This document shows, one piece after another, positions 1 to 64,000 of a stretch of DNA of 64,000 bases. The position numbers were made by a program, and so were the translations under genes. Position 1 is the first letter of the stretch; each line of letters begins with the position of its first letter. This DNA is from Candidatus Bathyarchaeia archaeon (GTDB lineage Archaea > Thermoproteota > Bathyarchaeia > 40CM-2-53-6). The notes beneath the pieces are model-generated. The model saw only the letters and a program-made list of their open reading frames with translations, searched no databases and was not told the origin of the DNA. The DNA is taken from positions 64,001-128,000 of the forward strand of contig JBEKFP010000001.1 in the NCBI GenBank assembly GCA_050013255.1. The letters run 5' to 3'.

Positions 1-90
1 ATCACATTAACGATGACTGTCGACAAGGCAAAGCAACTCTACCAATTGCTCCAGAAAGTATTGAAAGAAAACGACCAACTGCCTGAATAG
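1..90 (+). CDS. 3' end of an unknown CDS (partial)
   Basis: Frame 1 is open from the window edge (ITLTMTVDKAKQLYQLLQKVLKENDQLPE) to TAG at 88-90. Confidence 0.45.
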   Translation: MTLTMTVDKAKQLYQLLQKVLKENDQLPE

Positions 91-169
91 CCCCAATTGT
101 TCATAACAACGCTTAAAAGAACCGCCCCTTGCCTGTCAGTGAAATTCATCTTAGGAGTTGGAACACGAG

Positions 170-565
170 ATGCCCCAATGGCACGGAGACCTTCACAAGC
201 GCAAGAAGACAGGCGGGAAGAAACATATGTTCCGTGGCAAACGTGCTTTTGAAATGGGAAGCGACCCAGCACAGACCATTGTGGGAGAAAGAAGAGTTTC
301 AATAAAGCGCGGCCGCGGCGGGAACCTGAAGTTCGCGGCTTTGGCTGTTAACTCAGTCAATGTGACCGACCCTTCAACTGGAAAAAGTCAGAAGACGGAG
401 ATTCGAAGCGTCGTAAAGAACCCTGCCAACGTTGATTACCAGCGCAGAGGAGTAATCACCAAAGGCGCTGTCGTCGAAACCCCACTGGGACAGGCGATTG
501 TGACTTCCAGACCAGGCCAGCACGGCATCGTGAACGCTGTTCTCCTACAGGGCAGACAAGAATAA
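170..565 (+). CDS. rps8e: 30S ribosomal protein S8e
   Basis: QWHGDLHKRKKTGG, RGRGGNLK, NPANVDYQRRGVITKGAVVET, VTSRPGQHGIVNAV; ATG at 170 preferred. Confidence 0.97.
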   Translation: MPQWHGDLHKRKKTGGKKHMFRGKRAFEMGSDPAQTIVGERRVSIKRGRGGNLKFAALAVNSVNVTDPSTGKSQKTEIRSVVKNPANVDYQRRGVITKGAVVETPLGQAIVTSRPGQHGIVNAVLLQGRQE

Positions 566-611
566 CTCCACAACTCCTGCCGTTTTCAGGTAACCCTAGG
601 CGACGCTCTCC

Positions 612-923
612 TTGAAACTTCAAGGAAAAATGGTCGTCTGGCCAGCTAACCTCGATTCTTCAAAGTCTCGCAAAGCTGGTAGAAAACTCGCAAAGGCTTC
701 GGGAGTGCAAACGCCAAGACTTGAGGAAATTAACGATGCCATCAAACGGCTTTCTTTGGACGCTGAGGTGGTGCACGGCAAATCACGACCGAGTTCATGG
801 CGGGAGAAGGGAGGATATGCAATACTTCCAAAAACCGGCCCGAAAAGCAACTCTCTTCGTTCCCTCGCCAGCGAAATCAAGAAGGCTAGGGCCGCGAAAA
901 CCGGGCAGGAAAGAAAGACGTAA
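612..923 (+). CDS. srp19: Signal recognition particle protein SRP19
   Basis: VVWPANLDSSKSRKAGRK, P-LEEI, K-RP-SW-E-GG; follows rps8e. Confidence 0.9.
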   Translation: MKLQGKMVVWPANLDSSKSRKAGRKLAKASGVQTPRLEEINDAIKRLSLDAEVVHGKSRPSSWREKGGYAILPKTGPKSNSLRSLASEIKKARAAKTGQERKT

Positions 924-928
924 GAGGC

Positions 929-2209
929 TTAGGACAATATTTTCCCGATTAGCATTACTGTTACCGTTTCCCCTCGCTCGATTGCTGTTACTTCCTCAGG
1001 GATAACGACGATCCCATTCGCCCTAACCATGCTCATCAGGACCGAAGAACGCTGCAGTTTGAGCGGTTCGGCAACCAACCCCTGCTCATTCATTTTGATG
1101 ATGACCCTCACATAGGTTCGGTTTCCTGGTGCTCCTGTAATCGTTTCACTCAAGACTGCATTGGCAGTAGGTTCGAACAATTCCTTGACACCCAACATTT
1201 TGGCAATGATAGGGCGTACAAAGGTTCGGAAGGCGAAAAATGCGGAGACCGGGAACCCTGGAAGTGAAAACACAGGCTTGCCATTAACCACCGCCAAGCC
1301 AGTTGGCATCGCGGGACGCATAGCTACTCCATGCACCAACATACCCGGCTTGCCTAGGCTGTTGACACACCTAGGGACGAGATCCCTCCTGCCGACCGAG
1401 GACCCTGCACTGACAATGACCGCATCGCACGTTTTCAACCCCTTCTTCAGAGCGGTCTTAATGCTAGCTTCACGATCCTTGACGATACCCAAATCTACAG
1501 CATCTGCCCCCAATTCCTGAAGCATACAAGATAACATCGCCCTGTTGATGTCGACCACTCTGGCGACGCTGCATCTACTAATTGAATCCACGAGCTCGTT
1601 ACCAGTTGACAGAACTGCCACGCGCGGCTTTCTTGAAACGTAGACCTTTGCCAATCCAAGTGCCTTCAACATGCCAATATCCTGTGGCCGGAGGTGCGCC
1701 CCTTTCCTGAGAACTACTGCACCTGGGGTGACGTCCTCACCTTTCCTCGCTATGCTCTGCCCCGCCGTTGCGGGGGCATGCACCGCGATACTGCTTGAAG
1801 AGAGTCTGGTAGTTCTCTCGACTATCACGACAGTGTCTGCACCGGAGGGAACAAGGCTCCCGGTTGCGACAGCAACAGCGTCACCCTGACCGAGCTGCAT
1901 CCGAGGCATTACGCCTAACCTGCTTTCCCCAATGACCCGGAGGGTTACTGGGTTTTCTTGAGAAGCACTCTTCACGTCTTCAACGCGAACTGCGTATCCG
2001 TCCATAACCGAACGGTCAACCGGTGGCAAGTATTGGTCTGCAACAACATCTTTTCCAAGACACCGTCCCAAAGCCCGTTGCACAGGCAGCAATTCTAGTC
2101 TGACAGCCCGCTCTCCTAAAGCATCAAGAAGAATCCCGAGCGCTGGGTCCACCTTAGTTAGTTTCTGAAACCCCACGGTGTGTAGATGGTCCATGGATTG
2201 AACATTCAC
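929..2209 (-). CDS. moeA: Molybdopterin molybdotransferase MoeA
   Basis: PPVDRSVMDGYAVR, LSTGNEL, SAGSSVG, HGVAMRP, LPGFPVSA. Confidence 0.95.
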   Translation of the reverse strand: MNVQSMDHLHTVGFQKLTKVDPALGILLDALGERAVRLELLPVQRALGRCLGKDVVADQYLPPVDRSVMDGYAVRVEDVKSASQENPVTLRVIGESRLGVMPRMQLGQGDAVAVATGSLVPSGADTVVIVERTTRLSSSSIAVHAPATAGQSIARKGEDVTPGAVVLRKGAHLRPQDIGMLKALGLAKVYVSRKPRVAVLSTGNELVDSISRCSVARVVDINRAMLSCMLQELGADAVDLGIVKDREASIKTALKKGLKTCDAVIVSAGSSVGRRDLVPRCVNSLGKPGMLVHGVAMRPAMPTGLAVVNGKPVFSLPGFPVSAFFAFRTFVRPIIAKMLGVKELFEPTANAVLSETITGAPGNRTYVRVIIKMNEQGLVAEPLKLQRSSVLMSMVRANGIVVIPEEVTAIERGETVTVMLIGKILS

Positions 2210-2255
2210 TCGACGGGAAGATATTATCTGCGGAGGTATCTAACACAAGCTGACG

Positions 2256-2537
2256 ATGGCCGCCATGGTTGATACGTTGACCGTTTCTATTGCCATTCTT
2301 GCAGTGGTCGTACTAGTTGGCATAATTTTCTGGTTTCAAAGGACTCGCCGAAACGAACTCGGCATACCTGTAATCGAACTTGAAAAGCTGGTCAAATGCA
2401 ATTCCTGCGGTTCTCAAATTCCGGAGGGTGCCCGGAAATGCGCTTTTTGTGGCGCCTGGCAACGCCCACTCGATTCCGGAGAACAAATAAAGGCCTCACA
2501 GCGAAATGGCACGAACGCCGCCGACGGATCACACTAG
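2256..2537 (+). CDS. Small membrane-anchored zinc-ribbon protein
   Basis: N-terminal hydrophobic helix, then CNSCG...CAFCG. Confidence 0.7.
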   Translation: MAAMVDTLTVSIAILAVVVLVGIIFWFQRTRRNELGIPVIELEKLVKCNSCGSQIPEGARKCAFCGAWQRPLDSGEQIKASQRNGTNAADGSH

Positions 2538-2672
2538 CCGCCGTATGCGCATTCTCGCAGACGACAGCTCAGTGGTGGAGCAGCGGACCCTTATTGGAAA
2601 GGGGCTGAAGCTGTTAAGCGGGCAGACGCAGCTACCCGTTGGTCGCAGGTTCGAGCCCTGCCGGCGGCGCCA
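2537..2672 (+). tRNA. tRNA-Asn(GTT) with three BHB introns (8/9: 2545-2565; 30/31: 2587-2609; 37/38: 2617-2633) and encoded CCA
   Basis: Removing the three inserts gives GCCGCCGTAGCTCAGTGGTGGAGCAGCGGGCTGTTAACCCGTTGGTCGCAGGTTCGAGCCCTGCCGGCGGCGCCA, a complete cloverleaf with G73; each insert forms a bulge-helix-bulge. Confidence 0.92.
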
Positions 2673-2721
2673 ATAAATTCTAGGCTAACGTGTGTGAACG
2701 AGAGGAGTTGCCTTCAGGCAG

Positions 2722-3138
2722 TTGCATGTCCGCGAATTTCAACTCGCAGATTATGAAGATGTACTAGGTCTTTGGAAGATGGCCGGCCTAATTCTGCGGC
2801 CAGGCGATGAACTTGACGGAATCAAGACGAAGTTACGGAGAGACCCTGATCTATTCTTAGTCGCTGAAGATGGTGGCGAGATCGTTGGGGTTGTCATGGG
2901 CGCTTGGGATGGAAGGCGTGGCTGGATCAATCATCTTGCAGTCACACCCAACCATCAACGAAAAGGAATAGGTCACGCTCTCGTCGAAGAGCTTGAGAAG
3001 CGCCTATTTAGAAAAGGGGCAAAGAAGGTCAACGCGCAAATCTATCGATCGAACACAAAATCATTCGATTTCTTCAAGTCATGTGCTTATGAGGTTCATT
3101 CCGACCTCGTAATGATTGGGAAGCAACTCAAAGGGTAG
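2722..3138 (+). CDS. GNAT acetyltransferase (YpeA-like)
   Basis: GAWDGRRGWINHLAV-P-HQRKGIG acetyl-CoA motif. Confidence 0.9.
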   Translation: MHVREFQLADYEDVLGLWKMAGLILRPGDELDGIKTKLRRDPDLFLVAEDGGEIVGVVMGAWDGRRGWINHLAVTPNHQRKGIGHALVEELEKRLFRKGAKKVNAQIYRSNTKSFDFFKSCAYEVHSDLVMIGKQLKG

Positions 3139-3153
3139 ATGCCTATCCTGCGG

Positions 3154-4218
3154 CTACGTTACAGCTCCTTCAGGAACGGGCACATAATCGCAGATGCTTG
3201 AAGGCTTTTCAAGGATACGGTTTATTGTGACTTCGCCGACGATGCGGCAATATTTGCCGATTTGGCTAAGGTTCCAGATTATGATTCTTATGCTCGCCGC
3301 TGCAGCGACATCTCTCACGTTCGCGAGAACCTTCTGTGTCAACTTTCTCTCTTCGGCCTCCAGTGTTTCCACCATTTCAACAGCTTCATTGGACATCGAA
3401 ATATCGCCCGTCAGGAGTGCTTTGATGGTGTGATCTGAAGTCTTCATTATTTGGTTGCTGAATTTCGCTATGTCGTTGAGTATAGCTTCGGTCGGTATTG
3501 CTCGATCTTTCAGCACTAGCACTTCGTTGGCGATATTTTCTGCTGAGTCAGCCATCTCTTCGAGGGTCTTGGCGACCACCCTGTTGCCTGGTATGTGAAC
3601 CGGCGACTCGATGCCTATCTTTGTTCCCACACTTCTGTCCCGTATCGCGAGTAGTAGTTGCCTAACGATGAGCCAATAAATGCGATCGGACTCCTCCTCC
3701 ATGTGTGTTACCTCGGCCGCAAGTTCAGGCCTTCTTTCGACAAGTGCCTTGATCGACACGTCGATCATTGAGTTAATTATGATATGCAAACGCCGCATGA
3801 GGCCGTAGATCGGAAACCGGGTAGGGTCAACGAAGCTCTGCAGCGTGACTTGCTTCAAGGTCTGCTCAACAATGCTGAGGCCTGTCAGCCGCTGAGTTGT
3901 GGCCCGAATCTCCTCAAGGTGAACTTTCTTCAACTCATCTTTAGCCACGATTTGTATCGTATCATGGCCGAGAATATAATTCGCCGTTATGACTCTGGTC
4001 AGTATGTTCCGTGAATTGCAGAGGTCTGCATTGACAATACAGTCCTTAATCTCCTCTCTTTTGTGCTCTGTTCCCGGGATGAGTTTCAGTGTTCCGTCGT
4101 CTTCGCGTTTGATTGAGACAATGTCGCCCGCTTTCAGTTTGACGTCTTCAACCCATTCCCGCGGAAGTGAAACGGTTAAGGTGGAATATCCAACTCTCTG
4201 AACTTTGCGAGCTTCCAA
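3154..4218 (-). CDS. AbrB/MazE-PhoU family regulator, paralog 1
   Basis: RKVQRVGYSTLTVSLPREWV AbrB-like N-terminus followed by PhoU helical repeats (EEESDRIYWLIVRQL). Confidence 0.9.
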   Translation of the reverse strand: MEARKVQRVGYSTLTVSLPREWVEDVKLKAGDIVSIKREDDGTLKLIPGTEHKREEIKDCIVNADLCNSRNILTRVITANYILGHDTIQIVAKDELKKVHLEEIRATTQRLTGLSIVEQTLKQVTLQSFVDPTRFPIYGLMRRLHIIINSMIDVSIKALVERRPELAAEVTHMEEESDRIYWLIVRQLLLAIRDRSVGTKIGIESPVHIPGNRVVAKTLEEMADSAENIANEVLVLKDRAIPTEAILNDIAKFSNQIMKTSDHTIKALLTGDISMSNEAVEMVETLEAEERKLTQKVLANVRDVAAAASIRIIIWNLSQIGKYCRIVGEVTINRILEKPSSICDYVPVPEGAVT

Positions 4219-4353
4219 ATTTCTGCACAGAATTAACGTTAGGTCACTAGAATATATACTTCAGCATCGTTTGTCATAGCCTGTACTATCGCTTACTACT
4301 ATAGAGATTCATGCCGTGTACGCAGTGCATATTCGGAAGGCTGATTGTAACTA

Positions 4354-5577
4354 CTACCTTGCCACCGAGAAGGCATATGAAAAAACATATTCACCGATGC
4401 GTTTTACACCTTGCTCGATACGTTGCTCGGGCTCACTGACGAATGTCATCCTAACGTGTCCTGCGCCTTTTTCACCGAAGAAAGACCCTGGGATGACGAC
4501 CACTCCCTTCCTGGACATGAGCCGGTTGCAGAACTCCTCTTCGTTTCGTTCCATTGACTTCAGATATCGCCTCATGTCGACGAAGAAATAGAAGGCGCCT
4601 TCTGGCCTGACAGTTCTCGCTTCGGGCAAGGACTCCCTGATCGCTTTCTCCATGCAGTCTCTTCGTTTCATGTATGTCGGAATTACGATGTTTTGCAAGT
4701 ATCGCTCCTTTACCCCATCGCTCAAGAAGCGAATCATTGCATTTTGGCTCAGGGTATTCGGTGCGAGAGTCGTGTACTGCTTTACCTTTTCCATGCCATC
4801 AATCACGTCCGCTGGTCCGAGCGCATACCCCAGCCGCAAGCCCGGCGCTGATGCTTCCTTTGAGAAGCTACCGACGGAGATGACTCTCTCTCGTGCACCC
4901 GGCAGGGTTGTAATTCTAGGCTGATTGTCCTTTCCGTAGATGATATCGCGGTACGTCGAGTCGTTGATGATCCAAAAGTCGTGGTCGACCGCCAAGTCAA
5001 CTAGCCCCTTGACAAAGTCAGGTCGGACTATCCGGCCGGTGGGATTGTCCGGGCTCAGGAGGACAATAGCCTTCGTACGTTTGGTCACCAACGATTTAAG
5101 TAACTCAAGGTTGGGTTGGTACCCGTCTTCTACGCTCACAGGCAGTTTTATCATGCGTGCCCCTGCCAATTGAGCCGATTCTAAGTACCCGAGGTAAGTT
5201 GGGTCGGTTACTATGAGCTCGTCGTTCTTGTTGAAAATGGACAAGTAAGCGGTGAATATGGCTTCAGTGGCACCATCGGCTAGAATAACTTCCTTTTCCG
5301 GAGTATATTTCGTCCCTTGGTGTTTTTCCCAATCAGCAGCAATGAGTTTCCTCAAGTCTAAGTATCCGCGGGTTCCGGTGTAGGCCGAAGTAGCCTGCGG
5401 ATCCTCTGTGATTCTCTTCACAATTTCCTCAGAAACTTCCTTTGGCGGTGGTAGGCTTGGCCCTCCGCCGCCGAAGGAGACTAGCTCCTTTCTCTGGCTT
5501 GCCTCGGCCAAAAGAGCTGTAACGCGGCGGATGGGTGAGATGTGAAGGGCGGTAACACGGTCAGAGAGAGTTACCAT
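4354..5577 (-). CDS. PLP-dependent aminotransferase class I/II
   Basis: SPDNPTG, D-TY, SFSKE...PGLRLGY, PEGAFY; ATG at 5577 preferred. Confidence 0.93.
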   Translation of the reverse strand: MVTLSDRVTALHISPIRRVTALLAEASQRKELVSFGGGGPSLPPPKEVSEEIVKRITEDPQATSAYTGTRGYLDLRKLIAADWEKHQGTKYTPEKEVILADGATEAIFTAYLSIFNKNDELIVTDPTYLGYLESAQLAGARMIKLPVSVEDGYQPNLELLKSLVTKRTKAIVLLSPDNPTGRIVRPDFVKGLVDLAVDHDFWIINDSTYRDIIYGKDNQPRITTLPGARERVISVGSFSKEASAPGLRLGYALGPADVIDGMEKVKQYTTLAPNTLSQNAMIRFLSDGVKERYLQNIVIPTYMKRRDCMEKAIRESLPEARTVRPEGAFYFFVDMRRYLKSMERNEEEFCNRLMSRKGVVVIPGSFFGEKGAGHVRMTFVSEPEQRIEQGVKRIGEYVFSYAFSVAR

Positions 5578-5707
5578 CTCACGATGCCTGCATACAAGCG
5601 CGGTTTGACTTAGGCTCACTATAAGCTTTCCAACTTAATGTAATTACACTAAATGCCAAAAATAATAGGACGAAGAGCAACAGGAAAACACGAGGGGAAA
5701 AGAAGCG

Positions 5708-6148
5708 TTGTGCCTAAACTTTGTTGAGGGCGGCGACTGTCACCTGACTGGCGGAAAATGCCTCCTCGGACTGAGCGGAGCTTCAGCAGAGAATCGCAAT
5801 TGCGACTGTGAGTTCCACGGGAATTTTGATGTCTGGGTCACACAGAAGAACCAACTTCTCATAACAGATATGGGTTTTCCATCCGAGGAACCAAAACAAT
5901 GTTTAGCGCTCGGCATCAACGAAACCCTAGCAAGAAAAATCGCGTCGGACAAAGTGGATAAGCTCCGAACATGCATACTAACAACTGAACGCAGATGTTT
6001 GAAATGTAGTCGGCAGTTTTGGATAACTCAGCATACATCCAAGCCTGGCCTTCTCGAAACTGGAAAAGGCTACTTCTGCCCCGACTGCATTGGCGAAGGC
6101 AGAAGTATCGAGGAGAGGCTGGGTGTTCTAGGTTATTGGTGCGGTTAA
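5708..6148 (+). CDS. Cys-rich hypothetical protein
   Basis: 146-aa ORF filling the gap between minus-strand genes; CDCEFH, CLKC, CPDC; GAGGGG upstream. Confidence 0.55.
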   Translation: MCLNFVEGGDCHLTGGKCLLGLSGASAENRNCDCEFHGNFDVWVTQKNQLLITDMGFPSEEPKQCLALGINETLARKIASDKVDKLRTCILTTERRCLKCSRQFWITQHTSKPGLLETGKGYFCPDCIGEGRSIEERLGVLGYWCG

Positions 6149-6154
6149 TCTGGT

Positions 6155-6787
6155 CTATTGAGCTGCCCACGTTGGGACACAGTGGAACGGCGATTTGGCT
6201 TTGAATTCTGTTGTCGGGTTGTTACGAACGAATTCTCTACCCTTCGTCAGTGCTAGGTGATTCAATGGCATTAGGGTTTCTTTCTTGCCAGCAAGAAAGT
6301 GCTTCAGAGATTCCTTAATGCGATCGTCAGTGACCTGTGGGTGGCACAGTTCGATAAACGCGCCGAACATTACTGCATTGGCGAACATTTTCGTATCTTG
6401 CGTCTCGGTTGGAGAATCATTCTTCAACTCATCTGCTATCTGGGTTGCCGGAATCCCGAATGCTTTGACATCATCACGGTCAATTTCGGTCCCGATCAGC
6501 GTCGTGTTGTAGAGGACTACTCCGTCCGGGCGAAGGTAATTGAGGAAGTCCAGTGAGGGTTGATTCATTATTATCTCAATGTCGGGTTCTTCTGCTATTG
6601 GGTTGTCAACTTCATCGTCTGATATCACGACGTAGCACTTTGCCTTGCCACCCCGCGTCTCGGGGCCGTACGATGGGGTGTACGCAACATGTTTGCCTTC
6701 TAGCATGGCAGTGTAGGCTATGTAATCACTGAGCAGCAGGACGCCCTGGCCACCGTGCCCAGCTATCAGTACCTTAGTTTTTGTCAT
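6155..6787 (-). CDS. 2-oxoacid:ferredoxin oxidoreductase gamma subunit
   Basis: AGHGGQGV, PSYGPETRGG, NAVMFGA. Confidence 0.93.
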   Translation of the reverse strand: MTKTKVLIAGHGGQGVLLLSDYIAYTAMLEGKHVAYTPSYGPETRGGKAKCYVVISDDEVDNPIAEEPDIEIIMNQPSLDFLNYLRPDGVVLYNTTLIGTEIDRDDVKAFGIPATQIADELKNDSPTETQDTKMFANAVMFGAFIELCHPQVTDDRIKESLKHFLAGKKETLMPLNHLALTKGREFVRNNPTTEFKAKSPFHCVPTWAAQ

Positions 6788-7584
6788 TGCTTCTCAACTC
6801 CGAAGGTATCTTTGTAGACACCTAGCGGGAACTTCTTCGCCATGTGCTCGTACACGAAGCGTTTGGCGTCTAGGATGGGCATCTTCCAGTTAATCGAGCA
6901 GGTGCTTAGCAGTTCGACGAAGGCGAAACCGCCCAGGGCTTGGACTTTGAACGCGTTCTCCACCGATTTCTTCGCGTCAAGCAAATTCTTGATCGTATAC
7001 ACCTTGCCCCTCTGGCTTGAGAGCTCTTGAACTGCCAAGCTTGCACGTTTCACGTAGGCTGCACCGTCTATTCCTGAGAGGAGTTTTGAAACATCGAGCT
7101 CAGTCCCTGTCATTGCTGCATTTCTTCCGAATGGCGTGGTAGTAGTTACCTGACCTTCGAGTGTGGTTGGGGCCATTTGGCCGCCGGTCATACCGTAGAT
7201 TGCGTTGTTCACGAGGAAGACTGTGATCGGGGTGTTTCTCTTCGCTGCGTACACCAATTCCAAGAGCCCGATGGAGGCGGCGTCTCCGTCGCCCTGAACT
7301 GTGAAGACGGTAAGTTCAGGCTTAACCCTCTTCAGGCCTGCGGCAACCGCAGGAGCTCTTCCGTGAGGCGCCACGATGTGGTCGCAGTTGAAGTAATTGT
7401 AAGCCAGGACACTGCAGCCTACTGAGTCGATCATAACCGTTTTTTCACGAATTCGTAGTTCATCCATTGCGGCGGCGATCAACCGGGTGAGCGTGCCATG
7501 TTCGCATCCTGCGCAGTAGTGCGTTGGGTTATCGGTCAAAGATTCCAGTTTGCCTATCTTTACTTTGAGAGAAAGTTGACTCAT
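6784..7584 (-). CDS. 2-oxoacid:ferredoxin oxidoreductase beta (TPP-binding) subunit, VOR-like
   Basis: YCAGCEHG, VGCS, HGRA, QGDGD...NNAIYGMTGGQMAPTT, LSTC. Confidence 0.95.
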   Translation of the reverse strand: MSQLSLKVKIGKLESLTDNPTHYCAGCEHGTLTRLIAAAMDELRIREKTVMIDSVGCSVLAYNYFNCDHIVAPHGRAPAVAAGLKRVKPELTVFTVQGDGDAASIGLLELVYAAKRNTPITVFLVNNAIYGMTGGQMAPTTLEGQVTTTTPFGRNAAMTGTELDVSKLLSGIDGAAYVKRASLAVQELSSQRGKVYTIKNLLDAKKSVENAFKVQALGGFAFVELLSTCSINWKMPILDAKRFVYEHMAKKFPLGVYKDTFGVEKQ

Positions 7585-8657
7585 GCCGCTAACACCTCCA
7601 GATGTCGCAGCTTACTTTCTATTTCAGCTTCGGTCGGGACGATTCCGCCCCATTTGCCTAGAAAGTCAACAGTTACACCATCGCCGACTGCGAGCTTCAC
7701 ATCCTCATACATTTGACCGGTGTTCAACTCAACATCCAAGAACTGCTTTCCTTCCGAAGCGAGTTTTCTCAGGGCGAGTTTCGGAAAAGGCCAAAGCGTA
7801 ATTGGCCTGAAGAGGCCGACCTTGACACCCTTCGAACGAAGTTTGTTAATGGCGCCCTTTGCGATTCGTGACACAATACCGAAGGCAACGATCACTTTCT
7901 CAGCATCTTCAGTTAAGTAAGACTCAAACCTAACCTCGTTCGCTTCTGCCAGCTTGTATTTCTCGAAAATTCTGCCCACGTGTTTGTAGTGCTTCTGGTA
8001 GTCGAGTTCTAGCGAGTTGAGTATGTGTGGCCCGCGGCCCTTAGCCCCTGTAGCAGCCCAGGAGGACACATCGTACTTTGGTGGCGTGAACTCCGGGAAC
8101 TCCACGTCCTCTTTCAATTGGCCTGTGAAAGCATCTCCCAAAATCAGTGTTGGGTTTCTGTACTTGAACGCCAAGTCGAATCCAATTCTTGGGAAGAGGG
8201 CCATTTCTTGAACTGAGGCCGGAGCTAAAACGAATAACCGGTAATTGCCGTGCCCGCCTCCTTTGGTCGCCTGGAAGTAATCGCTCTGTTCCGGGCCAAG
8301 GTTGCCTAGGCCTGGCCCCGCTCGGCAAATATCAACCACTAGGAATGGAAGTTCCATCCCAGCCGCATATGACAACCCCTCCTGTTTCAGGCTGAAACCT
8401 GGGCTAGAGGTCGCAGTCATCGCGCGTACCCCGCCGGATGCAGCTCCAAGGACCATGTTGATGGCCTCTAGTTCGCTCGCGGCTTGCAAGAAGTATTTGT
8501 ATTCTGGGTATTTTTTGTTGCCAAACTCCTTTGCTAGGGTTTCTGGGATTTCGCTTGATGGGGTTATTGGGTATGCGAAGTACGCATTGAGGCCTGCTTC
8601 GAGCGCGCCGTATGCCACAGCCTCGTTACCCTTTAGGTAAACTCGTTGTTTCGACAT
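7581..8657 (-). CDS. 2-oxoacid:ferredoxin oxidoreductase alpha subunit, VOR-like
   Basis: KGNEA, YPITPSSEI, TSSPGFSLKQE, QSDYFQATKGGGHG. Confidence 0.95.
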   Translation of the reverse strand: MSKQRVYLKGNEAVAYGALEAGLNAYFAYPITPSSEIPETLAKEFGNKKYPEYKYFLQAASELEAINMVLGAASGGVRAMTATSSPGFSLKQEGLSYAAGMELPFLVVDICRAGPGLGNLGPEQSDYFQATKGGGHGNYRLFVLAPASVQEMALFPRIGFDLAFKYRNPTLILGDAFTGQLKEDVEFPEFTPPKYDVSSWAATGAKGRGPHILNSLELDYQKHYKHVGRIFEKYKLAEANEVRFESYLTEDAEKVIVAFGIVSRIAKGAINKLRSKGVKVGLFRPITLWPFPKLALRKLASEGKQFLDVELNTGQMYEDVKLAVGDGVTVDFLGKWGGIVPTEAEIESKLRHLEVLAA

Positions 8658-8909
8658 CTATGCTTTCACCAGGATCTCACTTATGGCGAAGTCTGGGCAG
8701 ACCCAGTAACATATGGCGCATCCCGTGCACTCTCCCTTCGTTCCTCGATACGTGAATTCCGCTGGGTGGAAGCCAGCATGATTCAGTTTGGTGGAGAGCT
8801 TGAGGTTGCCCTGTGGGCAAACGACGACGCAGAGCTCACAGGCTTTGCACCGCTCATCCAAGATCTTAACTGAAGCCCTAGGTTGAAGGACCGTTGTAGT
8901 TTCGGTCAA
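8658..8909 (-). CDS. 2x[4Fe-4S] ferredoxin-type delta subunit
   Basis: CKACELCVVVCP and CTGCAICYWVCP. Confidence 0.93.
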   Translation of the reverse strand: MTETTTVLQPRASVKILDERCKACELCVVVCPQGNLKLSTKLNHAGFHPAEFTYRGTKGECTGCAICYWVCPDFAISEILVKA

Positions 8910-9325
8910 GCCTTTACGACCTCCTTTCTCTCAACAAAATTCTCCAATACGTAGCGCAGCATCGCGTAATGCTGCTCTTCGTCTAATGCGAGCATCGTGA
9001 GCAGGGTCTTTAGGTGCGGGTCTCTGACCTGTTCCGTTGCTGAAGTAAATAGGCGTAGGGCATTCTCTTCCATGTCCATAAGTCTCAGCAATTCTTCCCG
9101 GCTTTCATTGACGGGTGCAAGTAGTTCCCACTGGTTTGTGGCGAGGTAGTTGATTGCGCAGTTGATTACATCGGCGTGTTGCATCGTGTCCCGCATGAGT
9201 TTGGCGTAGAGAATCTTAACGACGCTATGCTTGGTTTCCCTGACCTTCTTGGCATATACTTCGGTTTCATGTTCCTCGTGGTCTAGCTGATCCCGTAGTA
9301 ATGTCAAGAGCTCCTGATTTCGCAT
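8906..9325 (-). CDS. Ferritin-like/rubrerythrin-type four-helix protein
   Basis: E..E, DTMQH, MEE, DEEQH diiron-type pattern; stop overlaps the delta subunit start. Confidence 0.75.
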   Translation of the reverse strand: MRNQELLTLLRDQLDHEEHETEVYAKKVRETKHSVVKILYAKLMRDTMQHADVINCAINYLATNQWELLAPVNESREELLRLMDMEENALRLFTSATEQVRDPHLKTLLTMLALDEEQHYAMLRYVLENFVERKEVVKA

Positions 9326-9409
9326 ACGCCTGTCGCAAGAAAAAGCCAGGTAATTACTCTTAGCGATTCTGTTGATATTCTATGTATTGTATCGACCCGC
9401 ATGTTGGAA

Positions 9410-10630
9410 TCAGTCTGTTCTTTGGGGCCTGATTAGGAGCACAGCCGAGACCGCCCCAAACAACGCCGCCGCACTCCCGGCCATAAGCGCAAAGAAGAAA
9501 CTCTTCGTAACCTCTAGGATGTAACCCGTCAAAACGGCGACGACGATTCCAGCAACATTTCCTCCAAAATTCTGAACACCCCCCATTGTCCCCGTGAAGC
9601 GTCTAGGAGTCGCCTCAACGAGCGCAACCCAGAGTGACGGGGTCGAAAAGCCGAGTGCGGCTCCTGCCAGGCTCAAGGAAATCAAAGCGAGATAGGGCCC
9701 AGGGGCGTATGCGGTAGCAAACAGCATGATTGAAGCTGCCACCATCCCGACTGCAAAGAGCTTGCTGCGAAGACCAACCGGAGAACCGCCTCTCTTCACA
9801 AGAAAATCCGAAAGCACGCCGCCAACTAGAATCAATGTCACAACCGCGGAAATCAGCGGAAGAGTTGAGAAAAACCCTGCATTGAGAATTGTGAACTTTT
9901 GTTCTCGAACAAGATACGTCGGCAGCCAGAGGTTCAAGTAGTAGGCCACATACCCTTGACCGAAGCTAGCTAAGGTAAGTCCCAATCCCAGGGGGCTGAT
10001 TACTACTGGGAGGCTTTTGCGAATGCTAATTTTCTGTTTCGGTTCTTTTCTTGGTGCGCGGCTTAGAGGGTTGTCCTGAAAGACGAAAAGCCAGACGACA
10101 CACCACAAGAGTCCAAGGAGGCCCGTAGCGAAGAATACCCATGGCCAGCCGTAACTGACGGCCAACCAAGCTGCAAACGGAAAAGCTAGCACGGGACCTA
10201 ATCGGCCTCCTGCGATCCAAATTGATGTTGCTCGCGCTCGCTCTTCCTTCTTGTACCATCCGGAGGAGGTTACTTTTGCCCCAGACACGAAATTGGGTGC
10301 CTGAGTAACACCGAGAGCTGCCCTTAGCGCGAAGAGGGCAAGGAATGAGTTTGCAAAACCTGTGAGTATGGTGATTACCGATGTGGCTAACCCACCCACA
10401 AATAGACTTCGTTTCGCGCCGAACTTGTCTGTAACAAGCCCAGCGACCGGTTGAAGCATCGTGTAGATCCACAAGAATGCGGAGAGCACCAGTCCAAGTT
10501 CGAAATCCGAGAGATGCAAATCGCGCTGAAGGAGTGGTGCGACTGGCGACAAGTTCACTCGGAGAACGAATGTTACGAATATGCCTGCACTTGTGAGAAT
10601 GGCCATGGTCCAACGGTTGCGTAGTGGCAT
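9410..10630 (-). CDS. MFS transporter (anion:cation symporter-like)
   Basis: About 12 TM helices; R-NLS, G-VTDKFGAKR, W-LPTYL. Confidence 0.9.
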   Translation of the reverse strand: MPLRNRWTMAILTSAGIFVTFVLRVNLSPVAPLLQRDLHLSDFELGLVLSAFLWIYTMLQPVAGLVTDKFGAKRSLFVGGLATSVITILTGFANSFLALFALRAALGVTQAPNFVSGAKVTSSGWYKKEERARATSIWIAGGRLGPVLAFPFAAWLAVSYGWPWVFFATGLLGLLWCVVWLFVFQDNPLSRAPRKEPKQKISIRKSLPVVISPLGLGLTLASFGQGYVAYYLNLWLPTYLVREQKFTILNAGFFSTLPLISAVVTLILVGGVLSDFLVKRGGSPVGLRSKLFAVGMVAASIMLFATAYAPGPYLALISLSLAGAALGFSTPSLWVALVEATPRRFTGTMGGVQNFGGNVAGIVVAVLTGYILEVTKSFFFALMAGSAAALFGAVSAVLLIRPQRTD

Positions 10631-10652
10631 TTCGTCCCCTCAAAACGCGAGT

Positions 10653-11444
10653 CTATTGCGGGACAGGAACCATGTTCGCAAGCGCCATATCCGAAAGAGT
10701 GTACTTCCTTAAGTTGGCTACCTGTGTTGGGGTCAGAACGGTACAAGCGAAACCCCAGTGGAAAGATATCCAATCCCCCACCTTAGAGCCGGCCACGAAA
10801 CTGCGGCCTTGCACCTCACCGAGGACGCTTGTCTTAGTTGGAGCCCCTAAGAACAACTTGCCCTCCCGGCGCAACACGGGCTCATACTCGACGCTAAGAT
10901 TTCCCCTACCATCACTTCCGAGTATTTTTCCCCAAGAGATACGGCACTTGTCCATCATTCCACCGACCACATCGTCAGGTCCGCTTGCGTTCGCAAGCGA
11001 ATCCCGCACCGTACCCATCATTGAGAACGCGTTGAAGACATGTAACGCGTGGTGGGGAAAAGCCGCGTATGGCTGCGCGTCGAAAAGTTTCTTTACTTGT
11101 TCTTTCGAGAATTTCGTCTTCAGCCTGTCCCTTAGGTGGTCATAGAATTCCCCGGGTGAAATCTTTTCGAGGAAATCGTTCCCAATCCAGTAGGCTTCGA
11201 CGGCGCGGTAATCGAATGGGTCGCTTGCTCCAACCGATTGAGCGATGAACCGAAGGTAGGGGTAGGCAGCTTGAAAGCCAGTTAAGGCTTTTATCAATTC
11301 CTGGCTTGGTTTGTTGTTCAAACACGCATCGAGCAGTACTTCGTTTTCATCTGGCCCACAGTAGCCCAAGCGGTTAGGCATGAAACTATGGCGCGCCGCT
11401 AGGATCGCTCCGTCAATCCTTGGTGAACTCAAACTCATATCCAC
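10653..11444 (-). CDS. DUF6390-like protein with C-terminal HypC-like domain
   Basis: PNRLGYCGP, AYPYL, VEAYWIGN, PHH-LHVF, CRISWG, GDWISFHWGFAC. Confidence 0.85.
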   Translation of the reverse strand: MDMSLSSPRIDGAILAARHSFMPNRLGYCGPDENEVLLDACLNNKPSQELIKALTGFQAAYPYLRFIAQSVGASDPFDYRAVEAYWIGNDFLEKISPGEFYDHLRDRLKTKFSKEQVKKLFDAQPYAAFPHHALHVFNAFSMMGTVRDSLANASGPDDVVGGMMDKCRISWGKILGSDGRGNLSVEYEPVLRREGKLFLGAPTKTSVLGEVQGRSFVAGSKVGDWISFHWGFACTVLTPTQVANLRKYTLSDMALANMVPVPQ

Positions 11445-11447
11445 ACT

Positions 11448-11675
11448 TTAACTTCCTTGGAGTTCACGAATAACCCTCCAAGCTTCCAACGCTTCCTCCG
11501 CCTCTCTGTCGGATAGGACTCTGATTGCGAAACCACCCTGAACAAGAACGTAATTGCCTATCTGAGCTTTTACGAGCGAGAGGTTCACATTGTCTCTAAT
11601 GCCGTCTGCGCCATAATCCACCGATGCAGACCCTCCCCTAATCGCCACGACCTTGCCGGGGAAACTGAGACACAC
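11448..11675 (-). CDS. hypC: HypC/HybG/HupF family chaperone
   Basis: GTG at 11675 gives MCLSFPGKVV...IGNYVLVQGGFAIRVLS; the ORF-track start at 11795 is too long. Confidence 0.88.
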   Translation of the reverse strand: MCLSFPGKVVAIRGGSASVDYGADGIRDNVNLSLVKAQIGNYVLVQGGFAIRVLSDREAEEALEAWRVIRELQGS

Positions 11676-11818
11676 GGCGGCACACCCATATCGATACTCG
11701 TTTTCCAATGCTATATGTTTGTGATGCCGTTCCCAAGAGTGGGATAGAGATTTGATAAGGAAACCAGCAACCACCTTCATAACCCAAGGAACCACAGCCC
11801 GATTTAGGTGCGTTCCAC

Positions 11819-12502
11819 TTGACTAGGCCTCCAGAAGTCATAACCTCTGCGGAGGGCGAGGTATTCGACGTGGAACTTGAGATTGACATCCTAAGAGAGA
11901 ACCAACGCCTCGCCGACGAGAACAAGAAAAAGCTAGATGCAAACAAGATCCACGCAATTGATGTCATGGGTTCGGTGGGGTCAGGAAAAACCTCCCTCAT
12001 CAAGGCTATCGTTTCTAGACTGAAGAACAAACACCGGATCGCAGTAATTGAGGGAGACGTAACTACAACGATTGATTCTGAGCTCATCGCCTCTGAGGGA
12101 ATCCCGACCGTTCAGGTCAACACAGGCAAAGAATGCCACCTGGATGCGAACCTCATCAGGAAGGCCTTGGACCGAATGCCATTGGACCGGCTTGACCTGA
12201 TCTTCATTGAGAATGTAGGAAACCTGATTTGCCCAGCCGAGTTTCCGCTTGGGTCCGATAGACGATTGGTCGTGATCAGCGTGACGGAGGGCCCCTACAT
12301 GGTTCTCAAGCACCCGATGATGTTTCTCGGCGCCAAGGTTGTGGCCATAAACAAAGTAGACTTGGCCAAGGCGATGGATGTTGAACCCGAGAAGCTAAGC
12401 GCCGATGTTGCCAAACTGAACCCAAAGGCGGTTACTGTTCCCACAAGTTGCAAGAACGGAAAAGGCATCGAAGAAGTCATCAAAGCACTCGGGTTGAGTT
12501 AG
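11819..12502 (+). CDS. hypB: Nickel-insertion GTPase HypB
   Basis: GSVGSGKT, IEGD, NTGKECHLDA, IENVGNLICPAEF, NKVD. Confidence 0.96.
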   Translation: MTRPPEVITSAEGEVFDVELEIDILRENQRLADENKKKLDANKIHAIDVMGSVGSGKTSLIKAIVSRLKNKHRIAVIEGDVTTTIDSELIASEGIPTVQVNTGKECHLDANLIRKALDRMPLDRLDLIFIENVGNLICPAEFPLGSDRRLVVISVTEGPYMVLKHPMMFLGAKVVAINKVDLAKAMDVEPEKLSADVAKLNPKAVTVPTSCKNGKGIEEVIKALGLS

Positions 12503-12513
12503 TGGTTTAGAGT

Positions 12514-12930
12514 ATGCATGAGTTCTCTTTTGCCACATCAATTGTAGAGTCGCTTCTCGACCTCGCAAATAAGCAGGGGGCGAGTAAGGTGTTGGGGGTT
12601 CACATGAGAATTGGAAAACTCAGAGCTCTATCGACCGAGCAGTTGAGCTTCTCGTATGGCATACTTGCCAAGGGCACCATTCTCGAAGGCTCCAAGTTGA
12701 CGGTAGAGGAATCGGCCGGAAGCCTAAGGTGTACTCACTGCGAGTATCACGGAGAATTCGACCCCGAAGGTGATTTGTCCTTTCACTTTGGAATACCGCC
12801 CCTCATCTGCCCGCAATGCGGTAGCGGTCTGAGTATCGAAGGCGGTGATGAATGCACGATAACAAGCGTTCGGATGCTTCTACCGACAACCATGAAAGAA
12901 AGTGAGCCCGCAGCCGAGACCTCGAATTGA
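12514..12930 (+). CDS. hypA: Nickel metallochaperone HypA
   Basis: MHEFS N-terminus, CTHC...CPQC. Confidence 0.96.
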   Translation: MHEFSFATSIVESLLDLANKQGASKVLGVHMRIGKLRALSTEQLSFSYGILAKGTILEGSKLTVEESAGSLRCTHCEYHGEFDPEGDLSFHFGIPPLICPQCGSGLSIEGGDECTITSVRMLLPTTMKESEPAAETSN

Positions 12931-13038
12931 GGAAGCTGGCAGCCACGCGACGCCTATTCTCTATATAGAAAAGCGGCGGAATATATAACTGGCCTCTCCA
13001 GCTGACAGTAGTTTCGATTTCCGCACCACATCAGAGTA

Positions 13039-14154
13039 ATGACCAGAGTGAAAGCAGAATTGGAGATAAGAAAGGTCCAGAGAGTCGGGCATTCGACCTT
13101 AACGGTCTCCCTTCCCAGAGATTGGGTTAGGCAAGTTGGACTAAAGCAGGGGGGCGTAGTCACCCTTCGCCTTTCCGAATTCGGCGAACTCATTGTTACC
13201 CCCGGCAGCGAGATGGAATCTGAAGAGATGACGGTCTGCAAAATAAACGCTGATGCCTGCAGGGACCGAGACTTTCTTTCAAGAATGATTACGGGCAACT
13301 ACATCCTGGGCCGCGACACTATCATAGTGTCATCAACCACAGAACTAAAGGCGGAACAATTGGCTGAAATCCGGGACTCAACACGAAGGTTGAGCGGTCT
13401 AGGTATCGTTGAGCAAACACCAAAGGAGACCGTGATTCAATGCTTTCTTGACCCTTCCAAATTCACGGTCACCGGCCTACTCACACGCCTACACAAAGTA
13501 GCTGTCTCAATGCTCGAGACGGCCATGCAGGCCTTGAAGGACAGAAAGTTTTCCCTAGCCCTAGAAGTGTTAGAACTTGAGAACGAAGCCGACCGCCTAT
13601 ACTGGCTGATCCTGCGGCAAATATTCAGGGCGATTTCGAAGATACCGCTCTCGCGACATGTCGGAATAGAATCAGCAACCCACGCTGTAGGCTATCGGGC
13701 TGTGTCAAAGTACCTCGAAGAGATGGCTGACTGTAGTGAATCGATCGCCAACCTAGTTCTCTCCATGGCCGATGAGAACTGCCTTGAATACTCCTCAGTA
13801 ATAGACGAAGTGTGCAAGTTTGGAGCTGAAACCATCGCTATATCGAAAAGTGGAATGGATTCACTTAGCATGCTGGATGTCGAAATGGCAAACGCAATCG
13901 TGGCCCGCTCAAAACACGCTGAAGAAATGGAAAAAGAGGTCATAGAACTCGTTGTGTCATCGGTTCAAGAACCCAAGCTAGCATTGGCACTAAGGGGCAT
14001 CGTATGGAACCTCGCGGAAGTATCCCGCTCCGCTCAAATGGTCGCTGAGATCGCAATCAACCGCTACCTTGAAAGCAATAGCGACATGTGTCAATTCTGG
14101 AAAGAGCGGAAGAGCGGGGGAGACGTTCAATACCTAAGGAAGGTCGTAGCCTAG
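13039..14154 (+). CDS. AbrB/MazE-PhoU family regulator, paralog 2
   Basis: RKVQRVGHSTLTVSLPRDWV, ENEADRLYWLILRQ; clear paralog of 3154-4218. Confidence 0.9.
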   Translation: MTRVKAELEIRKVQRVGHSTLTVSLPRDWVRQVGLKQGGVVTLRLSEFGELIVTPGSEMESEEMTVCKINADACRDRDFLSRMITGNYILGRDTIIVSSTTELKAEQLAEIRDSTRRLSGLGIVEQTPKETVIQCFLDPSKFTVTGLLTRLHKVAVSMLETAMQALKDRKFSLALEVLELENEADRLYWLILRQIFRAISKIPLSRHVGIESATHAVGYRAVSKYLEEMADCSESIANLVLSMADENCLEYSSVIDEVCKFGAETIAISKSGMDSLSMLDVEMANAIVARSKHAEEMEKEVIELVVSSVQEPKLALALRGIVWNLAEVSRSAQMVAEIAINRYLESNSDMCQFWKERKSGGDVQYLRKVVA

Positions 14155-15608
14155 ACTCATTCTTTGACCCCAAATCCCTAGCCATTGTTGGTGCATCGTC
14201 CACACCCCTCCGCATAGGCTACGTCATGGCCCAAAACATGGTGGCCAATCATGCGAGAGGAATTTTCAAAGGCGAAGTTTACCTAGTAAACCCGAACCAC
14301 GACGAAATCCTCGGCCAGAGGAGCTACCCTTCCATCTCGGCGATCAAGAGGCATGTTGAGACAATCGTGGTGGCCATCCCCGCTGCAGGCGTCCCAGATG
14401 TGATCGAAGAAGCTGGAAAAGCCGGGGCTAACGCAGCGATAGTAATATCGTCGGGATTCGCGGAGGTCGGCAACAGAGCATTAGAAGATAAACTCGTAGA
14501 CGTAGCGAGAAGATACGGAATCAGGGTAGTAGGGCCGAACTGCCTGGGAATCTATGACGCCTATACCGGCATGGACACGCTTTTCCTACCGGAAACAAAA
14601 TTCCTCTCGGACGGGCGCGAAGTCGTCGCGACCCCACGGCCGAGACCTGGTTCAGTCTCGTTCCTAACCCAGAGCGGGGCATTCGGTGCAGCGGCGTTAG
14701 ACTACATGGCAGGCCATGGGATGGGCATACGTGGATTCGTTAGTTATGGGAATAGGTGCGACGTGACAGAGGATGAGTTCCTTGAATACTTCACGAACGA
14801 CGGCCAAACCAAAGTAATCCTGATGTACGTTGAAGGCCTCGCCAAAGGAAGAGAATTCCTTGAAAGGGCAAAGGAGGCCACAAGAAAGAAACCGGTCGTT
14901 GCGCTCAAGTCAGGTAGGACAGAGGCGGGAACTAGAGCCGCCGCATCACATACCGCAGCCCTAGCCGGGATCGAGCAGATTTACGAGGGAGCGTTCAAGC
15001 AAGCAGGAATCATAAGGGTGCGAAACGTTGAAGAGCTATTCGACTTCGGGCGTGCGTTAGCCCTTCAACCCCCAGCATATACGCAAAGCGTAGCCGTTCT
15101 GACGAACGCTGGCGGACCAGGAATTATTGCGGCTGACGCACTGGAAGAATCTGGGTTGAAGGTGCACAAGTTTTCTGAACGAATCATGTCGAAATTCGAT
15201 GACTTCAAGGCGAAGAAGCTGCTTCTGCCAGTTCTTTCAGGGTTCAATCCCATGGACCTTTCGGCAGAGGCCACGAGCGAGATGTTTGCGCTCGCCATAT
15301 CAACGATCTTGGACGATCCCGAAATAGGAGGGCTTGTCTTGATTACGTTGCACCACGCTCCGACGATACTTGATGATGCTGTGGATAAGATCGCGAAAAC
15401 TATACCAAAATACGGAAAACCTGTTACAGTATGCGACATGGGCGGAACGGAAATGGCGGAGACAATGAGAATGGCGTTTGAGAAGAGGGGCATACCATCC
15501 TACTCGGTGCCCGAAAGGGCCGCTCGTGCACTCTGGGCATTGTCATACTACGGAACTTATTTGCAAGACCATGGTGTTGTAAGGGCCGCAGGGGAAATCG
15601 CAGCTTAG
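14088..15608 (+). CDS. acdA: Acyl-CoA synthetase (ADP-forming) alpha subunit
   Basis: AIVGAS, VGPNCLG, QSGAFG, SHTAALAG phospho-His, NAGGPG, NPMDL; true start may be slightly downstream. Confidence 0.9.
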   Translation: MSILERAEERGRRSIPKEGRSLDSFFDPKSLAIVGASSTPLRIGYVMAQNMVANHARGIFKGEVYLVNPNHDEILGQRSYPSISAIKRHVETIVVAIPAAGVPDVIEEAGKAGANAAIVISSGFAEVGNRALEDKLVDVARRYGIRVVGPNCLGIYDAYTGMDTLFLPETKFLSDGREVVATPRPRPGSVSFLTQSGAFGAAALDYMAGHGMGIRGFVSYGNRCDVTEDEFLEYFTNDGQTKVILMYVEGLAKGREFLERAKEATRKKPVVALKSGRTEAGTRAAASHTAALAGIEQIYEGAFKQAGIIRVRNVEELFDFGRALALQPPAYTQSVAVLTNAGGPGIIAADALEESGLKVHKFSERIMSKFDDFKAKKLLLPVLSGFNPMDLSAEATSEMFALAISTILDDPEIGGLVLITLHHAPTILDDAVDKIAKTIPKYGKPVTVCDMGGTEMAETMRMAFEKRGIPSYSVPERAARALWALSYYGTYLQDHGVVRAAGEIAA

Positions 15609-15621
15609 GATAAGACTCCTT

Positions 15622-16785
15622 TTGTTAGTCACAAGTTTGCCCAAGTATGTTGAGGAGCTCAAAAGCCACCCCTTAGATCCACTCGTTTCGAGCCTGGTTG
15701 ACTCCTCAGCCGACAGCAACCTCGCCAAGATAGTAGGCTTGCTGAGGGAACGCGGTGTTTACGAAGTCTTCGTTCCGGAAGGCACTCGGTGCGGAATGAT
15801 ATGCGCGAGGGACGTTTTGAAGACAACTAACATTGAAACTACGAAAACCAGTGCCGTTATGTCATACGTCCCTTCGCTTGAGAGAGATGCGTTAGTCAGC
15901 GAAGCGGCTAGGCTGATGACGGACTACAGAGTAAGAGCCGTGCCCATTTCTGACGGTCGCAAAATCATTGGTCAAGTAAACTGCGGGCGCATCCTCCTGG
16001 AATTGAAAGGTAAGCTCGGTGGTGACCTACGAATCGCTTCTCTTGCGACAAAGGATCCTATAACGGTCGACGACACGGCGCCGGTTGGGAAAGCGAGAGA
16101 ACTCATGGTTCGGAAGCGAATCGACCATCTACCAGTGACTACAAGAGGCAGAATAGCTGGAACCATAACGTCCTTTCAAATCCTCACAAGCATGGCCCCA
16201 CCAGAACGGGTTGGAAGCAAATCGACGAAACCCGAAATCCGGCGCAACCTCGAGTATCTAGTTGGCGATGCGATGGAGCGAGACCCTTTGACCTGTTCCC
16301 CTGAAACTAGCGCCGAACAAGCTTTGGATATGATGCTAAAGAGCCAAAGAACTTGCATTCTCGTCACACAATGGGAGGAACTCCAAGGAATAGCCACCCA
16401 AAGAGATTTCATGGCCCTCCTTGCTGAGGCAGAGCCTGAACCTGAAGTCCCGGTCTTTATGGTTGGACTTCCCGAGGATCCGTTCGAGGCTGAGGCAACG
16501 AAAGCGAAGTTCAAACGAACCATTACTCAGCTCCACCGGAGTTTTCCTGACATTCTCGAAGCGAGGTCTGTCATAAAATCAAAATTCACGAAGCCCGGTA
16601 GGGAGCGAGGTCGGTATGAAGTGACGGTTCATATCAAGACGCCTAGGAACGCTTACAGTTACTCAGAAGGCGGTTATGAACTCCCAGTCATATACGACCT
16701 GATAACGGACAGACTTAAACGCCTACTAACGCAGAAACAAAAACGCCGAAGAACGCGCGAGAGGGAGCGACAAGAAGCAGTCTAG
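15622..16785 (+). CDS. Four-CBS-domain protein with C-terminal HPF/RaiA-like domain (putative ribosome hibernation factor)
   Basis: Two CBS pairs (RAVPI, IDHLPV); C-terminal ~110 aa with beta-alpha-beta-beta-beta-alpha pattern and basic tail. Confidence 0.75.
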   Translation: MLVTSLPKYVEELKSHPLDPLVSSLVDSSADSNLAKIVGLLRERGVYEVFVPEGTRCGMICARDVLKTTNIETTKTSAVMSYVPSLERDALVSEAARLMTDYRVRAVPISDGRKIIGQVNCGRILLELKGKLGGDLRIASLATKDPITVDDTAPVGKARELMVRKRIDHLPVTTRGRIAGTITSFQILTSMAPPERVGSKSTKPEIRRNLEYLVGDAMERDPLTCSPETSAEQALDMMLKSQRTCILVTQWEELQGIATQRDFMALLAEAEPEPEVPVFMVGLPEDPFEAEATKAKFKRTITQLHRSFPDILEARSVIKSKFTKPGRERGRYEVTVHIKTPRNAYSYSEGGYELPVIYDLITDRLKRLLTQKQKRRRTRERERQEAV

Positions 16786-16816
16786 TTCGCTTTGAACTAT
16801 CAGGAGTAATTACTAC

Positions 16817-18841
16817 TTGCTGCTGCCTACCAGAATGAAGAGGGTTGAGATCATTGTCCCGCAAAGAAAGTTCGATGACGTCATGCTCTACCTCCGCGAA
16901 CAGAACGCGATTGAACTCCTTGACGTTAAGGAAATGATCAAGGGGTACGGTGGCGGCGTAACCTCAACAACAGTCTCGGATAGACTCTACCGACTTACGA
17001 CACTTGAATCAAAAATCAATTCAATCATAGCAGCACTCCAACTCACATCGCTGCAATCGAAACAAGTTCAAGTGGACCGAAGAATCTCTGATGAGCAAAT
17101 CGCCGAAATCGAGAAGCGAGTGGCCGAAATCGAACAGCAAGTAACCACACTCACAAACGAATCCCAAGCCATCGAATCATTGATTTCCTACGCAGAGCGA
17201 CAGCTGCACGCCAGCATAGAGGAAATCACGAAAATCGAGAACGTAAATTCACCCGAAGGAAGACATAGGCTCGAAGAAATCGTCGCCGGTATCTTCCAGA
17301 CGCTTAAACCTTCAGAGATTAAGATCACTGGGCAGCTTGAAGAAATAGTCCAAGCTAAGGCATTGGAAGACGCCGTTGTCAAGGACATTTCAGATAATGT
17401 GGCCAAGATCCTAGCCAAAAAGCGTGACGAAAAAGCGATTGCTGACGCCATCACGCAGACGCTAGGCCTCAAACTGAAGGCCGCGGGTCGAGGCAAACGG
17501 TTAGCATATGAGGACACTAGTAGAATTGAAGAGTCGAAGCAGAGACTCAGGGAACTCAAAGAAAAGCTTACTGAAATAAGCCGAACCGATGGCGATTTCC
17601 TTCTAATCAACAGGGAGATTATCGGCGCAGAGAGAGCCTTCGAGCAGGCCAAGGCGTACACAGGCAAAACAGAATCGACTTCTATGATTGAGGGGTGGAT
17701 GCCCGCCTCAAAAATCAACACAATCAGATCCGCGCTTCAAGAGATGTGCGGCGGGGAAGTGATAATGAAGGATTGGGTGAGTAAAGATGCGCCGACTAAT
17801 GTCTCGAAGCCGAAACTCCCAGTGCTTCAGATTTTCGAAAAGCTGACCCTTGGCTTCGGCGTCCCAAACAGTGATGAGGTTGACCCCACGGTATTGTGGC
17901 TCGTCACCTACCCACTCTTTTTCGGATTCATGTTTGGCGATGTGGGTAACGGGTTTGTAGTGATGGTTGTTTCAACAATATTCTGGATCAAGAAGAGGCA
18001 GGGGTTGGTTATTTCGGACAATGCTTACGGCGGTTTAGGAGGAGTATTCAGCATGATAATTCAAGGAGCACCATTACTCGTGCTCAGTGGCGCCTCAGCG
18101 CTCGTTGTAGGATTCCTCTACGGGACGGTTTTCGGCAGCGTCGCATGGTTCCGAATGGTCACGGGCCTCCCGGGACCTCTATGGTTCGAACCTTTCGAGA
18201 ATATTCGGCTGATGCTGAGGCTGTCCATTACTATCGGGGTAATCCATATCATGTCAGGCCTATGCTTGGACATATTCAACAAGGCCTACGCTAGGGAATA
18301 TCACGAACTAGTTTCTGGCCCGCTCGTTTGGCTCTGGTTCTACGGCGCTTTTGGGATTACGTTGCTTCAATACGGGCTGCGATTTCCAAATTACCTCTTC
18401 GACTCCAAGAACACGGTCGACATCTTCCTTAGGATAGGACTCCCGCTCATCGCCATGATGGTGCTGAAGCTTTGGGCAGAAGGGTCCATGGGTCTTATGC
18501 ACGGCTTCGAAAATCTCTTGTCGTCCCTGTCCCACACGATTTCCTATGTTCGAATTTTAGCCATGAAGTTGATCGACGACGTCTTTCTCCGGCTCTTCCT
18601 CGGAGTTCTCGTCTTCTTCATGGCTTGGGGCAATGTTGCTGGGACAGTTCTAGGGTACGTGCTTTTCTCAGCCTTAACGATCGTACTAATTCTGATTTTG
18701 GAAACAGCTTTTGTGTTCATGCAGTCGCTTCGACTTCACTGGGTCGAGTGGTTCATGAAATTCTATGGTGGCAACGGGACAGCCTTCAAACCATACGGCG
18801 CCGAGCGGGCTCACACGAAGGTTCGTACAGGCGCACAGTAG
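16817..18841 (+). CDS. atpI: A/V-type ATP synthase subunit I (a)
   Basis: IEGW-P, E-DPT, FFGFMFGDVG-G, SHTISYVRILA (essential Arg), LRLHWVEW. Confidence 0.93.
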   Translation: MLLPTRMKRVEIIVPQRKFDDVMLYLREQNAIELLDVKEMIKGYGGGVTSTTVSDRLYRLTTLESKINSIIAALQLTSLQSKQVQVDRRISDEQIAEIEKRVAEIEQQVTTLTNESQAIESLISYAERQLHASIEEITKIENVNSPEGRHRLEEIVAGIFQTLKPSEIKITGQLEEIVQAKALEDAVVKDISDNVAKILAKKRDEKAIADAITQTLGLKLKAAGRGKRLAYEDTSRIEESKQRLRELKEKLTEISRTDGDFLLINREIIGAERAFEQAKAYTGKTESTSMIEGWMPASKINTIRSALQEMCGGEVIMKDWVSKDAPTNVSKPKLPVLQIFEKLTLGFGVPNSDEVDPTVLWLVTYPLFFGFMFGDVGNGFVVMVVSTIFWIKKRQGLVISDNAYGGLGGVFSMIIQGAPLLVLSGASALVVGFLYGTVFGSVAWFRMVTGLPGPLWFEPFENIRLMLRLSITIGVIHIMSGLCLDIFNKAYAREYHELVSGPLVWLWFYGAFGITLLQYGLRFPNYLFDSKNTVDIFLRIGLPLIAMMVLKLWAEGSMGLMHGFENLLSSLSHTISYVRILAMKLIDDVFLRLFLGVLVFFMAWGNVAGTVLGYVLFSALTIVLILILETAFVFMQSLRLHWVEWFMKFYGGNGTAFKPYGAERAHTKVRTGAQ

Positions 18842-18899
18842 GCTATTCTGAAATTGAACTAGCTTCGAAAGTCTGATTCCATGTCGTCGGTCAAACTTT

Positions 18900-20294
18900 T
18901 TGAAGTCTTGGCGCACGGGTTTATATGAGCCTTGTCGCTTCCGTATCAGACAATTCAGGCGAGGCGCACAATCAACGAGCCATACGGCTTCAATCCAAGT
19001 ACAAGCGGTCAACGACATTGTCGCGCAGCTACAGGATTATGGATTAACCCGCAATGAGGCTCGCGTCCTAGTCTTCCTCGCCAAGACCGGGCCCTCAAAA
19101 GCCAGTGAAGTGGCTCGCGCAGTGCAAATCAACCGCACGGAAACTTACAGGACAATACGGAACCTTCAACGCCGTGGACTGGTGGAAGCCACGCTCGAAA
19201 GGCCGGTGCGCTTCCAATCCGTTCCATTTGACAGGTGCCTGCGCATCCTAATCGACGAGAGAAAGGCGAGGTTGAGGATTCTCGAGCAACGCGGCGAAGA
19301 TTTGCGCCGCCAATTCGATGATGTGCGCGTCGAACCTGTCAGTCAAGAAGTTGAACGATTTCAAGTAGTGGGAGGAAGGCTTCGAATTGAGCAACGATTG
19401 CACGGTATGTACACCCAAGCCCAGAAATCGATCATGACTGTTCTATCACCATCGGAAGTGATACGGGCCGATACGTCAGACCTGTTTGACTTGCTTGGAA
19501 ACGCAGCGAAGAATGGCCTTCGCGTCCGTGTGATTACAGCGATCAATCAAAGCAATTTACAAATTGTAGAGAAGTTCCGCGAGAGGATCGAGATAAGGCA
19601 TCTCGACCTAAAGGCGAAACCGATCCCTAGGGTTTCTATAATCGATGATAGTGAAGCCCTCTTCGAAATTACAACTGTCGACGAGAGCCCGAGAACCGAG
19701 GAAGAGGTTGCACTATGGATCAACAGCCGCGCCTTCGTGAGAAACCTCCAAGCCTACTTTGAGGAGATGTGGAATTCAGGCACGCCAGCTGAAGGCCGTT
19801 TAGAGGCAGTGCGAAAAGGAATACCCCCTGACGACCTTAGAATATTCAAAGGAAGACCAGAAGTAAGCGGCAAACTCAACGAGATGATCACATCAGCCAA
19901 CCAGAGCGTTGAGATATGGACGACGATGAGGGGAATCCAGGCTCTCGCGGACTTCCACTTCGGCCAGCTCAAGGAAGCAAAGGCTCGAGGAGCAAAGATA
20001 CGCATCATTGCACCCATCACAAGCGAGAATACAGAAGGTGCACGCAAGCTCGTGCCCGTCTCCGAATTACGTTATTCTGAAGCTCTTGGCCCGGCGGGAA
20101 TTGCGATTGCGGACCAAAGAGAGTTAATGCTGTTCGAGAGACTGCCCGACGACAATAACGCCGAGGTGGGCGCTGACGTGGGTTTCTGGACCAATAGTAC
20201 CCGCTTCATAGAAACTATGAGCAGAGCTTACGATGCGTTGTGGAAAGGCGTATTTGCGATTTACACGCCAAAGCGCCGCGTGCTGCGCAGCTAG
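18900..20294 (+). CDS. TrmB-family regulator with two effector-binding domains
   Basis: GLTRNEARV...TETYRTIRNLQRRGLV wHTH; two RVRVIT/KIRIIA...IID repeats; true start probably downstream. Confidence 0.88.
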   Translation: MKSWRTGLYEPCRFRIRQFRRGAQSTSHTASIQVQAVNDIVAQLQDYGLTRNEARVLVFLAKTGPSKASEVARAVQINRTETYRTIRNLQRRGLVEATLERPVRFQSVPFDRCLRILIDERKARLRILEQRGEDLRRQFDDVRVEPVSQEVERFQVVGGRLRIEQRLHGMYTQAQKSIMTVLSPSEVIRADTSDLFDLLGNAAKNGLRVRVITAINQSNLQIVEKFRERIEIRHLDLKAKPIPRVSIIDDSEALFEITTVDESPRTEEEVALWINSRAFVRNLQAYFEEMWNSGTPAEGRLEAVRKGIPPDDLRIFKGRPEVSGKLNEMITSANQSVEIWTTMRGIQALADFHFGQLKEAKARGAKIRIIAPITSENTEGARKLVPVSELRYSEALGPAGIAIADQRELMLFERLPDDNNAEVGADVGFWTNSTRFIETMSRAYDALWKGVFAIYTPKRRVLRS

Positions 20295-20357
20295 GCCATG
20301 AGCCTGTACTCCTGCGAAACCCAGCAGCTACAATTGGAGCCTTGTCGTTTGCCCAAA

Positions 20358-21218
20358 ATGAGGTTTGGATGCCAGCTTCCCCAAGACCTTGATGACTTTG
20401 ACCGCCTAGTGGACGTGGCGAAAAATTGCGAGAGGCTTGGATATGACAGCCTGTGGACCTATGACCACCTTTCACCTTTCTGGTCGCGCTCCGGCCGAGG
20501 GTTAGAGTGCTGGACCACTCTGTCGGCAATTGCTGGACGCACGGAGACCGTAAAGGTGGGTACCCTAGTTACGAACATTGCCCTACGCAATCCGAGTTTG
20601 CTCGCCAAAATGTCGAGCACCGTCGACAACATCAGCGGCGGCCGGCTCATACTCGGCCTAGGAACTGGAGACAAACTGAGTCGTAAAGAATTGAACTCTT
20701 ATGGCTATGGATTTCCAGGTCTAGATGAACGAATGGAACGCCTAAAGGAAAGCATTCTCATTCTGAAAGCCCTGTGGACAAAGAATGAAGTCACTTTTCA
20801 AGGAAAGTATTACAGGATTACAAAGGCCGTAAACGTTCCTAAGCCAAAGCAACGCCCCCATCCCCCAATCTGGATTGGAGGGAAGCATCTCAGGATTTTG
20901 GATATTGTTGCAGAGTTTGCTGACGGATGGAACCATTGGGGCCTCCGTAAGGATGAGTTGGAACGACGCAGCAGTTATCTCGCTAAGAAGTGCGCCGAAT
21001 TCGGGCGTAATCCACGCAGTATCGTCAAATCATGGTCTGGAACCTATCGGCAACTTGCTCAGCCAACAAGGAACTATTCAGAATTGGTGGAAAAGATGTC
21101 TAGGAACTTGCGGGACCAGACTGACCCGGAGACGAGTTATTTCATTGCATGTTTTGACTCGCGGGCCGAACAAGAGAGTTATCAAGCCTTTGCTGATGCC
21201 GTGAAGAGTTTGGATTAG
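20358..21218 (+). CDS. LLM-class (F420-type) oxidoreductase
   Basis: GYDSLWTYDH, RNPSLLAKM-STVDNISGGRLILGLG, P-P-QRPHPPIWIGG. Confidence 0.9.
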   Translation: MRFGCQLPQDLDDFDRLVDVAKNCERLGYDSLWTYDHLSPFWSRSGRGLECWTTLSAIAGRTETVKVGTLVTNIALRNPSLLAKMSSTVDNISGGRLILGLGTGDKLSRKELNSYGYGFPGLDERMERLKESILILKALWTKNEVTFQGKYYRITKAVNVPKPKQRPHPPIWIGGKHLRILDIVAEFADGWNHWGLRKDELERRSSYLAKKCAEFGRNPRSIVKSWSGTYRQLAQPTRNYSELVEKMSRNLRDQTDPETSYFIACFDSRAEQESYQAFADAVKSLD

Positions 21219-21225
21219 AATACCC

Positions 21226-21945
21226 ATGCACTCCCTCGATCATCATAGAATAAAGACACGTCAAGTTACGTTGGCCGCGTCCTTCGCCGCAGTCTACTTC
21301 GTGCTTCGAACCATTCCCACTTTTCAAATGGTCGGCATATCCGGCCGATTCAGTGCAGCCGATTTCCTGCTGACCACGATTGCCATGCTGTGCGGCTTAT
21401 GGGGCGGCGTACTTTCCGTAGTGATTGGGACGATCTTGGCTTATGGCTTGAGGCCCCCTATTTTCTTCGGCCTCGATTTCCTACCCGCTATCGCGAACGT
21501 AGCTATAGCTGCCCTTCTGCTCAAAGGCCGCTATAGAACAGCGCGGGGCATTTATGTCGCAATCTTTTTCGCGTTTGTACTCAGCCCGTACAGTCTGTTG
21601 TTTGAATATGGGTATGTGCCTTACACGTGGCTTCATATTGTTGCACTAATCGTTCTCCTATCACCAATAGCGGTCAAGGTTCCTGCTTGGTTGAGCGGCT
21701 ATGGTTACCGGCAGATTGTCGCCATAGGCACGTTGGCCTTTGTGGGAACAATGGGACAACACCTTGTAGGAGGACTTCTTTACGAATTAGCCGTCGGAGT
21801 GGTTGGGGGAGTTAGCCCATCAAATTTGGCTCTTACTTGGCGTATCATTTTCTTGGCTTACCCAATCGAACGACTCCTCACCGTGATCCTTTCAACGATC
21901 ATGGCGCTTGCCGTGCAGCGTTCCATCAAGAAATGGATGCCCTAG
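21226..21945 (+). CDS. Membrane protein, ECF transporter S-component-like
   Basis: 6-7 TM helices; A-FAAVY, GLWGG, HLVG, YPIER. Confidence 0.7.
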   Translation: MHSLDHHRIKTRQVTLAASFAAVYFVLRTIPTFQMVGISGRFSAADFLLTTIAMLCGLWGGVLSVVIGTILAYGLRPPIFFGLDFLPAIANVAIAALLLKGRYRTARGIYVAIFFAFVLSPYSLLFEYGYVPYTWLHIVALIVLLSPIAVKVPAWLSGYGYRQIVAIGTLAFVGTMGQHLVGGLLYELAVGVVGGVSPSNLALTWRIIFLAYPIERLLTVILSTIMALAVQRSIKKWMP

Positions 21946-21985
21946 CTTTCTTCGCCTCATAGCGAAAATGGTGATAGCTTGGAGT

Positions 21986-23098
21986 TCAGCCGATTTCTTT
22001 CAGTTTGGCTGGCAAATATTTGTCTACGATGTAGGCCAACCCGTATCGGCTGAAAGCTTCTTGTTCTGCTTTTTTCTTAACTTTCAGGAATGTTGCAATT
22101 TCATCTTTCCATAGCTTTCCGTTGTACCTAGGGTCCTTCTCAAGTTCATAGAGCCTCTTTATGTCGAGGTCTGTTAGAGGGTCGCTTGGAAGTTTGTAAT
22201 CTACGATATCAGAGGCCCACACCCCCGCCCATTTGGCGTCTGGCGTGTTTAGTTCCCGAAGGTGGGCGGCGTTTGCTGAGCCGGATATTATTACATTGGC
22301 GATGTGCATTCCCCAGGGGTCTGCGTCGCAGAAAATGTACACTGGGAGCCCCAATTCTTTGTTCAATCTTCGAAGGAGCGCTCGTGTTGCGCGCGGTGCC
22401 TGGCCTGCAGTGTGAATCAATAAAGCCTTGTACTTCTCGTGAACCCTCTCCTCAATAAAACGTGTGAAGAGCCCGCCTTTCTCGATAGCAATAATCTTGT
22501 CAGCTTTACACTCAGCAAATTCTGCGTTCGTAAGCGCTGGGCCGATCATCATCCCGTCTGGGTGCGACGATAGGTTGAGCTCCTTACCTTCATATCCGCG
22601 AACGGTATACTGGATGGTTAGATCGCCGAAGATTGCGCTACGCTCCTCAGGAAATACGTTAAAGTCCTCTCTAGAATACCCAAGAACTGTTTCAAGGTCA
22701 GTGATTATATCGTCACTTTCCGCTTGATCTGCGAAGCTCATTTCGTAAGCTTGCGCTGAGTAGAATACGTCTCTCAAGGTTGAGGTCTTCCCTTCGCGTG
22801 CCAGTTCGTCGACGAAGGACCCGGTCCAGACGAGCTGCGTTAGTGGCCTGATATGCCTTATGTTTCGGGCGCTACGCCTCACGTAATGTTCGCCGAGCAC
22901 GTATTGCCGGGTTTTTTCATCGTAGCGTATGTTCTTTATCGACCGGCTGGGCATTCGGACCGAGGGCCATTGCTTCTGGGAGAGTTGCGAGTAGATTTGG
23001 TTACCCAAAGTTTTGAGGCTGTCTAATACCAAGCCTCTTCGTTGCTCGACTCGACTAGACCTGCTCTCCTTGGTCGTCTTCACTTTCCTCTTTTTCAT
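21986..23098 (-). CDS. top6A: DNA topoisomerase VI subunit A
   Basis: TLRDVFY (catalytic Tyr), IEK, AGQAPRATR, DADPWG, KAEQEA. Confidence 0.97.
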   Translation of the reverse strand: MKKRKVKTTKESRSSRVEQRRGLVLDSLKTLGNQIYSQLSQKQWPSVRMPSRSIKNIRYDEKTRQYVLGEHYVRRSARNIRHIRPLTQLVWTGSFVDELAREGKTSTLRDVFYSAQAYEMSFADQAESDDIITDLETVLGYSREDFNVFPEERSAIFGDLTIQYTVRGYEGKELNLSSHPDGMMIGPALTNAEFAECKADKIIAIEKGGLFTRFIEERVHEKYKALLIHTAGQAPRATRALLRRLNKELGLPVYIFCDADPWGMHIANVIISGSANAAHLRELNTPDAKWAGVWASDIVDYKLPSDPLTDLDIKRLYELEKDPRYNGKLWKDEIATFLKVKKKAEQEAFSRYGLAYIVDKYLPAKLKEIG

Positions 23099-24641
23099 GC
23101 CTCAAAACACTCCTGAGTAAGGGCGAAACATCTGGGGGCTTACCCTTCTTAGCAAGCTTGGCCGAGAAAGAAGCGATCTTTGGAAGGTATTTCTGGAACA
23201 CGTCAAGCCTGTGCTTGTCATGTGCCAAGTGAATCTTTTTCGAAAGGAATAACGAGAGTCTACGTGCGACCTCACGAACTGCGTTAAGCACTTCACGTTC
23301 TACGTCGGGGCGATCGGCGATGAATTCCTTGCCCACAGTTTTGTACGGGACCTTCGTGGAACAAATGTGAACGAAAACCGCTATCGGCATCTCAGGCGAG
23401 GCTTTGTAGTGCCGCCAGTCAACCTCCGTGTTTACAACTTTCCATGATACGTCACTCGCCTCGTCGAAGAGCAACGGAATCTTATTGGCGAATCTGAAAA
23501 GCTTGATTCCTCCACCGGCCTCAATTTGCCCGCCGTAGGCGACGCCCACTTCAACAATGAATGGAAAACCGGAGTAGGCCGATGGTTTTCTTTGATAAAC
23601 GGCTACGAATTCAGGAGCGAGTTCTTTCTTGATTCCGGCTTCAAGCAATTCTTCCCCAAGCGGTGACAGGCAACTTGCATCTGGGGCTAGGAACTTGTAG
23701 TTTTTCATTGCGTTTACGATTTTGACGATCTCTTCAGGTGTCAGTTTCTTCGGGTTTTTCTTGACGGGGAGGTCTACTTGTGTCAGGAATGAGGTGGCGA
23801 TTGTGCGGCCGACTCTGTGAAAGTGAGTTTTCATGAAACCGACGAGCGTATGTTCCTTAGTTAATTCGATAAGGCGCGTGATCGTTTCGACGTCGACGCC
23901 GTACGGGTGTGGTAGGGTTTCTTGCGGCGGTTTCGGCATTTGGACTGTGCCACGATCGAACCTGTAGAGCCTGCCCCTCGGGTCTACGTAGGTTATAGTT
24001 GCGTATGGAGCGACAATCGCGGTTGCCATTAGATAGTCGAGAATCTTGGACATCGCCCGGGTGTAGTCTGCTTCGGTGGAGAATTCGACAACGGCCCCGT
24101 GCCAATGATTATCGTTTGGGTGCGTCTTGTGCTTGATAATGACTGGTTTGTTCTTTTGGATGTCAATCATCAGATCGTATTGGTGTATCTTTGTTCGACC
24201 AGTGCTGGACATGATGGTTGCTGTGCCGTGGGTCGTGACCTGGCCGTAAAGTATGGCCATCTTGCCGCCCAACCCGAAGGTTCCTCGGGTCTGTCGAAGC
24301 TTGTATTTGGATCCGTAGAGAACTTGGCCGAAGGCGGAGGGTATGATATCGTGAGGTATCCCAATGCCGTTGTCTTCAATGTGGACCCTGTAGACACCAG
24401 GCCCATCTGTCGGACCCGATTCGTGCGACACTCGCAGATAGATGTCAGGAGGAATTTCACGTGTTTCGCAGGCGTCGAGTGAATTTTCGACTAACTCACG
24501 GATAGTAGAGTAGATAGCCCTCGTTGGGTTCGTGAATCCTGCGATGTCCCGGTTACGGTAGAAGAAATCTGCCGCCGATATTTCCTGGAATACTTCTTGG
24601 AGGGCCATCAGGGTTCGCCTATCTTGTTGAAGGTGGGGCAT
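23055..24641 (-). CDS. top6B: DNA topoisomerase VI subunit B
   Basis: RELVENSLDA, EDNGIG, QTRGTFGLG, RFANKIPLLF. Confidence 0.97.
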   Translation of the reverse strand: MPHLQQDRRTLMALQEVFQEISAADFFYRNRDIAGFTNPTRAIYSTIRELVENSLDACETREIPPDIYLRVSHESGPTDGPGVYRVHIEDNGIGIPHDIIPSAFGQVLYGSKYKLRQTRGTFGLGGKMAILYGQVTTHGTATIMSSTGRTKIHQYDLMIDIQKNKPVIIKHKTHPNDNHWHGAVVEFSTEADYTRAMSKILDYLMATAIVAPYATITYVDPRGRLYRFDRGTVQMPKPPQETLPHPYGVDVETITRLIELTKEHTLVGFMKTHFHRVGRTIATSFLTQVDLPVKKNPKKLTPEEIVKIVNAMKNYKFLAPDASCLSPLGEELLEAGIKKELAPEFVAVYQRKPSAYSGFPFIVEVGVAYGGQIEAGGGIKLFRFANKIPLLFDEASDVSWKVVNTEVDWRHYKASPEMPIAVFVHICSTKVPYKTVGKEFIADRPDVEREVLNAVREVARRLSLFLSKKIHLAHDKHRLDVFQKYLPKIASFSAKLAKKGKPPDVSPLLRSVLRHEKEESEDDQGEQV

Positions 24642-24665
24642 AAAGCTGATGATGGTTGCTCCTCG

Positions 24666-25244
24666 TCACGTAGGCGGTTTCTCCCATAGCTCAAGGGTTT
24701 CTCTTTTCTTGCTCTCGCTCTTTATCTTTCTAAGCAGTTTGTACACGGTGGAATGCTGTTTACCTTTGAGTAATAGTTCAATTGCTTCCCTCGCAGCAGT
24801 CACGTCCTCATATTCGCCGATCGTAGAAATAGTATGGCCGTAGACCGAAACTTTCGCATCAGTCATTTCCTCTATTAACCTGCGAATCTTCCCCTCACGC
24901 CCAATCACCCGGCCCTTTAACCTCGCAATATCGTTTTCGTTTCTTCCGAACGTTTCCCTTAGGTCGATGATATCGAGAACGATGTCGTCATCGACAAGTT
25001 CCATAGCTCGTTCTGGCGAAAAGCCACGGCCAATCGCGAGAACCACATCGCGGGCGCGAAGGATTGTGGTCGGGTCGTCCGAATCTCCTCTGGGAACGAT
25101 TTCTACGACGCCGCCTTGGCTTTGGATTAGCAGGCGTGCTTTGAACGCGTGTTCAATCTTTCTTTTGGTGGAACCTTCCTTTCCGATAAGCACACCCATG
25201 CGCTCGAAGGGGATTGTTGTGCTAATTCGTGTCGACATCTTCAC
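24666..25244 (-). CDS. KH-domain rRNA processing protein Dim2/Pno1
   Basis: GVLIGKEG, AIGRGFSPE, GRVIGREG, HSTVY. Confidence 0.93.
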   Translation of the reverse strand: MKMSTRISTTIPFERMGVLIGKEGSTKRKIEHAFKARLLIQSQGGVVEIVPRGDSDDPTTILRARDVVLAIGRGFSPERAMELVDDDIVLDIIDLRETFGRNENDIARLKGRVIGREGKIRRLIEEMTDAKVSVYGHTISTIGEYEDVTAAREAIELLLKGKQHSTVYKLLRKIKSESKKRETLELWEKPPT

Positions 25245-26019
25245 CGGTCACCCACTTCGTCAATCTCTCGATGGGGGGTACGGTCACACCGATTCGTGAG
25301 AAATATGTGTTCATGCGAACCAAGTCCCTCTCAAGAAAGCTATGGGCCATTGGGTGTTCCGGAGGAACGGCTTGGGCAAAGTCAAAGATTACCGGTTCGA
25401 GGTCAACTAGCATTATGTTATATTCACTTAGGTCGCCGTGTACGAGTCGCGCCTTTTGGTAGAGCGTTTTTACGGCTCCAACAATCTTGTCGTAGACCAG
25501 GGCTGGGTGGTCGAGGGGGGTTTCCCTTAACAGCGGAGCGGGGGTTCCGTTTCTACCGATAAATTCCATTAGCAGCACGTTTCCCTCAACCTTCAATGCG
25601 ACCGGCACTCGGACGCCCGCGTCTCGCGCCTGTTGCAGGTTCCTGAATTCCTTCAGGGCCCAAAGGTTGACGAGCGACCTTGTATCCTTTCTAGTGTTCT
25701 TGAACCTTTCATCGCCTTTTATGTACTTCATCCTCCCGCCGACGAATTCCGCTGATGTTGTCAAGAAAATCTTAATCGCCACTAATTTTTTTCTTCGACC
25801 TACGCCCCAATACAGGCGCGATTCTTTGCCCGAGCGCACTACCCCATTGATGTTTGAGATATATCCACGGTTTAAGAGGCGATATACTATCATCAGCGTC
25901 GATTTGTCGAAGACTTCTTCGAGAGATTCCATTTCCTCGCTACGTTTATTCCTCATTAGCCGTTTTTCCTCGTAGCGTGCAACCTTACGGCGTAGCTTCT
26001 GCTCGGCTAAGGACTCCAC
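25222..26019 (-). CDS. rio1: RIO1-family kinase
   Basis: SGKES, AIKI, W--KEFRNL, LVHGDLSEYNI, IFDFAQAV. Confidence 0.95.
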   Translation of the reverse strand: MESLAEQKLRRKVARYEEKRLMRNKRSEEMESLEEVFDKSTLMIVYRLLNRGYISNINGVVRSGKESRLYWGVGRRKKLVAIKIFLTTSAEFVGGRMKYIKGDERFKNTRKDTRSLVNLWALKEFRNLQQARDAGVRVPVALKVEGNVLLMEFIGRNGTPAPLLRETPLDHPALVYDKIVGAVKTLYQKARLVHGDLSEYNIMLVDLEPVIFDFAQAVPPEHPMAHSFLERDLVRMNTYFSRIGVTVPPIERLTKWVTGEDVDTN

Positions 26020-26051
26020 CTATATCACCAAACAAGCTCATCTAATGATGG

Positions 26052-26357
26052 CTAAGCAACCAGACGGCCCTGGTTTCTTAGCCAGTTTGATTGGCTTTCC
26101 GTGTACCGCCAGAGGATGTCGCCCCTCGAGTCGGTTTGGAAATCCCATGGGGCGACCAAGACCGTGTCGCCGACTTTGATCCAGACTCGGCGCTTCATCT
26201 TGCCGCGGATACGGCACACTCTTTCGTGGCCATCTCCACATTTGACCATAAGCCGATCGTAGCCCAGCATCTGGGTTACGATTCCGAGCAGTTGCCCCTC
26301 GTCAGGCATGACCATTTCCCGGAGATCCCCTTCACTCAGAACCTTCTTTTTACCCAC
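26052..26357 (-). CDS. eif1a: Translation initiation factor aIF-1A
   Basis: [26 protein letters not shown]. Confidence 0.97.
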   Translation of the reverse strand: [101 protein letters not shown]

Positions 26358-26448
26358 ACTCTTCCACCGAGGTTACGGCGCGATAATAATTCGGCCAGCC
26401 TAAATAAGGCTATTAGACTTTTGCCAGCGTTTCCCCTTTCAGCGTAAT

Positions 26449-26760
26449 TCACATGCGAACTATTTGGACGTGCGGAACGCCGCCGATATGGACGATTGCG
26501 GAAGGACTTACGAATCCCTTCTGAACTGCAGCTTCGACTATGCCCTCGCCGACTAGGTTGGCTATGTCAGCCGCACCGATCGCCTGAAGAGCGTCGTGGA
26601 TATTGGTGGAAACGCCCCTGTAGAAATCTACCTTTACCTCTAGCTTCAACTTTCCCTCGCGAAAGATTGCCCCGAGTAGTTCGGAATCGCAGGCGGCTAC
26701 GAGAGTATACTTTGTGTCCTTGAAAACACGGAGATAAACCTGATTCAAGTAGGGGTACAC
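26449..26760 (-). CDS. DUF424 family protein
   Basis: LVAACDSELLG, FY-G, ANLVG, IGGVPHVQ; start placed after the aIF-2beta stop. Confidence 0.85.
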   Translation of the reverse strand: MYPYLNQVYLRVFKDTKYTLVAACDSELLGAIFREGKLKLEVKVDFYRGVSTNIHDALQAIGAADIANLVGEGIVEAAVQKGFVSPSAIVHIGGVPHVQIVRM

Positions 26761-26764
26761 TTTC

Positions 26765-27175
26765 TCAGACGGGAAGTATGGAAGACTTCGCGCCGCAGGC
26801 TTCACAGCGGAGGAAAAGGTACCGCCCCTCTTTCTCAATCTTCGTGTCAGGCCGATTGCATATGGGGCAGATTACATACCGCTGGGCGTAAATGTTGAGA
26901 AGCCGCGTAACGGTTCCAACATCGAACCTGCCCTGGAATATCGCCCTCGCCCCATCCAGGGATGCAGCAGTCGCGAGTTCTCTGGATAGAAACTTGAGCA
27001 AATGGTGAGGCTCACGGTTGATCTTGTTGCTTATATCACCAAAATTCTGAATAATAGTTCTCCTACCCATCCGTATACCAACGACTCTCGGTATCTCGAA
27101 CCTTTCCCCCGTTCCAGCTGCCTTAGGCAGGTTGGCATAGGCTCGTTCAAGTAGCTTGTTGTAATCTCCGCTCAA
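26765..27175 (-). CDS. eif2b: Translation initiation factor aIF-2 beta
   Basis: ERFEIP, HLLKFLSREL, CPICNRPDT, CEACGA. Confidence 0.96.
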   Translation of the reverse strand: MSGDYNKLLERAYANLPKAAGTGERFEIPRVVGIRMGRRTIIQNFGDISNKINREPHHLLKFLSRELATAASLDGARAIFQGRFDVGTVTRLLNIYAQRYVICPICNRPDTKIEKEGRYLFLRCEACGAKSSILPV

Positions 27176-27375
27176 GGTTGATTTCCAGCGGTAGATTATG
27201 AACAGCCATATTTCTTCGTTCCCCTTTGGGAAAGATATGTTAATGTGGTTACGGGGAGGCTAGCTTGAGGAAGCTGTCGGAGGGGCCGCATCTAAAGGTC
27301 ATCACAAAAAGGCACGAGAAGAACTCACTGCTTTCGAGTTCTTTGGAATGCGGGGCCGGCTGGAGATGGTCATGA

Positions 27376-29010
27376 ATGGGTAAATGGATTATCAACTCTG
27401 CTTGGCCTTACGTAAATTCAGTTCCCCACCTTGGAACATTCATCCACCTCCTCAGCGCGGACGTCTACACCAGATACCTCCGCCTCAAAGGCGAAGAAGT
27501 TATAGCAGTAACTGGCTCGGACGAGCATGGAACACCGATTGAGGTAGAAGCGATAAGCAAAGGTGTCCCACCGAAGCAGTTGACGGATGAAATTCACAAG
27601 CAAATCTGCAACTTGTTAGATGTGTACAATATACGATTTGACAATTACACAAGGACCGAAAACCCCGTCCACATCCGGTATACCCAAGACCTCTACCGAA
27701 AAGTATACGCGAATGGTTATGTGTATACGGAAAATGTCAACCTACCTTACTGTGAAAGGGACCAAAGATTCCTCCCCGACCGCTTTGTTGAAGGCACGTG
27801 CCCCCACTGCGCGTACGAACAAGCTAGGGGAGACCAATGCGAATCATGCGGCCGCGTACTAGACCCACTTGAATTAATCCGCCCAAAATGCGTTTTTTGC
27901 GGCTCAACGCCTACCGTTAAGTCGTCAACACACTGGTTCTTTGACCTCCCGAAGTTCCGGGATAAGCTCCTAAGACTAGTCCAAGAAAACAAACAGCTCC
28001 CGGAGAACGCCCGCAACTTCTCACTAAAATGGCTCGAAGAAGGACTCAAACCTCGAGCATTAACTAGAGACAACAAGTGGGGGATTCCAGCACCGTTTCC
28101 TGGAGCGGAAGGAAAAACCATCTACGTCTGGTTGGAAGCCGTCCTAGGCTACGTTTCAGCATCGATAGAATGGGCGGAAAAATCAGGAAAGCCCGATGCT
28201 TGGAAGGAATTTTGGTTCGACAAGCAGACCAAAAACGTGCATTTCATCGGGAAGGATAACATACCCTTCCACGTGATCATTTTTCCAAGCCTCCTCCTAG
28301 CCACGCATGAGGACTATGTGCTGCCATGGCAAGTCTCCTCAACCGAATTCATCTTGTTTGAGGGGCAGAAATTCTCGAAGAGCAAGAAGGTAGGAGTCTG
28401 GATTGATGAAGCGTTGAAAGTTGCCCCGGCCGAGTATTGGCGCTACATACTCATCGCTATACGACCGGAAGCTCGAGACGCAAACTTCACGTGGCGTGAC
28501 TTCGAAGCCCATATCAACAGCGAACTAAACGATGTACTCGGAAACTTCGTTCACCGCACCCTCACATTCGTCAACAACCAGTTCGATTCAAAAATCCCCG
28601 AGCCGCACGAGCTGGACGAGAAGGATGAGGCTTTGAAGAATCGAATAGAGTCATCACCGTTGAAGGTTGGCTCACTGTTCGACCAATTCCAGTTGAGGAG
28701 TGCCCTTGGAGAAATCATTGAACTTGCCCGGGCAGGTAATCAATACCTTAGTGAACGGGAACCCTGGCACCTCATAAAGAAGGACAAAGACAAAGCGTCT
28801 ACAACGCTTTACTTCGCCACGCAACTCGTCGGATCGATTAGCATCCTAATTTCCCCCGTCCTTCCGGAAACGGCCCAGCACATACGCGATCAACTCAACT
28901 TGACACATGATGTGAAGTGGTCGGACGCGGGAAAACTTGAGTTGGAAGTCGGCCACATCATAGGGAAAGCCACACCGCTCTTTCACAAGGTTTCAGCTCC
29001 AGCCCAGTGA
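27376..29010 (+). CDS. metG: Methionine-tRNA ligase (short form without C-terminal tRNA-binding domain)
   Basis: AWPYVN-VPHLG, GSDEHGTP, Zn knuckles, YVWLEA, GKDN, KFSKS. Confidence 0.97.
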   Translation: MGKWIINSAWPYVNSVPHLGTFIHLLSADVYTRYLRLKGEEVIAVTGSDEHGTPIEVEAISKGVPPKQLTDEIHKQICNLLDVYNIRFDNYTRTENPVHIRYTQDLYRKVYANGYVYTENVNLPYCERDQRFLPDRFVEGTCPHCAYEQARGDQCESCGRVLDPLELIRPKCVFCGSTPTVKSSTHWFFDLPKFRDKLLRLVQENKQLPENARNFSLKWLEEGLKPRALTRDNKWGIPAPFPGAEGKTIYVWLEAVLGYVSASIEWAEKSGKPDAWKEFWFDKQTKNVHFIGKDNIPFHVIIFPSLLLATHEDYVLPWQVSSTEFILFEGQKFSKSKKVGVWIDEALKVAPAEYWRYILIAIRPEARDANFTWRDFEAHINSELNDVLGNFVHRTLTFVNNQFDSKIPEPHELDEKDEALKNRIESSPLKVGSLFDQFQLRSALGEIIELARAGNQYLSEREPWHLIKKDKDKASTTLYFATQLVGSISILISPVLPETAQHIRDQLNLTHDVKWSDAGKLELEVGHIIGKATPLFHKVSAPAQ

Positions 29011-29025
29011 TGGTGGCCCTAAAAG

Positions 29026-29655
29026 ATGCCTTCACTCAAGTTCGATTTGCATGTCCACACGGTCGGCTCGTACGACGGCCACACAAAACGCGAAGACTTG
29101 CCCCAGATTATTAGGAGCAGAGGGCTGGATGGCGTGGCGATCACAGAGCACGATGTTTTCGACCCGCCAAAACTTCAGAACGCATTGCTCTTGCCTGCAA
29201 TCGAGGTTTCTTCGGAGGAAGGGCATGTGTTAGGTCTTGGTGTTCGTGAACTTATCCCTGCAGGGCTTCCTGCGGATGAAACAATTCGCAGGATCCATGA
29301 TCAAGCTGGAGTGGCGATAATTCCCCACCCGTACGACCCCGTCTGTGAATGCGTGAAGCTTGCCCGATTGAAGGTCAGGCCGGACGCTGTGGAGACTGTA
29401 AACGCTGACGCCCTGTCGTTCTACGTTTCAAAGTGGTTGGCGCATAAAGACGCGCGCAGGTTCAACCTTCCAGAGGTCGGCGGTAGCGACTCTCATATCC
29501 CCCAGACTATCGGCGACGCCTACACCGTCATCGACGCTGCTTCCAGCGACCTCAAGGATATCATTGATGCCATTAAGTCTGGGAAGGTTCGCGCGGAAGG
29601 ACGCCCCACATCCGTGAGAAACAAGTTACGTAAACTAAGTTACAAGTTCAAGTGA
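29026..29655 (+). CDS. PHP-domain phosphoesterase
   Basis: DLHVHT, ITEHD, PHPY, GGSDSH. Confidence 0.9.
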   Translation: MPSLKFDLHVHTVGSYDGHTKREDLPQIIRSRGLDGVAITEHDVFDPPKLQNALLLPAIEVSSEEGHVLGLGVRELIPAGLPADETIRRIHDQAGVAIIPHPYDPVCECVKLARLKVRPDAVETVNADALSFYVSKWLAHKDARRFNLPEVGGSDSHIPQTIGDAYTVIDAASSDLKDIIDAIKSGKVRAEGRPTSVRNKLRKLSYKFK

Positions 29656-29779
29656 GCTTAGGTTCGATCTGGTCGAGGCCTAGGTTTAGGTTAAGATGTT
29701 CCTCATCCGCGGATTCCGGCTCCATTTCGAACAAGTCGAAGGAACGGAGCATGTCCCGGAGGGAAAAGACTTGAGTCAA
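29648..29779 (-). CDS. Putative 43-aa acidic small protein
   Basis: AGGTGA 4 nt before TTG; MTQVFSLRDMLRSFDLFEMEPESADEEHLNLNLGLDQIEPKLT; below the ORF-track cutoff. Confidence 0.4.
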   Translation of the reverse strand: MTQVFSLRDMLRSFDLFEMEPESADEEHLNLNLGLDQIEPKLT

Positions 29780-30016
29780 CTTATCACCTGAGGTTGCTGA
29801 AACATTTCTCCTGGAGACCGGTCGGACTATATTTGGAAGGAGGTCTCATCGGTGGGCGTTTTGGCCATCATGAAGGTTGGTCGAAGGGCCCAAATCACGT
29901 TTAGGCCCTCGATATTTCTCCATGAATCAGGAAAGATTCCCTGTCCGAACATCAGAGTTTGCACTGTGTGTGCCTAGTTTTGGTTACAGGAGATTGGCCA
30001 TATTCACGGATAACCT

Positions 30017-30301
30017 TCAGCCTCCGCCGACGGGGGGTATGATTGCGAGGGTGCTCCCCTCCCTTAACAGTGTGAAGAATCCGTCAGTTTGGGAGATTGA
30101 TTTCTCGTTCAGAAGGAATTGGAGGTATTCACGCGGGTTTCCAGTGTCATCGAGGAGGTATTCCTTCAGTTTGTCTCCATGCTTTGCGGTCAAAAGGTCG
30201 AGGAGGTTTCGCACGTTCGCCCCAGCTGGAACGTCGATCGTCTCTTCACGTAGGTTAACTAATTCTCGAACTGAAGCAAAGTATTGGATTTTCACTTTCA
30301 A
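30017..30301 (-). CDS. MoaD/ThiS/SAMP ubiquitin-like sulfur carrier
   Basis: VKIQYFASVRE...IIPPVGGG C-terminal diglycine. Confidence 0.93.
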   Translation of the reverse strand: MKVKIQYFASVRELVNLREETIDVPAGANVRNLLDLLTAKHGDKLKEYLLDDTGNPREYLQFLLNEKSISQTDGFFTLLREGSTLAIIPPVGGG

Positions 30302-30334
30302 AGGTTCTCACGTAATCGAATCCTGGTTCGGGAG

Positions 30335-31852
30335 TTACTTGCGTTTGGATATGTTCTTCTTCCATGTCAATTGCATCGACTTTGGCCTGTTGGCCTTGGC
30401 TTCGTCTATTCTTGTCACACTCGTTGCATGTGGGCTTGTTGCAGGTTGGTCGGAATTTGAGTAAGCTTCCTCGCTAATCTTGGCGAAGCCGTCGATCATT
30501 GCGTCAAGTTCCTCTTTGGCTACGGTTTCGGTTGGCTCAGCCATCATGGCCTCCTCTATGATTAAGGGGAAGTAGACCGTTGGCGGGTGTACTCCAAAAT
30601 CCAGCAACCTCTTTGCTACCTGAAGTGCTGTGACGCCCGTTTCCTTTGCGAGTGCTGACGCGGACAGGACGAATTCATGTTTCCTAGGAATCCCTTCTCC
30701 GTACGGAAGCGAGAAACCTTTGATTTTTCGAAGTTTTTCTGCCATGTAATTGGCGTTGAGAACAGCAATCTCCGACGCTGTTTCTAGGCCTTCCTTTCCA
30801 TGAAGAAGAATGTAGGTGTAAGCACGAAGGACTACGGCGGCGCTGCCGTGAAACGCTCTGACCTTCCCGATACTTTTCGGCCTGTTGTAGTCAAGGTAGT
30901 ACCTCTCTCCGTCAAATTCGACAGTCGGTACGGGCAAGTAGTCCTCGAGACGGCTCGTGACCCCAACTGGGCCGGCGCCCGGCCCACCTCCCCCGTGCGG
31001 TGTTGCGAAGGTTTTGTGCAGGTTGATGTGAACAATATCGAAGCCCATGTCGCCTGGTTTAGCCTTCCCCATGATCGCGTTGAGGTTTGCGCCGTCGTAG
31101 TAGAGCAGCCCGCCAGAATCATGAACTATGCCTGCGATTTCGAGGATCTTCCGTTCGAAAATCCCAAGTGTGTTTGGGTTTGTTACCATTAGGCCGGCCG
31201 TATTCGGTCCGACGGCGCTCTTTAGCGCCTCCGTATCCACGCAGCCCTCTGAATCTGAAGGAACCTCAACCACTTTGTAACCAGCCATTGCTGCGCTGGC
31301 AGGGTTCGTCCCATGGGCTGAATCAGGAACGATTATCTCATCACGCTTTGTGTCAGCCTTGTCGCGATGGTACGCTCGCATCAGCATGACACCAGTGTAT
31401 TCCCCGTGTGCTCCGGCCGCGGGTTGCAACGTTATCTTCTGCATCCCAACAATGTTCGCTAGAAAGTTCGCAGCCTCATAGAGGATTTGAAGAATGCCCT
31501 GTACGGTCCTCAGGTCTTGGTATGGGTGTAACTCTTGGATTTTATGTGAAGCAGCTACGAGATCACAAAGTTTCGGGTTGTATTTCATTGTGCAGCTTCC
31601 GAGCGGATAAAGGCCGAGGTCGACGCCGAAGTTTTCTTGCGAGAGTCGGGTGAAGTGACGAACTACTTCAATCTCCGAGACCTCAGGCAGCGATAATGGT
31701 GCAACGCGCCGAAGCTTCAGTGGGACACTTTCTAGGGCTGCATCGCGCTCCTTAGTGGAGGAGAGCGTATGGAAGCCGACTTTTCCTGGTCGGGACAATT
31801 CGATGATGGGGGGTTCGTCCCATTTCGCTTGACCATAGCCCATTAGTCTCAA
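30335..31852 (-). CDS. gcvPB: Glycine dehydrogenase subunit 2
   Basis: YPLGSCTMKYNP, QPAAGAHGE, HINLHKTFATPHGGGGPG. Confidence 0.97.
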   Translation of the reverse strand: MRLMGYGQAKWDEPPIIELSRPGKVGFHTLSSTKERDAALESVPLKLRRVAPLSLPEVSEIEVVRHFTRLSQENFGVDLGLYPLGSCTMKYNPKLCDLVAASHKIQELHPYQDLRTVQGILQILYEAANFLANIVGMQKITLQPAAGAHGEYTGVMLMRAYHRDKADTKRDEIIVPDSAHGTNPASAAMAGYKVVEVPSDSEGCVDTEALKSAVGPNTAGLMVTNPNTLGIFERKILEIAGIVHDSGGLLYYDGANLNAIMGKAKPGDMGFDIVHINLHKTFATPHGGGGPGAGPVGVTSRLEDYLPVPTVEFDGERYYLDYNRPKSIGKVRAFHGSAAVVLRAYTYILLHGKEGLETASEIAVLNANYMAEKLRKIKGFSLPYGEGIPRKHEFVLSASALAKETGVTALQVAKRLLDFGVHPPTVYFPLIIEEAMMAEPTETVAKEELDAMIDGFAKISEEAYSNSDQPATSPHATSVTRIDEAKANRPKSMQLTWKKNISKRK

Positions 31853-33237
31853 GCCCCCACGGTTTGCCGAAGCTTATCGGCGAGCATCTCGATGTCTCCG
31901 TGCGCGTGAACTTCCGTAAAGCAGTAAAGTGCTGTCTGGCCTAATTCCGGAAAATAAGCGCTCACGTCTAATCCGCCTTGGATCCCTGCCTTCAACAAGG
32001 CCTCATTTACCTCGGCTACTTTCTTCCCACATTTATCGAAGTTCACCGTGAACTCCATGAAGTGGAATGCCTCAAAACCCGGGGCTGACACCCCTCGGAT
32101 TTTCCGTAACTGTTCAATTGCGTACGAGGTCCTATCCAAGATTGTCGCGCAAAGCTCCCTCAAACCCTTCGGGCCTTGAAGAGCGAGGTACATTGCGGCA
32201 GCTAACGCCAAGAGAGCCTCATTTGTGCAAATGTTCGATGTGGCCTTCTCTCGACGAATGTGTTGCTCACGCGTTTGTAACGCCATGCAGTAGGCGTCCT
32301 GCTTACCATCTTGTGTTGTTGTTTTTCCGATGATTCGGCCTGGCATTTGCCTGAGGAGCGGATCGCCTTTGCATGCAAAAATGCCCAGTAGGGGCCCGCC
32401 ATAGTTCATATGGTTACCAAGCGGCTGCCCTTCACCAACAACTATGTCCGCGCCCACCTCTCCTGGTGCTTTCAAAACGCCTAGCGAGATAGGTTCGCAT
32501 CCAACAAGAAATAGAGCCCCGCTCTTGTGGGCCAGTTGAGCTATCTCTTCGCACGACTGTTCAACGAAACCAAGAAACGACGGACATTCCAAGTAAACCC
32601 CGGCGGTACGGTCGGACACCTTCCTCTTCAGATCGGTAAGGTCAACGGCCCCTGTCCGTTTATCCTGTTCAACCTCAACGATCTTGATGTCTGCAGGTTC
32701 GCAAAAAGTTCTCAGAGTTGAAAGACGTTCAGGGTGAATGAAGTGTGGCACAATGAACTCGGAACGGTGAGTCACTCTCGAAGCCATCCTAGCTGCCTCT
32801 CCCAGCGCAGTCGACCAATCGTACAGCGAGCTGTTGGAGTAGTCCATTGCGGTTAGCTCGCAGATCATGCTTTGATATTCGAACAAGGCTTGTAGCATTC
32901 CTTGCGAGATTTCCGGTTGGTATGGCGTGTAAGAGGTTAGGAATTCGCCTCTGCTGATAATCGCGTCCACCGCGGCTGGAACATGGTGCGGCCAGATACC
33001 CCCTCCGAGAAAAGATAGCACATCACGGGTTGAGAGGTTCTTGTTCAGAAGCCCTTCGACATGACGTCTAGCCTCCATCTCCGAGAGCTTCGATGGAATC
33101 GCTAGGGAGCCCTTCGTTCGTACGGCAAGTGGGATGTCTTTGTAAAGGTCCTCAATTGTTCGAGCGCCAATCTCCTTGAGCATCTGGCGCGTAATGGATT
33201 CCTCAGCATTCGGAATGTACGGATGAGGTTTCGACAA
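31849..33237 (-). CDS. gcvPA: Glycine dehydrogenase subunit 1
   Basis: TSYTPYQPEISQGMLQALFEYQ, REQHIRREKATSNICTN. Confidence 0.97.
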   Translation of the reverse strand: MSKPHPYIPNAEESITRQMLKEIGARTIEDLYKDIPLAVRTKGSLAIPSKLSEMEARRHVEGLLNKNLSTRDVLSFLGGGIWPHHVPAAVDAIISRGEFLTSYTPYQPEISQGMLQALFEYQSMICELTAMDYSNSSLYDWSTALGEAARMASRVTHRSEFIVPHFIHPERLSTLRTFCEPADIKIVEVEQDKRTGAVDLTDLKRKVSDRTAGVYLECPSFLGFVEQSCEEIAQLAHKSGALFLVGCEPISLGVLKAPGEVGADIVVGEGQPLGNHMNYGGPLLGIFACKGDPLLRQMPGRIIGKTTTQDGKQDAYCMALQTREQHIRREKATSNICTNEALLALAAAMYLALQGPKGLRELCATILDRTSYAIEQLRKIRGVSAPGFEAFHFMEFTVNFDKCGKKVAEVNEALLKAGIQGGLDVSAYFPELGQTALYCFTEVHAHGDIEMLADKLRQTVGA

Positions 33238-33513
33238 GTTATCGCGTCCTCGCGCCGGCCTTTACCTGTTGTACATATTATTCGGTTTTGGTCATCTGAG
33301 AGAATGGGAAATCATTCATCGTTCAGATTCATGCTAGAGGCTACCTTCAGTTCTTCCGGGATTCCTATTCTACGCTTAAACTCGTAGATTGTCTTAGTTG
33401 TGGAGATCGGCTTTGTCTGATTGAACCGTAAGTGTTTTCTTTAAACGTCGCATTAACCTCCCTCTCGCTTGCGAGCTGAGGGAAAATAGACGCAAAACTA
33501 TGGAGCCAAGACG

Positions 33514-34284
33514 TTGCATCTTCCCTGTGGTATTGACCGCACAGCTGTTGTGGAAGAGAAGCGCCTCCTTGCGCCTGAGACACATGTTGGTCCTGGTGCT
33601 CGCATAATTGGAGCTGTGAAGACCTCTAGGGGAGCATTCATCGATGCGAACGCGACGCTTTACGGCCCTCTCGCAGTAGGTAAACGCACGTATATCGGAC
33701 CGAACTGCGTCATCGGGTTCCCTGCTGCCAATGAGCTCAAAGAGTTGACGCGTTCACACCAGATCAAGCGGAAGAAAACGACCACGCTGGGCGACAACTG
33801 CACATTAAGAGCGGGCACAATTCTCTACTCAGATGTTCGAGTCGCTGACGAAGTCGCATTCGGCCACAACGTGCTCGTGAGAGAAAATGTGACGATCGGC
33901 CCCCAAACAAAAATTGGAACCAATGTTGTGATTGATGGAAGCACACGCATAGGAGCGAAGGTTTCGATACAAACTGGGGTATACATCTGCACATATTCGG
34001 TTGTCGAGGACGGAGTCTTCCTCGGCCCCTGTTGCGTCTTCACAAACGACAAATACGTCGTCCAGAAACCATTCAAACTTATCGGGCCTACCGTGAAGAA
34101 AGGCGCAAGCATTGGCGCGAACGCGCTACTGTTTCCTGGGGTGACAGTGGGAGAAGGAGCTGTTGTGGGTTCGCAGGCGATGGTGAATTCCGATGTTCCT
34201 GCCCGAACAATTTTCGTGGGCCTCCCAGCTAGGAAATTGAGGGATGTACCCGACGATTGGCGGTCGTCACTTTTGCAAAGTTGA
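33514..34284 (+). CDS. Hexapeptide-repeat acyltransferase (WbpD/WxcM-like sugar N-acyltransferase)
   Basis: Left-handed beta-helix repeats; VFLGPCCVFTNDKY, GASIGANA, G-PAR. Confidence 0.85.
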   Translation: MHLPCGIDRTAVVEEKRLLAPETHVGPGARIIGAVKTSRGAFIDANATLYGPLAVGKRTYIGPNCVIGFPAANELKELTRSHQIKRKKTTTLGDNCTLRAGTILYSDVRVADEVAFGHNVLVRENVTIGPQTKIGTNVVIDGSTRIGAKVSIQTGVYICTYSVVEDGVFLGPCCVFTNDKYVVQKPFKLIGPTVKKGASIGANALLFPGVTVGEGAVVGSQAMVNSDVPARTIFVGLPARKLRDVPDDWRSSLLQS

Positions 34285-34382
34285 TTCAATCCGGGTCAAC
34301 AGAACGAATAAATATTGAACTTTGCATTCACGGGGCGCCATATGTATGAGCATAACCCGATGAAAGCGGAGTCAAGCTGAGG

Positions 34383-36110
34383 TTGAAGATAAAGTTCGTA
34401 CTGGTTATCACAATCTTGCTTCTCGCTCTTGCAATGGCCACACCGCTCCAATCGACGAAGGCGCAGACCAACCAGACCAATCTAACCATTCATGTCGTAA
34501 GAGTAGTGGCAGTTGGAGTCTGGGGAGTCACACATGTAACCGACTTCTTCACAATTCAGAACAACGGAACGGCGACAGCATCATCTCTTGATTTCGGGTT
34601 TTCACGCTTATACCGAAACAACGTGTACTACGCCAGTGCAAAGGATAGCCAAGGAAGAGATTTACTGCTGGACGCAGACGTAGCCCAGGGCACTGAAATC
34701 TACTGGATGCGTGCCCACTTCGCCCAGGACTTGGGTCCTAACCAAACCTACGTTTTCACAGTGCAATCCGTATTGAACGGCGTGTTAACTCAGGCCCCAG
34801 GAGGCTACCAGTACAATTTCACCGCAGCCCCCATCCTCAATCAAGACGCTAGTTACGCCAATGTGACTTTCATTGGTGCACCAGGATCCACATTCATCCT
34901 TCCCAACCCGACTCCATATCAAACGTTCACTTATCAGGGCCAACCTGCCCTCTTCAGGCACTTCAAGCCTTGGAAAGCCAACTCCCTTGATTCATTTTAC
35001 GCGCCCTACAGAACCGTAGGAGAGTACCTCGTCGACCTCTCATCCGTGGAGCGCGATATCAACGTGGGAAGCACTGGCGACCTCACTATAACGGACACCT
35101 ACAACCTTCACAACATCGGCATAGAAATTACATCATTGACGATTTCGCTTCCACAAGGCGCGTCGAACGTTATGGCCTACGATGTTGTGGGTGCAATGTG
35201 GACCAGCCCACAAAACCCAGCCGCACCATACCAAATCACAATCTCGCCAAGGTACACAGCGGGCATTGGAACCAATCAGAACTTTGCATTCACATTGACC
35301 TACAATATCCCACAGTCACAGTACCTCAAACAACTCAATTGGTGGGGAACGTACAACCTGACCATCGGCCTTCTCAACAATGCGGACGACTTCCTTTTCG
35401 ATGCAGCAACCGTTAAACTGATAACTCCAAGCGGAGTGACCGTTGCTAACGTTAAGACTCCTACTCAACCATCCCTCACAAATCCAATTCAGTACGACCC
35501 AACAGATCGAGCTTTTGCACTCCAAGGCATCACCAACCAGAACAACGTAACTGTTGGACTGATCCTGAACTATGCGCCCTTCTGGTCAGCGTATGGGGCG
35601 TTACCCTGGATCTTTGGCCTCGAACTTGCCCTCGCGGCATTTGCCCTAGCCGTCAAGGTCAGACGAGGCCCAGAGCTCGCGGTACCGGTTCCTGTTGAGA
35701 AGCTTAGAGAATTCGTCGGCCTATATGACGAAAGGCTCGCATTGTCAAGAGAACTCGTTGTAATGGAAGAAGAAGTGGCCAGAGGCGGTCTCGTGAAGCA
35801 TGAGTTTAGAAGACGAACGAAAGTGATGGAACTCAGGCTGGACGAGATTAACAAATCGCTTATGGAAGTTAAAGCTGAGCTGCGTGGCATTACCCCACGG
35901 TACGATGAGTTGATACGTAGAATCGATAGAGCCGAAGCCGAGATACACGTCTCACGAGCCAGCCTTAGCCAAGTAAGGTCCCAGTACAGATCGGGCAAAA
36001 CAACTCGTGAAACTTACGACGCCATGGTGAAGGATATCATGAAACGTATCGACCGTGCAGAAGAGACTGTAGAGACGATTCTGATCACTTTGCGAGAAGA
36101 CGCAAGGTAG
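34383..36110 (+). CDS. Ribophorin I (RPN1/Ost1)-like type I membrane glycoprotein
   Basis: Signal peptide; beta-rich ectodomain with many N-x-T sequons; ER-I-V---G, LP--A--V---D--G, I-PRY, Y-IP---YL, VK---P-G; one TM; ~145-aa helical tail. Confidence 0.72.
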   Translation: MKIKFVLVITILLLALAMATPLQSTKAQTNQTNLTIHVVRVVAVGVWGVTHVTDFFTIQNNGTATASSLDFGFSRLYRNNVYYASAKDSQGRDLLLDADVAQGTEIYWMRAHFAQDLGPNQTYVFTVQSVLNGVLTQAPGGYQYNFTAAPILNQDASYANVTFIGAPGSTFILPNPTPYQTFTYQGQPALFRHFKPWKANSLDSFYAPYRTVGEYLVDLSSVERDINVGSTGDLTITDTYNLHNIGIEITSLTISLPQGASNVMAYDVVGAMWTSPQNPAAPYQITISPRYTAGIGTNQNFAFTLTYNIPQSQYLKQLNWWGTYNLTIGLLNNADDFLFDAATVKLITPSGVTVANVKTPTQPSLTNPIQYDPTDRAFALQGITNQNNVTVGLILNYAPFWSAYGALPWIFGLELALAAFALAVKVRRGPELAVPVPVEKLREFVGLYDERLALSRELVVMEEEVARGGLVKHEFRRRTKVMELRLDEINKSLMEVKAELRGITPRYDELIRRIDRAEAEIHVSRASLSQVRSQYRSGKTTRETYDAMVKDIMKRIDRAEETVETILITLREDAR

Positions 36111-36183
36111 ACCACGGAAGCTATTAGAATCCGCCCACAACTTCTAAGCCGCTTCAGCTTGAAGGCGAAGCCTAGTGTGATTA

Positions 36184-37434
36184 ATGGCCGATCAAATCCC
36201 AGTCTCAAAATTGCAGGAATGGCTGCGGAAATCCCTCTCATCCAGCCTCACCCAAGCAGAGCGTGAGCGCGACAAGCTGATGGGTGAGATAAAACGTGGA
36301 TTGGATTCAATTACTGAATTCTGCAGCCAATTGTCACGTAAGGCACAACAGGACATGGAATCAAAGCGGGACAATAGAGCACAGTATAGGGCGGCAAAAG
36401 CAGTGGCACGGTTGACGGCCATAATCCCGGAAATGTGCAAGCAGTTTAACGTCCCTACAGAGAACGACTCTACCAGCTTAAGAAACCTGCAACGCGAGAC
36501 CTCGAAGCTCGCATCCGAAGCGGCACGAACCAGGGAGACTTGGCTTCGCCAGATTAGGCCTTACTACATTATCGACATGATGACGCTGGGAGGCAACATT
36601 GACAAGCTACGTAGGCTGGGCGACGAGCTTCACAATTTCCTGATAGGGCACGGATCTTTACTACGATCGCTGGAGGAGTTGAACGAGAAACTTGAGTCCC
36701 TTGCAAAGTTGCAGGCCTTTAGAGATTCAGCAACTCAACAGAGACGGTCATTGGAGGAGAAACTTGGCGAAACGGAACGTGTCAACAACTCGTTGAAAAA
36801 CGAAGTTGGCGAAATTCGTCAGAACCCAAAGATCAAGAAGTACATGGAAATTAATACTGAGCTAAGAGCACTTAGAAGCGAATTGATACGAACCGGGTTC
36901 AGCAGGCTTGGTAGGCCCTTCAAGAAGCTCGTATCGATTTCAGAACGCGGGGATTACGCGCTTCCAATTGAAGTACGGGAAAGTGCGAAGGAGTACACGA
37001 AGAAGCCATTCGCCACTTTCCTCTCTGAAGAAAGCGGTTATCCTCGGCTAAAGGCAGTAATGTCTGCTCTGTCTGGTGCCGTTTCTAGCGGAAAACTGGC
37101 CCTCAAGCAACGGGAAGCTAAGAAAGTGATTGAGCGAACGGACCAGGTTGTTTCCGGTAATTCGTTGGCAAAGGTGCATGAATTGTCGAGAGATCGCAAG
37201 CGCACCTATGATGAGTTCTTGGCCGATAAGGAAACGGCTGCCCTGGTGCAACAGCTTAGGGAGCTTCGTGTGAAGGGTCGAGCAAACCGGGCTGTCCATG
37301 ATGAACTCAAAGTTGACCTACGACGTGCAATTGGGAATGAAAAGCGATTCGACGAGCAGGTTAGTTCTCTGTTAGCAGAAATCGAATCCTTCTCACGCAA
37401 ACTATCTGGCGCCGACTTGAAACTAGAACTATAG
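36184..37434 (+). CDS. Long coiled-coil hypothetical protein
   Basis: 416 aa, almost all helical with heptad character; no P-loop seen. Confidence 0.75.
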   Translation: MADQIPVSKLQEWLRKSLSSSLTQAERERDKLMGEIKRGLDSITEFCSQLSRKAQQDMESKRDNRAQYRAAKAVARLTAIIPEMCKQFNVPTENDSTSLRNLQRETSKLASEAARTRETWLRQIRPYYIIDMMTLGGNIDKLRRLGDELHNFLIGHGSLLRSLEELNEKLESLAKLQAFRDSATQQRRSLEEKLGETERVNNSLKNEVGEIRQNPKIKKYMEINTELRALRSELIRTGFSRLGRPFKKLVSISERGDYALPIEVRESAKEYTKKPFATFLSEESGYPRLKAVMSALSGAVSSGKLALKQREAKKVIERTDQVVSGNSLAKVHELSRDRKRTYDEFLADKETAALVQQLRELRVKGRANRAVHDELKVDLRRAIGNEKRFDEQVSSLLAEIESFSRKLSGADLKLEL

Positions 37435-37447
37435 TAGAGGTTACTTA

Positions 37448-39256
37448 CTAGATGAGAACTCGAATTCTCTGTTTAGAAACTAAGGCACGTAAGAGGTTTC
37501 GGCCCAAGTCAGATTTCTTTGAGACTCTGATCTGGCCCTTCTTGCCGATGGTTGCAGAGAACAGGTATTGGTCTCCAACGTAAACGTTCGCAGCTGTGCC
37601 CGTCAGATCTTCTTCAAACACTATGTCAATTCGATTTCCTACTTCTCTAATCTCGTAGCGAACCTCTTTCCCTGAGGAGCTAGGTGCCAAAGGTTCTACG
37701 TCGATTTTGACGCCTAGTTTTTCTTCAAGTTTCGTGACTGTGACACCCTTCTTTCCTATGAGTATGGGAACAATCTCGTTGTCGACTCGAACAACGGCAC
37801 GGTTGCCAGATACCAATGTGACCTCAGCGCCGGGGTCGAATTTCCTAATTTCTTGCAGTATTCTTTCCTCAGCTAACTTTTGTGTAGCGCTGATTGCGGG
37901 TTTTGCATCGCTTACTGGAATAATCACGTTCTCCTCGCCGAAGGTGTAGATCTCGAATTGTAAGGACCCGTTCTCGAAGTCGCGCACTTCAACAACTGGC
38001 CTCGCGAGGTCGGCCTCGATCATGCCCGTCGGAACCTTAACCGTGAGGTTTAGAGTGAAGAGGCTTCGGACTTCTCCATATTGGATGAAGATTATCGTGT
38101 CTATGATATGCGGGATCATTCCCAGCTCGACGCGGCCAATGAATCGTTGTATAGCGTTGATTGCCTCACTAGCGTGCACGACGCCAATCATCCCGACTCC
38201 TGCCAAGCGCATGTCAGCGAAGATCATGAAGTCCTTGCCTCGTCTCACCTCGTCGAACACGGTATAATCCGGCCTAACTAGGAGAAGAATCTCAGCGGTT
38301 TTCTCGAAATCTCCCTCCAGGGGACCGTATTGTGTGATTTCTGGGCCAACCTGCAAGTCTCGCGGTGACTCAAGCGTCTTGACGATCTTGTTCTGCCTCC
38401 AGTAGAACTCGGCTAGGGAAGAGGCAAAGGTAGTTTTTCCTGACCCGGGAGGGCCTGCTATTAGAATCCCTTCCGCTCCCGTTGCGAGCCGTTCCATCAG
38501 CTTTGTGGAAAGGCGATAGTCTTGTAGCGTGAGGCTAACTACGGGCCGAACGATTGTAACTTCCAAGCCGTCGGATAGTGGGGGTCTGGTGATTGCAACA
38601 CGGTAGCGTCCCAATTGGATTACCATCGCTCCGGCTCTGTTTATTTCGACAAAGCCTTCCCTGCTGACCCTTGCCGCCTCGGTTATCTCTCGAATGATTT
38701 GCTCAACTTCCTGTGTTGAGCTCGGTGTTTCGGAGAGGGCGACCAGCTCAAATTTGCCGGGCTTTCCTCTCTTTGCGAGTGCCCGCGTCCCCTCTTTCAG
38801 ATGGATGCTTGACGTGTCGGGTGTGAACAACTTCTCAAAAGCAAGATCAGTGGTTCTCACTTCGCCAGGGACATGTTTCACCTGTACGCCCGACGCTTCA
38901 GCTACCAGGGCTTGCACGTAATCGGCCGTCAGCAGAGTTCCATTCTCAGACCTAGCAACATCAGTGATGAGAGCATCGAGCCTACCGCTCCTCGCCAGCA
39001 TGATATCATTGTAGCCAGGCCGCTGCCCGAGAAATGTTAGCTTGATACCTTTACTCTCACAAAAAACCCGCAGCTTCTTGATTTCCTCAAGCCCAACGAA
39101 ACCTGGCTCTCGTCCTTTCGAAGCCTGTGCCTGAAGTTCATCTAACACTGCGTATGGGATTATTATCTCAACGTCAGTTAGTCCACCCTTCTCAATTACC
39201 GACGGCACGTTGCCGTCTATGATTATCGATGTATCGGGGACGAGTTTCTGAGTCAA
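37448..39256 (-). CDS. PINA: PIN domain + P-loop ATPase + KH
   Basis: VPDTS PIN start, AGPPGSGKTT, ESPRDLQV, RPDYTVFDEVR, IGKKG KH. Confidence 0.93.
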   Translation of the reverse strand: MTQKLVPDTSIIIDGNVPSVIEKGGLTDVEIIIPYAVLDELQAQASKGREPGFVGLEEIKKLRVFCESKGIKLTFLGQRPGYNDIMLARSGRLDALITDVARSENGTLLTADYVQALVAEASGVQVKHVPGEVRTTDLAFEKLFTPDTSSIHLKEGTRALAKRGKPGKFELVALSETPSSTQEVEQIIREITEAARVSREGFVEINRAGAMVIQLGRYRVAITRPPLSDGLEVTIVRPVVSLTLQDYRLSTKLMERLATGAEGILIAGPPGSGKTTFASSLAEFYWRQNKIVKTLESPRDLQVGPEITQYGPLEGDFEKTAEILLLVRPDYTVFDEVRRGKDFMIFADMRLAGVGMIGVVHASEAINAIQRFIGRVELGMIPHIIDTIIFIQYGEVRSLFTLNLTVKVPTGMIEADLARPVVEVRDFENGSLQFEIYTFGEENVIIPVSDAKPAISATQKLAEERILQEIRKFDPGAEVTLVSGNRAVVRVDNEIVPILIGKKGVTVTKLEEKLGVKIDVEPLAPSSSGKEVRYEIREVGNRIDIVFEEDLTGTAANVYVGDQYLFSATIGKKGQIRVSKKSDLGRNLLRALVSKQRIRVLI

Positions 39257-39389
39257 TGCCCAATCCTTGCGCTGCTACCAGTAGAGCGCTGTCAATAAAA
39301 ACAGTACCGACCAGCGAAGTCAAGTGAAAAGCCGCTCAGGCGGCAAACCTCTCATATTGGAGCTTGCAAACTAAGAGCCGAGGATAGCG

Positions 39390-39911
39390 TTGGAGCGCTG
39401 CACGTCTTCTTCGCGCGTTTACGATGGCCGAATCCTGAATTTTCGCGTTGACCAGGTGACGTTGGGGACCGGCAAGACAACGAAACGTGAAATCATTGAA
39501 CATCGCGGTGCCGCTGCAATTGTCCCGGTAACCCGAGACCGCGATGTCATTCTAGTGCGTCAATACAGGTACGCAATAACAACAAACCTACTCGAAATCC
39601 CCGCCGGAACTATGGAACCAGGAGAAACACCTGAGCAATGCGCTTCGAGAGAACTTGAAGAAGAGACGGGATACAGGTGCAAGGAGATTGAGAAGATATT
39701 GGAATTTTTCCCCGTTCCAGGTTACAGCACAGAGAAGATTCACGTTTACCTAGCTAAGGGGCTCATCGACTCGAAGATGCATACCGAAGATGACGAGAAG
39801 ATCGAACTGGAAATAATGCCCTTCCATAGAGCCTTGGAAAAAGTTCGGTCGGGAGAGATCCAGGATGCAAAATCGATCTGCGCACTTTACCGGGCCGCTG
39901 AACTGATTTAG
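39390..39911 (+). CDS. Nudix hydrolase (ADP-ribose pyrophosphatase-like)
   Basis: EIPAG..GETPEQCASRELEEETG Nudix box. Confidence 0.93.
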   Translation: MERCTSSSRVYDGRILNFRVDQVTLGTGKTTKREIIEHRGAAAIVPVTRDRDVILVRQYRYAITTNLLEIPAGTMEPGETPEQCASRELEEETGYRCKEIEKILEFFPVPGYSTEKIHVYLAKGLIDSKMHTEDDEKIELEIMPFHRALEKVRSGEIQDAKSICALYRAAELI

Positions 39912-40492
39912 TGTCTTGCCTCAATTTTGAAGAAAGCAGGTTGGCCCGATGAGATCATCGCCATGACTTCCTCTTTCAGTGCGGATAAATTGATGCCGAA
40001 ATGTTCGTTGTGGTATTTTTCCAGTTTCTCATGAGCACGTTTCATAACTGAGAGCGTGATGTCTTGTTCGCTTTTTTGCAAGTGAACGAGAGCAGCGGCT
40101 AGGAGAATGATGCCCTGTAGGATCTCTTTCTCGGAACCGCTGGACCTTCTCCACGCTGCCTCTAGGGCTTCGTGGCTCTCCCAATATCTCTCCTCATTGA
40201 ACAGGGCCAGGCCTAGTTTGACAGCCTCCGAGTTTTCCATGATCGCGGTTTCCACGTCTAGTTCACGAATCGTCAACAACGAGCCAACCTTATCACCAAG
40301 AACCTGAACGGCCTTGTCTAAGTTAGCCATGGAGTCGATTAAGAGGTCGAGTTCTACAGCGGAACTGCTGATCCGGAGATTTCCTATGTCCCCGCCTAAT
40401 GATCGCACAGCTTCGTAAGCAAGCGAGGTTAAGGGGTGTCGGTCAGCTGGGACGTATTTTCGCTCATTTGAAAGTCGAACCAGGAACCTCAT
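39908..40492 (-). CDS. DUF309-domain protein
   Basis: LFNEERYWESHEALEAAW...QGII. Confidence 0.88.
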   Translation of the reverse strand: MRFLVRLSNERKYVPADRHPLTSLAYEAVRSLGGDIGNLRISSSAVELDLLIDSMANLDKAVQVLGDKVGSLLTIRELDVETAIMENSEAVKLGLALFNEERYWESHEALEAAWRRSSGSEKEILQGIILLAAALVHLQKSEQDITLSVMKRAHEKLEKYHNEHFGINLSALKEEVMAMISSGQPAFFKIEARH

Positions 40493-40581
40493 TCGGGATT
40501 ACCACACTTTGAGCATGTCAGAAAACAGCTATAACAGTGGTTGAGTGTCAACAATTCTCCGATAAGAGTGAGGTTGCTCCC

Positions 40582-40992
40582 ATGTCTGAGTCACAAGAGT
40601 ATGTGGTGGACGGCAACGAAGTAAACAAACTACTGGAACCTTACAACCTTGAAGCATACCAACCCACCAGTGAACTCCACCACATGTTATCGGGCCAAGT
40701 CTTCGATGCGATCGAGAAGAAAGTCGTGAAAGGCTTGATGGATGAGATTGATAAGGCAAAACCTCAGACGGTCAGATTTCAGAACCTTGAAGCGCTGGCC
40801 TCAGGCCCTCACAAGGATTATCTTTACCCAATCTGTGGGGGACTCGCCGTCCTAATAGAAAATCTAGCCGCAAAGAACATACAAGTCACTGGGACAATTC
40901 AAAACCCATGGGTGCTACCTTGGCATTTGGTGGCGAAACTAGACAAGAACTTCAAAGGGATACCGGCCCCCGGCCAAACACAACCCCCGTAG
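40582..40992 (+). CDS. Hypothetical protein
   Basis: GTGAGGT upstream of ATG; fills the gap. Confidence 0.65.
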   Translation: MSESQEYVVDGNEVNKLLEPYNLEAYQPTSELHHMLSGQVFDAIEKKVVKGLMDEIDKAKPQTVRFQNLEALASGPHKDYLYPICGGLAVLIENLAAKNIQVTGTIQNPWVLPWHLVAKLDKNFKGIPAPGQTQPP

Positions 40993-41102
40993 AATCGACG
41001 GGATAGGTAGGTCCGGTCTTCGCAAACCCGCTGACTCAAGGCTCACAGTTGCAGGGTAACGGTTAATTCTGAGCCCACTTTCTTCGAGACAGGTAACTTC
41101 TA

Positions 41103-41564
41103 TTGTCAGTCGAGATTGGACAGAAACTTCCGGATTTCCAACTCCACGACCAGGATCGTAAGCCACGTTCTTTGAGCGACTTCCTAGGAAAGAAAACCAT
41201 TCTGGCGTTCTTCCCAGGAGCTTTCACAGGACCTTGCACGAAAGAGATGTGCACCTTCAGAGACTCATTACCATCCTTACCCGGCCAAGTTGTTGCCGTA
41301 AGCGTCAATGACCCTTTCACAAACAAAGGCTTCGCCGAAACACACAATTTGCAATTTCCCATACTCAGCGATTATTCAAGGGAGACTATCAAGAAATTCA
41401 ACATCATAATGAACGACTTCGCTGGGCTGAAAGGCTATGCAGCAGCAAAAAGGTCTGTGTTCATATTAGACGAGAAAGGCATCGTTCGCTACAGGTGGGT
41501 TTCTGAAGATCCGACGAAGGAACCAAACTACGACGAAGTCAAGAAAACGTTAGCCAGTCTCTAA
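41103..41564 (+). CDS. Peroxiredoxin (BCP/PrxQ-like)
   Basis: FFPGAFTGPCTKEMC, FPILSD, RSVFILD. Confidence 0.93.
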   Translation: MSVEIGQKLPDFQLHDQDRKPRSLSDFLGKKTILAFFPGAFTGPCTKEMCTFRDSLPSLPGQVVAVSVNDPFTNKGFAETHNLQFPILSDYSRETIKKFNIIMNDFAGLKGYAAAKRSVFILDEKGIVRYRWVSEDPTKEPNYDEVKKTLASL

Positions 41565-41656
41565 ACTACGCTTCAGCCCTATCTGCGAGAGCTTCACATT
41601 CACTTCAGTTCTAAAATAGAGTAGGGGAAAAAGAGGGGCCTCGGTTCCATCACGAC

Positions 41657-42277
41657 TTAGTCGATTGTGATCTCTCTGCCCCGCGGTTTTGGCTTCACTT
41701 TTCGGAGGACGATTTCCAGAACGCCGTTGTTGTATGATGCCTTGGAAGTGTCTGGGTCAACGCTGGTTGGGAGTTCAATTTCCTTGTAGTATTTGCGTAT
41801 TTTCGCTGAATCGACACTGATCGTTAGTCTGTTTTCAGATATAGTAGTCTTGATGTCGGATTTTTCGACTCCGGGCAGTTCGGCAACTACGCGGACCTGT
41901 TCTGTTTCGTTGATTACGTCTACCAAGGGCTCGCGTGAGTCCTTTGGTTCTAGTGCTGGTTGTTCGAGGCCGAAGGCTCCAGGCTTCTTGGAAGGTTTGA
42001 CGTTTCCGAACTCTTGTATGACGGGTTTGCCGTCGGGGCCCATACTCATTGAGTAGCCGTAAACGAAGGGACCGAATTGTCGCATGGTTGAACCGTCAGG
42101 CAATTTCCTTTCGGTAATGCTGTCTTTAGGCATGCCTTTCGCCATGTCTTGGAACATGCGTTCGAACATTTGGTCGATATCGCTGAACCACCTGTCCATC
42201 CAACCGAAGGGTGATGCGCGTCCTCGACGTGACCTAAACCAATCGGGGAAGGATTCGTCGTCAGATGACATTCTCAA
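41657..42277 (-). CDS. hsp20: Archaeal small heat shock protein
   Basis: GPFVYGYSM-MGPDGKP--QEFGN, REPLVDV, AELPGV, YNNGVLEI. Confidence 0.95.
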   Translation of the reverse strand: MRMSSDDESFPDWFRSRRGRASPFGWMDRWFSDIDQMFERMFQDMAKGMPKDSITERKLPDGSTMRQFGPFVYGYSMSMGPDGKPVIQEFGNVKPSKKPGAFGLEQPALEPKDSREPLVDVINETEQVRVVAELPGVEKSDIKTTISENRLTISVDSAKIRKYYKEIELPTSVDPDTSKASYNNGVLEIVLRKVKPKPRGREITID

Positions 42278-42301
42278 AGTTCACCTCGCATTTGCTTAAT
42301 T

Positions 42302-42349
42302 TGTTACCTTCAGTAACACTTTTATATAAATATTGTTACGTAAGGTAAC
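42302..42349 (-). promoter_or_regulatory. hsp20 promoter: TATA box flanked by two GTTAC-N5-GTAAC palindromes
   Basis: TGTTACcttcaGTAACA (42302-42318), TTTATATAAA (42321-42330), GTTACgtaagGTAAC (42335-42349). Confidence 0.75.
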
Positions 42350-42412
42350 GCGTCGTTGTCGTTTGGTATGAGAAGGCGCGGCAAACCGTTAGGTGTCTCT
42401 ATCGTGTTGCTT

Positions 42413-42688
42413 TTATGGGGTCGTGAAATAATATTCCGAGCCAGTAGATGTCTCTCGCTTTTTGCCCACAACCGCCTTTCTTTGTAGCAATTTCTCTAAT
42501 GCTACATTTACTCGCTCTGCAGTAGGGTCATTTATTGGTTCAACGACGGCCGTCTGAATAAGTTTTTGAACAATCTCAATAGAAGTGTAGGCCGATTGGC
42601 GATTCTTGCTGAGGAAGTCGAGGACTTCTTCTTCTAAAGTTGGGCCAATTGCTTTTAGTTTCTCAAATTCGTTCCTAGAGATCGGCAA
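42413..42688 (-). CDS. Small winged-helix-like hypothetical protein
   Basis: VLDFL--N---AYT--EI...AL--L-----V...YY pattern. Confidence 0.6.
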   Translation of the reverse strand: MPISRNEFEKLKAIGPTLEEEVLDFLSKNRQSAYTSIEIVQKLIQTAVVEPINDPTAERVNVALEKLLQRKAVVGKKRETSTGSEYYFTTP

Positions 42689-42719
42689 CTTAAGTCTGGA
42701 TTTAGGTGAGCGTTGTAGC

Positions 42720-43030
42720 TTAAGAATCCTTCCGATTGGCGTTTTGGACTATCGTAAGCCACTTGTTTTTGCCCGTAATTTGGATTCCCGCTAGTTCCGC
42801 TGGAGTCTTGCCTTTCAGTGCCTCGTGTGGCCTAACGTAATTGTGGTAGATTTGCATTCCAGTTAGAATTGGTGTATCTGGTTTCTCAAGTGTTCGCATA
42901 ACGCCTTCTCTGTCCCGTAGTTCTCCGTTCATGCGCTCCATCTTATTGTTGTAAACTTTTCCAGACATGCGGATTTCTTGGATGTGCTCGGTTCTTGTTT
43001 CAAGGCGCTTCGTGTAGAACTCTTTCAGGT
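42720..43030 (-). mobile_element. Truncated DDE (IS6-like) transposase/integrase C-terminus
   Basis: H...NNKMERMNGELRDRE...IYHNYVRPHEALKGKTPAELAGI; N-terminal catalytic part missing. Confidence 0.8.
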
Positions 43031-43444
43031 ATCTGAGCCGACAGTGCTGGAATTTACCCGTCTATCGCTATCGAGGTTCACCTAGTAGATCATTAGCCGG
43101 TTGCTCATGATCCCCTCCCCTTTTTCTAAAGGTTAAGGCATGAAAAACCTCGACCGTCTTTATCTGCACTTTCCACCGCTCCTGTGGAAGCGGGTGGATC
43201 GGTATTGGGGACATTAATTATCTAGTGTGTTTGCCTCCGAGTAACATTGGTTCCCCACAACATTACACCACCCACCACCCCCCCACGGGGGGTCCACCCA
43301 TTGAGGGGTGGTGCCAAACGGTGCCAAAAGTCCCAGTTGAACAACCTAAAATCCACTTCGAAAGGCGGACAAGGCTTGAATCGAAACCGGCTCCTAAACC
43401 AATTACCCGATTAACCCGCGTCACTTCTTGTCTAGCATATGTTA

Positions 43445-43473
43445 TACACTGGTTGACTATGCGAACCAGTGTA
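43445..43473. repeat. Perfect 10-bp inverted repeat
   Basis: TACACTGGTT-N9-AACCAGTGTA, just 3' of the 43486-43932 gene. Confidence 0.6.
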
Positions 43474-43485
43474 ATTGGTAACGGA

Positions 43486-43932
43486 TCATCGTCGTCTAAT
43501 TTTACTCAGGAGAACGTAGAGTCCTGATGCGATTAGTATGGCGACGACGGCGTATACGATGTATTTCTCGAGTACGCCGATGCTCACGCCGAGTGCTGTT
43601 ATGTAGCATGGTTCGCCTGGATCGCATGAGCCGTAGACTGCGTAATTGTAGAAGGAATATGCTGTAATGAATAGTGATACGAAGAAGGAGGCGGTAAATG
43701 CCCACGCGAAGATTCTAAAGTTCTGGTAGAAACCTCTCGCCAAGGTCGGGGATATATTGAGCAATTTTGCGGTGACTTTGGCCTTAACCTTCTGCTCAAA
43801 AGCCATGTCGCAGGGACTCAACATCAGGGTTTTCGTAACGCACTTGAACGCTTCCTTTGCGAGCCTGCGATATTTCGCTGACCATATGCTCATCACTGAG
43901 AAGACTACGAGAGCAACCAAACATAGAGGCAT
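43486..43932 (-). CDS. Cys-containing membrane hypothetical protein
   Basis: About 3 TM; LAKEAFKCV...PC, YGSCD...C. Confidence 0.7.
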   Translation of the reverse strand: MPLCLVALVVFSVMSIWSAKYRRLAKEAFKCVTKTLMLSPCDMAFEQKVKAKVTAKLLNISPTLARGFYQNFRIFAWAFTASFFVSLFITAYSFYNYAVYGSCDPGEPCYITALGVSIGVLEKYIVYAVVAILIASGLYVLLSKIRRR

Positions 43933-44194
43933 TCACAGGCCAGCACCATAACCCCGGAGTCCTAATCCCAAATAATGTTCTTCAATAGAGAACATATACC
44001 ATTCTGGTGTTGAGGCACAGTCTCCACTCCTTCGCCACGGCTAAACCCGCTCTCCTAGCGCGATTCCCTGGACAGGCCATCAGTGTTTTCATAATCATTA
44101 AAGCCGGCGAAGTTATGCTCCCAAAATACCGCACGACTACCCTAGAGGAATTGACACAATTCAAAGTTTTCAGGCAAATGGAAAGGAATGGAAA

Positions 44195-44857
44195 ATGCTC
44201 CAAACGCCATGGGTCAAGCGTGGTCTTCTCAGAATCCTGCTCGGCCTGTTTCTTGTGCTTGCGATGCTAACTTCTTTCGGGCATTACCTGGACACATCTC
44301 TAACTTTGCACATGATTGTTCAACACGCCTTCTACCTTATCGGTGGTTTCTTGATCACGGCAGGCGCGGATATGTTAGTCCTAGCCTGGTCGGGGGTTTC
44401 AAGTACAGCGTCTAGGGCATATTCGGCTTTGTTGCGCATTAATGCCACGTATAACAAGAGAGGTTTAGTGACGTTCTTCATCGCGGGCCTTCTTGTTTGG
44501 TATTGGCATTTGCCAGTAAACTTCGACGCTGCTGTATTGGACGAGAGCATTCACATTCTGATGCATACGACGTTCATGGTAGTTGGAAGTTTGATTTTTG
44601 CTGGCTCGAAGCTCCTAACCTGGCGCGTTCGCACCTTTTTGTTGCTCATACCGAGCAAAGCGATGGGTATCTTCGGAGCGTTCCTAATGTTTACCTCCGG
44701 CTACATTTATTCCGTATACCCAGAGTGGCAACAAACGCAATGCGGCCTTGCTATGGTGGTTATGATGCTGGGGATGGATCTGACCCTCGTCCCGTTTTGG
44801 CTGTACAAATATTTCCAGGCACCCACGGCACCACCCTCTCAGGCGATGGGTCGCTAA
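44195..44857 (+). CDS. CtaG/DUF1404-like His-rich membrane protein
   Basis: HMIVQH, WYWHLP--FD-A, HILMH, Q---G--M. Confidence 0.8.
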   Translation: MLQTPWVKRGLLRILLGLFLVLAMLTSFGHYLDTSLTLHMIVQHAFYLIGGFLITAGADMLVLAWSGVSSTASRAYSALLRINATYNKRGLVTFFIAGLLVWYWHLPVNFDAAVLDESIHILMHTTFMVVGSLIFAGSKLLTWRVRTFLLLIPSKAMGIFGAFLMFTSGYIYSVYPEWQQTQCGLAMVVMMLGMDLTLVPFWLYKYFQAPTAPPSQAMGR

Positions 44858-44910
44858 TCCCAAAAAACCTGAAATATGAAGCATGAAAAAGACGATTTGG
44901 TTGGCTTCAC

Positions 44911-45666
44911 ATGGTAGAGTGCGACCGCTGCCATAGGAAATTCGTAACATATGCGGCGCTAAAACAGCATTACGGCGACCAACACTCGAATGCAAAATGG
45001 CCGGACGCGCTCGAGAGCAGGCTAGTTGACGAGAAAAGCCTTCAAACCCATATGGCCAGCTCGACCCCAACTCGAGGCTCGCATACGAAACTGATCCTCG
45101 CGCTAATTCTAATCCTAGTCGTTGTTGGTGGGGGCATGATTTACCTGCCAAGCCTATTCCAAACGAGCACGAACCCTGCTTGCGCAAACTTTCCTTTCCC
45201 TTCAACCGCCAACCAAGACCTGGCTGAACACTACCATGCGCTGCTCTTGATCTACATCAATGGACAGCAACTCCAGTTACCGCCCAACATTGGCGAGGGA
45301 GACTCGGGGCCATGCATTCAACCCCTGCACGTGCACGCGAGCTCACCCGATACAGGGGTAATTCACATCGAAACGCCTCAAGAAAGAACCTACACAATCG
45401 GAGATTTCTTCAGAGTCTGGGCAGCAACCCCCGGCATTGGCGGCCCCACTCCTGCCGTATTCAACCAGAACCAACTCTTCAACTACACCGTCGGTAATGG
45501 CTACGAATTACGGATGTACGTCAACGGCGAACAATCAACGGTTTACGATTCATTGGTTCTTCAAGGCCACATGGTTATTGTAATCGTTTACGGAGCATCT
45601 TCCACTACTAACTGGACCCAATACCAAGGCACCTCAGCTGAAGCGTGGCCATACTCAGGCTACTGA
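44911..45666 (+). CDS. C2H2 zinc finger + TM + extracellular His-motif protein
   Basis: CDRC-RKF-----LKQHYGDQH; TM; HYH..ING..P-NIG..C..LHVH..GVIHIE..TIGDFF..W. Confidence 0.75.
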   Translation: MVECDRCHRKFVTYAALKQHYGDQHSNAKWPDALESRLVDEKSLQTHMASSTPTRGSHTKLILALILILVVVGGGMIYLPSLFQTSTNPACANFPFPSTANQDLAEHYHALLLIYINGQQLQLPPNIGEGDSGPCIQPLHVHASSPDTGVIHIETPQERTYTIGDFFRVWAATPGIGGPTPAVFNQNQLFNYTVGNGYELRMYVNGEQSTVYDSLVLQGHMVIVIVYGASSTTNWTQYQGTSAEAWPYSGY

Positions 45667-45710
45667 AACTAGAAGGAAATCATCCGCCAAGAACAATACC
45701 GGTATCCAGC

Positions 45711-46223
45711 ATGAGCTCCTCTGACCTTCGTGAAAGAATATTCAACTTAATCTACTCGAAGAACAAAACCGAAGAAGCAATTCTACACTTGAACGCCATT
45801 ATCAAAACCTCGCCTGAAAACAGCCTAGCAATAGCCCTGAAAGCTTACGCCCTAAACAAACTGGCAAACATCCACCGTGAATGGAAGTATTCGCAGCAGG
45901 CGTTAGAATATGCAGATCGCGCCCTGGCTTTGAACCCAAACGATGACCTTGCCCTGACAAGTAAGGGTTGGGCTCTAATCGACCTAGGTAGAGCGAATGA
46001 AGCGCTTCCTTTCTTACAGGAAGCTGTTCGAGCTAACCCGAACAGTGAATATTCTTGGTACAATCTTGCTTGGGCTCAGTATTTGACGGGAGATGCGGTT
46101 GCATCAACAGAATCAATAGCAAGGGCTCTGCGGATTAGTCCGGGCAACCCCATCATTAAACGAGGTAAAGAAATGATGGAGAAGGGCGAAGTGCCCAAGC
46201 ATCTGAAAGCTCAGAAATCCTGA
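45711..46223 (+). CDS. TPR-repeat protein
   Basis: ALALNPND, AVRANPNS, ALRISPGN repeats. Confidence 0.85.
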   Translation: MSSSDLRERIFNLIYSKNKTEEAILHLNAIIKTSPENSLAIALKAYALNKLANIHREWKYSQQALEYADRALALNPNDDLALTSKGWALIDLGRANEALPFLQEAVRANPNSEYSWYNLAWAQYLTGDAVASTESIARALRISPGNPIIKRGKEMMEKGEVPKHLKAQKS

Positions 46224-46240
46224 ACGAGAAACACTTTCTG

Positions 46241-46921
46241 CTAGTCCGCAGGCTGACGCTCGACAAAGTCAGCTAGTTGACTGAGGTTTTCGAATTCATG
46301 GTCAGCTCGTTCAGTTGGCGGAGCCGGTTCAGATTTTCGGTTGACCCAGGCTGTTTTGAATCCCAGCCGACGAGCTGGAGGAATATCATACCTGAACCCC
46401 GACGACACATGCAGAATGCTAGTCGGTTTGGTGCCCAGCTTCTTGAGAGCAAGCTGGAATGGCGTTAATGCGGGCTTGTAGGAACCCGCTGCCTCGGCGG
46501 TTACGGTAATGGCGAACTGAACGCCAAGGTTAGTTTTCGTTTTCTCGATTATGTCGTTATCAATGTTTGAGATTATGCCCAACCTGTGTTTTCTCGCGAG
46601 CCTCTCAAGCGCCATGCTGGTCTCCTTGAATATTGGCCAGGTGGGGACTGATTGTACTAGCCTATCACCATCTTGATCTTTGTAGGCGACTTGGAACCTG
46701 TGGAAAGTTTCCTTCAGACTCAAGCGAAGGATTTCTTTGTAGGGCTTGTAAGGGCCCTGAACCATTTCGAAATCAATGTCCTCACGAACCCTAACTACTT
46801 CAGGTATGTTTGCTGTGGCTCCTTTCTCTCGCAGTATTTCATTGAGGAAGCCTGTGATTCCCGTCTCCCAATCCACTAACGTCCCATAACAGTCGAATGT
46901 TATGGCTGAGAGCATCCACAA
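46241..46921 (-). CDS. HAD hydrolase (haloacid dehalogenase type II-like)
   Basis: FDCYGTLVDWE, ISN-D, YKP, HVSS---YDI. Confidence 0.92.
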   Translation of the reverse strand: MWMLSAITFDCYGTLVDWETGITGFLNEILREKGATANIPEVVRVREDIDFEMVQGPYKPYKEILRLSLKETFHRFQVAYKDQDGDRLVQSVPTWPIFKETSMALERLARKHRLGIISNIDNDIIEKTKTNLGVQFAITVTAEAAGSYKPALTPFQLALKKLGTKPTSILHVSSGFRYDIPPARRLGFKTAWVNRKSEPAPPTERADHEFENLSQLADFVERQPAD

Positions 46922-46964
46922 TCCTCCACGCGAGTGCGCTGAGGTGGGCTTCGTCTTGGCTAGT

Positions 46965-49949
46965 TTAACCTTTGGTTACTCCGATCGGGACGAGTCTGGC
47001 CACTTTGGTTGCTATGCCTAGTTGGTGGCTTACTTCTGCGACGCTGTCAACGTTCTTGTAGGCTTCTGGAGCTTCTTCGCTTACCGTCCCCATGTTCTCC
47101 GCTCGAATCATGATCCCCTTCTTTGAGAGAAGGTCTTCGACCGTCCGTGCTGGGTTCCGCCTCCTTGCAGCTGCTCGGCTCATGAACCGGCCAGCTCCGT
47201 GCGCCGTTGTTCCGAAGCTGAGTTCCATGGATTTGGGTGCCCCGATGAGAACCCAAGACGCTGTGCCCATACTCCCAGGGATCAGGACTGGTTGGCCAAT
47301 CTCCCTGTATTTAGCTGGGACGGCTGAATGACCGGGCGGAAAGGCTCGGGTTGCTCCCTTTCGGTGAACATAGACCTTCTTGGTCCCCCCATCGATTACA
47401 TGCTCCTCAATCTTCGCAATATTGTGGCAGACATCGTAGATCAAACCCATATCCAACTGGTCAGCCGACTTCCCAAAGGTCTTCTCGAAAGACTCTCGCG
47501 TCCAATGGGTTATCATCTGCCTATTCGACCATGCGAAGTTGGCCGCACATGACATGGCGCCGATGTAATCTTCAACCTCGTTACTCTTTGCGGGGGCGCA
47601 GGCCAATTGCCGGTCCGGTAACTTGATTCCATATTTCTGCACGGCACGTTCCATTACTCGCAGGTAGTCGCTGCACACTTGGTAGCCGAACCCCCTGCTC
47701 CCGGTATGGACTAAGACGAGGACTTGGCCTTCCTTCCGGATACCTAATTTATCGGCAACGGGAGCGTCGAAGATCTTATCCACTTTCTCAATCTCGAGGA
47801 AATGATTGCCGCTACCTAGGCTGCCAAGTTGCGGTGCACCGCGTTGCTTAGCAACCCCGGATACCTTGTCTGGGTTAGCGGTCTGCATGCACCCATTTTC
47901 TTCGCAATGTTTCTGGTCCTCAGCCCAACCATACCCATGGTCAACAGCCCACTCAACGCCCTCACCAGTTACCTTCTCCAAATCCCCCTGCGAAAGCCGC
48001 CCAACCTTCCCCCGACTCCCAAGCCCTGAGGGAATATTCACAAACAACGTATCCAGCAACTTCCCAAGAACCGGCCGAACATCAGCCTCAGTCAGATTTG
48101 TGCGAATCAACCGCACTCCACAGTTCGAAACAACCAATCCGTTGGCGATGAAATTGTGACTCCGATCGGCTACTGTGAAGTCGAACACTGATTCATTGAG
48201 TTCCATGGGCTCGATGGTCGCTATTACATCCCAAACGCTTCCGGACTTGCCAAGGCCCACCGTGGCTGCCTGAACATACGCCGCGAACGATGGAAAATCT
48301 TCTGGAATTCGCGGCGCACCTGCTCGTGGTGAATATATTGAACGCTCAATGAAACGTTCATTGACACCCGAACCACCAAGGTGATCGTAGATTGCTTTCG
48401 GTGCAGCTCCGAGGTTCCGCATCGCCACTGCGGAAACAGCAACTCGCATCCTGGCTAGCAGGGCCATTCGCTTGGTCTTGATGTAGTTTACAGCTAATGC
48501 TGCGAGGTAGCTCTTTCTACGATTGTACTCGAAGCCCACGGTTCCCCAGAACCTGATTAAGTTCTCAGGTAACTCTGAGACCTGGAGGCGGACACGCGTC
48601 GAAACAACTCCTGTGCGTGTCCGATTTGTGTCAAAGTCCACCGTGATTGGGTTGCACTTCACTCCCAGCTGATCAAGTAGTTTCTTGATTTGGCGCATCA
48701 TTATCATCCCACCAGAAAGGGCGCGCATATGCTTGCTTTGAGTCAACAACGGGGCCGCCAAAGTCTTTGAATGGCCCGCTACTGTTGCGGGTGTTGACAT
48801 TTCAGCACCGAAGAATGCTCCTAAGAACAGGCGCTTAATCCACAATGGGCACCTGAATAACCAAGTTGGCAGAGCGTAACCCTGTGTAGCCTTTGCGCCT
48901 CTCGGAACACCCATGGCAAACAATAGTGCAGCTAAGCTTCGTGAATGGACGTAGAATCCATGCTCAACACTCGCGAACCGCTTCGTCCCGTACCTTGAGG
49001 TGATCTTGGCCATTCTTTTTCTCGTGTAGACCTTCGTGGGTGAATAACCAAGTTCACGAACATCGCGGCGAATATCCTCCAGATCCTCGCGCTTCCCCCA
49101 GAACCATATGAAAGCACTCACGGGCGTGAAAATAAGCGACCCATCTCCAATTACGTAGCCGAAGATTTTCATTAGGTAAGGCAATTTCGGCGACATGGAT
49201 CGTAGCGGCAAGAGCCCTCTGGCTCGAAGCTCATTTGCGACCGCCGTATTGTTTGCTGGAATCTTTAGGCTCCTGATTTTCCGTTCGCTGACTATTGCAA
49301 AGTCTTCCGGCTCTTCGTAAGGTACGCCCTCGAAGCCGTAAACAGCGACTTTCTCCTCCGTGCGCAGCCGAGATACTTCGCGCATTCCGCTCGGAGTTAG
49401 GATTGGGTGGTCCCCGGTCGCAAGTATCGCGTAGCCGAGTTTCGTTCGAATTCGAAAGGCAACTTTGTTGTTAGGTTGCTTGAGGAACGCAATGATCTTT
49501 GCCTTCTCAAGCCCACTCTGCTTAGATGTTCGGACAGCCACACGTGACCAAGACGACTCAAGTTCGCGAATCGGCACCCGGTATCCAAGTTCGGTTAAAA
49601 CAAGAGCATCGCCGGTCAGGCAGTTTATATCATATCCTATACCGCCGGGGCTTACGACGCCTTCGTCGTAGTCGCTTGCTGCGACTCCGCCTATTGGGAA
49701 GCCGTATCCTTCGTGGCCGTCGGGCATGGTTATTGACCAGTTGTAGAGGCCGGGTAGGGTGGCGACGTTTGCGCATTGCTGCAGGGTAGCGTCGGTCCGC
49801 ATTTTTTCGATTAGCGCATCGTCAGCGTAGATTCTGCCTGGGACGCGCATTCCGGGTTGTGCGTCTTTTGGAATCTCCCAGACGTATTTGTCAATGCGTT
49901 TTATCGGGATTTGCTGGGAGGTGTGGCCGTATGCTGAACCTTGGGACAT
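46965..49949 (-). CDS. rtcB: tRNA-splicing ligase RtcB with intein
   Basis: MPDGHEGYGFPIGGV, GYDIN|C, GSGNHFLE, HTGSRG, HRKGATRA, HGAGR, EEAPEAYK; ATG at 49949. Confidence 0.96.
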   Translation of the reverse strand: MSQGSAYGHTSQQIPIKRIDKYVWEIPKDAQPGMRVPGRIYADDALIEKMRTDATLQQCANVATLPGLYNWSITMPDGHEGYGFPIGGVAASDYDEGVVSPGGIGYDINCLTGDALVLTELGYRVPIRELESSWSRVAVRTSKQSGLEKAKIIAFLKQPNNKVAFRIRTKLGYAILATGDHPILTPSGMREVSRLRTEEKVAVYGFEGVPYEEPEDFAIVSERKIRSLKIPANNTAVANELRARGLLPLRSMSPKLPYLMKIFGYVIGDGSLIFTPVSAFIWFWGKREDLEDIRRDVRELGYSPTKVYTRKRMAKITSRYGTKRFASVEHGFYVHSRSLAALLFAMGVPRGAKATQGYALPTWLFRCPLWIKRLFLGAFFGAEMSTPATVAGHSKTLAAPLLTQSKHMRALSGGMIMMRQIKKLLDQLGVKCNPITVDFDTNRTRTGVVSTRVRLQVSELPENLIRFWGTVGFEYNRRKSYLAALAVNYIKTKRMALLARMRVAVSAVAMRNLGAAPKAIYDHLGGSGVNERFIERSIYSPRAGAPRIPEDFPSFAAYVQAATVGLGKSGSVWDVIATIEPMELNESVFDFTVADRSHNFIANGLVVSNCGVRLIRTNLTEADVRPVLGKLLDTLFVNIPSGLGSRGKVGRLSQGDLEKVTGEGVEWAVDHGYGWAEDQKHCEENGCMQTANPDKVSGVAKQRGAPQLGSLGSGNHFLEIEKVDKIFDAPVADKLGIRKEGQVLVLVHTGSRGFGYQVCSDYLRVMERAVQKYGIKLPDRQLACAPAKSNEVEDYIGAMSCAANFAWSNRQMITHWTRESFEKTFGKSADQLDMGLIYDVCHNIAKIEEHVIDGGTKKVYVHRKGATRAFPPGHSAVPAKYREIGQPVLIPGSMGTASWVLIGAPKSMELSFGTTAHGAGRFMSRAAARRRNPARTVEDLLSKKGIMIRAENMGTVSEEAPEAYKNVDSVAEVSHQLGIATKVARLVPIGVTKG
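48123..49622 (-). mobile_element. 500-aa intein with LAGLIDADG-type homing endonuclease
   Basis: Starts CLTGD, block B ATGDHPILT, GYVIGDG and LGAFFGAE, ends HNFIANGLVVSN before Cys+1. Confidence 0.93.
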
Positions 49950-50124
49950 GAGGATCACTCTTAGAATGTGGGGAAAACACGTCCGCGTTCTATTTAAGCT
50001 TCGACAAGTGCGTCCGAAAGATTTGAGAAGCTTGGGTTCATTTATGTTGACGAACTCTCTCACACTTTCACCTCTCTCATCGAGCTAAATCACTACGTGC
50101 GCTAGCTTTCGTTGTGATGTGATA

Positions 50125-50490
50125 ATGGGACGCACGATTCCTTCCTACCGGATGGCGATTGACATGGAGATTGCGAAATGGAAGCCTTTCAGGGATGCGT
50201 TGCGGAAACCTGAGAAAGACATTTGCGAGAACATGCTCTTGCGTTCGAAACTCTACGCTTCAGCAGGCGGCATGGCTGTACGACCAGTCGTACTCGAAGC
50301 CATGTTCATGTCTATCCTCCTAGACCACCACATTCGCCTATTGGAACTAGTCACGGAAATTGAAAAAATCAAGCGTCCCGAGGGAGCGAAAGAACCTAAA
50401 GGAATTGAAAAGTTTCTCCAAGCACCTACATCGGATATTGAAGCATGTCAAACAACCATCGAAACTACGCCGTCGCCCGACAACAACTAA
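50125..50490 (+). CDS. Small helical protein of the family usually encoded with inactivated PolB2 (arCOG07300-like)
   Basis: MGRTIPSYR...W--FR-ALR...A...P--E--FMSILL. Confidence 0.7.
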   Translation: MGRTIPSYRMAIDMEIAKWKPFRDALRKPEKDICENMLLRSKLYASAGGMAVRPVVLEAMFMSILLDHHIRLLELVTEIEKIKRPEGAKEPKGIEKFLQAPTSDIEACQTTIETTPSPDNN

Positions 50491-51017
50491 TCTCATTCTT
50501 GCAAAGCCAGGGATTCAAGCCGCACCCGAACGAGGTATTCTGCCCCGCCGAGCATTGTTGGGTAGACGTAGCGGCTCTGAAAGGCCAAGATTACTGGGCT
50601 TTCGAATACAAATCACGAAATGATTCCATAAAACGAGGGCTAGAGCAATGTTGCTCCTACGCAAAAGCATTCAACTATGTTGTGCTGGTTGCTGATCGGC
50701 ATCGAGCAACTTCAAGCCCATACTTCGGACAGTTCAAGCGCAATGGATTCGGCGTCTGGTCTCATACAATGAAGGGCTTCTATCCGTTACTTAACCCGAA
50801 GAGGCAAGGGGTTCTCAGAAAAGCCGCGGTTGTGGTGGAGCGACAGTTCAGGTGGGCGTTACCCAATATGAAAACAATCCCAGACTCACGCATAACAGAT
50901 TGGCTCGTCCGTCAACCACCCTTGCGGCCGGCAAGTTGTGAACTCAGGGAGGTCCATGTCTTGGAAGAGTTGGGGGCTGCTCGAGGGATCCGTTCTTCCA
51001 CGCGGTTATCTGGCTAG
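50445..51017 (+). CDS. PD-(D/E)xK nuclease-like protein
   Basis: EV...VDVAA...AFEYK...Q---Y---F--V-LV...GV. Confidence 0.65.
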   Translation: MSNNHRNYAVARQQLISFLQSQGFKPHPNEVFCPAEHCWVDVAALKGQDYWAFEYKSRNDSIKRGLEQCCSYAKAFNYVVLVADRHRATSSPYFGQFKRNGFGVWSHTMKGFYPLLNPKRQGVLRKAAVVVERQFRWALPNMKTIPDSRITDWLVRQPPLRPASCELREVHVLEELGAARGIRSSTRLSG

Positions 51018-51756
51018 CTGCTTCGGTGAGGCTACCTACCGTCGCCTCCGGCTCAGCCTGGTGTGCAGCTTCTACCGGTTTCCGGAGCACATGAATCGAA
51101 CGCATTCCAACCCTCCTTGCCCCGCATATGTCCGCCTCCAGCGAATCTCCAACAAAGACAGTGTCCGAAGATTTGACCGCCAACTCGCTAAGTGTGCGTG
51201 TGAAGATTTCTGGCCTGGGTTTTCTAATTCGCAATGAGGCCGAGGTGACGACGCTGCCGAAATATTCCGTGATATCATTTTTCTCTAGAATTGCGCGAAC
51301 TGCCCAATCGCTCTTCGCGTTTGAGACTAGCCCCATCTTGAACCCTTCATCTCTGAGGGTCGTTAATGTCTCAAGGGTGTCTGGGTACAGTTGCCAAGCT
51401 TCAACCTCGGGCGCAAAGAATTCAATTTCCGCGTTTCGAATCAAATCAACGCCTAGAACTTCTAACCTAGATTTTCGAAGTGTTTTTGCGATTATGTCCG
51501 CCATCGGGATTTCTACCTTGTAGAGGTCGGCTCTGGACGCGGCGTCCTCGAAAATGCGGATGAATGTCCCAGCGAACTGTTGATAGTCTAGCCGAAACCC
51601 TAATTTCTTGAGATAATCGTGGAGTGATTCTATGTTGTCGTTGAATACGTCGTCCCAAGGCCTGCTCATATGGACAAGTGTATCCCCTAGGTCGAGCAAC
51701 ACAGCGTTGAGCAATGAAATCACGTATTCGCGTTCCTGGAGCTTGGAGAAGCACAT
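50944..51756 (-). CDS. HAD-family hydrolase
   Basis: DLGDTL, VSN, RKP-PEIF, VGDSLEADI. Confidence 0.9.
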   Translation of the reverse strand: MCFSKLQEREYVISLLNAVLLDLGDTLVHMSRPWDDVFNDNIESLHDYLKKLGFRLDYQQFAGTFIRIFEDAASRADLYKVEIPMADIIAKTLRKSRLEVLGVDLIRNAEIEFFAPEVEAWQLYPDTLETLTTLRDEGFKMGLVSNAKSDWAVRAILEKNDITEYFGSVVTSASLRIRKPRPEIFTRTLSELAVKSSDTVFVGDSLEADICGARRVGMRSIHVLRKPVEAAHQAEPEATVGSLTEAASQITAWKNGSLEQPPTLPRHGPP

Positions 51757-51841
51757 AACTCTTTGTTAGCCGCGCTGAGAGTGGCGCGTCTATCCACGTG
51801 TTATAAAAGAGCGTACCGATGATTGAATCATCGTGTGCGAC

Positions 51842-53182
51842 ATGCCTTCCGATTCGACTGGTATCGTCTTCCATGGTGGCGTGGGTGAAATCGGAGGGAA
51901 CAAGATTCTCATTGAAGACAAAGGGACGCGGGTGGTACTTGACTTTGGTATGAGTTACTCTGACCGGCGTAAGTTCTTCTTTGACCCGATGCTTTCACCG
52001 GGCGACGAGCGAGACCTCCTTGAATTTGGAATTCTTCCGAACATCAAAGGCATTTACGAATTTGAGGACTCGAAGCCGTCTATCGACGCAGTTTTCCTCT
52101 CACACGCCCATGGAGACCACTGGGGCTACATCTCATTCCTGAAAAGAGAGATACCACTCCACTGCGGCGATACTTGCGCCCGAATTCTTGAAGCAATATC
52201 AGCCACAAAGGTGAGGCATTTCGAATCAGATATTCGAGGGCTTCAGTTTCAAACCTTCAGAACCGGGAATACGATCAAAGTGGGAAACATAGAGGTAACG
52301 CCGTGCCACGTCGACCATTCCATCCCAGGTGCCTACGGTTTCATCATAAGGACGTCGCAAGGTTCCATAGCTTACACGGCTGACTTTCGAGTCCACGGAA
52401 CCAAACCACAGTTAACAGACGATTTCGTCGAACTCGCTGCCAAATCTAGTCCGGAGGTGCTGCTGGCTGAGGGAACAAACATTCTTGGCGGACATGTCAC
52501 GAGTGAACCCGAAGTTAAGTCTAAAGTCAACCAACTAATCTCGACGACAAAAAACCTCGTCCTAGCCAACTTCTCCAATGTGGACATTGACCGGATACGG
52601 ACCTTTTATGAGGTCGCCAAGGAGAACGACAGAATGCTTGCGATCTCTCTGAAACAGGCGTATCTCCTCAACCAACTGTCATCGGACCCAAAGCTAGGAC
52701 TTCCTAAGGTTCTCGACGCTAGCGAGAATATAGCGGTATTCAGACGGTCCAAGAAACGGTACTACGATTGGGAAGAGGCCGTGATGGACAAGGCAAAAAT
52801 AATTGCCAGCGAGGAACTGAGAGAACAGCAGGACAAGTTCGTAGTAGCCTTCTCAATGCCAGACTTCAAAGAACTCGTCGATATAAGGCCGAAGGCCGGG
52901 AGTGTGTTCGTACTCTCAACATCAGAACCATTCAATGAGGAACAGGAATTCGAGTTCGAAAGGTTACAGAATTGGCTAGACCATTTCGGCCTACCAATGT
53001 ACCACATACATTGCTCGGGGCACATAATGCCCAGCGAACTCAAAGCAAACATTCAACGAATCAAACCACGAAAACTGTTCCCTATTCACACAGATCATCC
53101 TGGTCTTTACGCTAAATACGTCGCCGACTTAGCGAAAATAGAGTGCCCTTTGAGGGGCCGGAGGTACGAAGTCGGCGCTTGA
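51842..53182 (+). CDS. MBL/beta-CASP ribonuclease (RNase J-like)
   Basis: GGVGEIGGN, SHAHGDH, VDHSIPG, TADFRVHG, EGT, HCSGH, PIH. Confidence 0.88.
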   Translation: MPSDSTGIVFHGGVGEIGGNKILIEDKGTRVVLDFGMSYSDRRKFFFDPMLSPGDERDLLEFGILPNIKGIYEFEDSKPSIDAVFLSHAHGDHWGYISFLKREIPLHCGDTCARILEAISATKVRHFESDIRGLQFQTFRTGNTIKVGNIEVTPCHVDHSIPGAYGFIIRTSQGSIAYTADFRVHGTKPQLTDDFVELAAKSSPEVLLAEGTNILGGHVTSEPEVKSKVNQLISTTKNLVLANFSNVDIDRIRTFYEVAKENDRMLAISLKQAYLLNQLSSDPKLGLPKVLDASENIAVFRRSKKRYYDWEEAVMDKAKIIASEELREQQDKFVVAFSMPDFKELVDIRPKAGSVFVLSTSEPFNEEQEFEFERLQNWLDHFGLPMYHIHCSGHIMPSELKANIQRIKPRKLFPIHTDHPGLYAKYVADLAKIECPLRGRRYEVGA

Positions 53183-53185
53183 GGG

Positions 53186-53701
53186 TTAGAAGCGCTCGAA
53201 CTCAACCCTTAGCGTCATGCCCTTTAGTTCTTGGGCGATCTTGCGGACTTTTTCCAAGTCGACGGGCATTCGCCGCGGCTCTCTCCCGGTTAGTATGACT
53301 TTGGTTTCTTGGGTTCCATCTGGAATCCAAACCGTGTTTATGGTAAGAATTGAGAGTGGGCTGAAGAGGTCCTCCAGGAAGTCTCGGTCGTCCCCGCCGT
53401 AGCTGATGAGTTTTACTCGTTTGCCAAAGGTCTCTCCAAGATCCTTAACGATTTTCGCTCCGCCGCCGAGTAGCTTGGGCATGTCCTTCTTGTCCACAAG
53501 TACGGCCATGACGCCGTCAGCTTCAACAGACCTATGATAAGTAACGTCTTGGAGAACTGGATTATCCTTTTCGAGTTCAACTATCCGCTGGATTACCTTA
53601 AGGTCTAACTCGGTGACCAGCCCCTTCTCAACCTTCTCTTCACAACGCCGACATAGAATGCCGGACTTCACGCAAAATGCGTCCAGAATTGTCTTTACCA
53701 T
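53186..53701 (-). CDS. NusA-like protein with Zn finger and KH domain
   Basis: CVKSGILCRRC, LLGGG, LFSP--I--IN-VWIPDG. Confidence 0.8.
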   Translation of the reverse strand: MVKTILDAFCVKSGILCRRCEEKVEKGLVTELDLKVIQRIVELEKDNPVLQDVTYHRSVEADGVMAVLVDKKDMPKLLGGGAKIVKDLGETFGKRVKLISYGGDDRDFLEDLFSPLSILTINTVWIPDGTQETKVILTGREPRRMPVDLEKVRKIAQELKGMTLRVEFERF

Positions 53702-53868
53702 TCACTTTCAACTATATCTTGGTCCCAACGATCGTCGGCTGGCTGCGCGTTTGCGCTTCCAGCGTCATCGCAGTGCACGAGGTCGAGCAAACTATTTGAA
53801 GATATTGTCTTTTCAACAAGTTCGAAGTTGAAAACTGAGAATTATTCTTAAGATCTGAAGTGGTTACT

Positions 53869-54756
53869 CTATACCTGCCCGAGTCCAGTGAGTTCACGGC
53901 TGACCTCCCAGAGATGTTTTGCAACTTCCAAATCATAGGATTCCTTCGAAGACTTCATTTCGGATTGCTTTGCGAAGTATTTACCAGTAGAGTGCTCAAC
54001 TTCAGGAGATGATGCCAACCATACTACTGTCTTTGCGCCTTGCTCCGGGCTTAGCATCAATGGGGCGAAAACTCTCACAATTAAACCCATGAAACCCCCG
54101 TTGTTTCGGCCAAAGTTCGTCCTCACAGATCCTGGGTGAACGCAATTGACCGTAACTCCAGTTCCCTCCAATCGCCTAGCTAATTCGTAAGTGAAGAGGA
54201 CGTTTGCAAGCTTCGATTGGGGATATGATTTCCACCCACTATACTTTCGCTCGCCCTGAAGATCATCGAAGTTGATATGTCCCCTACTCTGCGCTTCAGA
54301 GCTGACGTTCACGATTCTTGACGGTGCGCTCGCCTTCATCAAATCTAACAGCAGATAAGTAAGAAGGAAGTGAGCCAGGTGATTGATGGCGAATGTTGCT
54401 TCGAAACCATCGGCCGTGACAACACGCTTACTCACGTAGATGCCCGCATTGTTAACGAGAACGTCGAGGCGGGAGAACTTCTGTCGGAAGTCATCCGCAA
54501 AGGAGCGGACAGAGTCGAGGCGAGCAAGATCAACCAAACCTACGCTCAAATCTTGATTATTGGATTCTCTGATGATCTCCTGTCTAGCCGCTTCTCCTCG
54601 CCCAGAGTCTCGGCACGCAAGCACGACAGTAGCTCCAAGTGCAGCAAGTCCGCTCGCAGTTGCCTTTCCAATACCAGAGCTTGACCCCGTTACCAAGCAA
54701 ACCTTTCCATGCAACAGACCGGTTTTCTTATCGGTTTCCAATTTACTGGAACTCAT
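53869..54756 (-). CDS. Short-chain dehydrogenase/reductase (retinol dehydrogenase-like)
   Basis: TGSSSGIG, NNAG, NHLAHFLLT, YPQSK. Confidence 0.93.
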   Translation of the reverse strand: MSSSKLETDKKTGLLHGKVCLVTGSSSGIGKATASGLAALGATVVLACRDSGRGEAARQEIIRESNNQDLSVGLVDLARLDSVRSFADDFRQKFSRLDVLVNNAGIYVSKRVVTADGFEATFAINHLAHFLLTYLLLDLMKASAPSRIVNVSSEAQSRGHINFDDLQGERKYSGWKSYPQSKLANVLFTYELARRLEGTGVTVNCVHPGSVRTNFGRNNGGFMGLIVRVFAPLMLSPEQGAKTVVWLASSPEVEHSTGKYFAKQSEMKSSKESYDLEVAKHLWEVSRELTGLGQV

Positions 54757-54916
54757 TGTAGTTTACCCAACTATTGACAACTGGGGCATCTATATGTTGT
54801 CGGGTCTAACCATAATCCAATATGCTCCACAGGGATTGATAGTTCAAGCGTTGTTTTATTACGGAATCCAAGCAGTCTAGGGCACACGTTTACAGGATTC
54901 ACGGACGAGGATCGAT

Positions 54917-56062
54917 TTGAAGCTCTTCGAATATGAAGCGAAGGAAATCGCGCAACAGTACGGCGTTCCTGTTCCAAAAGGGTTAGTCGCGTCAACCCCC
55001 CAAGAAGCGAAGGATGCTTACTTGAAGCTCGGCCAGCCTTCGATGGTTAAGGCTCAGGTTCTGGTTGCGGGTCGGGGCAAGGCGGGAGGAATCAAACCAG
55101 CCTCAAGCCCTGAGGAGGCAGAGGAGGTTGCAAGGCTAATCCTTTCGATGTCAGTCAAGGGTGAGAAAGTTGCTAAGGTTCTTGTTGAACAGAAACTAGC
55201 CAGCAAACATGAGCGGTACGTCAGCATCGTTGTCGACCGAGCGTCGCGTTGCTACACAATTCTGTGCTCGACGGACGGTGGCGTAGACATTGAACAGGTC
55301 GCTAACGAGCACCCTGAAAGAATCATCCGGCATAAGCTTGAACCACTAATTGGGCTGCAGGATTTTGAGAGCAGAGCCGTCGCGAAGGGGATAGGGTATT
55401 CTGGTAAGCAGATGAACCAGGTAGCCTCCATCATCAACAAGCTCTTCAAAATCATGCTCGACTACGACGCTGAACTAATCGAATCTAATCCGCTAATTGA
55501 AACAGAGGCCGGAGAGCTAATTGCCGCTGACCTAAGGATCCTCTTAGATGATAACGCGCTCTTCAGGCACCAGAAATTCCTCGAACGCATGAAAACGCTT
55601 GAACCTGATATGACACAACTTGAGATTAAGGCACGGGAGAAAGGTTTGGCCTATGTTGAGCTCGATGGCGAGGTTGGAATTATCGGAAACGGCGCAGGCC
55701 TGGTCATGGCTACATTGGATATGATACTGGATTACAAGGGTAAGCCTGCGAACTTCTGCGACGTGGGCGGTGGTGCCAGCGAAGAAAGAATTGCCGCTGC
55801 CCTTGAGATCGTGCTTGCCAACCCGAAAGTGAAGGTGCTTCTGATCAACATTATGGGTGGAATTACACGGTGCGATGACGTTGCGAGAGCAATTCTTGAT
55901 ATTCAGAAGAAAATGGGCATCACCAAACCTATGGTCATCCGATTAGTAGGAACCAATGAGAAAGAGGGACAGAAGATTCTCGCCGAGGCTAACATACCCT
56001 CACTGAACAGCATGGAAGAATCTGCGGCAAAAGCTGTGGAGTTAATTCCGAAGGCGAAGTAG
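54917..56062 (+). CDS. sucC: Succinate-CoA ligase beta subunit
   Basis: [42 protein letters not shown]. Confidence 0.95.
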
Positions 56063-56063
56063 A

Positions 56064-56930
56064 ATGCCAATCCTAGTGGGAAGGAAAACCAAGGCGATCG
56101 TCCAAGGCATTACTGGTTCACAAGGAGACTTTCACACAAAGCTGATGCTTGAATATGGAAGCAAAATAGTTGCAGGAACCACACCCGGTAAAGGCGGAAC
56201 CGTGGTGCATGGGGTCCCGGTTTTCGACTCGGTCCAGGAAGCTGTTGAGAAGTTCAAAGCCACCGCGTCTATCATCTTCGTTCCAGCCCCAGGCGCCAAG
56301 GACGCCGCTCTCGAAGCCATCGCCGCCGGCCTCAACCCGGTCATAGTCATTACAGAAGGAATTCCTGTCAAGGATGAGATCCAGATGATGGAAGTCGCCA
56401 AGCTGAAGGGAGCCACCATCATCGGACCAAATACGCCTGGTATCATAACGCCGGGGCAATGCAAGCTGGGCATAATGCCTGGGCACATCTTCAAACCCGG
56501 CAAGGTAGGGTTAGTTTCTAGGAGTGGAACGTTGACATACGAAATCGCTGCCAGCCTCACCAACGCCGGCCTTGGACAATCCACCTGCCTCGGAGTTGGG
56601 GGTGACCCAGTTGTAGGTTTGAGCTTCGTAGACGTCCTTGAAATGTTCAGGAAAGACACTGCAACAAGGGCTATTGCGATGATCGGCGAAATTGGAGGTA
56701 ACGCCGAAGAAATGGCTGCTGAATACGTAAGGAAGACCAAATACCCGAAGCCAATCGCCGCTTATGTTGCTGGACGTGCCGCCCCCCCAGGAAAACGCAT
56801 GGGACACGCGGGTGCAATCATCACCGGGAAGGCTGGAACAGCCGAAACGAAAATCGAAGCCCTCAAACACGCAGGAGTGAAGATTGCTCTCAAACCTGGC
56901 GAGATTGCGAAACTCCTCAAACGACGTTAA
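56064..56930 (+). CDS. sucD: Succinate-CoA ligase alpha subunit
   Basis: [29 protein letters not shown]. Confidence 0.96.
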
Positions 56931-57016
56931 ACAACCCCATCTGTCAACCTAACGTTTTCTTGAACATCGAATTAATAGCGCTGCAACTGAAACAAAGCTG
57001 GGAATGGTAGTTTCCG

Positions 57017-58333
57017 TTGTTGAGACGAACACATTACACGGACGAAATAGAAAACGCGAAAGGCCAATCAGTCGTCTTAGCTGGGTGGGTCCACGACATT
57101 AAGGATCTCGCTCGGGCGAGATTCATTTGGCTAAGGGATCGGCAAGGTATAGCGCAGGTCACGATAATCAAAGCAAACGCCACGCCTGAGATACTGAAGC
57201 TATCAGGAAGCCTGGGTAAGGAAGATGTCATCACGGTTGAAGGTACTCCCGTCAAAGAAAGGATCGCTAAAGTCGGAGCCGAGATTACACCAACCAGGAT
57301 TGAAATCGTCGTCAAAGCAGAGGCAGCCCCCCCACTTGACATTTCCGGAAAGATTGAGTCTAACTTGGACGCGCGCCTTGATTGGCGTGTGATCGACTTA
57401 CGGAGGCGGGAAAACCTCGCAATCTTCCAGATCCAATCAAAACTCGTTGAGGGAATGGTAGAATACCTCCAACAGAGAGGCTACCTGCAAGTCTTCACAC
57501 CCTGCCTGCTTGGTGGAACATCCGAAGGCGGCGCGGAAGTTTTCAAACTAGATTACTTCGGCAAAGAAGCCTTTCTGCGACAGGACCCACAACTCCACAG
57601 GCAGTTGTGCATAGCAGCGGGGTTCGACAAAATCTACGACCTGGGACCAAATTGGCGGGCTGAACTCTCCCACACCCCTCGCCATCTTTGCGAGCATAGA
57701 GGGATGGCGGTTGAATTTGGTTTCATGAACGACGAGGCCGACATGATGAGAGTTGAAGAAGAAATGGTTGTAGCCGCAATGAAGAAGGTTAGAGAGAACT
57801 GCACGAAACAACTTGAACTCCTGCAAATTCAAGTGGAGATTCCGAAGACGCCACTTCCTGTAATGAGATTTCCCGAAGTCTACGAAATACTTGGCGAGTA
57901 TGGCAAGAAGTTACCGCACGGAAGCGACCTGGACAAAGAAAGCGAAACCTTGCTGAGCAATCACGTTCAGGAGAAACATAAGTCCGACATGTTTTTCATT
58001 GATAGGTACCCGTTCAAAGTCAAACCCTTCTACGTTATGCGCGTCGACGAGGAACCTGAATGGTCCCGAGGCGTCGACCTCGTGTACAGGGACACCGAGC
58101 AATCGTCGGGTGGCCAGCGGGAACACCGACACGAGAAGATCATGGCCCAGTTGCGGGAGAAGAATGTTAACCCTGAAGCAATGAAATGGTTCACCGAACC
58201 CTTCAAGTTCGGCGTCCCACCCCACGGCGGCTTCTGCCTGGGCATTGAGAGGTTCACGATGGCCTTACTCAAGAAGGAAAACGTGAAAGAAACGACCCTC
58301 TTCCCCCGCACACCCGAACGCCTCTTGCCGTAG
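57017..58333 (+). CDS. aspS: Archaeal-type aspartyl-tRNA synthetase (divergent pocket)
   Basis: OB-fold GWVH, EGGAEVF, WRAE-S-T-RHL-E, SSGGQR, PPHGGF-LGIER, LFPR. Confidence 0.88.
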   Translation: MLRRTHYTDEIENAKGQSVVLAGWVHDIKDLARARFIWLRDRQGIAQVTIIKANATPEILKLSGSLGKEDVITVEGTPVKERIAKVGAEITPTRIEIVVKAEAAPPLDISGKIESNLDARLDWRVIDLRRRENLAIFQIQSKLVEGMVEYLQQRGYLQVFTPCLLGGTSEGGAEVFKLDYFGKEAFLRQDPQLHRQLCIAAGFDKIYDLGPNWRAELSHTPRHLCEHRGMAVEFGFMNDEADMMRVEEEMVVAAMKKVRENCTKQLELLQIQVEIPKTPLPVMRFPEVYEILGEYGKKLPHGSDLDKESETLLSNHVQEKHKSDMFFIDRYPFKVKPFYVMRVDEEPEWSRGVDLVYRDTEQSSGGQREHRHEKIMAQLREKNVNPEAMKWFTEPFKFGVPPHGGFCLGIERFTMALLKKENVKETTLFPRTPERLLP

Positions 58334-58348
58334 CTTAGAAAAGTGGTG

Positions 58349-58373
58349 GGTTCCAATCCGACCGGCCCCACCA
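58349..58373 (+). repeat. tRNA 3'-end fragment, copy 1 (att-like)
   Basis: GGTTCCAATCCGACCGGCCCCACCA; 23/25 identical to 60705-60729. Confidence 0.75.
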
Positions 58374-58375
58374 CG

Positions 58376-58490
58376 TCATGGGATTAATAGCCAGTTTCTT
58401 ACCCTGTTCCACTCAGCTGTCATCCAAGCGAGACTGACATACTCGATCGTCAGTCCACGACGTAGAAGCCTTAACTGCTGTTCACTTACT
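58376..58490 (-). pseudogene. N-terminal fragment of a cation-efflux (CDF-like) membrane protein
   Basis: LLRRGLTIEYVSLAWMTAE resembles CDF TM1; ends next to repeat copy 1. Confidence 0.5.
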
Positions 58491-58955
58491 GCGCTTAGGC
58501 CTGGAATTGTACTCTTTCCTGGTTGGAAGTTCATCTTGTTGAAGCCAAGACGGGTGCTGCTCGGCGTAGTCAACAAAGCGTTCCATACGCTTTACAGTAT
58601 CCTTGTGGACGTGATGCTCGATACCTTCCGCGTCAGATTTGGCGATTTTCTCTTCGACGCCGAGAATTCTAAGGAATTTGAGGATCGTACGATGTCTCTG
58701 CTGCACAGATTTCGCTAACTGTTCTCCACTGCTTGTCAGAGTGAGGCCTCGGTAACGCACATAGACGATGAATCCCTTTGCATGTAATCTCTGAAGCATG
58801 ACTGTAACGCTAGATGGTTTGACAGCAAGAAGTTCTGCAATGTCTGCTGATCTAGCGTAGCCCTTCTTCTGTATGAGTTCGTAGACGACTTCAAGGTAAT
58901 CTTCAACTCGTGTGAGGTCGAAAGCAGGGTTCAGTCGCGAGCCTTGAGTCATCAC
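58482..58955 (-). CDS. mntR: DtxR/MntR-family metal-dependent regulator
   Basis: EDYLE, DIAELL-V---SVT-ML, RH---FL, DAEGIEHH. Confidence 0.93.
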   Translation of the reverse strand: MMTQGSRLNPAFDLTRVEDYLEVVYELIQKKGYARSADIAELLAVKPSSVTVMLQRLHAKGFIVYVRYRGLTLTSSGEQLAKSVQQRHRTILKFLRILGVEEKIAKSDAEGIEHHVHKDTVKRMERFVDYAEQHPSWLQQDELPTRKEYNSRPKRSK

Positions 58956-59146
58956 ATTGGCACTTCCCGTACTGATGAGAAAAACAGGTAGGCATTAGGC
59001 TGAATGATTCTGTCGGCTGAGATCAAAGCTGGGACTAGCGCGATTCTTCTGTTGAACTCTTTCATCATTTTCTGCTCCCTTATGTCTCAACAGCCTTCTT
59101 CTTTCACCATCATTGTCACTTGTCAGTTTGTTCTTAGTAAGCCAGT

Positions 59147-60472
59147 TTATCGCAGCGTAGCGTAAACAAGATACAGATGATAGGCGCCGTAAGCCCCTAG
59201 AATCATAGCCTGCAGATAGACGCTGAATGGAGCCATAATATAGTATATCAGGTACGTGTTTAGCGCCACAATTACCGTCCCAGTTAACACACCGAGGAAT
59301 GTGGTTAAGCGTTTGTTGACAAGCTGCCCCATGAGGTCTTTCTTGGCGGTGTATACTAGCAGAGGTATCATGGGTAACGCGATCATCAGGCTCAGGAGTA
59401 CTTGGCTGTAGACCAACAGGGACAGCGGGTCTAGACCTAGAAGCACCGCTACCGTCGTTGGAAAAACGTTGAAACCTCTCGTGATAACCCTTCTGACCGT
59501 TTTGTTCACCTTTGTCCCCAGCAAGCCGTCCATGACCGCTTGACCAGCTAACGTTCCGGTCGTCGAGGAGGCAAGGCCGGAGCATAGCAGCGTCACAGCG
59601 AACATAATGGCGGCGACCGGTCCGTAGATTGGTATCATTATGCGGTACGCTTGGTCCACTGCTGACACGTTGGTGAACTTCGGGTAGAAGACCTGCGCGC
59701 TCACGATCAGGATCGCAGCATTGACCATCCCGGCGATCGTGAAAGCAAAGATGCTTTCGCTGGTATGGAGCTTCAACAATCGTTTCCTTTCCTCACCGGT
59801 GTGCTCCATCACTTTGTCCCTGGTCAGCGTGGAATGTACGTACAAAGCGTGTGGCATCACGGTCGCGCCGATGATGCCAACTATCAAGACTATGTTGTCG
59901 GGGTTAAGCGCGGGGGAGACAAAGGATTGAGCAAGCTGAGTTATGTTCAGGCCCGTCACGAAGACTTCGTAGAGGAAACCGAAACCGATGATCGATATGA
60001 ACACCATAAAGAAGTATTCGAGCGACCTGAAACTTCGCGATGTTAGAGCTAGCAGGATTAGGATATCAGCGGCGCCGAATATCGACGCGTAAAGGAGGGG
60101 TACGTTGAATAGTATGTTCAGGGCGAGAACAGTGCCTAGGTATTCGGCAAGGTCGGTGGCCGCGATTGCTGCTTCGGCCCCAATCCAGTTCAGAAAAATG
60201 TCAAACCTTCTTCTGCTCGACTTGTTAAGAGACTCTCTGACGAGTCCCGCTAAATCTTTGCCCGTTGCTATTCCTAGTTTTCCGGAGAGATACTGGAGGA
60301 GCATCGCCATGAAATTCGCCATCCAGACAACCCAGAGCAAACCGTAGTTGAATGCGGCCCCCGCCTGTATGTCTGTGCCGTAGTTCCCCGGGTCCATGTA
60401 TGCCATGCTGGTGATTAATGCGGGACCCGCGAAGATGAAAAGTGCACGATACTTGCTAACGAATCGCCGCAT
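59147..60472 (-). CDS. mntH: Nramp divalent metal transporter
   Basis: AYMDPGNY, ATDLAE, GATVMPHALY-HS, GTLAGQ. Confidence 0.96.
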   Translation of the reverse strand: MRRFVSKYRALFIFAGPALITSMAYMDPGNYGTDIQAGAAFNYGLLWVVWMANFMAMLLQYLSGKLGIATGKDLAGLVRESLNKSSRRRFDIFLNWIGAEAAIAATDLAEYLGTVLALNILFNVPLLYASIFGAADILILLALTSRSFRSLEYFFMVFISIIGFGFLYEVFVTGLNITQLAQSFVSPALNPDNIVLIVGIIGATVMPHALYVHSTLTRDKVMEHTGEERKRLLKLHTSESIFAFTIAGMVNAAILIVSAQVFYPKFTNVSAVDQAYRIMIPIYGPVAAIMFAVTLLCSGLASSTTGTLAGQAVMDGLLGTKVNKTVRRVITRGFNVFPTTVAVLLGLDPLSLLVYSQVLLSLMIALPMIPLLVYTAKKDLMGQLVNKRLTTFLGVLTGTVIVALNTYLIYYIMAPFSVYLQAMILGAYGAYHLYLVYATLR

Positions 60473-60480
60473 CTGCAAAT

Positions 60481-60494
60481 TTAGATGAACCTAA
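60481..60494. promoter_or_regulatory. Putative DtxR/MntR operator
   Basis: TTAGatgaacCTAA palindrome 8 nt upstream of the mntH ATG. Confidence 0.55.
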
Positions 60495-60704
60495 CTAGTA
60501 TAGAAGCTACTATTTTTGATAGGCAAGCCAAGCCTTAAGTCTTTAGTTCTTTGCTTTGCCATTCAGCAAGATCGGCAAAGCAGTATTCGACCTGCCCGTA
60601 ATGCGCTGTCCTCGGGTATCAGGCCGTATTTTCTGAGCGGCCCACATCCCCGAATGGGAAGCCTGAACAGGCCTATTGGCTCTATTGAACCCACGATATT
60701 GATA

Positions 60705-60729
60705 GGTTCAAATCCCACCGGCCCCACCA
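60705..60729 (+). repeat. tRNA 3'-end fragment, copy 2 (att-like)
   Basis: GGTTCAAATCCCACCGGCCCCACCA: T-loop, T-stem, acceptor strand and ACCA without a 5' half. Confidence 0.75.
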
Positions 60730-60859
60730 TGCTCCCAACCATCTTAGAGCAATATGCTTGCGTTTGGCGCGCAATGGGTTTGTTTTCGGGTTGTTTTGGT
60801 TCTGCGTGGGTGGGGGTTTCTTCCTTTGGTTTAAACTCTCAAGTTGCTCGACGCTCTTA

Positions 60860-60962
60860 TGTCGCGGGTTACGAGCTAGACGTTACTCTCATCCTGCTAT
60901 CACTTGTGCTCGCTCTACTTGGCAGTGGTGCGCTATCAATCGACCACCTACTCGGAATCTGA
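60860..60962 (+). pseudogene. C-terminal fragment of a DoxX-family membrane protein
   Basis: GYELDVTLILLSLVLALLGSGALSIDHLLGI; upstream part of the ORF is not DoxX-like. Confidence 0.6.
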
Positions 60963-61199
60963 ACATGAGATACAGTGTCGATCGTGGTCGACCCCACGTA
61001 CTAGCCCCTGAATCGCTCCTTTCCTTTTCTCTCTTTTCTCCGTGAACGCACCTGACACGAGAGACCAGTCTAGATACGAAGAGTCGCGTCCCATCCTCAC
61101 GCGAGAAAACGGAGTACCTAGCGTTCGAGAATGCCTAAGGCGAAACCGGTTTGTCTTTGTTCATGGCGTAAGTTTGCTCTGCCTTTTGGGTTCCCGAAG

Positions 61200-61820
61200 T
61201 TAGGAGCGTAAGGTTCTCGCTATGATTCTTCTTGTCTTGTAGAAAACATATAGTGCGTCAGCAACTTGAACAGGTGATGCGCTAGTGATTCTTCCAAGTC
61301 TTCTGATGAGGTCTTCATATTGCAGAGCCTCAGCTACGGTAAAACCTCCTCCACTGTATGGCTTGGGGGGCAGACCAAATCCGAGAAGTTCTAGAGCATG
61401 CCATGAAGGGTTGCCTAGGATTCCGTAAGTTTCGGGCCAGGTCAACGTTAACACTGCACACGCAAGAACAGGTCCAAATCCCGGTATTCTACACAATGCG
61501 CTGACGCGATCTTCATCATCACGTTGCATCAGCGCGACGCCTAGTTGCTTCTCTAGTTCAATTGAACCCTGCTGAATCCTTCTTCGCAGCGGTTGAAGTT
61601 TCTTCCATTGTATGATGGCATTCACATCAGTTTTGGTCCAGAACCTATTGCCTCCTTTTACTTGAGTTCCAACCTTGAAGAGATGTTCACTCATTGAAGT
61701 TCGTTCAACTGCTTCAAGCTCTTTATGATAGCAAAGTAATGCATCGAAGTCTCGAACAAAATCAACGAAAATTGGACTATAACTTTCTGGACCAATTCCA
61801 GTTATGTGCGGCGTTTCCAC
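61200..61820 (-). CDS. Helix-hairpin-helix (HhH-GPD-related) hypothetical protein
   Basis: IIQWK...LCRIPGFGPVLACAVL...P-TYGIL...VADALY. Confidence 0.65.
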   Translation of the reverse strand: METPHITGIGPESYSPIFVDFVRDFDALLCYHKELEAVERTSMSEHLFKVGTQVKGGNRFWTKTDVNAIIQWKKLQPLRRRIQQGSIELEKQLGVALMQRDDEDRVSALCRIPGFGPVLACAVLTLTWPETYGILGNPSWHALELLGFGLPPKPYSGGGFTVAEALQYEDLIRRLGRITSASPVQVADALYVFYKTRRIIARTLRS

Positions 61821-61837
61821 GCTCTGTCACTCCTAGC

Positions 61838-63046
61838 TCAACGTCTCATAGCCTTGTCAAACAACGGTATGGCAACAGTCATGGTTAGGAACGTGTAGAC
61901 TATGAGTATGAGCACGTCGGGCATGATGGCGGCTAGGCTGGCGTTGAGAATTATCACTTTGCGCAGTGCATCTGCTGCATAGTAGAGCGGCAAAGCTTTT
62001 CCAATGTACTGCAACCATCCTGGTAATTGGTCGATTGGGAATAAGATGCCGCTGATGAACATCATTGGGAATTGTAGCAGCATAGTCATCATTTGAGCGG
62101 TTTCTTGGTCGGGAGCGACAGCCGTCATTATTATGCCGACGCCGACAAAGCTTGCTGTTCCGAGCACCATGACGATGAACATGATGATTGGGCTGCCGTA
62201 GATTTGGACGCCGAAAAGCAGCATTGATAATCCGAGGATGAGGAAGCCTTGAATTAGTCCGCGTACGGTTTGCGCCGCCACCTTGCCAAGTATGATTGAC
62301 ACGTGCGGAATTGGGGAAGCTAGGAGACCGTCCATAGTGCCCTGCTCCCTTTCACGTGATATAGCGGACGCGACTCCTTGGAGAGATCCGGTGATTACGG
62401 TCAATGCCATGAAGCCTGGTGCAAGGAATTGGAACGAGGAGGAAACTCCGGTGATGAGGGGGATCTTGGTGATGGAGATGGGTTGTATGATGAAGGCGGG
62501 GTTGACTTTGCCGCCGCTTATGTTATTGATGCTTTGAGTTGACATGTCTGAACCGATTATTCCGAACACGGCGGATATCTCGGACTGGACGACGGACGCG
62601 ATTGTCGGATTTGTCTCGTCAACGGTGACTTGGATTGTGGCGGGCTGGCCGGCGGCGATGGCGTCGCTGAAGCTCTGCGGTATGATTATGATGCCTTTGA
62701 TGTTTCCTTCCACGATCTGGTCGCGTGCTGCGGGGTAGCTTGCGATTTCAGATATCTTGAACAGGCCCTGCTGTGCTGAGATTTGGATAAATTGGGCTGC
62801 AACCGAGTTTGCCGTTTGGCCGTCATCCATCTGCACCAGCGCTACAGGAAGGTTTGAAAAGGCGGTGCCTATGTTGCCCGTGCTGGGGTTGGACTTCGGC
62901 ACTGGTGGATAAATAAATCCGAACATAGTCATTAACAGGAGGGGCATCAGGATGAAGAAGAACAGGAGCATTTTGGCTCGCCAGAGGTCTAGGAGGTCGC
63001 GTCGCGCTATGCCGACCGCCACTGCCCATGCGCTTGCTTTCGCCAT
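61838..63046 (-). CDS. ABC-2 type exporter permease
   Basis: EREQGT---LLASP, ILGK, FISG-LFPI--LP-WLQ; ATG at 63046. Confidence 0.92.
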   Translation of the reverse strand: MAKASAWAVAVGIARRDLLDLWRAKMLLFFFILMPLLLMTMFGFIYPPVPKSNPSTGNIGTAFSNLPVALVQMDDGQTANSVAAQFIQISAQQGLFKISEIASYPAARDQIVEGNIKGIIIIPQSFSDAIAAGQPATIQVTVDETNPTIASVVQSEISAVFGIIGSDMSTQSINNISGGKVNPAFIIQPISITKIPLITGVSSSFQFLAPGFMALTVITGSLQGVASAISREREQGTMDGLLASPIPHVSIILGKVAAQTVRGLIQGFLILGLSMLLFGVQIYGSPIIMFIVMVLGTASFVGVGIIMTAVAPDQETAQMMTMLLQFPMMFISGILFPIDQLPGWLQYIGKALPLYYAADALRKVIILNASLAAIMPDVLILIVYTFLTMTVAIPLFDKAMRR

Positions 63047-63047
63047 T

Positions 63048-63863
63048 CTACGTCCGCCCCATTGGAGATCGCAAGGAGATGTGGGCATTAGCGGAATCAC
63101 GCAGCTCGCGGCCTGTGAGTTCAAGGAAGATGTCGAGCAGGCTGTTCGTTTTGTACTTGTCTTTCAGAGCTTGGGGCGTGTCAATTGTCATGACCTTGCC
63201 ATGATCGATTATGCATATTCGGTCTGAGAGTTCGTCTGCTTCTTCCATTATGTGCGTCGTGAGGACAATGGTGTGACCGCGCTGCTTCAAGTCCTTGACT
63301 AGATCCCGTACGAAGCGGGTACTCTGCGGGTCAAGGCCAGTAGTGGGTTCATCAAGGAATAGGATGTCGGGGTCGTGCAGAACTGCACGAATCACGTTTA
63401 CCCGCTGTCTCATCCCGCTGGAGAAACCCCCAACCAGTTTATCCTTGAACGGTGTTAACTTAACCATCTCCAGGAGCTCCTCGGACTTCCGCCGCAGAGC
63501 AGCCCGATCGATACCGTAAAGACTTCCGAAGAACATCAGGTTCTCCAGCGCGGTCAGCCGCGGGTACATAATCATCTTCTCGGAAACCAGCCCTATCCGC
63601 TCACGCACCTCACCTGCATGATAAACAACATCATACCCATCCACTCTGGCCGTTCCCTCCGTTGGTATCAATAGCGTGCAAAGCATCCGTATTACAGTGC
63701 TTTTGCCTGCGCCGTTCGGGCCGAGGAAGCCGTAGATTTCTCCCCTCCGCACGGCAAGGTCGACGTGGTCGACGGCTGTGAAGCTACCAAATTTCTTCGT
63801 CAGACCATGAGTCTCAATCGCGTACTCGGATAGCGGAGCCAAATCGGCTCTCTGGAGAGTCAT
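63048..63863 (-). CDS. ABC exporter ATP-binding protein (DrrA-like)
   Basis: GPNGAGKS, FSSGM, FLDEPTTGLDP, TTH-MEEA. Confidence 0.95.
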   Translation of the reverse strand: MTLQRADLAPLSEYAIETHGLTKKFGSFTAVDHVDLAVRRGEIYGFLGPNGAGKSTVIRMLCTLLIPTEGTARVDGYDVVYHAGEVRERIGLVSEKMIMYPRLTALENLMFFGSLYGIDRAALRRKSEELLEMVKLTPFKDKLVGGFSSGMRQRVNVIRAVLHDPDILFLDEPTTGLDPQSTRFVRDLVKDLKQRGHTIVLTTHIMEEADELSDRICIIDHGKVMTIDTPQALKDKYKTNSLLDIFLELTGRELRDSANAHISLRSPMGRT

Positions 63864-63969
63864 TATGATGCCTCAGTCGATTCCTATCGTGTCCGATCCC
63901 TGGAGCCGTCTCAGCTTGCTCTGAGAAACAACAACTGTACCGCATTGCTGACAAGTCAACATTTCTTCA

Positions 63970-64000
63970 TCACTCGTACTTCAACGCGTCTATCACATTC
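63970..64000 (-). CDS. C-terminus of a MacB/FtsX-type ABC permease (partial)
   Basis: ...NVIDALKYE-stop, typical MacB-family ending. Confidence 0.55.
   Translation of the reverse strand, partial: NVIDALKYE

Follow-up and report, generated by a model that had tools for sequence, protein, structure and literature searches.

The prevailing view is that archaeal tRNAs tolerate introns wherever the cutting motif can form. To our knowledge, no clear account exists of how such a motif can arise when it has to dismantle both the acceptor stem and the D stem.

Genes with three introns have been described before, for example tRNA-Glu(UUC) of Pyrobaculum calidifontis and tRNA-Pro(UGG) of P. islandicum (PMC4390854, PMC4090602, PMC8450103). 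Multi-intron tRNAs, relaxed motifs, two-subunit endonucleases, and the sequential removal of introns are established for Thermoproteales, Thaumarchaeota, and recently also Asgard archaea (PMC4090602, PMC4390854, PMC8450103, PMC7714728, bioRxiv 10.64898/2026.10.13.758758), and introns that require ordered removal are an already known situation (tRNAscan-SE 2.0, PMC8450103). The intron sites given in the review by Yoshihisa are 20/21, 22/23, 25/26, 29/30, 30/31, 45/46, 53/54, 56/57, and 59/60, with 3/4 as an extreme case, and 8/9 is absent from them (PMC4090602). Judged against this review-level literature, the 8/9 site is likely to be rare.

Here, we describe a tRNA-Asn gene of a Candidatus Bathyarchaeia archaeon that carries three introns, one of them at site 8/9, and a second copy of its 5' acceptor strand in the leader. 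The three-intron gene itself is of a known type, and it is the conserved leader stand-in beside the 8/9 intron that forms the new part; we found no published description of such a leader copy of the acceptor strand.

A tRNA-Asn gene in four exons

The gene lies at positions 2537-2672 of the window, i.e., the whole stretch of 64,000 nucleotides that was analyzed, and direct reading of the sequence resolves it into four exons of a tRNA-Asn(GUU) and three inserts (Table 1). Excision of the inserts yields a 75-nt tRNA-Asn(GUU) with encoded CCA, and ARAGORN assigns the joined exons as tRNA-Asn(gtt) with four perfect stems, U8, U33, G73, and the encoded CCA: the canonical cloverleaf is restored once all three introns have been removed. 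The identity features of tRNA-Asn are all present in this product (anticodon GUU, discriminator G73, a standard cloverleaf, U8, U33, and T-loop UUCGA).

Table 1. Features of the tRNA-Asn(GUU) gene and its leader in the window.
Feature	Position	Strand	Remarks
TATA-like box (CAAATAAA), presumed tRNA promoter	2484-2491	+	Ends 25 nt before the leader copy; assigned from spacing
Leader stand-in, exact copy GCCGCCG of the 5' acceptor strand	2517-2523	+	Complementary to 2662-2668
Leader linker, 13 nt	2524-2536	+	3' end lengthens the outer helix of the first BHB via D-arm bases
Exon 1, G1-U8 (acceptor 5' strand and U8)	2537-2544	+	Direct reading, ARAGORN, BHB solver
Intron 1, site 8/9, 21 nt	2545-2565	+	Inner stem 2546-2549/2556-2559; H' GACG 2560-2563 pairs with C3-C6
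Exon 2, A9-G30 (D arm and anticodon-stem 5' strand to G30)	2566-2586	+	ARAGORN, BHB solver
Intron 2, site 30/31, 23 nt, strict hBHBh'	2587-2609	+	H 4/4 Watson-Crick, h 2 bp, h' 5 bp
Exon 3, G31-A37 including anticodon GUU	2610-2616	+	ARAGORN
Intron 3, canonical site 37/38, 17 nt, bulge-helix-loop	2617-2633	+	H CUGU/GCAG, 4/4 with one G.U
Exon 4, A38 to encoded CCA	2634-2672	+	Direct reading, ARAGORN
3' acceptor strand (in exon 4)	2662-2668	+	
G73 (in exon 4)	2669	+	
CCA (in exon 4)	2670-2672	+	

The initial annotation had expected standard tRNA finders to overlook this gene, and on the unspliced DNA no tRNA is indeed reported by ARAGORN run over the whole window or by Rfam at the gathering score. 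When run in E-value mode, the Rfam tRNA model scores 28.3 bits on 2557-2669 at a cut-off of 29, in an alignment that relies on the end of intron 1 as a false acceptor strand with two mismatches. We analyzed the gene with a solver that strips bulge-helix-bulge (BHB) candidates and then checks for a cloverleaf, accepting intron 3 only after intron 2 has been removed. Exactly one solution was found for the gene. This filter is lenient, with 3 of 60 composition shuffles also passing, and the case for the gene therefore rests on its conservation in relatives. The solver, ARAGORN, and the alignment of these relatives agree with the initial annotation on the gene, the insert positions 8/9, 30/31, and 37/38, and the helices, with all coordinates and motifs as proposed there. 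By sequence and comparison, 2537-2672 is a real and essential three-intron tRNA-Asn gene, and the same evidence establishes its three insert sites, their motifs, their conservation, the link between leader copy and intron, and the enzyme genes described below.

The host assembly comprises 2.46 Mb in 3 contigs with 50% G+C and is rated 100% complete. It had been asked whether this is the only Asn(GTT) gene of the genome, and no second tRNA-Asn gene was found in the assembly by a short-word BLAST of the mature sequence, nor any other GUU anticodon arm followed by a T arm. Standard tools thus missed the sole Asn tRNA of a 100%-complete assembly, so that the annotation of such lineages will report false tRNA gaps. 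A "tRNA-Asn(att)" that ARAGORN places at C1:733989-734145 is spurious and shows no tRNA features. Over the whole genome, the Rfam tRNA model gives 25 loci at E of 1 or less, of which 18 score above the cut-off, and many of these matches are 90-190 nt long; matches this few and this long indicate that interrupted tRNA genes are the rule in this genome, for which our incomplete survey located ~32 tRNA genes. A T-arm scan that required CCA recovered 30 tRNA 3' ends, all of them accordingly with CCA.

Both a candidate endonuclease for splicing at non-canonical sites and an RNA ligase are encoded in the genome, in the form of two EndA paralogues (190 and 187 aa) and RtcB, as is the archaeal RNase P RNA. 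The first EndA contains a catalytic-type motif, is closest to 3P1Z_B, 2CV8, 3AJV_B, and 2ZYZ_B, and lies nearest to the catalytic chains of crenarchaeal heterotetramers; the pair would form a two-subunit (alpha-beta) endonuclease. The RtcB gene (window 46968-49778, minus strand) is a single open frame of 1039 aa over which the Pfam RtcB model is split into two parts (profile 1-60 and 49-426) that are ~1.4 kb apart, and the unbroken frame makes an intein the probable identity of the additional part.

The gene and its leader are identical, base for base, on 10 metagenome contigs from separate samples that were retrieved via a neighboring zinc-ribbon ORF; all 10 represent DNA and carry the gene unspliced. 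A search for metagenome contigs with the MoeA neighbor found none. Spliced exon 1-2 or exon 2-3 junctions were not found in metagenome contigs, a result of little weight given that these are mostly DNA. The zinc-ribbon ORF itself (93 aa, window 2256-2537, plus strand) overlaps the TATA-like box and the leader copy of the tRNA gene, and its stop codon TAG at 2535-2537 reaches one base into that gene (+1 = 2537). Its Cys-rich part is kept upstream across the genus, and its tail is not in frame in every species.

Our motif rule, taken from the canonical intron, pairs 4 exon bases with 4 intron bases, the former ending 2 nt ahead of the 5' cut and the latter 2 nt ahead of the 3' cut, and has each strand followed by a 3-nt bulge. 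Intron 1 shows exactly this geometry, with bulges GUA and ACA (3 nt each) and inner stem UGCG/CGCA, but its central helix of C3-C6 against GACG comprises 3 pairs and one C5.A mismatch; all 4 bp are intact in 32 of 71 orthologues. Its outer helix joins (-1,G1,C2) to (G10,C11,U12), where -1 is A, and both flanking helices are at least 2 bp long (h 3 bp, with a class mode of 4, and h' 4 bp). The intron boundary could be shifted 1 nt downstream with the same product (A2545 = A2566). Intron 2, with H CAGC/GCUG and h' CCCUU/AAGGG, combines a 4-bp helix with two 3-nt bulges in a motif that is kept in all solved orthologues. Intron 3 has essentially no inner stem (h' at most 1 bp) and satisfies the relaxed BHB form; in relatives, it is either missing or just 11 nt long.

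BHB1 takes the 5' side of the D stem and BHB2 the 3' side, so that both can coexist, and BHB3 collides with BHB2 at G27, C28, C32, and U33. The clash between the 30/31 and 37/38 motifs had been recognized in the initial annotation at C32/U33, to which G27/C28 can be added, and had been taken to imply ordered splicing. Since the outer helix of the 37/38 motif grows from 1 bp in the precursor to 7 bp once intron 2 is absent, ordered splicing of introns 2 and 3 is plausible: the clash is real, while the order itself we only infer. A competition between the 8/9 motif and the acceptor stem had likewise been predicted correctly, and the central helix of this motif uses acceptor bases 3-6.

Co-occurrence of the 8/9 intron with an acceptor-strand copy in the leader

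Sampling 200 genomes of the class via the 3' end of the gene gave 102 non-redundant tRNA-Asn loci, and 71 of them have an insert at the same 8/9 site, though these loci are phylogenetically related and all such counts overstate independent events. The gene carries the 8/9 insert in all genomes examined of the same genus, family, and order, and judging from this comparison the insert is old. Its length ranges from 17 to 46 nt (mostly 21-29) over the 71 loci, and H' reads GACG in 38 loci, GGUG in 2, and GGCG, which makes the helix perfect, in 30. The 8/9 introns show 43 distinct inner stems, and the bulges are 3 nt long in all loci. In a MAFFT alignment of 69 sequences (61 distinct), the proposed 8/9 structure lets 88% of cells pair across the distinct sequences versus 26-42% in slid registers, and the covariation score of the motif was matched by 0 of 500 shuffles. 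All four pairs of the inner stem change on both sides through compensatory substitutions. For the outer helix, -1 pairs with U12 in 56 and -2 with C13 in 44 of the 61 distinct sequences, and the C.A mismatch of the central helix recurs in 36 of them, including that of this gene. The mature tRNA-Asn is almost invariant over the 102 loci, and its acceptor stem never varies.

Every parsed locus with the 8/9 intron also has the one at 30/31; the same three introns are found in 38 of them, 18 lack the intron at 37/38, and 11 have a fourth intron further downstream. In sister genera (L065-L075, L077, L079, L080, and L082), the inserts at 8/9, 30/31, and 37/38 are joined by a fourth one of 19-26 nt that lies between variable loop and T loop.

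The leader of the gene contains an exact copy of the 5' acceptor strand (Table 1), and C2516 just before it can additionally pair with G73. An element of this kind lies 5-24 nt upstream of +1 in 71/71 loci with the 8/9 insert, with an exact match in 65, and is found in 1/31 loci without the insert. In the six imperfect Asn copies, the seventh base is missing, and all six are preceded by GGC or GGU able to pair with G73-C75, an extension that is present in only 14 of the 65 exact copies. This extension follows the tRNA's 3' end rather than its 5' strand, which is what would be expected of an element that acts by pairing. At the genus level, the linker contains CACACUA, which can pair with A14-G19 in the predicted fold. 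The insert-free exception (L126, G095:C1:224583-224912) has GCCGCCG 28 nt upstream, which may have been left behind when the intron was lost or be fortuitous; both states occur in other genera of its family.

Of the 43 loci that have enough upstream sequence, 36 show a TATA-like box ending 22-28 nt before the copy, and in intron-less tRNA-Asn genes such a box is found 15-59 nt from +1. The spacing to the copy suggests that the transcript probably starts with the leader copy. We rejected the idea that this copy is the real exon on two grounds: it can be followed by any base (A, G, U, or C) and the second copy invariably by U8, and only the second copy has the inner stem next to it. A target-site duplication was rejected as well, given that the two copies flank the short variable linker and not the intron.

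The same arrangement is seen in other tRNA genes of this genome. A search for 7-mers repeated within 25 nt and with their complement downstream before NCCA produced ten matches, four of which are tRNA genes, i.e., Asn, Cys, Trp, and Glu(CUC), and each copy matches the acceptor strand of its own tRNA (GCCGCCG, GCCGGGG, GGGGCCG, and GCUCCGG). The first intron of these genes is at 8/9, 8/9, 10/11, and 10/11, respectively, and in each case this intron uses the 5' acceptor strand for its central helix; in tRNA-Trp and tRNA-Glu(CUC) (G000:C2:632656-632884; G000:C1:26410-26560, minus strand), the 10/11 central helix uses bases 5-8. None of the other 28 tRNA 3' ends from the T-arm scan has a copy of the 5' strand nearby. 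Among tRNA-Cys orthologues, the leader copy GCCGGGG accompanies the 8/9 intron at 23/23 loci (one with 6 of 7 bases) and is found at 0/7 loci without this intron. For tRNA-Asn and tRNA-Cys alike, the copy thus goes with introns whose central helix uses the 5' acceptor strand. Class-wide, the 8/9 intron and the leader copy occur together and are absent together, a clean natural experiment that points to a simple cis-acting helper.

The exact copy is not obligatory, however, because tRNA-Leu(GAG) has an 8/9 intron without it (G000:C1:1244030-1244171, L034). This 24-nt intron shows a perfect central helix and a 7-bp inner stem, and its leader has only the degenerate motif ACGGGUG; in orthologues, a motif ACGGGUG or GCGGGA with a partial match to the acceptor strand is found 20-30 nt upstream. 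Among the matches listed from a pattern scan of genome contigs for a leader copy together with its acceptor strand, a list filled up by GC-rich bacterial coding DNA, we also noticed two tRNA genes (CAU and GUG) of Desulfurococcales/Pyrodictiaceae MAGs with acceptor strand GCCGCCG (L188:3255-3385 and L219:2357-2465). Both have GCCGCCG 6-10 nt upstream, yet no 8/9 intron, and these copies may be coincidental in leaders so rich in G+C, or may indicate that copies of this kind are used more widely.

A possible strand swap and its alternatives

From sequence, we infer where the transcript starts, that the copy pairs, in which order the events occur, and that splicing takes place, as follows. Transcription from the TATA-like box would produce an RNA that starts at or within ~3 nt of the spare copy, and in this precursor the spare copy would occupy the real 3' acceptor strand by base pairing. 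Thus freed, the real 5' strand could pair with GACG of the intron and with G10-U12 to form the 8/9 BHB, in which the intron's H' (GGCG or GACG) would stand in for bases 67-70 of the 3' strand, and the 30/31 motif could form alongside. The two-subunit (alpha-beta) endonuclease would cut inside the 3-nt bulges and RtcB would ligate the exons. Loss of intron 2 would let the anticodon stem form and expose the 37/38 intron. Intron 1 would leave together with the surrogate strand, the real 5' strand would regain the 3' strand, and RNase P would remove the leader. The leader copy is thereby a likely answer to the competition between the 8/9 motif and the acceptor stem.

Folding computations are in line with the first part of this scheme. 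With the leader included, RNAfold pairs the copy with the 3' strand at P ~0.97 and forms the true acceptor stem at ~0.0005 (means of 23 orthologues), versus P 0.93 for the true acceptor stem without the leader; together with the GG(C/U) extensions of the imperfect copies, these predicted folds support a probable pairing of the copy with the 3' acceptor strand in the precursor. A nested structure of leader helix, BHB1, BHB2, and T arm has -34.9 kcal/mol versus -33.9 kcal/mol for the same RNA with the true acceptor stem and no BHB1. Forcing BHB1 costs 14.0 kcal/mol without and 8.1 kcal/mol with the leader. Scrambling the 7-nt copy alone barely alters this cost (8.6 versus 8.1 kcal/mol), which means that the linker accounts for most of the drop and that the energy argument rests on which strand holds the 3' end and not on this cost, which we do not count in favor of the copy.

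The nearly unchanged cost after scrambling would also fit a reading in which the introns are spliced but the copy acts otherwise, as a start-site or RNase P-related signal or as a decoy, with its link to the intron being indirect. We consider this the foremost alternative, though an unlikely one. The acceptor stem of tRNA-Asn is invariant, and the pairing of the copy is therefore beyond a covariation check within Asn; another role of the copy would also accommodate that tRNA-Leu(GAG) manages without an exact copy and that L126 and the two Desulfurococcales MAG genes have GCCGCCG upstream without an 8/9 intron. A general promoter signal is excluded, however, by the observation that the copy always matches the acceptor strand of its own tRNA, with four different sequences in one genome. 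The extension of the imperfect copies toward G73-C75, tracking the 3' end rather than the 5' strand, is a further point against any role other than pairing, as is the tight link to the intron across the class (71/71 versus 1/31 loci).

A second alternative concerns the first insert, which might not be cut by the endonuclease at all: it could adopt a shifted hairpin and be removed by another route, or the false acceptor strand GCAGACG could be used instead of the real one. In RNAfold, the BHB register is ~7 kcal/mol less favorable than the shifted hairpin, in which C6-U8 pair with ACG, and is never predicted (P ~0 whether or not the leader is included). The C.A mismatch of the central helix and the 28.3-bit Rfam alignment to 2557-2669 would fit such a view as well. 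In general, minimum-energy folding does not recover BHB motifs. Since even the perfect motif of intron 2 is not predicted here, we regard RNAfold pair probabilities as uninformative for BHBs. Only the BHB register positions both cuts such that U8 and A9 are kept, the helix with GGCG is perfect in 30 loci, and the bulges measure 3 nt in all loci, while the false acceptor strand has two mismatches, provides no U8, and is not conserved as a strand. Either version of this alternative is very improbable. That the locus is a decaying pseudogene, with Asn decoded by a tRNA that escaped our incomplete survey (~32 genes located, 25 Rfam matches), is hardly credible for a gene with four intact stems, exons nearly invariant class-wide, a conserved promoter, and identical copies on 10 contigs, in a 100%-complete assembly where no other GUU anticodon arm with a T arm was found.

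We therefore favor with good confidence the reading of this locus as the sole detectable functional tRNA-Asn(GUU), whose three-intron splicing would involve a leader stand-in and a strand swap. More generally, and with somewhat less assurance, we lean towards the view that 5'-proximal archaeal tRNA introns depend on a built-in RNA chaperone, in which a surrogate 5' strand starts the transcript, a surrogate 3' strand ends the intron, and both real acceptor strands are kept paired by these surrogates until the endonuclease has cut. If true, this strand swap would decide where 5'-proximal introns persist and would put splicing before RNase P cleavage.

Comparison with known systems

The multi-intron genes of Thermoproteales resemble this gene in that short BHB introns occupy canonical and non-canonical sites of one gene, a broad-specificity two-subunit endonuclease is involved, and neighboring motifs form one after the other. 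They belong to hyperthermophilic crenarchaea, however, whereas the gene described here comes from another lineage and adds site 8/9 and a matching leader element. Another study of multi-intron tRNAs likewise reported many introns per gene that are missed by annotation, often lie in or near the D arm, and are found at BHB motifs. In that study, unlike here, the few introns of the acceptor stem or its junction were pooled as "other," and the word "leader" is absent from its text.

A parallel to the conflict with the acceptor stem is the 3/4 intron of Thermoproteales (Sugahara 2008, cited in PMC4090602), whose motif, as far as it is portrayed there, also needs acceptor bases and precludes the acceptor stem in the precursor. 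It occupies another site, and what the review literature relates of those genes (PMC4090602) includes no mention of a leader stand-in.

The nearest known idea to the leader copy is the paired flanking sequences of split tRNAs, as found in Nanoarchaeum equitans and Caldivirga maquilingensis (PMC4033280, PMC3218864), where sequences outside the tRNA likewise pair so that a BHB can form. In split tRNAs, however, the flanks pair with each other and join two transcripts, whereas here the copy of an exon strand would pair with the opposite exon strand within a single transcript. Unlike the flanks of split tRNAs, the stand-in copy would also probably be removed by RNase P and not by the endonuclease.

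What the first reader, a model, noticed from the sequence alone, without database searches (positions are those of the whole stretch)
34383..36110. Ribophorin I-like protein with an apparent metazoan-type cytosolic tail in a non-Asgard-looking archaeon
Seen: signal peptide, ~370-aa beta-rich ectodomain with at least 7 N-x-T sequons, one TM, ~145-aa helical tail. The ectodomain motifs follow RPN1/Ost1 order: SVERDINVGSTG, ISLPQGASNVMAYDVVG, ITISPRY, LTYNIPQSQYL, DAATVKLITPSG. The tail ends YRSGKTTRETY...VETILITL, resembling the human RPN1 end as I recall it (VAGKLKKDTY...IDHILDAL); that helical bundle is absent from yeast Ost1. Established: archaeal OST is normally single-subunit AglB, and ribophorin I is a eukaryotic signature protein reported mainly from Asgard archaea. 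Inference: this organism may have a multi-subunit, possibly ribosome-docking OST.
Basis: partly seen in the sequence, partly recalled or inferred. Interest (0 to 1): 0.85.

Follow-up and report, generated by a model that had tools for sequence, protein, structure and literature searches.

The report
Ribophorin I (OST1) homologue in Bathyarchaeia
This gene of a non-Asgard archaeon (Bathyarchaeia) encodes a complete relative of ribophorin I/OST1, a helper subunit of the eukaryotic protein-glycosylating machine, including its cytoplasmic ribosome-docking-type tail; such proteins are common in this phylum and already on record, so the find is solid but only modestly new.

Summary
Window 34383-36110 (+) is an intact 575-aa ORF with a signal peptide, two beta-sandwich ectodomains, eight N-x-T sequons, one TM helix and a 140-aa helical tail.

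- **Family:** Pfam Ribophorin_I scores 70.5 bits against a cut-off of 25. The predicted structure matches human RPN1 and yeast Ost1 about 12 or more orders of magnitude better than anything else.
- **Organism:** Bathyarchaeia, not Asgard.
- **Novelty is overstated:** my profile finds the family in 204 of 401 sampled genomes of the phylum. A 2024 paper states that OST1 occurs in TACK archaea. NCBI already names a relative of this protein, 25% identical over its C-terminal two thirds, OST subunit 1. This scan has flagged the same thing in about 45 other genomes.
- **Added here:** the genome also has AglB and a small OSTC/DC2-like membrane protein (E 8.7e-15). That gene lies within 9 kb of aglB in at least 24 Bathyarchaeia genomes.

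Binding to AglB and to ribosomes is inferred, not shown.

The parts
34383..36110 (+). Complete OST1/ribophorin I gene (575 aa, TTG start, TAA/TGA-type stop included)
   Evidence: ORF list and translation; Pfam PF04597 E 2e-19, 70.5 bits against a cut-off of 25; Foldseek top hits are human RPN1 and yeast Ost1
34383..34463 (+). Signal peptide (aa 1-27, hydrophobic core, ...TKA|Q)
   Evidence: Sequence; modelled helix 2-19 followed by a low-confidence linker; the N-terminus is conserved in homologues
34476..35027 (+). N-terminal extracellular beta-sandwich domain (aa 32-215), six N-x-T sequons
   Evidence: AF2 strands 34-211, pLDDT about 90; sequons at N30, 33, 61, 120, 145 and 160; this domain is missing in some short relatives
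35028..35576 (+). Membrane-proximal beta-sandwich domain (aa 216-398), the best-conserved Ribophorin_I core
   Evidence: Pfam best stretch aa 249-363 matches profile 257-368; aligned to human RPN1 276-390 and yeast Ost1 288-396
35577..35666 (+). Single transmembrane segment (aa 399-428) followed by KVRR (positive inside)
   Evidence: AF2 helices 399-405 and 407-427; sequence
35688..36107 (+). Cytoplasmic four-helix bundle (aa 436-575), RPN1/OST1-type tail

Best explanation
The gene encodes the Bathyarchaeial orthologue of OST1/ribophorin I, a type-I membrane glycoprotein of the cytoplasmic membrane.

Shown here:
- It belongs to the Ribophorin_I family.
- It has the full RPN1 architecture: signal peptide, two beta-sandwich outer domains, one TM helix and a cytoplasmic four-helix bundle.
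- The tail is homologous to the Asgard OST1 domain that binds ribosomes in vitro.

Inferred:
- It works as a non-catalytic partner of the AglB (STT3) oligosaccharyltransferase next to the SecYEG channel.
- The outer domains sit beside AglB and handle nascent or glycosylated chains.
- The cytoplasmic bundle holds the translating ribosome, so that N-glycosylation is coupled to translocation.
- A small OSTC/DC2-like membrane protein encoded near aglB is the likely third component. This would give an 'OST-A-like' minimal complex.
For: Family and fold:
- Pfam PF04597 scores 70.5 bits against a cut-off of 25.
- AF2 model pLDDT is 85.
- Foldseek: human RPN1 8b6l_O E 2.6e-27 over 610 columns; 6s7o_E 1.9e-23; yeast Ost1 7oci_A and 6ezn_A with TM 0.69-0.70. 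The next unrelated hits are at 6e-7 or worse.

Tail:
- The tail profile hits 8WHN at E 4.8e-19 over its whole length.
- The 8WHN domain pulled down human ribosomes, and the human domain did too (PMC11417166).
- The tail is the most conserved segment, at 78-96% identity against 44-85% for the ectodomain in the closer relatives. This fits a conserved intracellular partner.
- In 150 of 150 best representative hits the tail domain ends at the C-terminus of the protein.

Relatives and partners:
- The alignment to an Odinarchaeia OST1 is full-length and collinear, E 2e-29.
- The same genome has AglB with WWDYG.
- It also has an OSTC/DC2-like protein: 6s7o_H E 5.6e-6 as a single sequence, 8.7e-15 as a profile.
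- That protein is present in 59 of 61 Bathyarchaeia and lies within 9 kb of aglB in at least 24 genomes.
- OST1 and the OSTC-like protein are missing from the same large families: f16, f25, f26, f30 and f31 give 0 of 111 for both.
- In another lineage, an FKBP-bearing protein with this tail lies next to a Glycos_transf_4 gene (the GlcNAc-1-P transferase family, from my knowledge of PF00953).
Against: - No direct evidence of binding to AglB, SecYEG or ribosomes exists for any TACK OST1.
- The gene lies 357 kb from aglB and is not linked to it in the relatives I could compare.
- Bathyarchaeial family f6 keeps AglB and the OSTC-like gene but gave no OST1 match in 4 of 4 genomes, so OST1 is dispensable there.
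- About 430-aa tail-less forms exist in family f22.
- The eukaryotic partners of Ost1 in subcomplex I (Ost5/TMEM258), and OST48, DAD1, TRAP and eL28, were not found with Pfam models. These searches had no positive control.
- The tail is only weakly basic (net +1, pI 8.2).
Confidence: 0.6

Rival explanations
1. It is a true OST1 homologue that works without AglB. It would be a ribosome receptor or nascent-chain escort at the SecYEG translocon, or a surface chaperone or lectin for secreted proteins. Its recruitment into the OST would then be a later step on the Asgard/eukaryote line.
For: There is no gene linkage with aglB, whereas the OSTC-like gene is linked. Family f6 has AglB and the OSTC-like gene without OST1. 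The strongest constraint lies on the cytoplasmic tail, not on the outer domains that would touch AglB. Ost5, the eukaryotic bridge between Ost1 and Stt3, was not found.
Against: In every organism where it has been studied, Ost1/RPN1 is an OST subunit (structures 6EZN, 6S7O and 8B6L). OST1 and the OSTC-like protein share the same family-level distribution in the phylum. A related tail-bearing gene sits beside a Glycos_transf_4 gene in another lineage.
Confidence: 0.27
2. It is a generic Ig-like or beta-sandwich surface protein (S-layer, adhesin or peptidase-like N-domain) with a coiled-coil anchor. The ribophorin matches would then reflect a shared fold only.
For: Weak secondary hits to fn3 (E 0.0027) and to coiled-coil families. 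Aminopeptidase N-domains and integrins appear in the Foldseek list at 1e-7 to 1e-5.
Against: The Pfam score is nearly three times the curated cut-off. RPN1/Ost1 fill ranks 1-8, separated from the rest by about 12 orders of magnitude, and cover the whole chain in order. The tail matches 8WHN by sequence profile at 4.8e-19. The alignment with an Asgard OST1 is collinear.
Confidence: 0.03
3. The gene is foreign to this genome: an Asgard contig binned by mistake (the genome's contamination is estimated at 8.55%) or a recent transfer from Asgard archaea.
For: The contamination estimate is 8.55%. A MAG labelled Odinarchaeia shares the gcvPB-gcvPA-OST1 arrangement.
Against: The gene lies on the 1.4-Mb contig C1 that also carries aglB. 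The ten-gene neighbourhood is syntenic in six Bathyarchaeia records. The family was found in 50 of the 59 other Bathyarchaeia genomes sampled and in many other families of the phylum. Identity to the Odin protein is only 22%. GC content is flat across the window.
Confidence: 0.02

Closest known systems
Asgard OST1 (Candidatus Prometheoarchaeum syntrophicum MK-D1, cytoplasmic domain PDB 8WHN; Carilo et al., J Biol Chem 2024, PMC11417166)
   Different: Only about 21-22% identical. The host is Bathyarchaeia, and TRAP subunits were not found in it with Pfam models. No experiment exists for the TACK protein.
Human ribophorin I (RPN1) in OST-A at the ribosome-Sec61-TRAP translocon (PDB 8B6L chain O, 6S7O chain E)
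   Different: 13-15% identity. The tail shows no significant sequence similarity. The human partners OST48, RPN2, DAD1 and TMEM258 were not found here. The protein sits in the cell membrane rather than the ER.
Yeast Ost1 (PDB 6EZN, 7OCI, 6C26)
   Same: Two beta-sandwich lumenal domains plus a TM helix; TM-score 0.69-0.70 normalised to the yeast chain.
   Different: The resolved yeast chains (432-438 residues) end soon after the TM helix and give no match to the tail. The tail-less forms of about 430 aa in family f22 of this phylum resemble yeast in this respect.
Bathyarchaeota/TACK OST1 entries already in databases (e.g. NCBI KYH37769.1, named 'dolichyl-diphosphooligosaccharide--protein glycosyltransferase subunit 1')
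   Same: Same family and the same tail. P0133 aligns at E 2e-27. Precomputed PF04597 hits are attached to all 120 listed homologues.
   Different: This protein belongs to a different, soil and peat, Bathyarchaeia family. Most of its close relatives are labelled 'hypothetical protein'.

Membership tests
Ribophorin I / Ost1 (Pfam PF04597) | Match to the family HMM above the curated gathering score | tested here: met
   70.5 bits against a cut-off of 25, E 2e-19; also found by the six-frame genome search
Ribophorin I / Ost1 (Pfam PF04597) | Type-I topology: signal peptide, large outer domain, single TM helix near the C-terminal third | tested here: met
   Sequence and AF2 model: helix 2-19, strands 34-396, TM 407-427, KVRR after the TM
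Ribophorin I / Ost1 (Pfam PF04597) | Two tandem beta-sandwich domains superposable on solved Ost1/RPN1 | tested here: met
   Foldseek ranks 1-8 are all RPN1/Ost1, E 2.6e-27 to 6.9e-19, TM 0.66-0.70 to the yeast and OST-B chains
RPN1-type (tail-bearing) subgroup of OST1 | C-terminal cytoplasmic four-helix bundle of the RPN1/MK-D1 topology | tested here: met
   [not shown]
RPN1-type (tail-bearing) subgroup of OST1 | The tail binds the large ribosomal subunit | not testable with these tools
   Shown only for the MK-D1 and human domains with human ribosomes (PMC11417166)
Oligosaccharyltransferase complex subunit | Stable association with the catalytic STT3/AglB subunit | not testable with these tools
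   AglB is present in the genome. No experimental or conclusive computational evidence of contact.
Multi-subunit (eukaryote-like) OST | Ost3/6- or DC2(OSTC)-type membrane subunit | tested here: met
   P0122 against human OSTC 6s7o_H: E 5.6e-6; family profile: 8.7e-15 over 17-143 of 149 residues. Pfam OST3_OST6 is sub-threshold for this protein (21.8 against 27 bits) but matches 21 of 28 relatives. Linked to aglB.
Multi-subunit (eukaryote-like) OST | Subcomplex III (OST48/Wbp1, DAD1/Ost2) and Ost5/TMEM258 | tested here: inconclusive
   No match at E <= 0.001 for PF03345, PF02109 or PF05251. The control genomes gave no positive either.
TRAP complex (Asgard/eukaryote translocon accessory) | TRAP alpha, beta and gamma homologues | tested here: inconclusive
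   No match for PF03896, PF05753 or PF07074. [quoted passage not shown]

The most novel reading that the evidence does not exclude
Bathyarchaeia and many other Thermoproteota carry a minimal 'OST-A-like' set: AglB, an aglB-linked OSTC/DC2-like subunit without a thioredoxin domain, and OST1 with the ribosome-docking four-helix bundle. On this reading, ribosome- and translocon-coupled co-translational N-glycosylation, including the DC2-type adaptor thought specific to the STT3A complex of animals and plants, predates the split of TACK and Asgard archaea. It would not be an Asgard or eukaryote invention. The thioredoxin-bearing Ost3/6 and tail-less Ost1 of yeast would then be derived states.
Probability: 0.3. 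Interest if true: 0.6.

Novelty: new member of a known kind. Interest (0 to 1): 0.3.

Why it matters
Ribophorin I is usually listed as a eukaryotic signature protein that ties eukaryotes to Asgard archaea. This case adds to the evidence that the whole protein, including the cytoplasmic domain that docks the ribosome in mammals, is widespread in the sister group. It was found in about half of the sampled Thermoproteota.

It should therefore be treated as an older archaeal invention when the origin of the ER translocon is reconstructed. The linked OSTC/DC2-like gene suggests that archaeal OSTs are often not single-subunit enzymes. It also offers a simple three-gene system for testing how glycosylation became coupled to translation.

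For this particular gene the practical value is a correct annotation: it is OST1, not a 'hypothetical protein'.

Tried and rejected
- **Co-folding:** Complex prediction with AglB 38-632 and OST1 30-432, each with its own alignment, returned 'no answer' (median score 0.20, mark 0.32). It counts neither for nor against binding.
- **Closed or busy tools:** The first attempt at complex prediction found the machine busy.
- **Asgard genomes for a phylogeny or frequency comparison:** an Odinarchaeia locus and a locus with an FKBP-bearing form were fetched. The Odinarchaeia locus is not in a genome held here and could not serve as a search centre. The FKBP-form locus is a contig assembled from a sequencing run and I did not try it. 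No eukaryotic sequences could be brought in by reference, so no rooted tree was built.
- **Sequence similarity of the tail to human RPN1:** none at E <= 10 with the single sequence or E <= 1 with the profile.
- **Downstream 416-aa coiled-coil gene as a partner:** rejected. It has no family match. It is syntenic only in close relatives. In G222 it lies on another contig, and the protein query did not find it in four more distant OST1-bearing genomes.
- **Sequon enrichment as an argument:** 8 observed against about 4.9 expected, too weak to use.
- **NCBIfam:** no informative model for OST1.
- **eL28, a contact of the human RPN1 tail as I recall it:** not found, but the search had no positive control.

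Full report
**The sequence.** Window 34383-36110 (+) is an open frame of 575 codons starting with TTG. The reverse strand is riddled with stops. Homologues begin at the same place (MK[TS]KF...), which supports the TTG start. The ectodomain has eight N-x-T sequons (N30, 33, 61, 120, 145, 160, 325, 388). Composition predicts about 4.9, so this is a small excess and I do not use it as an argument.

**Family.** Pfam Ribophorin_I (PF04597) matches at E 2e-19, 70.5 bits against a gathering score of 25. The best stretch is aa 249-363 against profile positions 257-368. NCBIfam has no informative model. Against PDB sequences, the same region aligns to human RPN1 276-390 (E 0.012) and yeast Ost1 288-396 (E 0.037). 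The tail (aa 435-570) hits 8WHN, 'Ribophorin 1 superfamily protein', at E 3.7e-6.

**Whole-chain structure.** An AlphaFold2 model built on 29 homologues has mean pLDDT 85. It shows beta strands over residues 34-396 that I read as two beta sandwiches split near residue 215, a TM helix at 407-427, and four long helices at 438-574. Foldseek against the PDB puts human RPN1 and yeast Ost1 at ranks 1-8:
- 8b6l_O, E 2.6e-27, 610 aligned columns.
- 6s7o_E, E 1.9e-23.
- 7oci_A and 6ezn_A, TM 0.69-0.70.

The next hits are integrins and aminopeptidase N-domains, at 6e-7 and worse.

**The tail.**
- Folded alone it is a confident four-helix bundle (pLDDT 94).
- Its only Foldseek hit below 1e-3 is 8WHN (TM 0.84, rmsd 2.1 A, 139 columns).
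- A sequence profile of 29 tails hits 8WHN at E 4.8e-19 over its whole length and finds no other credible relative.
- That Z alone is within the range helical bundles can reach by chance. Here, though, the match covers the whole domain and lies at the homologous position.
[quoted passage not shown] It also reports that both domains pull down human ribosomes, while the MK-D1 ectodomain does not.
The likeness is structural.

**Organism.** The nearest records are MAGs titled Candidatus Bathyarchaeia. One is 88% identical for this protein and 89-99% for nine neighbouring genes, in the same order. The gene lies on a 1.4-Mb contig of a 2.46-Mb, three-contig genome that also carries aglB. It is therefore neither an Asgard genome nor a stray contig.

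**How common is it?**
- The Pfam model finds the family in 70 of 401 sampled genomes of the phylum.
- My own profile finds it in 204 of 401 at E <= 1e-5, including 50 of the 59 other Bathyarchaeia sampled.
- Several large families have none: f16 0/56, f25 0/23, f26 0/12, f31 0/15.
- Family f22 has forms of about 430 aa whose match stops just after the TM helix. These are tail-less, like yeast Ost1.
- In the 1.84-billion-protein representative library, 538 clusters match the tail profile at E <= 0.001 and 368 at 1e-10. In all 150 listed, the domain ends at the C-terminus of the protein, mostly in proteins of 540-640 aa.
- One representative, 25% identical to this protein over its C-terminal two thirds, is already named 'dolichyl-diphosphooligosaccharide--protein glycosyltransferase subunit 1' in NCBI. 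Another cluster contains an Odinarchaeia protein that aligns collinearly with this one (22% identity, E 2e-29).
- All 120 listed close homologues already carry a precomputed PF04597 hit.
[quoted passage not shown] Other papers still credit the prokaryotic homologues to Asgard archaea only.
- This scan has noted the same thing 50 times, in at least 45 genomes, several of them Bathyarchaeia.

**Selection.** Within the closer relatives the tail is 78-96% identical to the query, while the two outer domains are 44-85% identical. In distant relatives the tail is again the best-kept part. OST1 as a whole is the fastest-evolving gene of its syntenic block. I read this as an outer face that drifts and a cytoplasmic face held by a conserved partner. 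The ribosome is the obvious candidate. This is inference.

**Other OST parts in the genome.**
- AglB is present: 924 aa, STT3 Pfam E 2.4e-34, WWDYG at 546, with Ig-like domains at the C-terminus. It was found in 60 of 61 Bathyarchaeia.
- A 152-aa membrane protein lies 3.1 kb from aglB. It has a sub-threshold OST3_OST6 match to the membrane half of that profile (21.8 against 27 bits).
- Against PDB sequences this protein hits human OSTC (DC2) of OST-A at E 5.6e-6. A profile of 28 relatives hits it at 8.7e-15 over 17-143 of 149 residues. MAGT1's membrane part scores 0.075, and 21 of the 28 relatives match OST3_OST6.
- It is present in 59 of 61 Bathyarchaeia. By comparing the coordinates, it lies on the same contig within 0.4-8.5 kb of aglB in at least 24 genomes of many families.
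- Across the phylum it is found in 181 of 401 genomes. It is missing from the same large families that lack OST1. The exceptions are f6 (OSTC-like only) and f20 (weak OST1-profile matches only). These counts are not phylogenetically independent.
- In mammals, DC2 and KCP2 mediate the contact of the STT3A complex with the translocon (PMC5674889).
- OST48, DAD1, Ost5, TRAP alpha/beta/gamma and eL28 gave no match, but most of these searches had no positive control.

**Mechanism and its limits.** The most likely reading is an AglB-based OST with at least two accessory subunits. OST1 would supply the ribosome-facing domain. What is shown is homology and architecture. Binding to AglB, SecYEG and ribosomes is inferred. 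Four observations count against a strict OST role:
- OST1 is not linked to aglB.
- OST1 is missing in family f6.
- OST1 lacks its eukaryotic bridge, Ost5.
- The tail is only weakly basic.

I therefore keep a sizeable rival: a translocon or ribosome accessory that acts independently of AglB.

**Verdict.** The novelty is low to moderate: this is a new member of a family already recorded in TACK archaea. The aglB-linked OSTC/DC2-like subunit is the most useful addition, and I did not find it described as such in the papers searched.

Noticed in passing
outside the window: G000:C1:461468-461923 (+), locus L023:11469-11927: A 152-aa three-TM protein 3.1 kb from aglB is an OSTC/DC2-like (thioredoxin-less Ost3/6 membrane domain) homologue. 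The family profile hits human OSTC at E 8.7e-15. It is present in 59 of 61 Bathyarchaeia and lies within 9 kb of aglB in at least 24 genomes.
   Followed up: yes
window 36184-37434 (+): A 416-aa helical or coiled-coil orphan directly downstream of OST1. It has no Pfam or NCBIfam family. It is syntenic in six close relatives, but in G222 its homologue lies on another contig, and the protein query did not find it in four more distant OST1-bearing genomes.
   Followed up: partly
window 33514-34284 (+): A left-handed beta-helix acyl/acetyltransferase directly upstream of OST1. Its best match, below threshold, is the NeuD/PglB/VioB sugar acetyltransferase family. The adjacency is kept in a different family of the same order (L018, 51% identity). 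It may modify an N-glycan sugar.
   Followed up: partly
L084:2829-7698 (MAG labelled Odinarchaeia, JBQSDL010000009.1): The divergent arrangement gcvPB-gcvPA <-> OST1 seen in the window (30335-36110) recurs in a MAG labelled Odinarchaeia. There gcvPB is 55% and gcvPA 45% identical, against 22% for OST1. This is either old micro-synteny, chance, or a mislabelled bin.
   Followed up: partly
L085:1804-6003 (Logan contig SRR32938009_16610); proteins P0262, P0275: A 975-1000-aa protein carries the OST1 tail together with an FKBP prolyl-isomerase domain. No Ribophorin_I match was reported for P0262 at E <= 0.001. Its gene lies next to a Glycos_transf_4 gene (the GlcNAc-1-P transferase family, from my knowledge of PF00953) and the topoisomerase VI genes.
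   Followed up: partly
loci L014 (G085), G183:C78:2741-3817, G053:C14:2630-3766; family f22 genomes: Length variants of archaeal OST1. Forms of about 400-420 aa lack the N-terminal beta sandwich but keep the tail. Forms of about 430 aa in family f22 lack the tail.
   Followed up: partly
[not shown]
   Followed up: no
proteins P0033 and P0097: Two 57-61% identical homologues are deposited in NCBI under 'Candidatus Acidoferrales bacterium'. These are probably archaeal contigs in mislabelled or mis-binned MAGs.
   Followed up: no
outside the window: G000:C1:455565-458336 (-), L023:5563-8337: AglB in this order is about 900-930 aa because Big_3_5 and PKD Ig-like domains (aa 737-901) are appended. 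Most other Bathyarchaeia AglB proteins are about 660-720 aa.
   Followed up: no
window 37448-39256 (-): A PIN-ATPase-KH protein of 602 aa is by far the most conserved gene in the block, at 87-99% identity across relatives in which OST1 is 59-88% identical.
   Followed up: no
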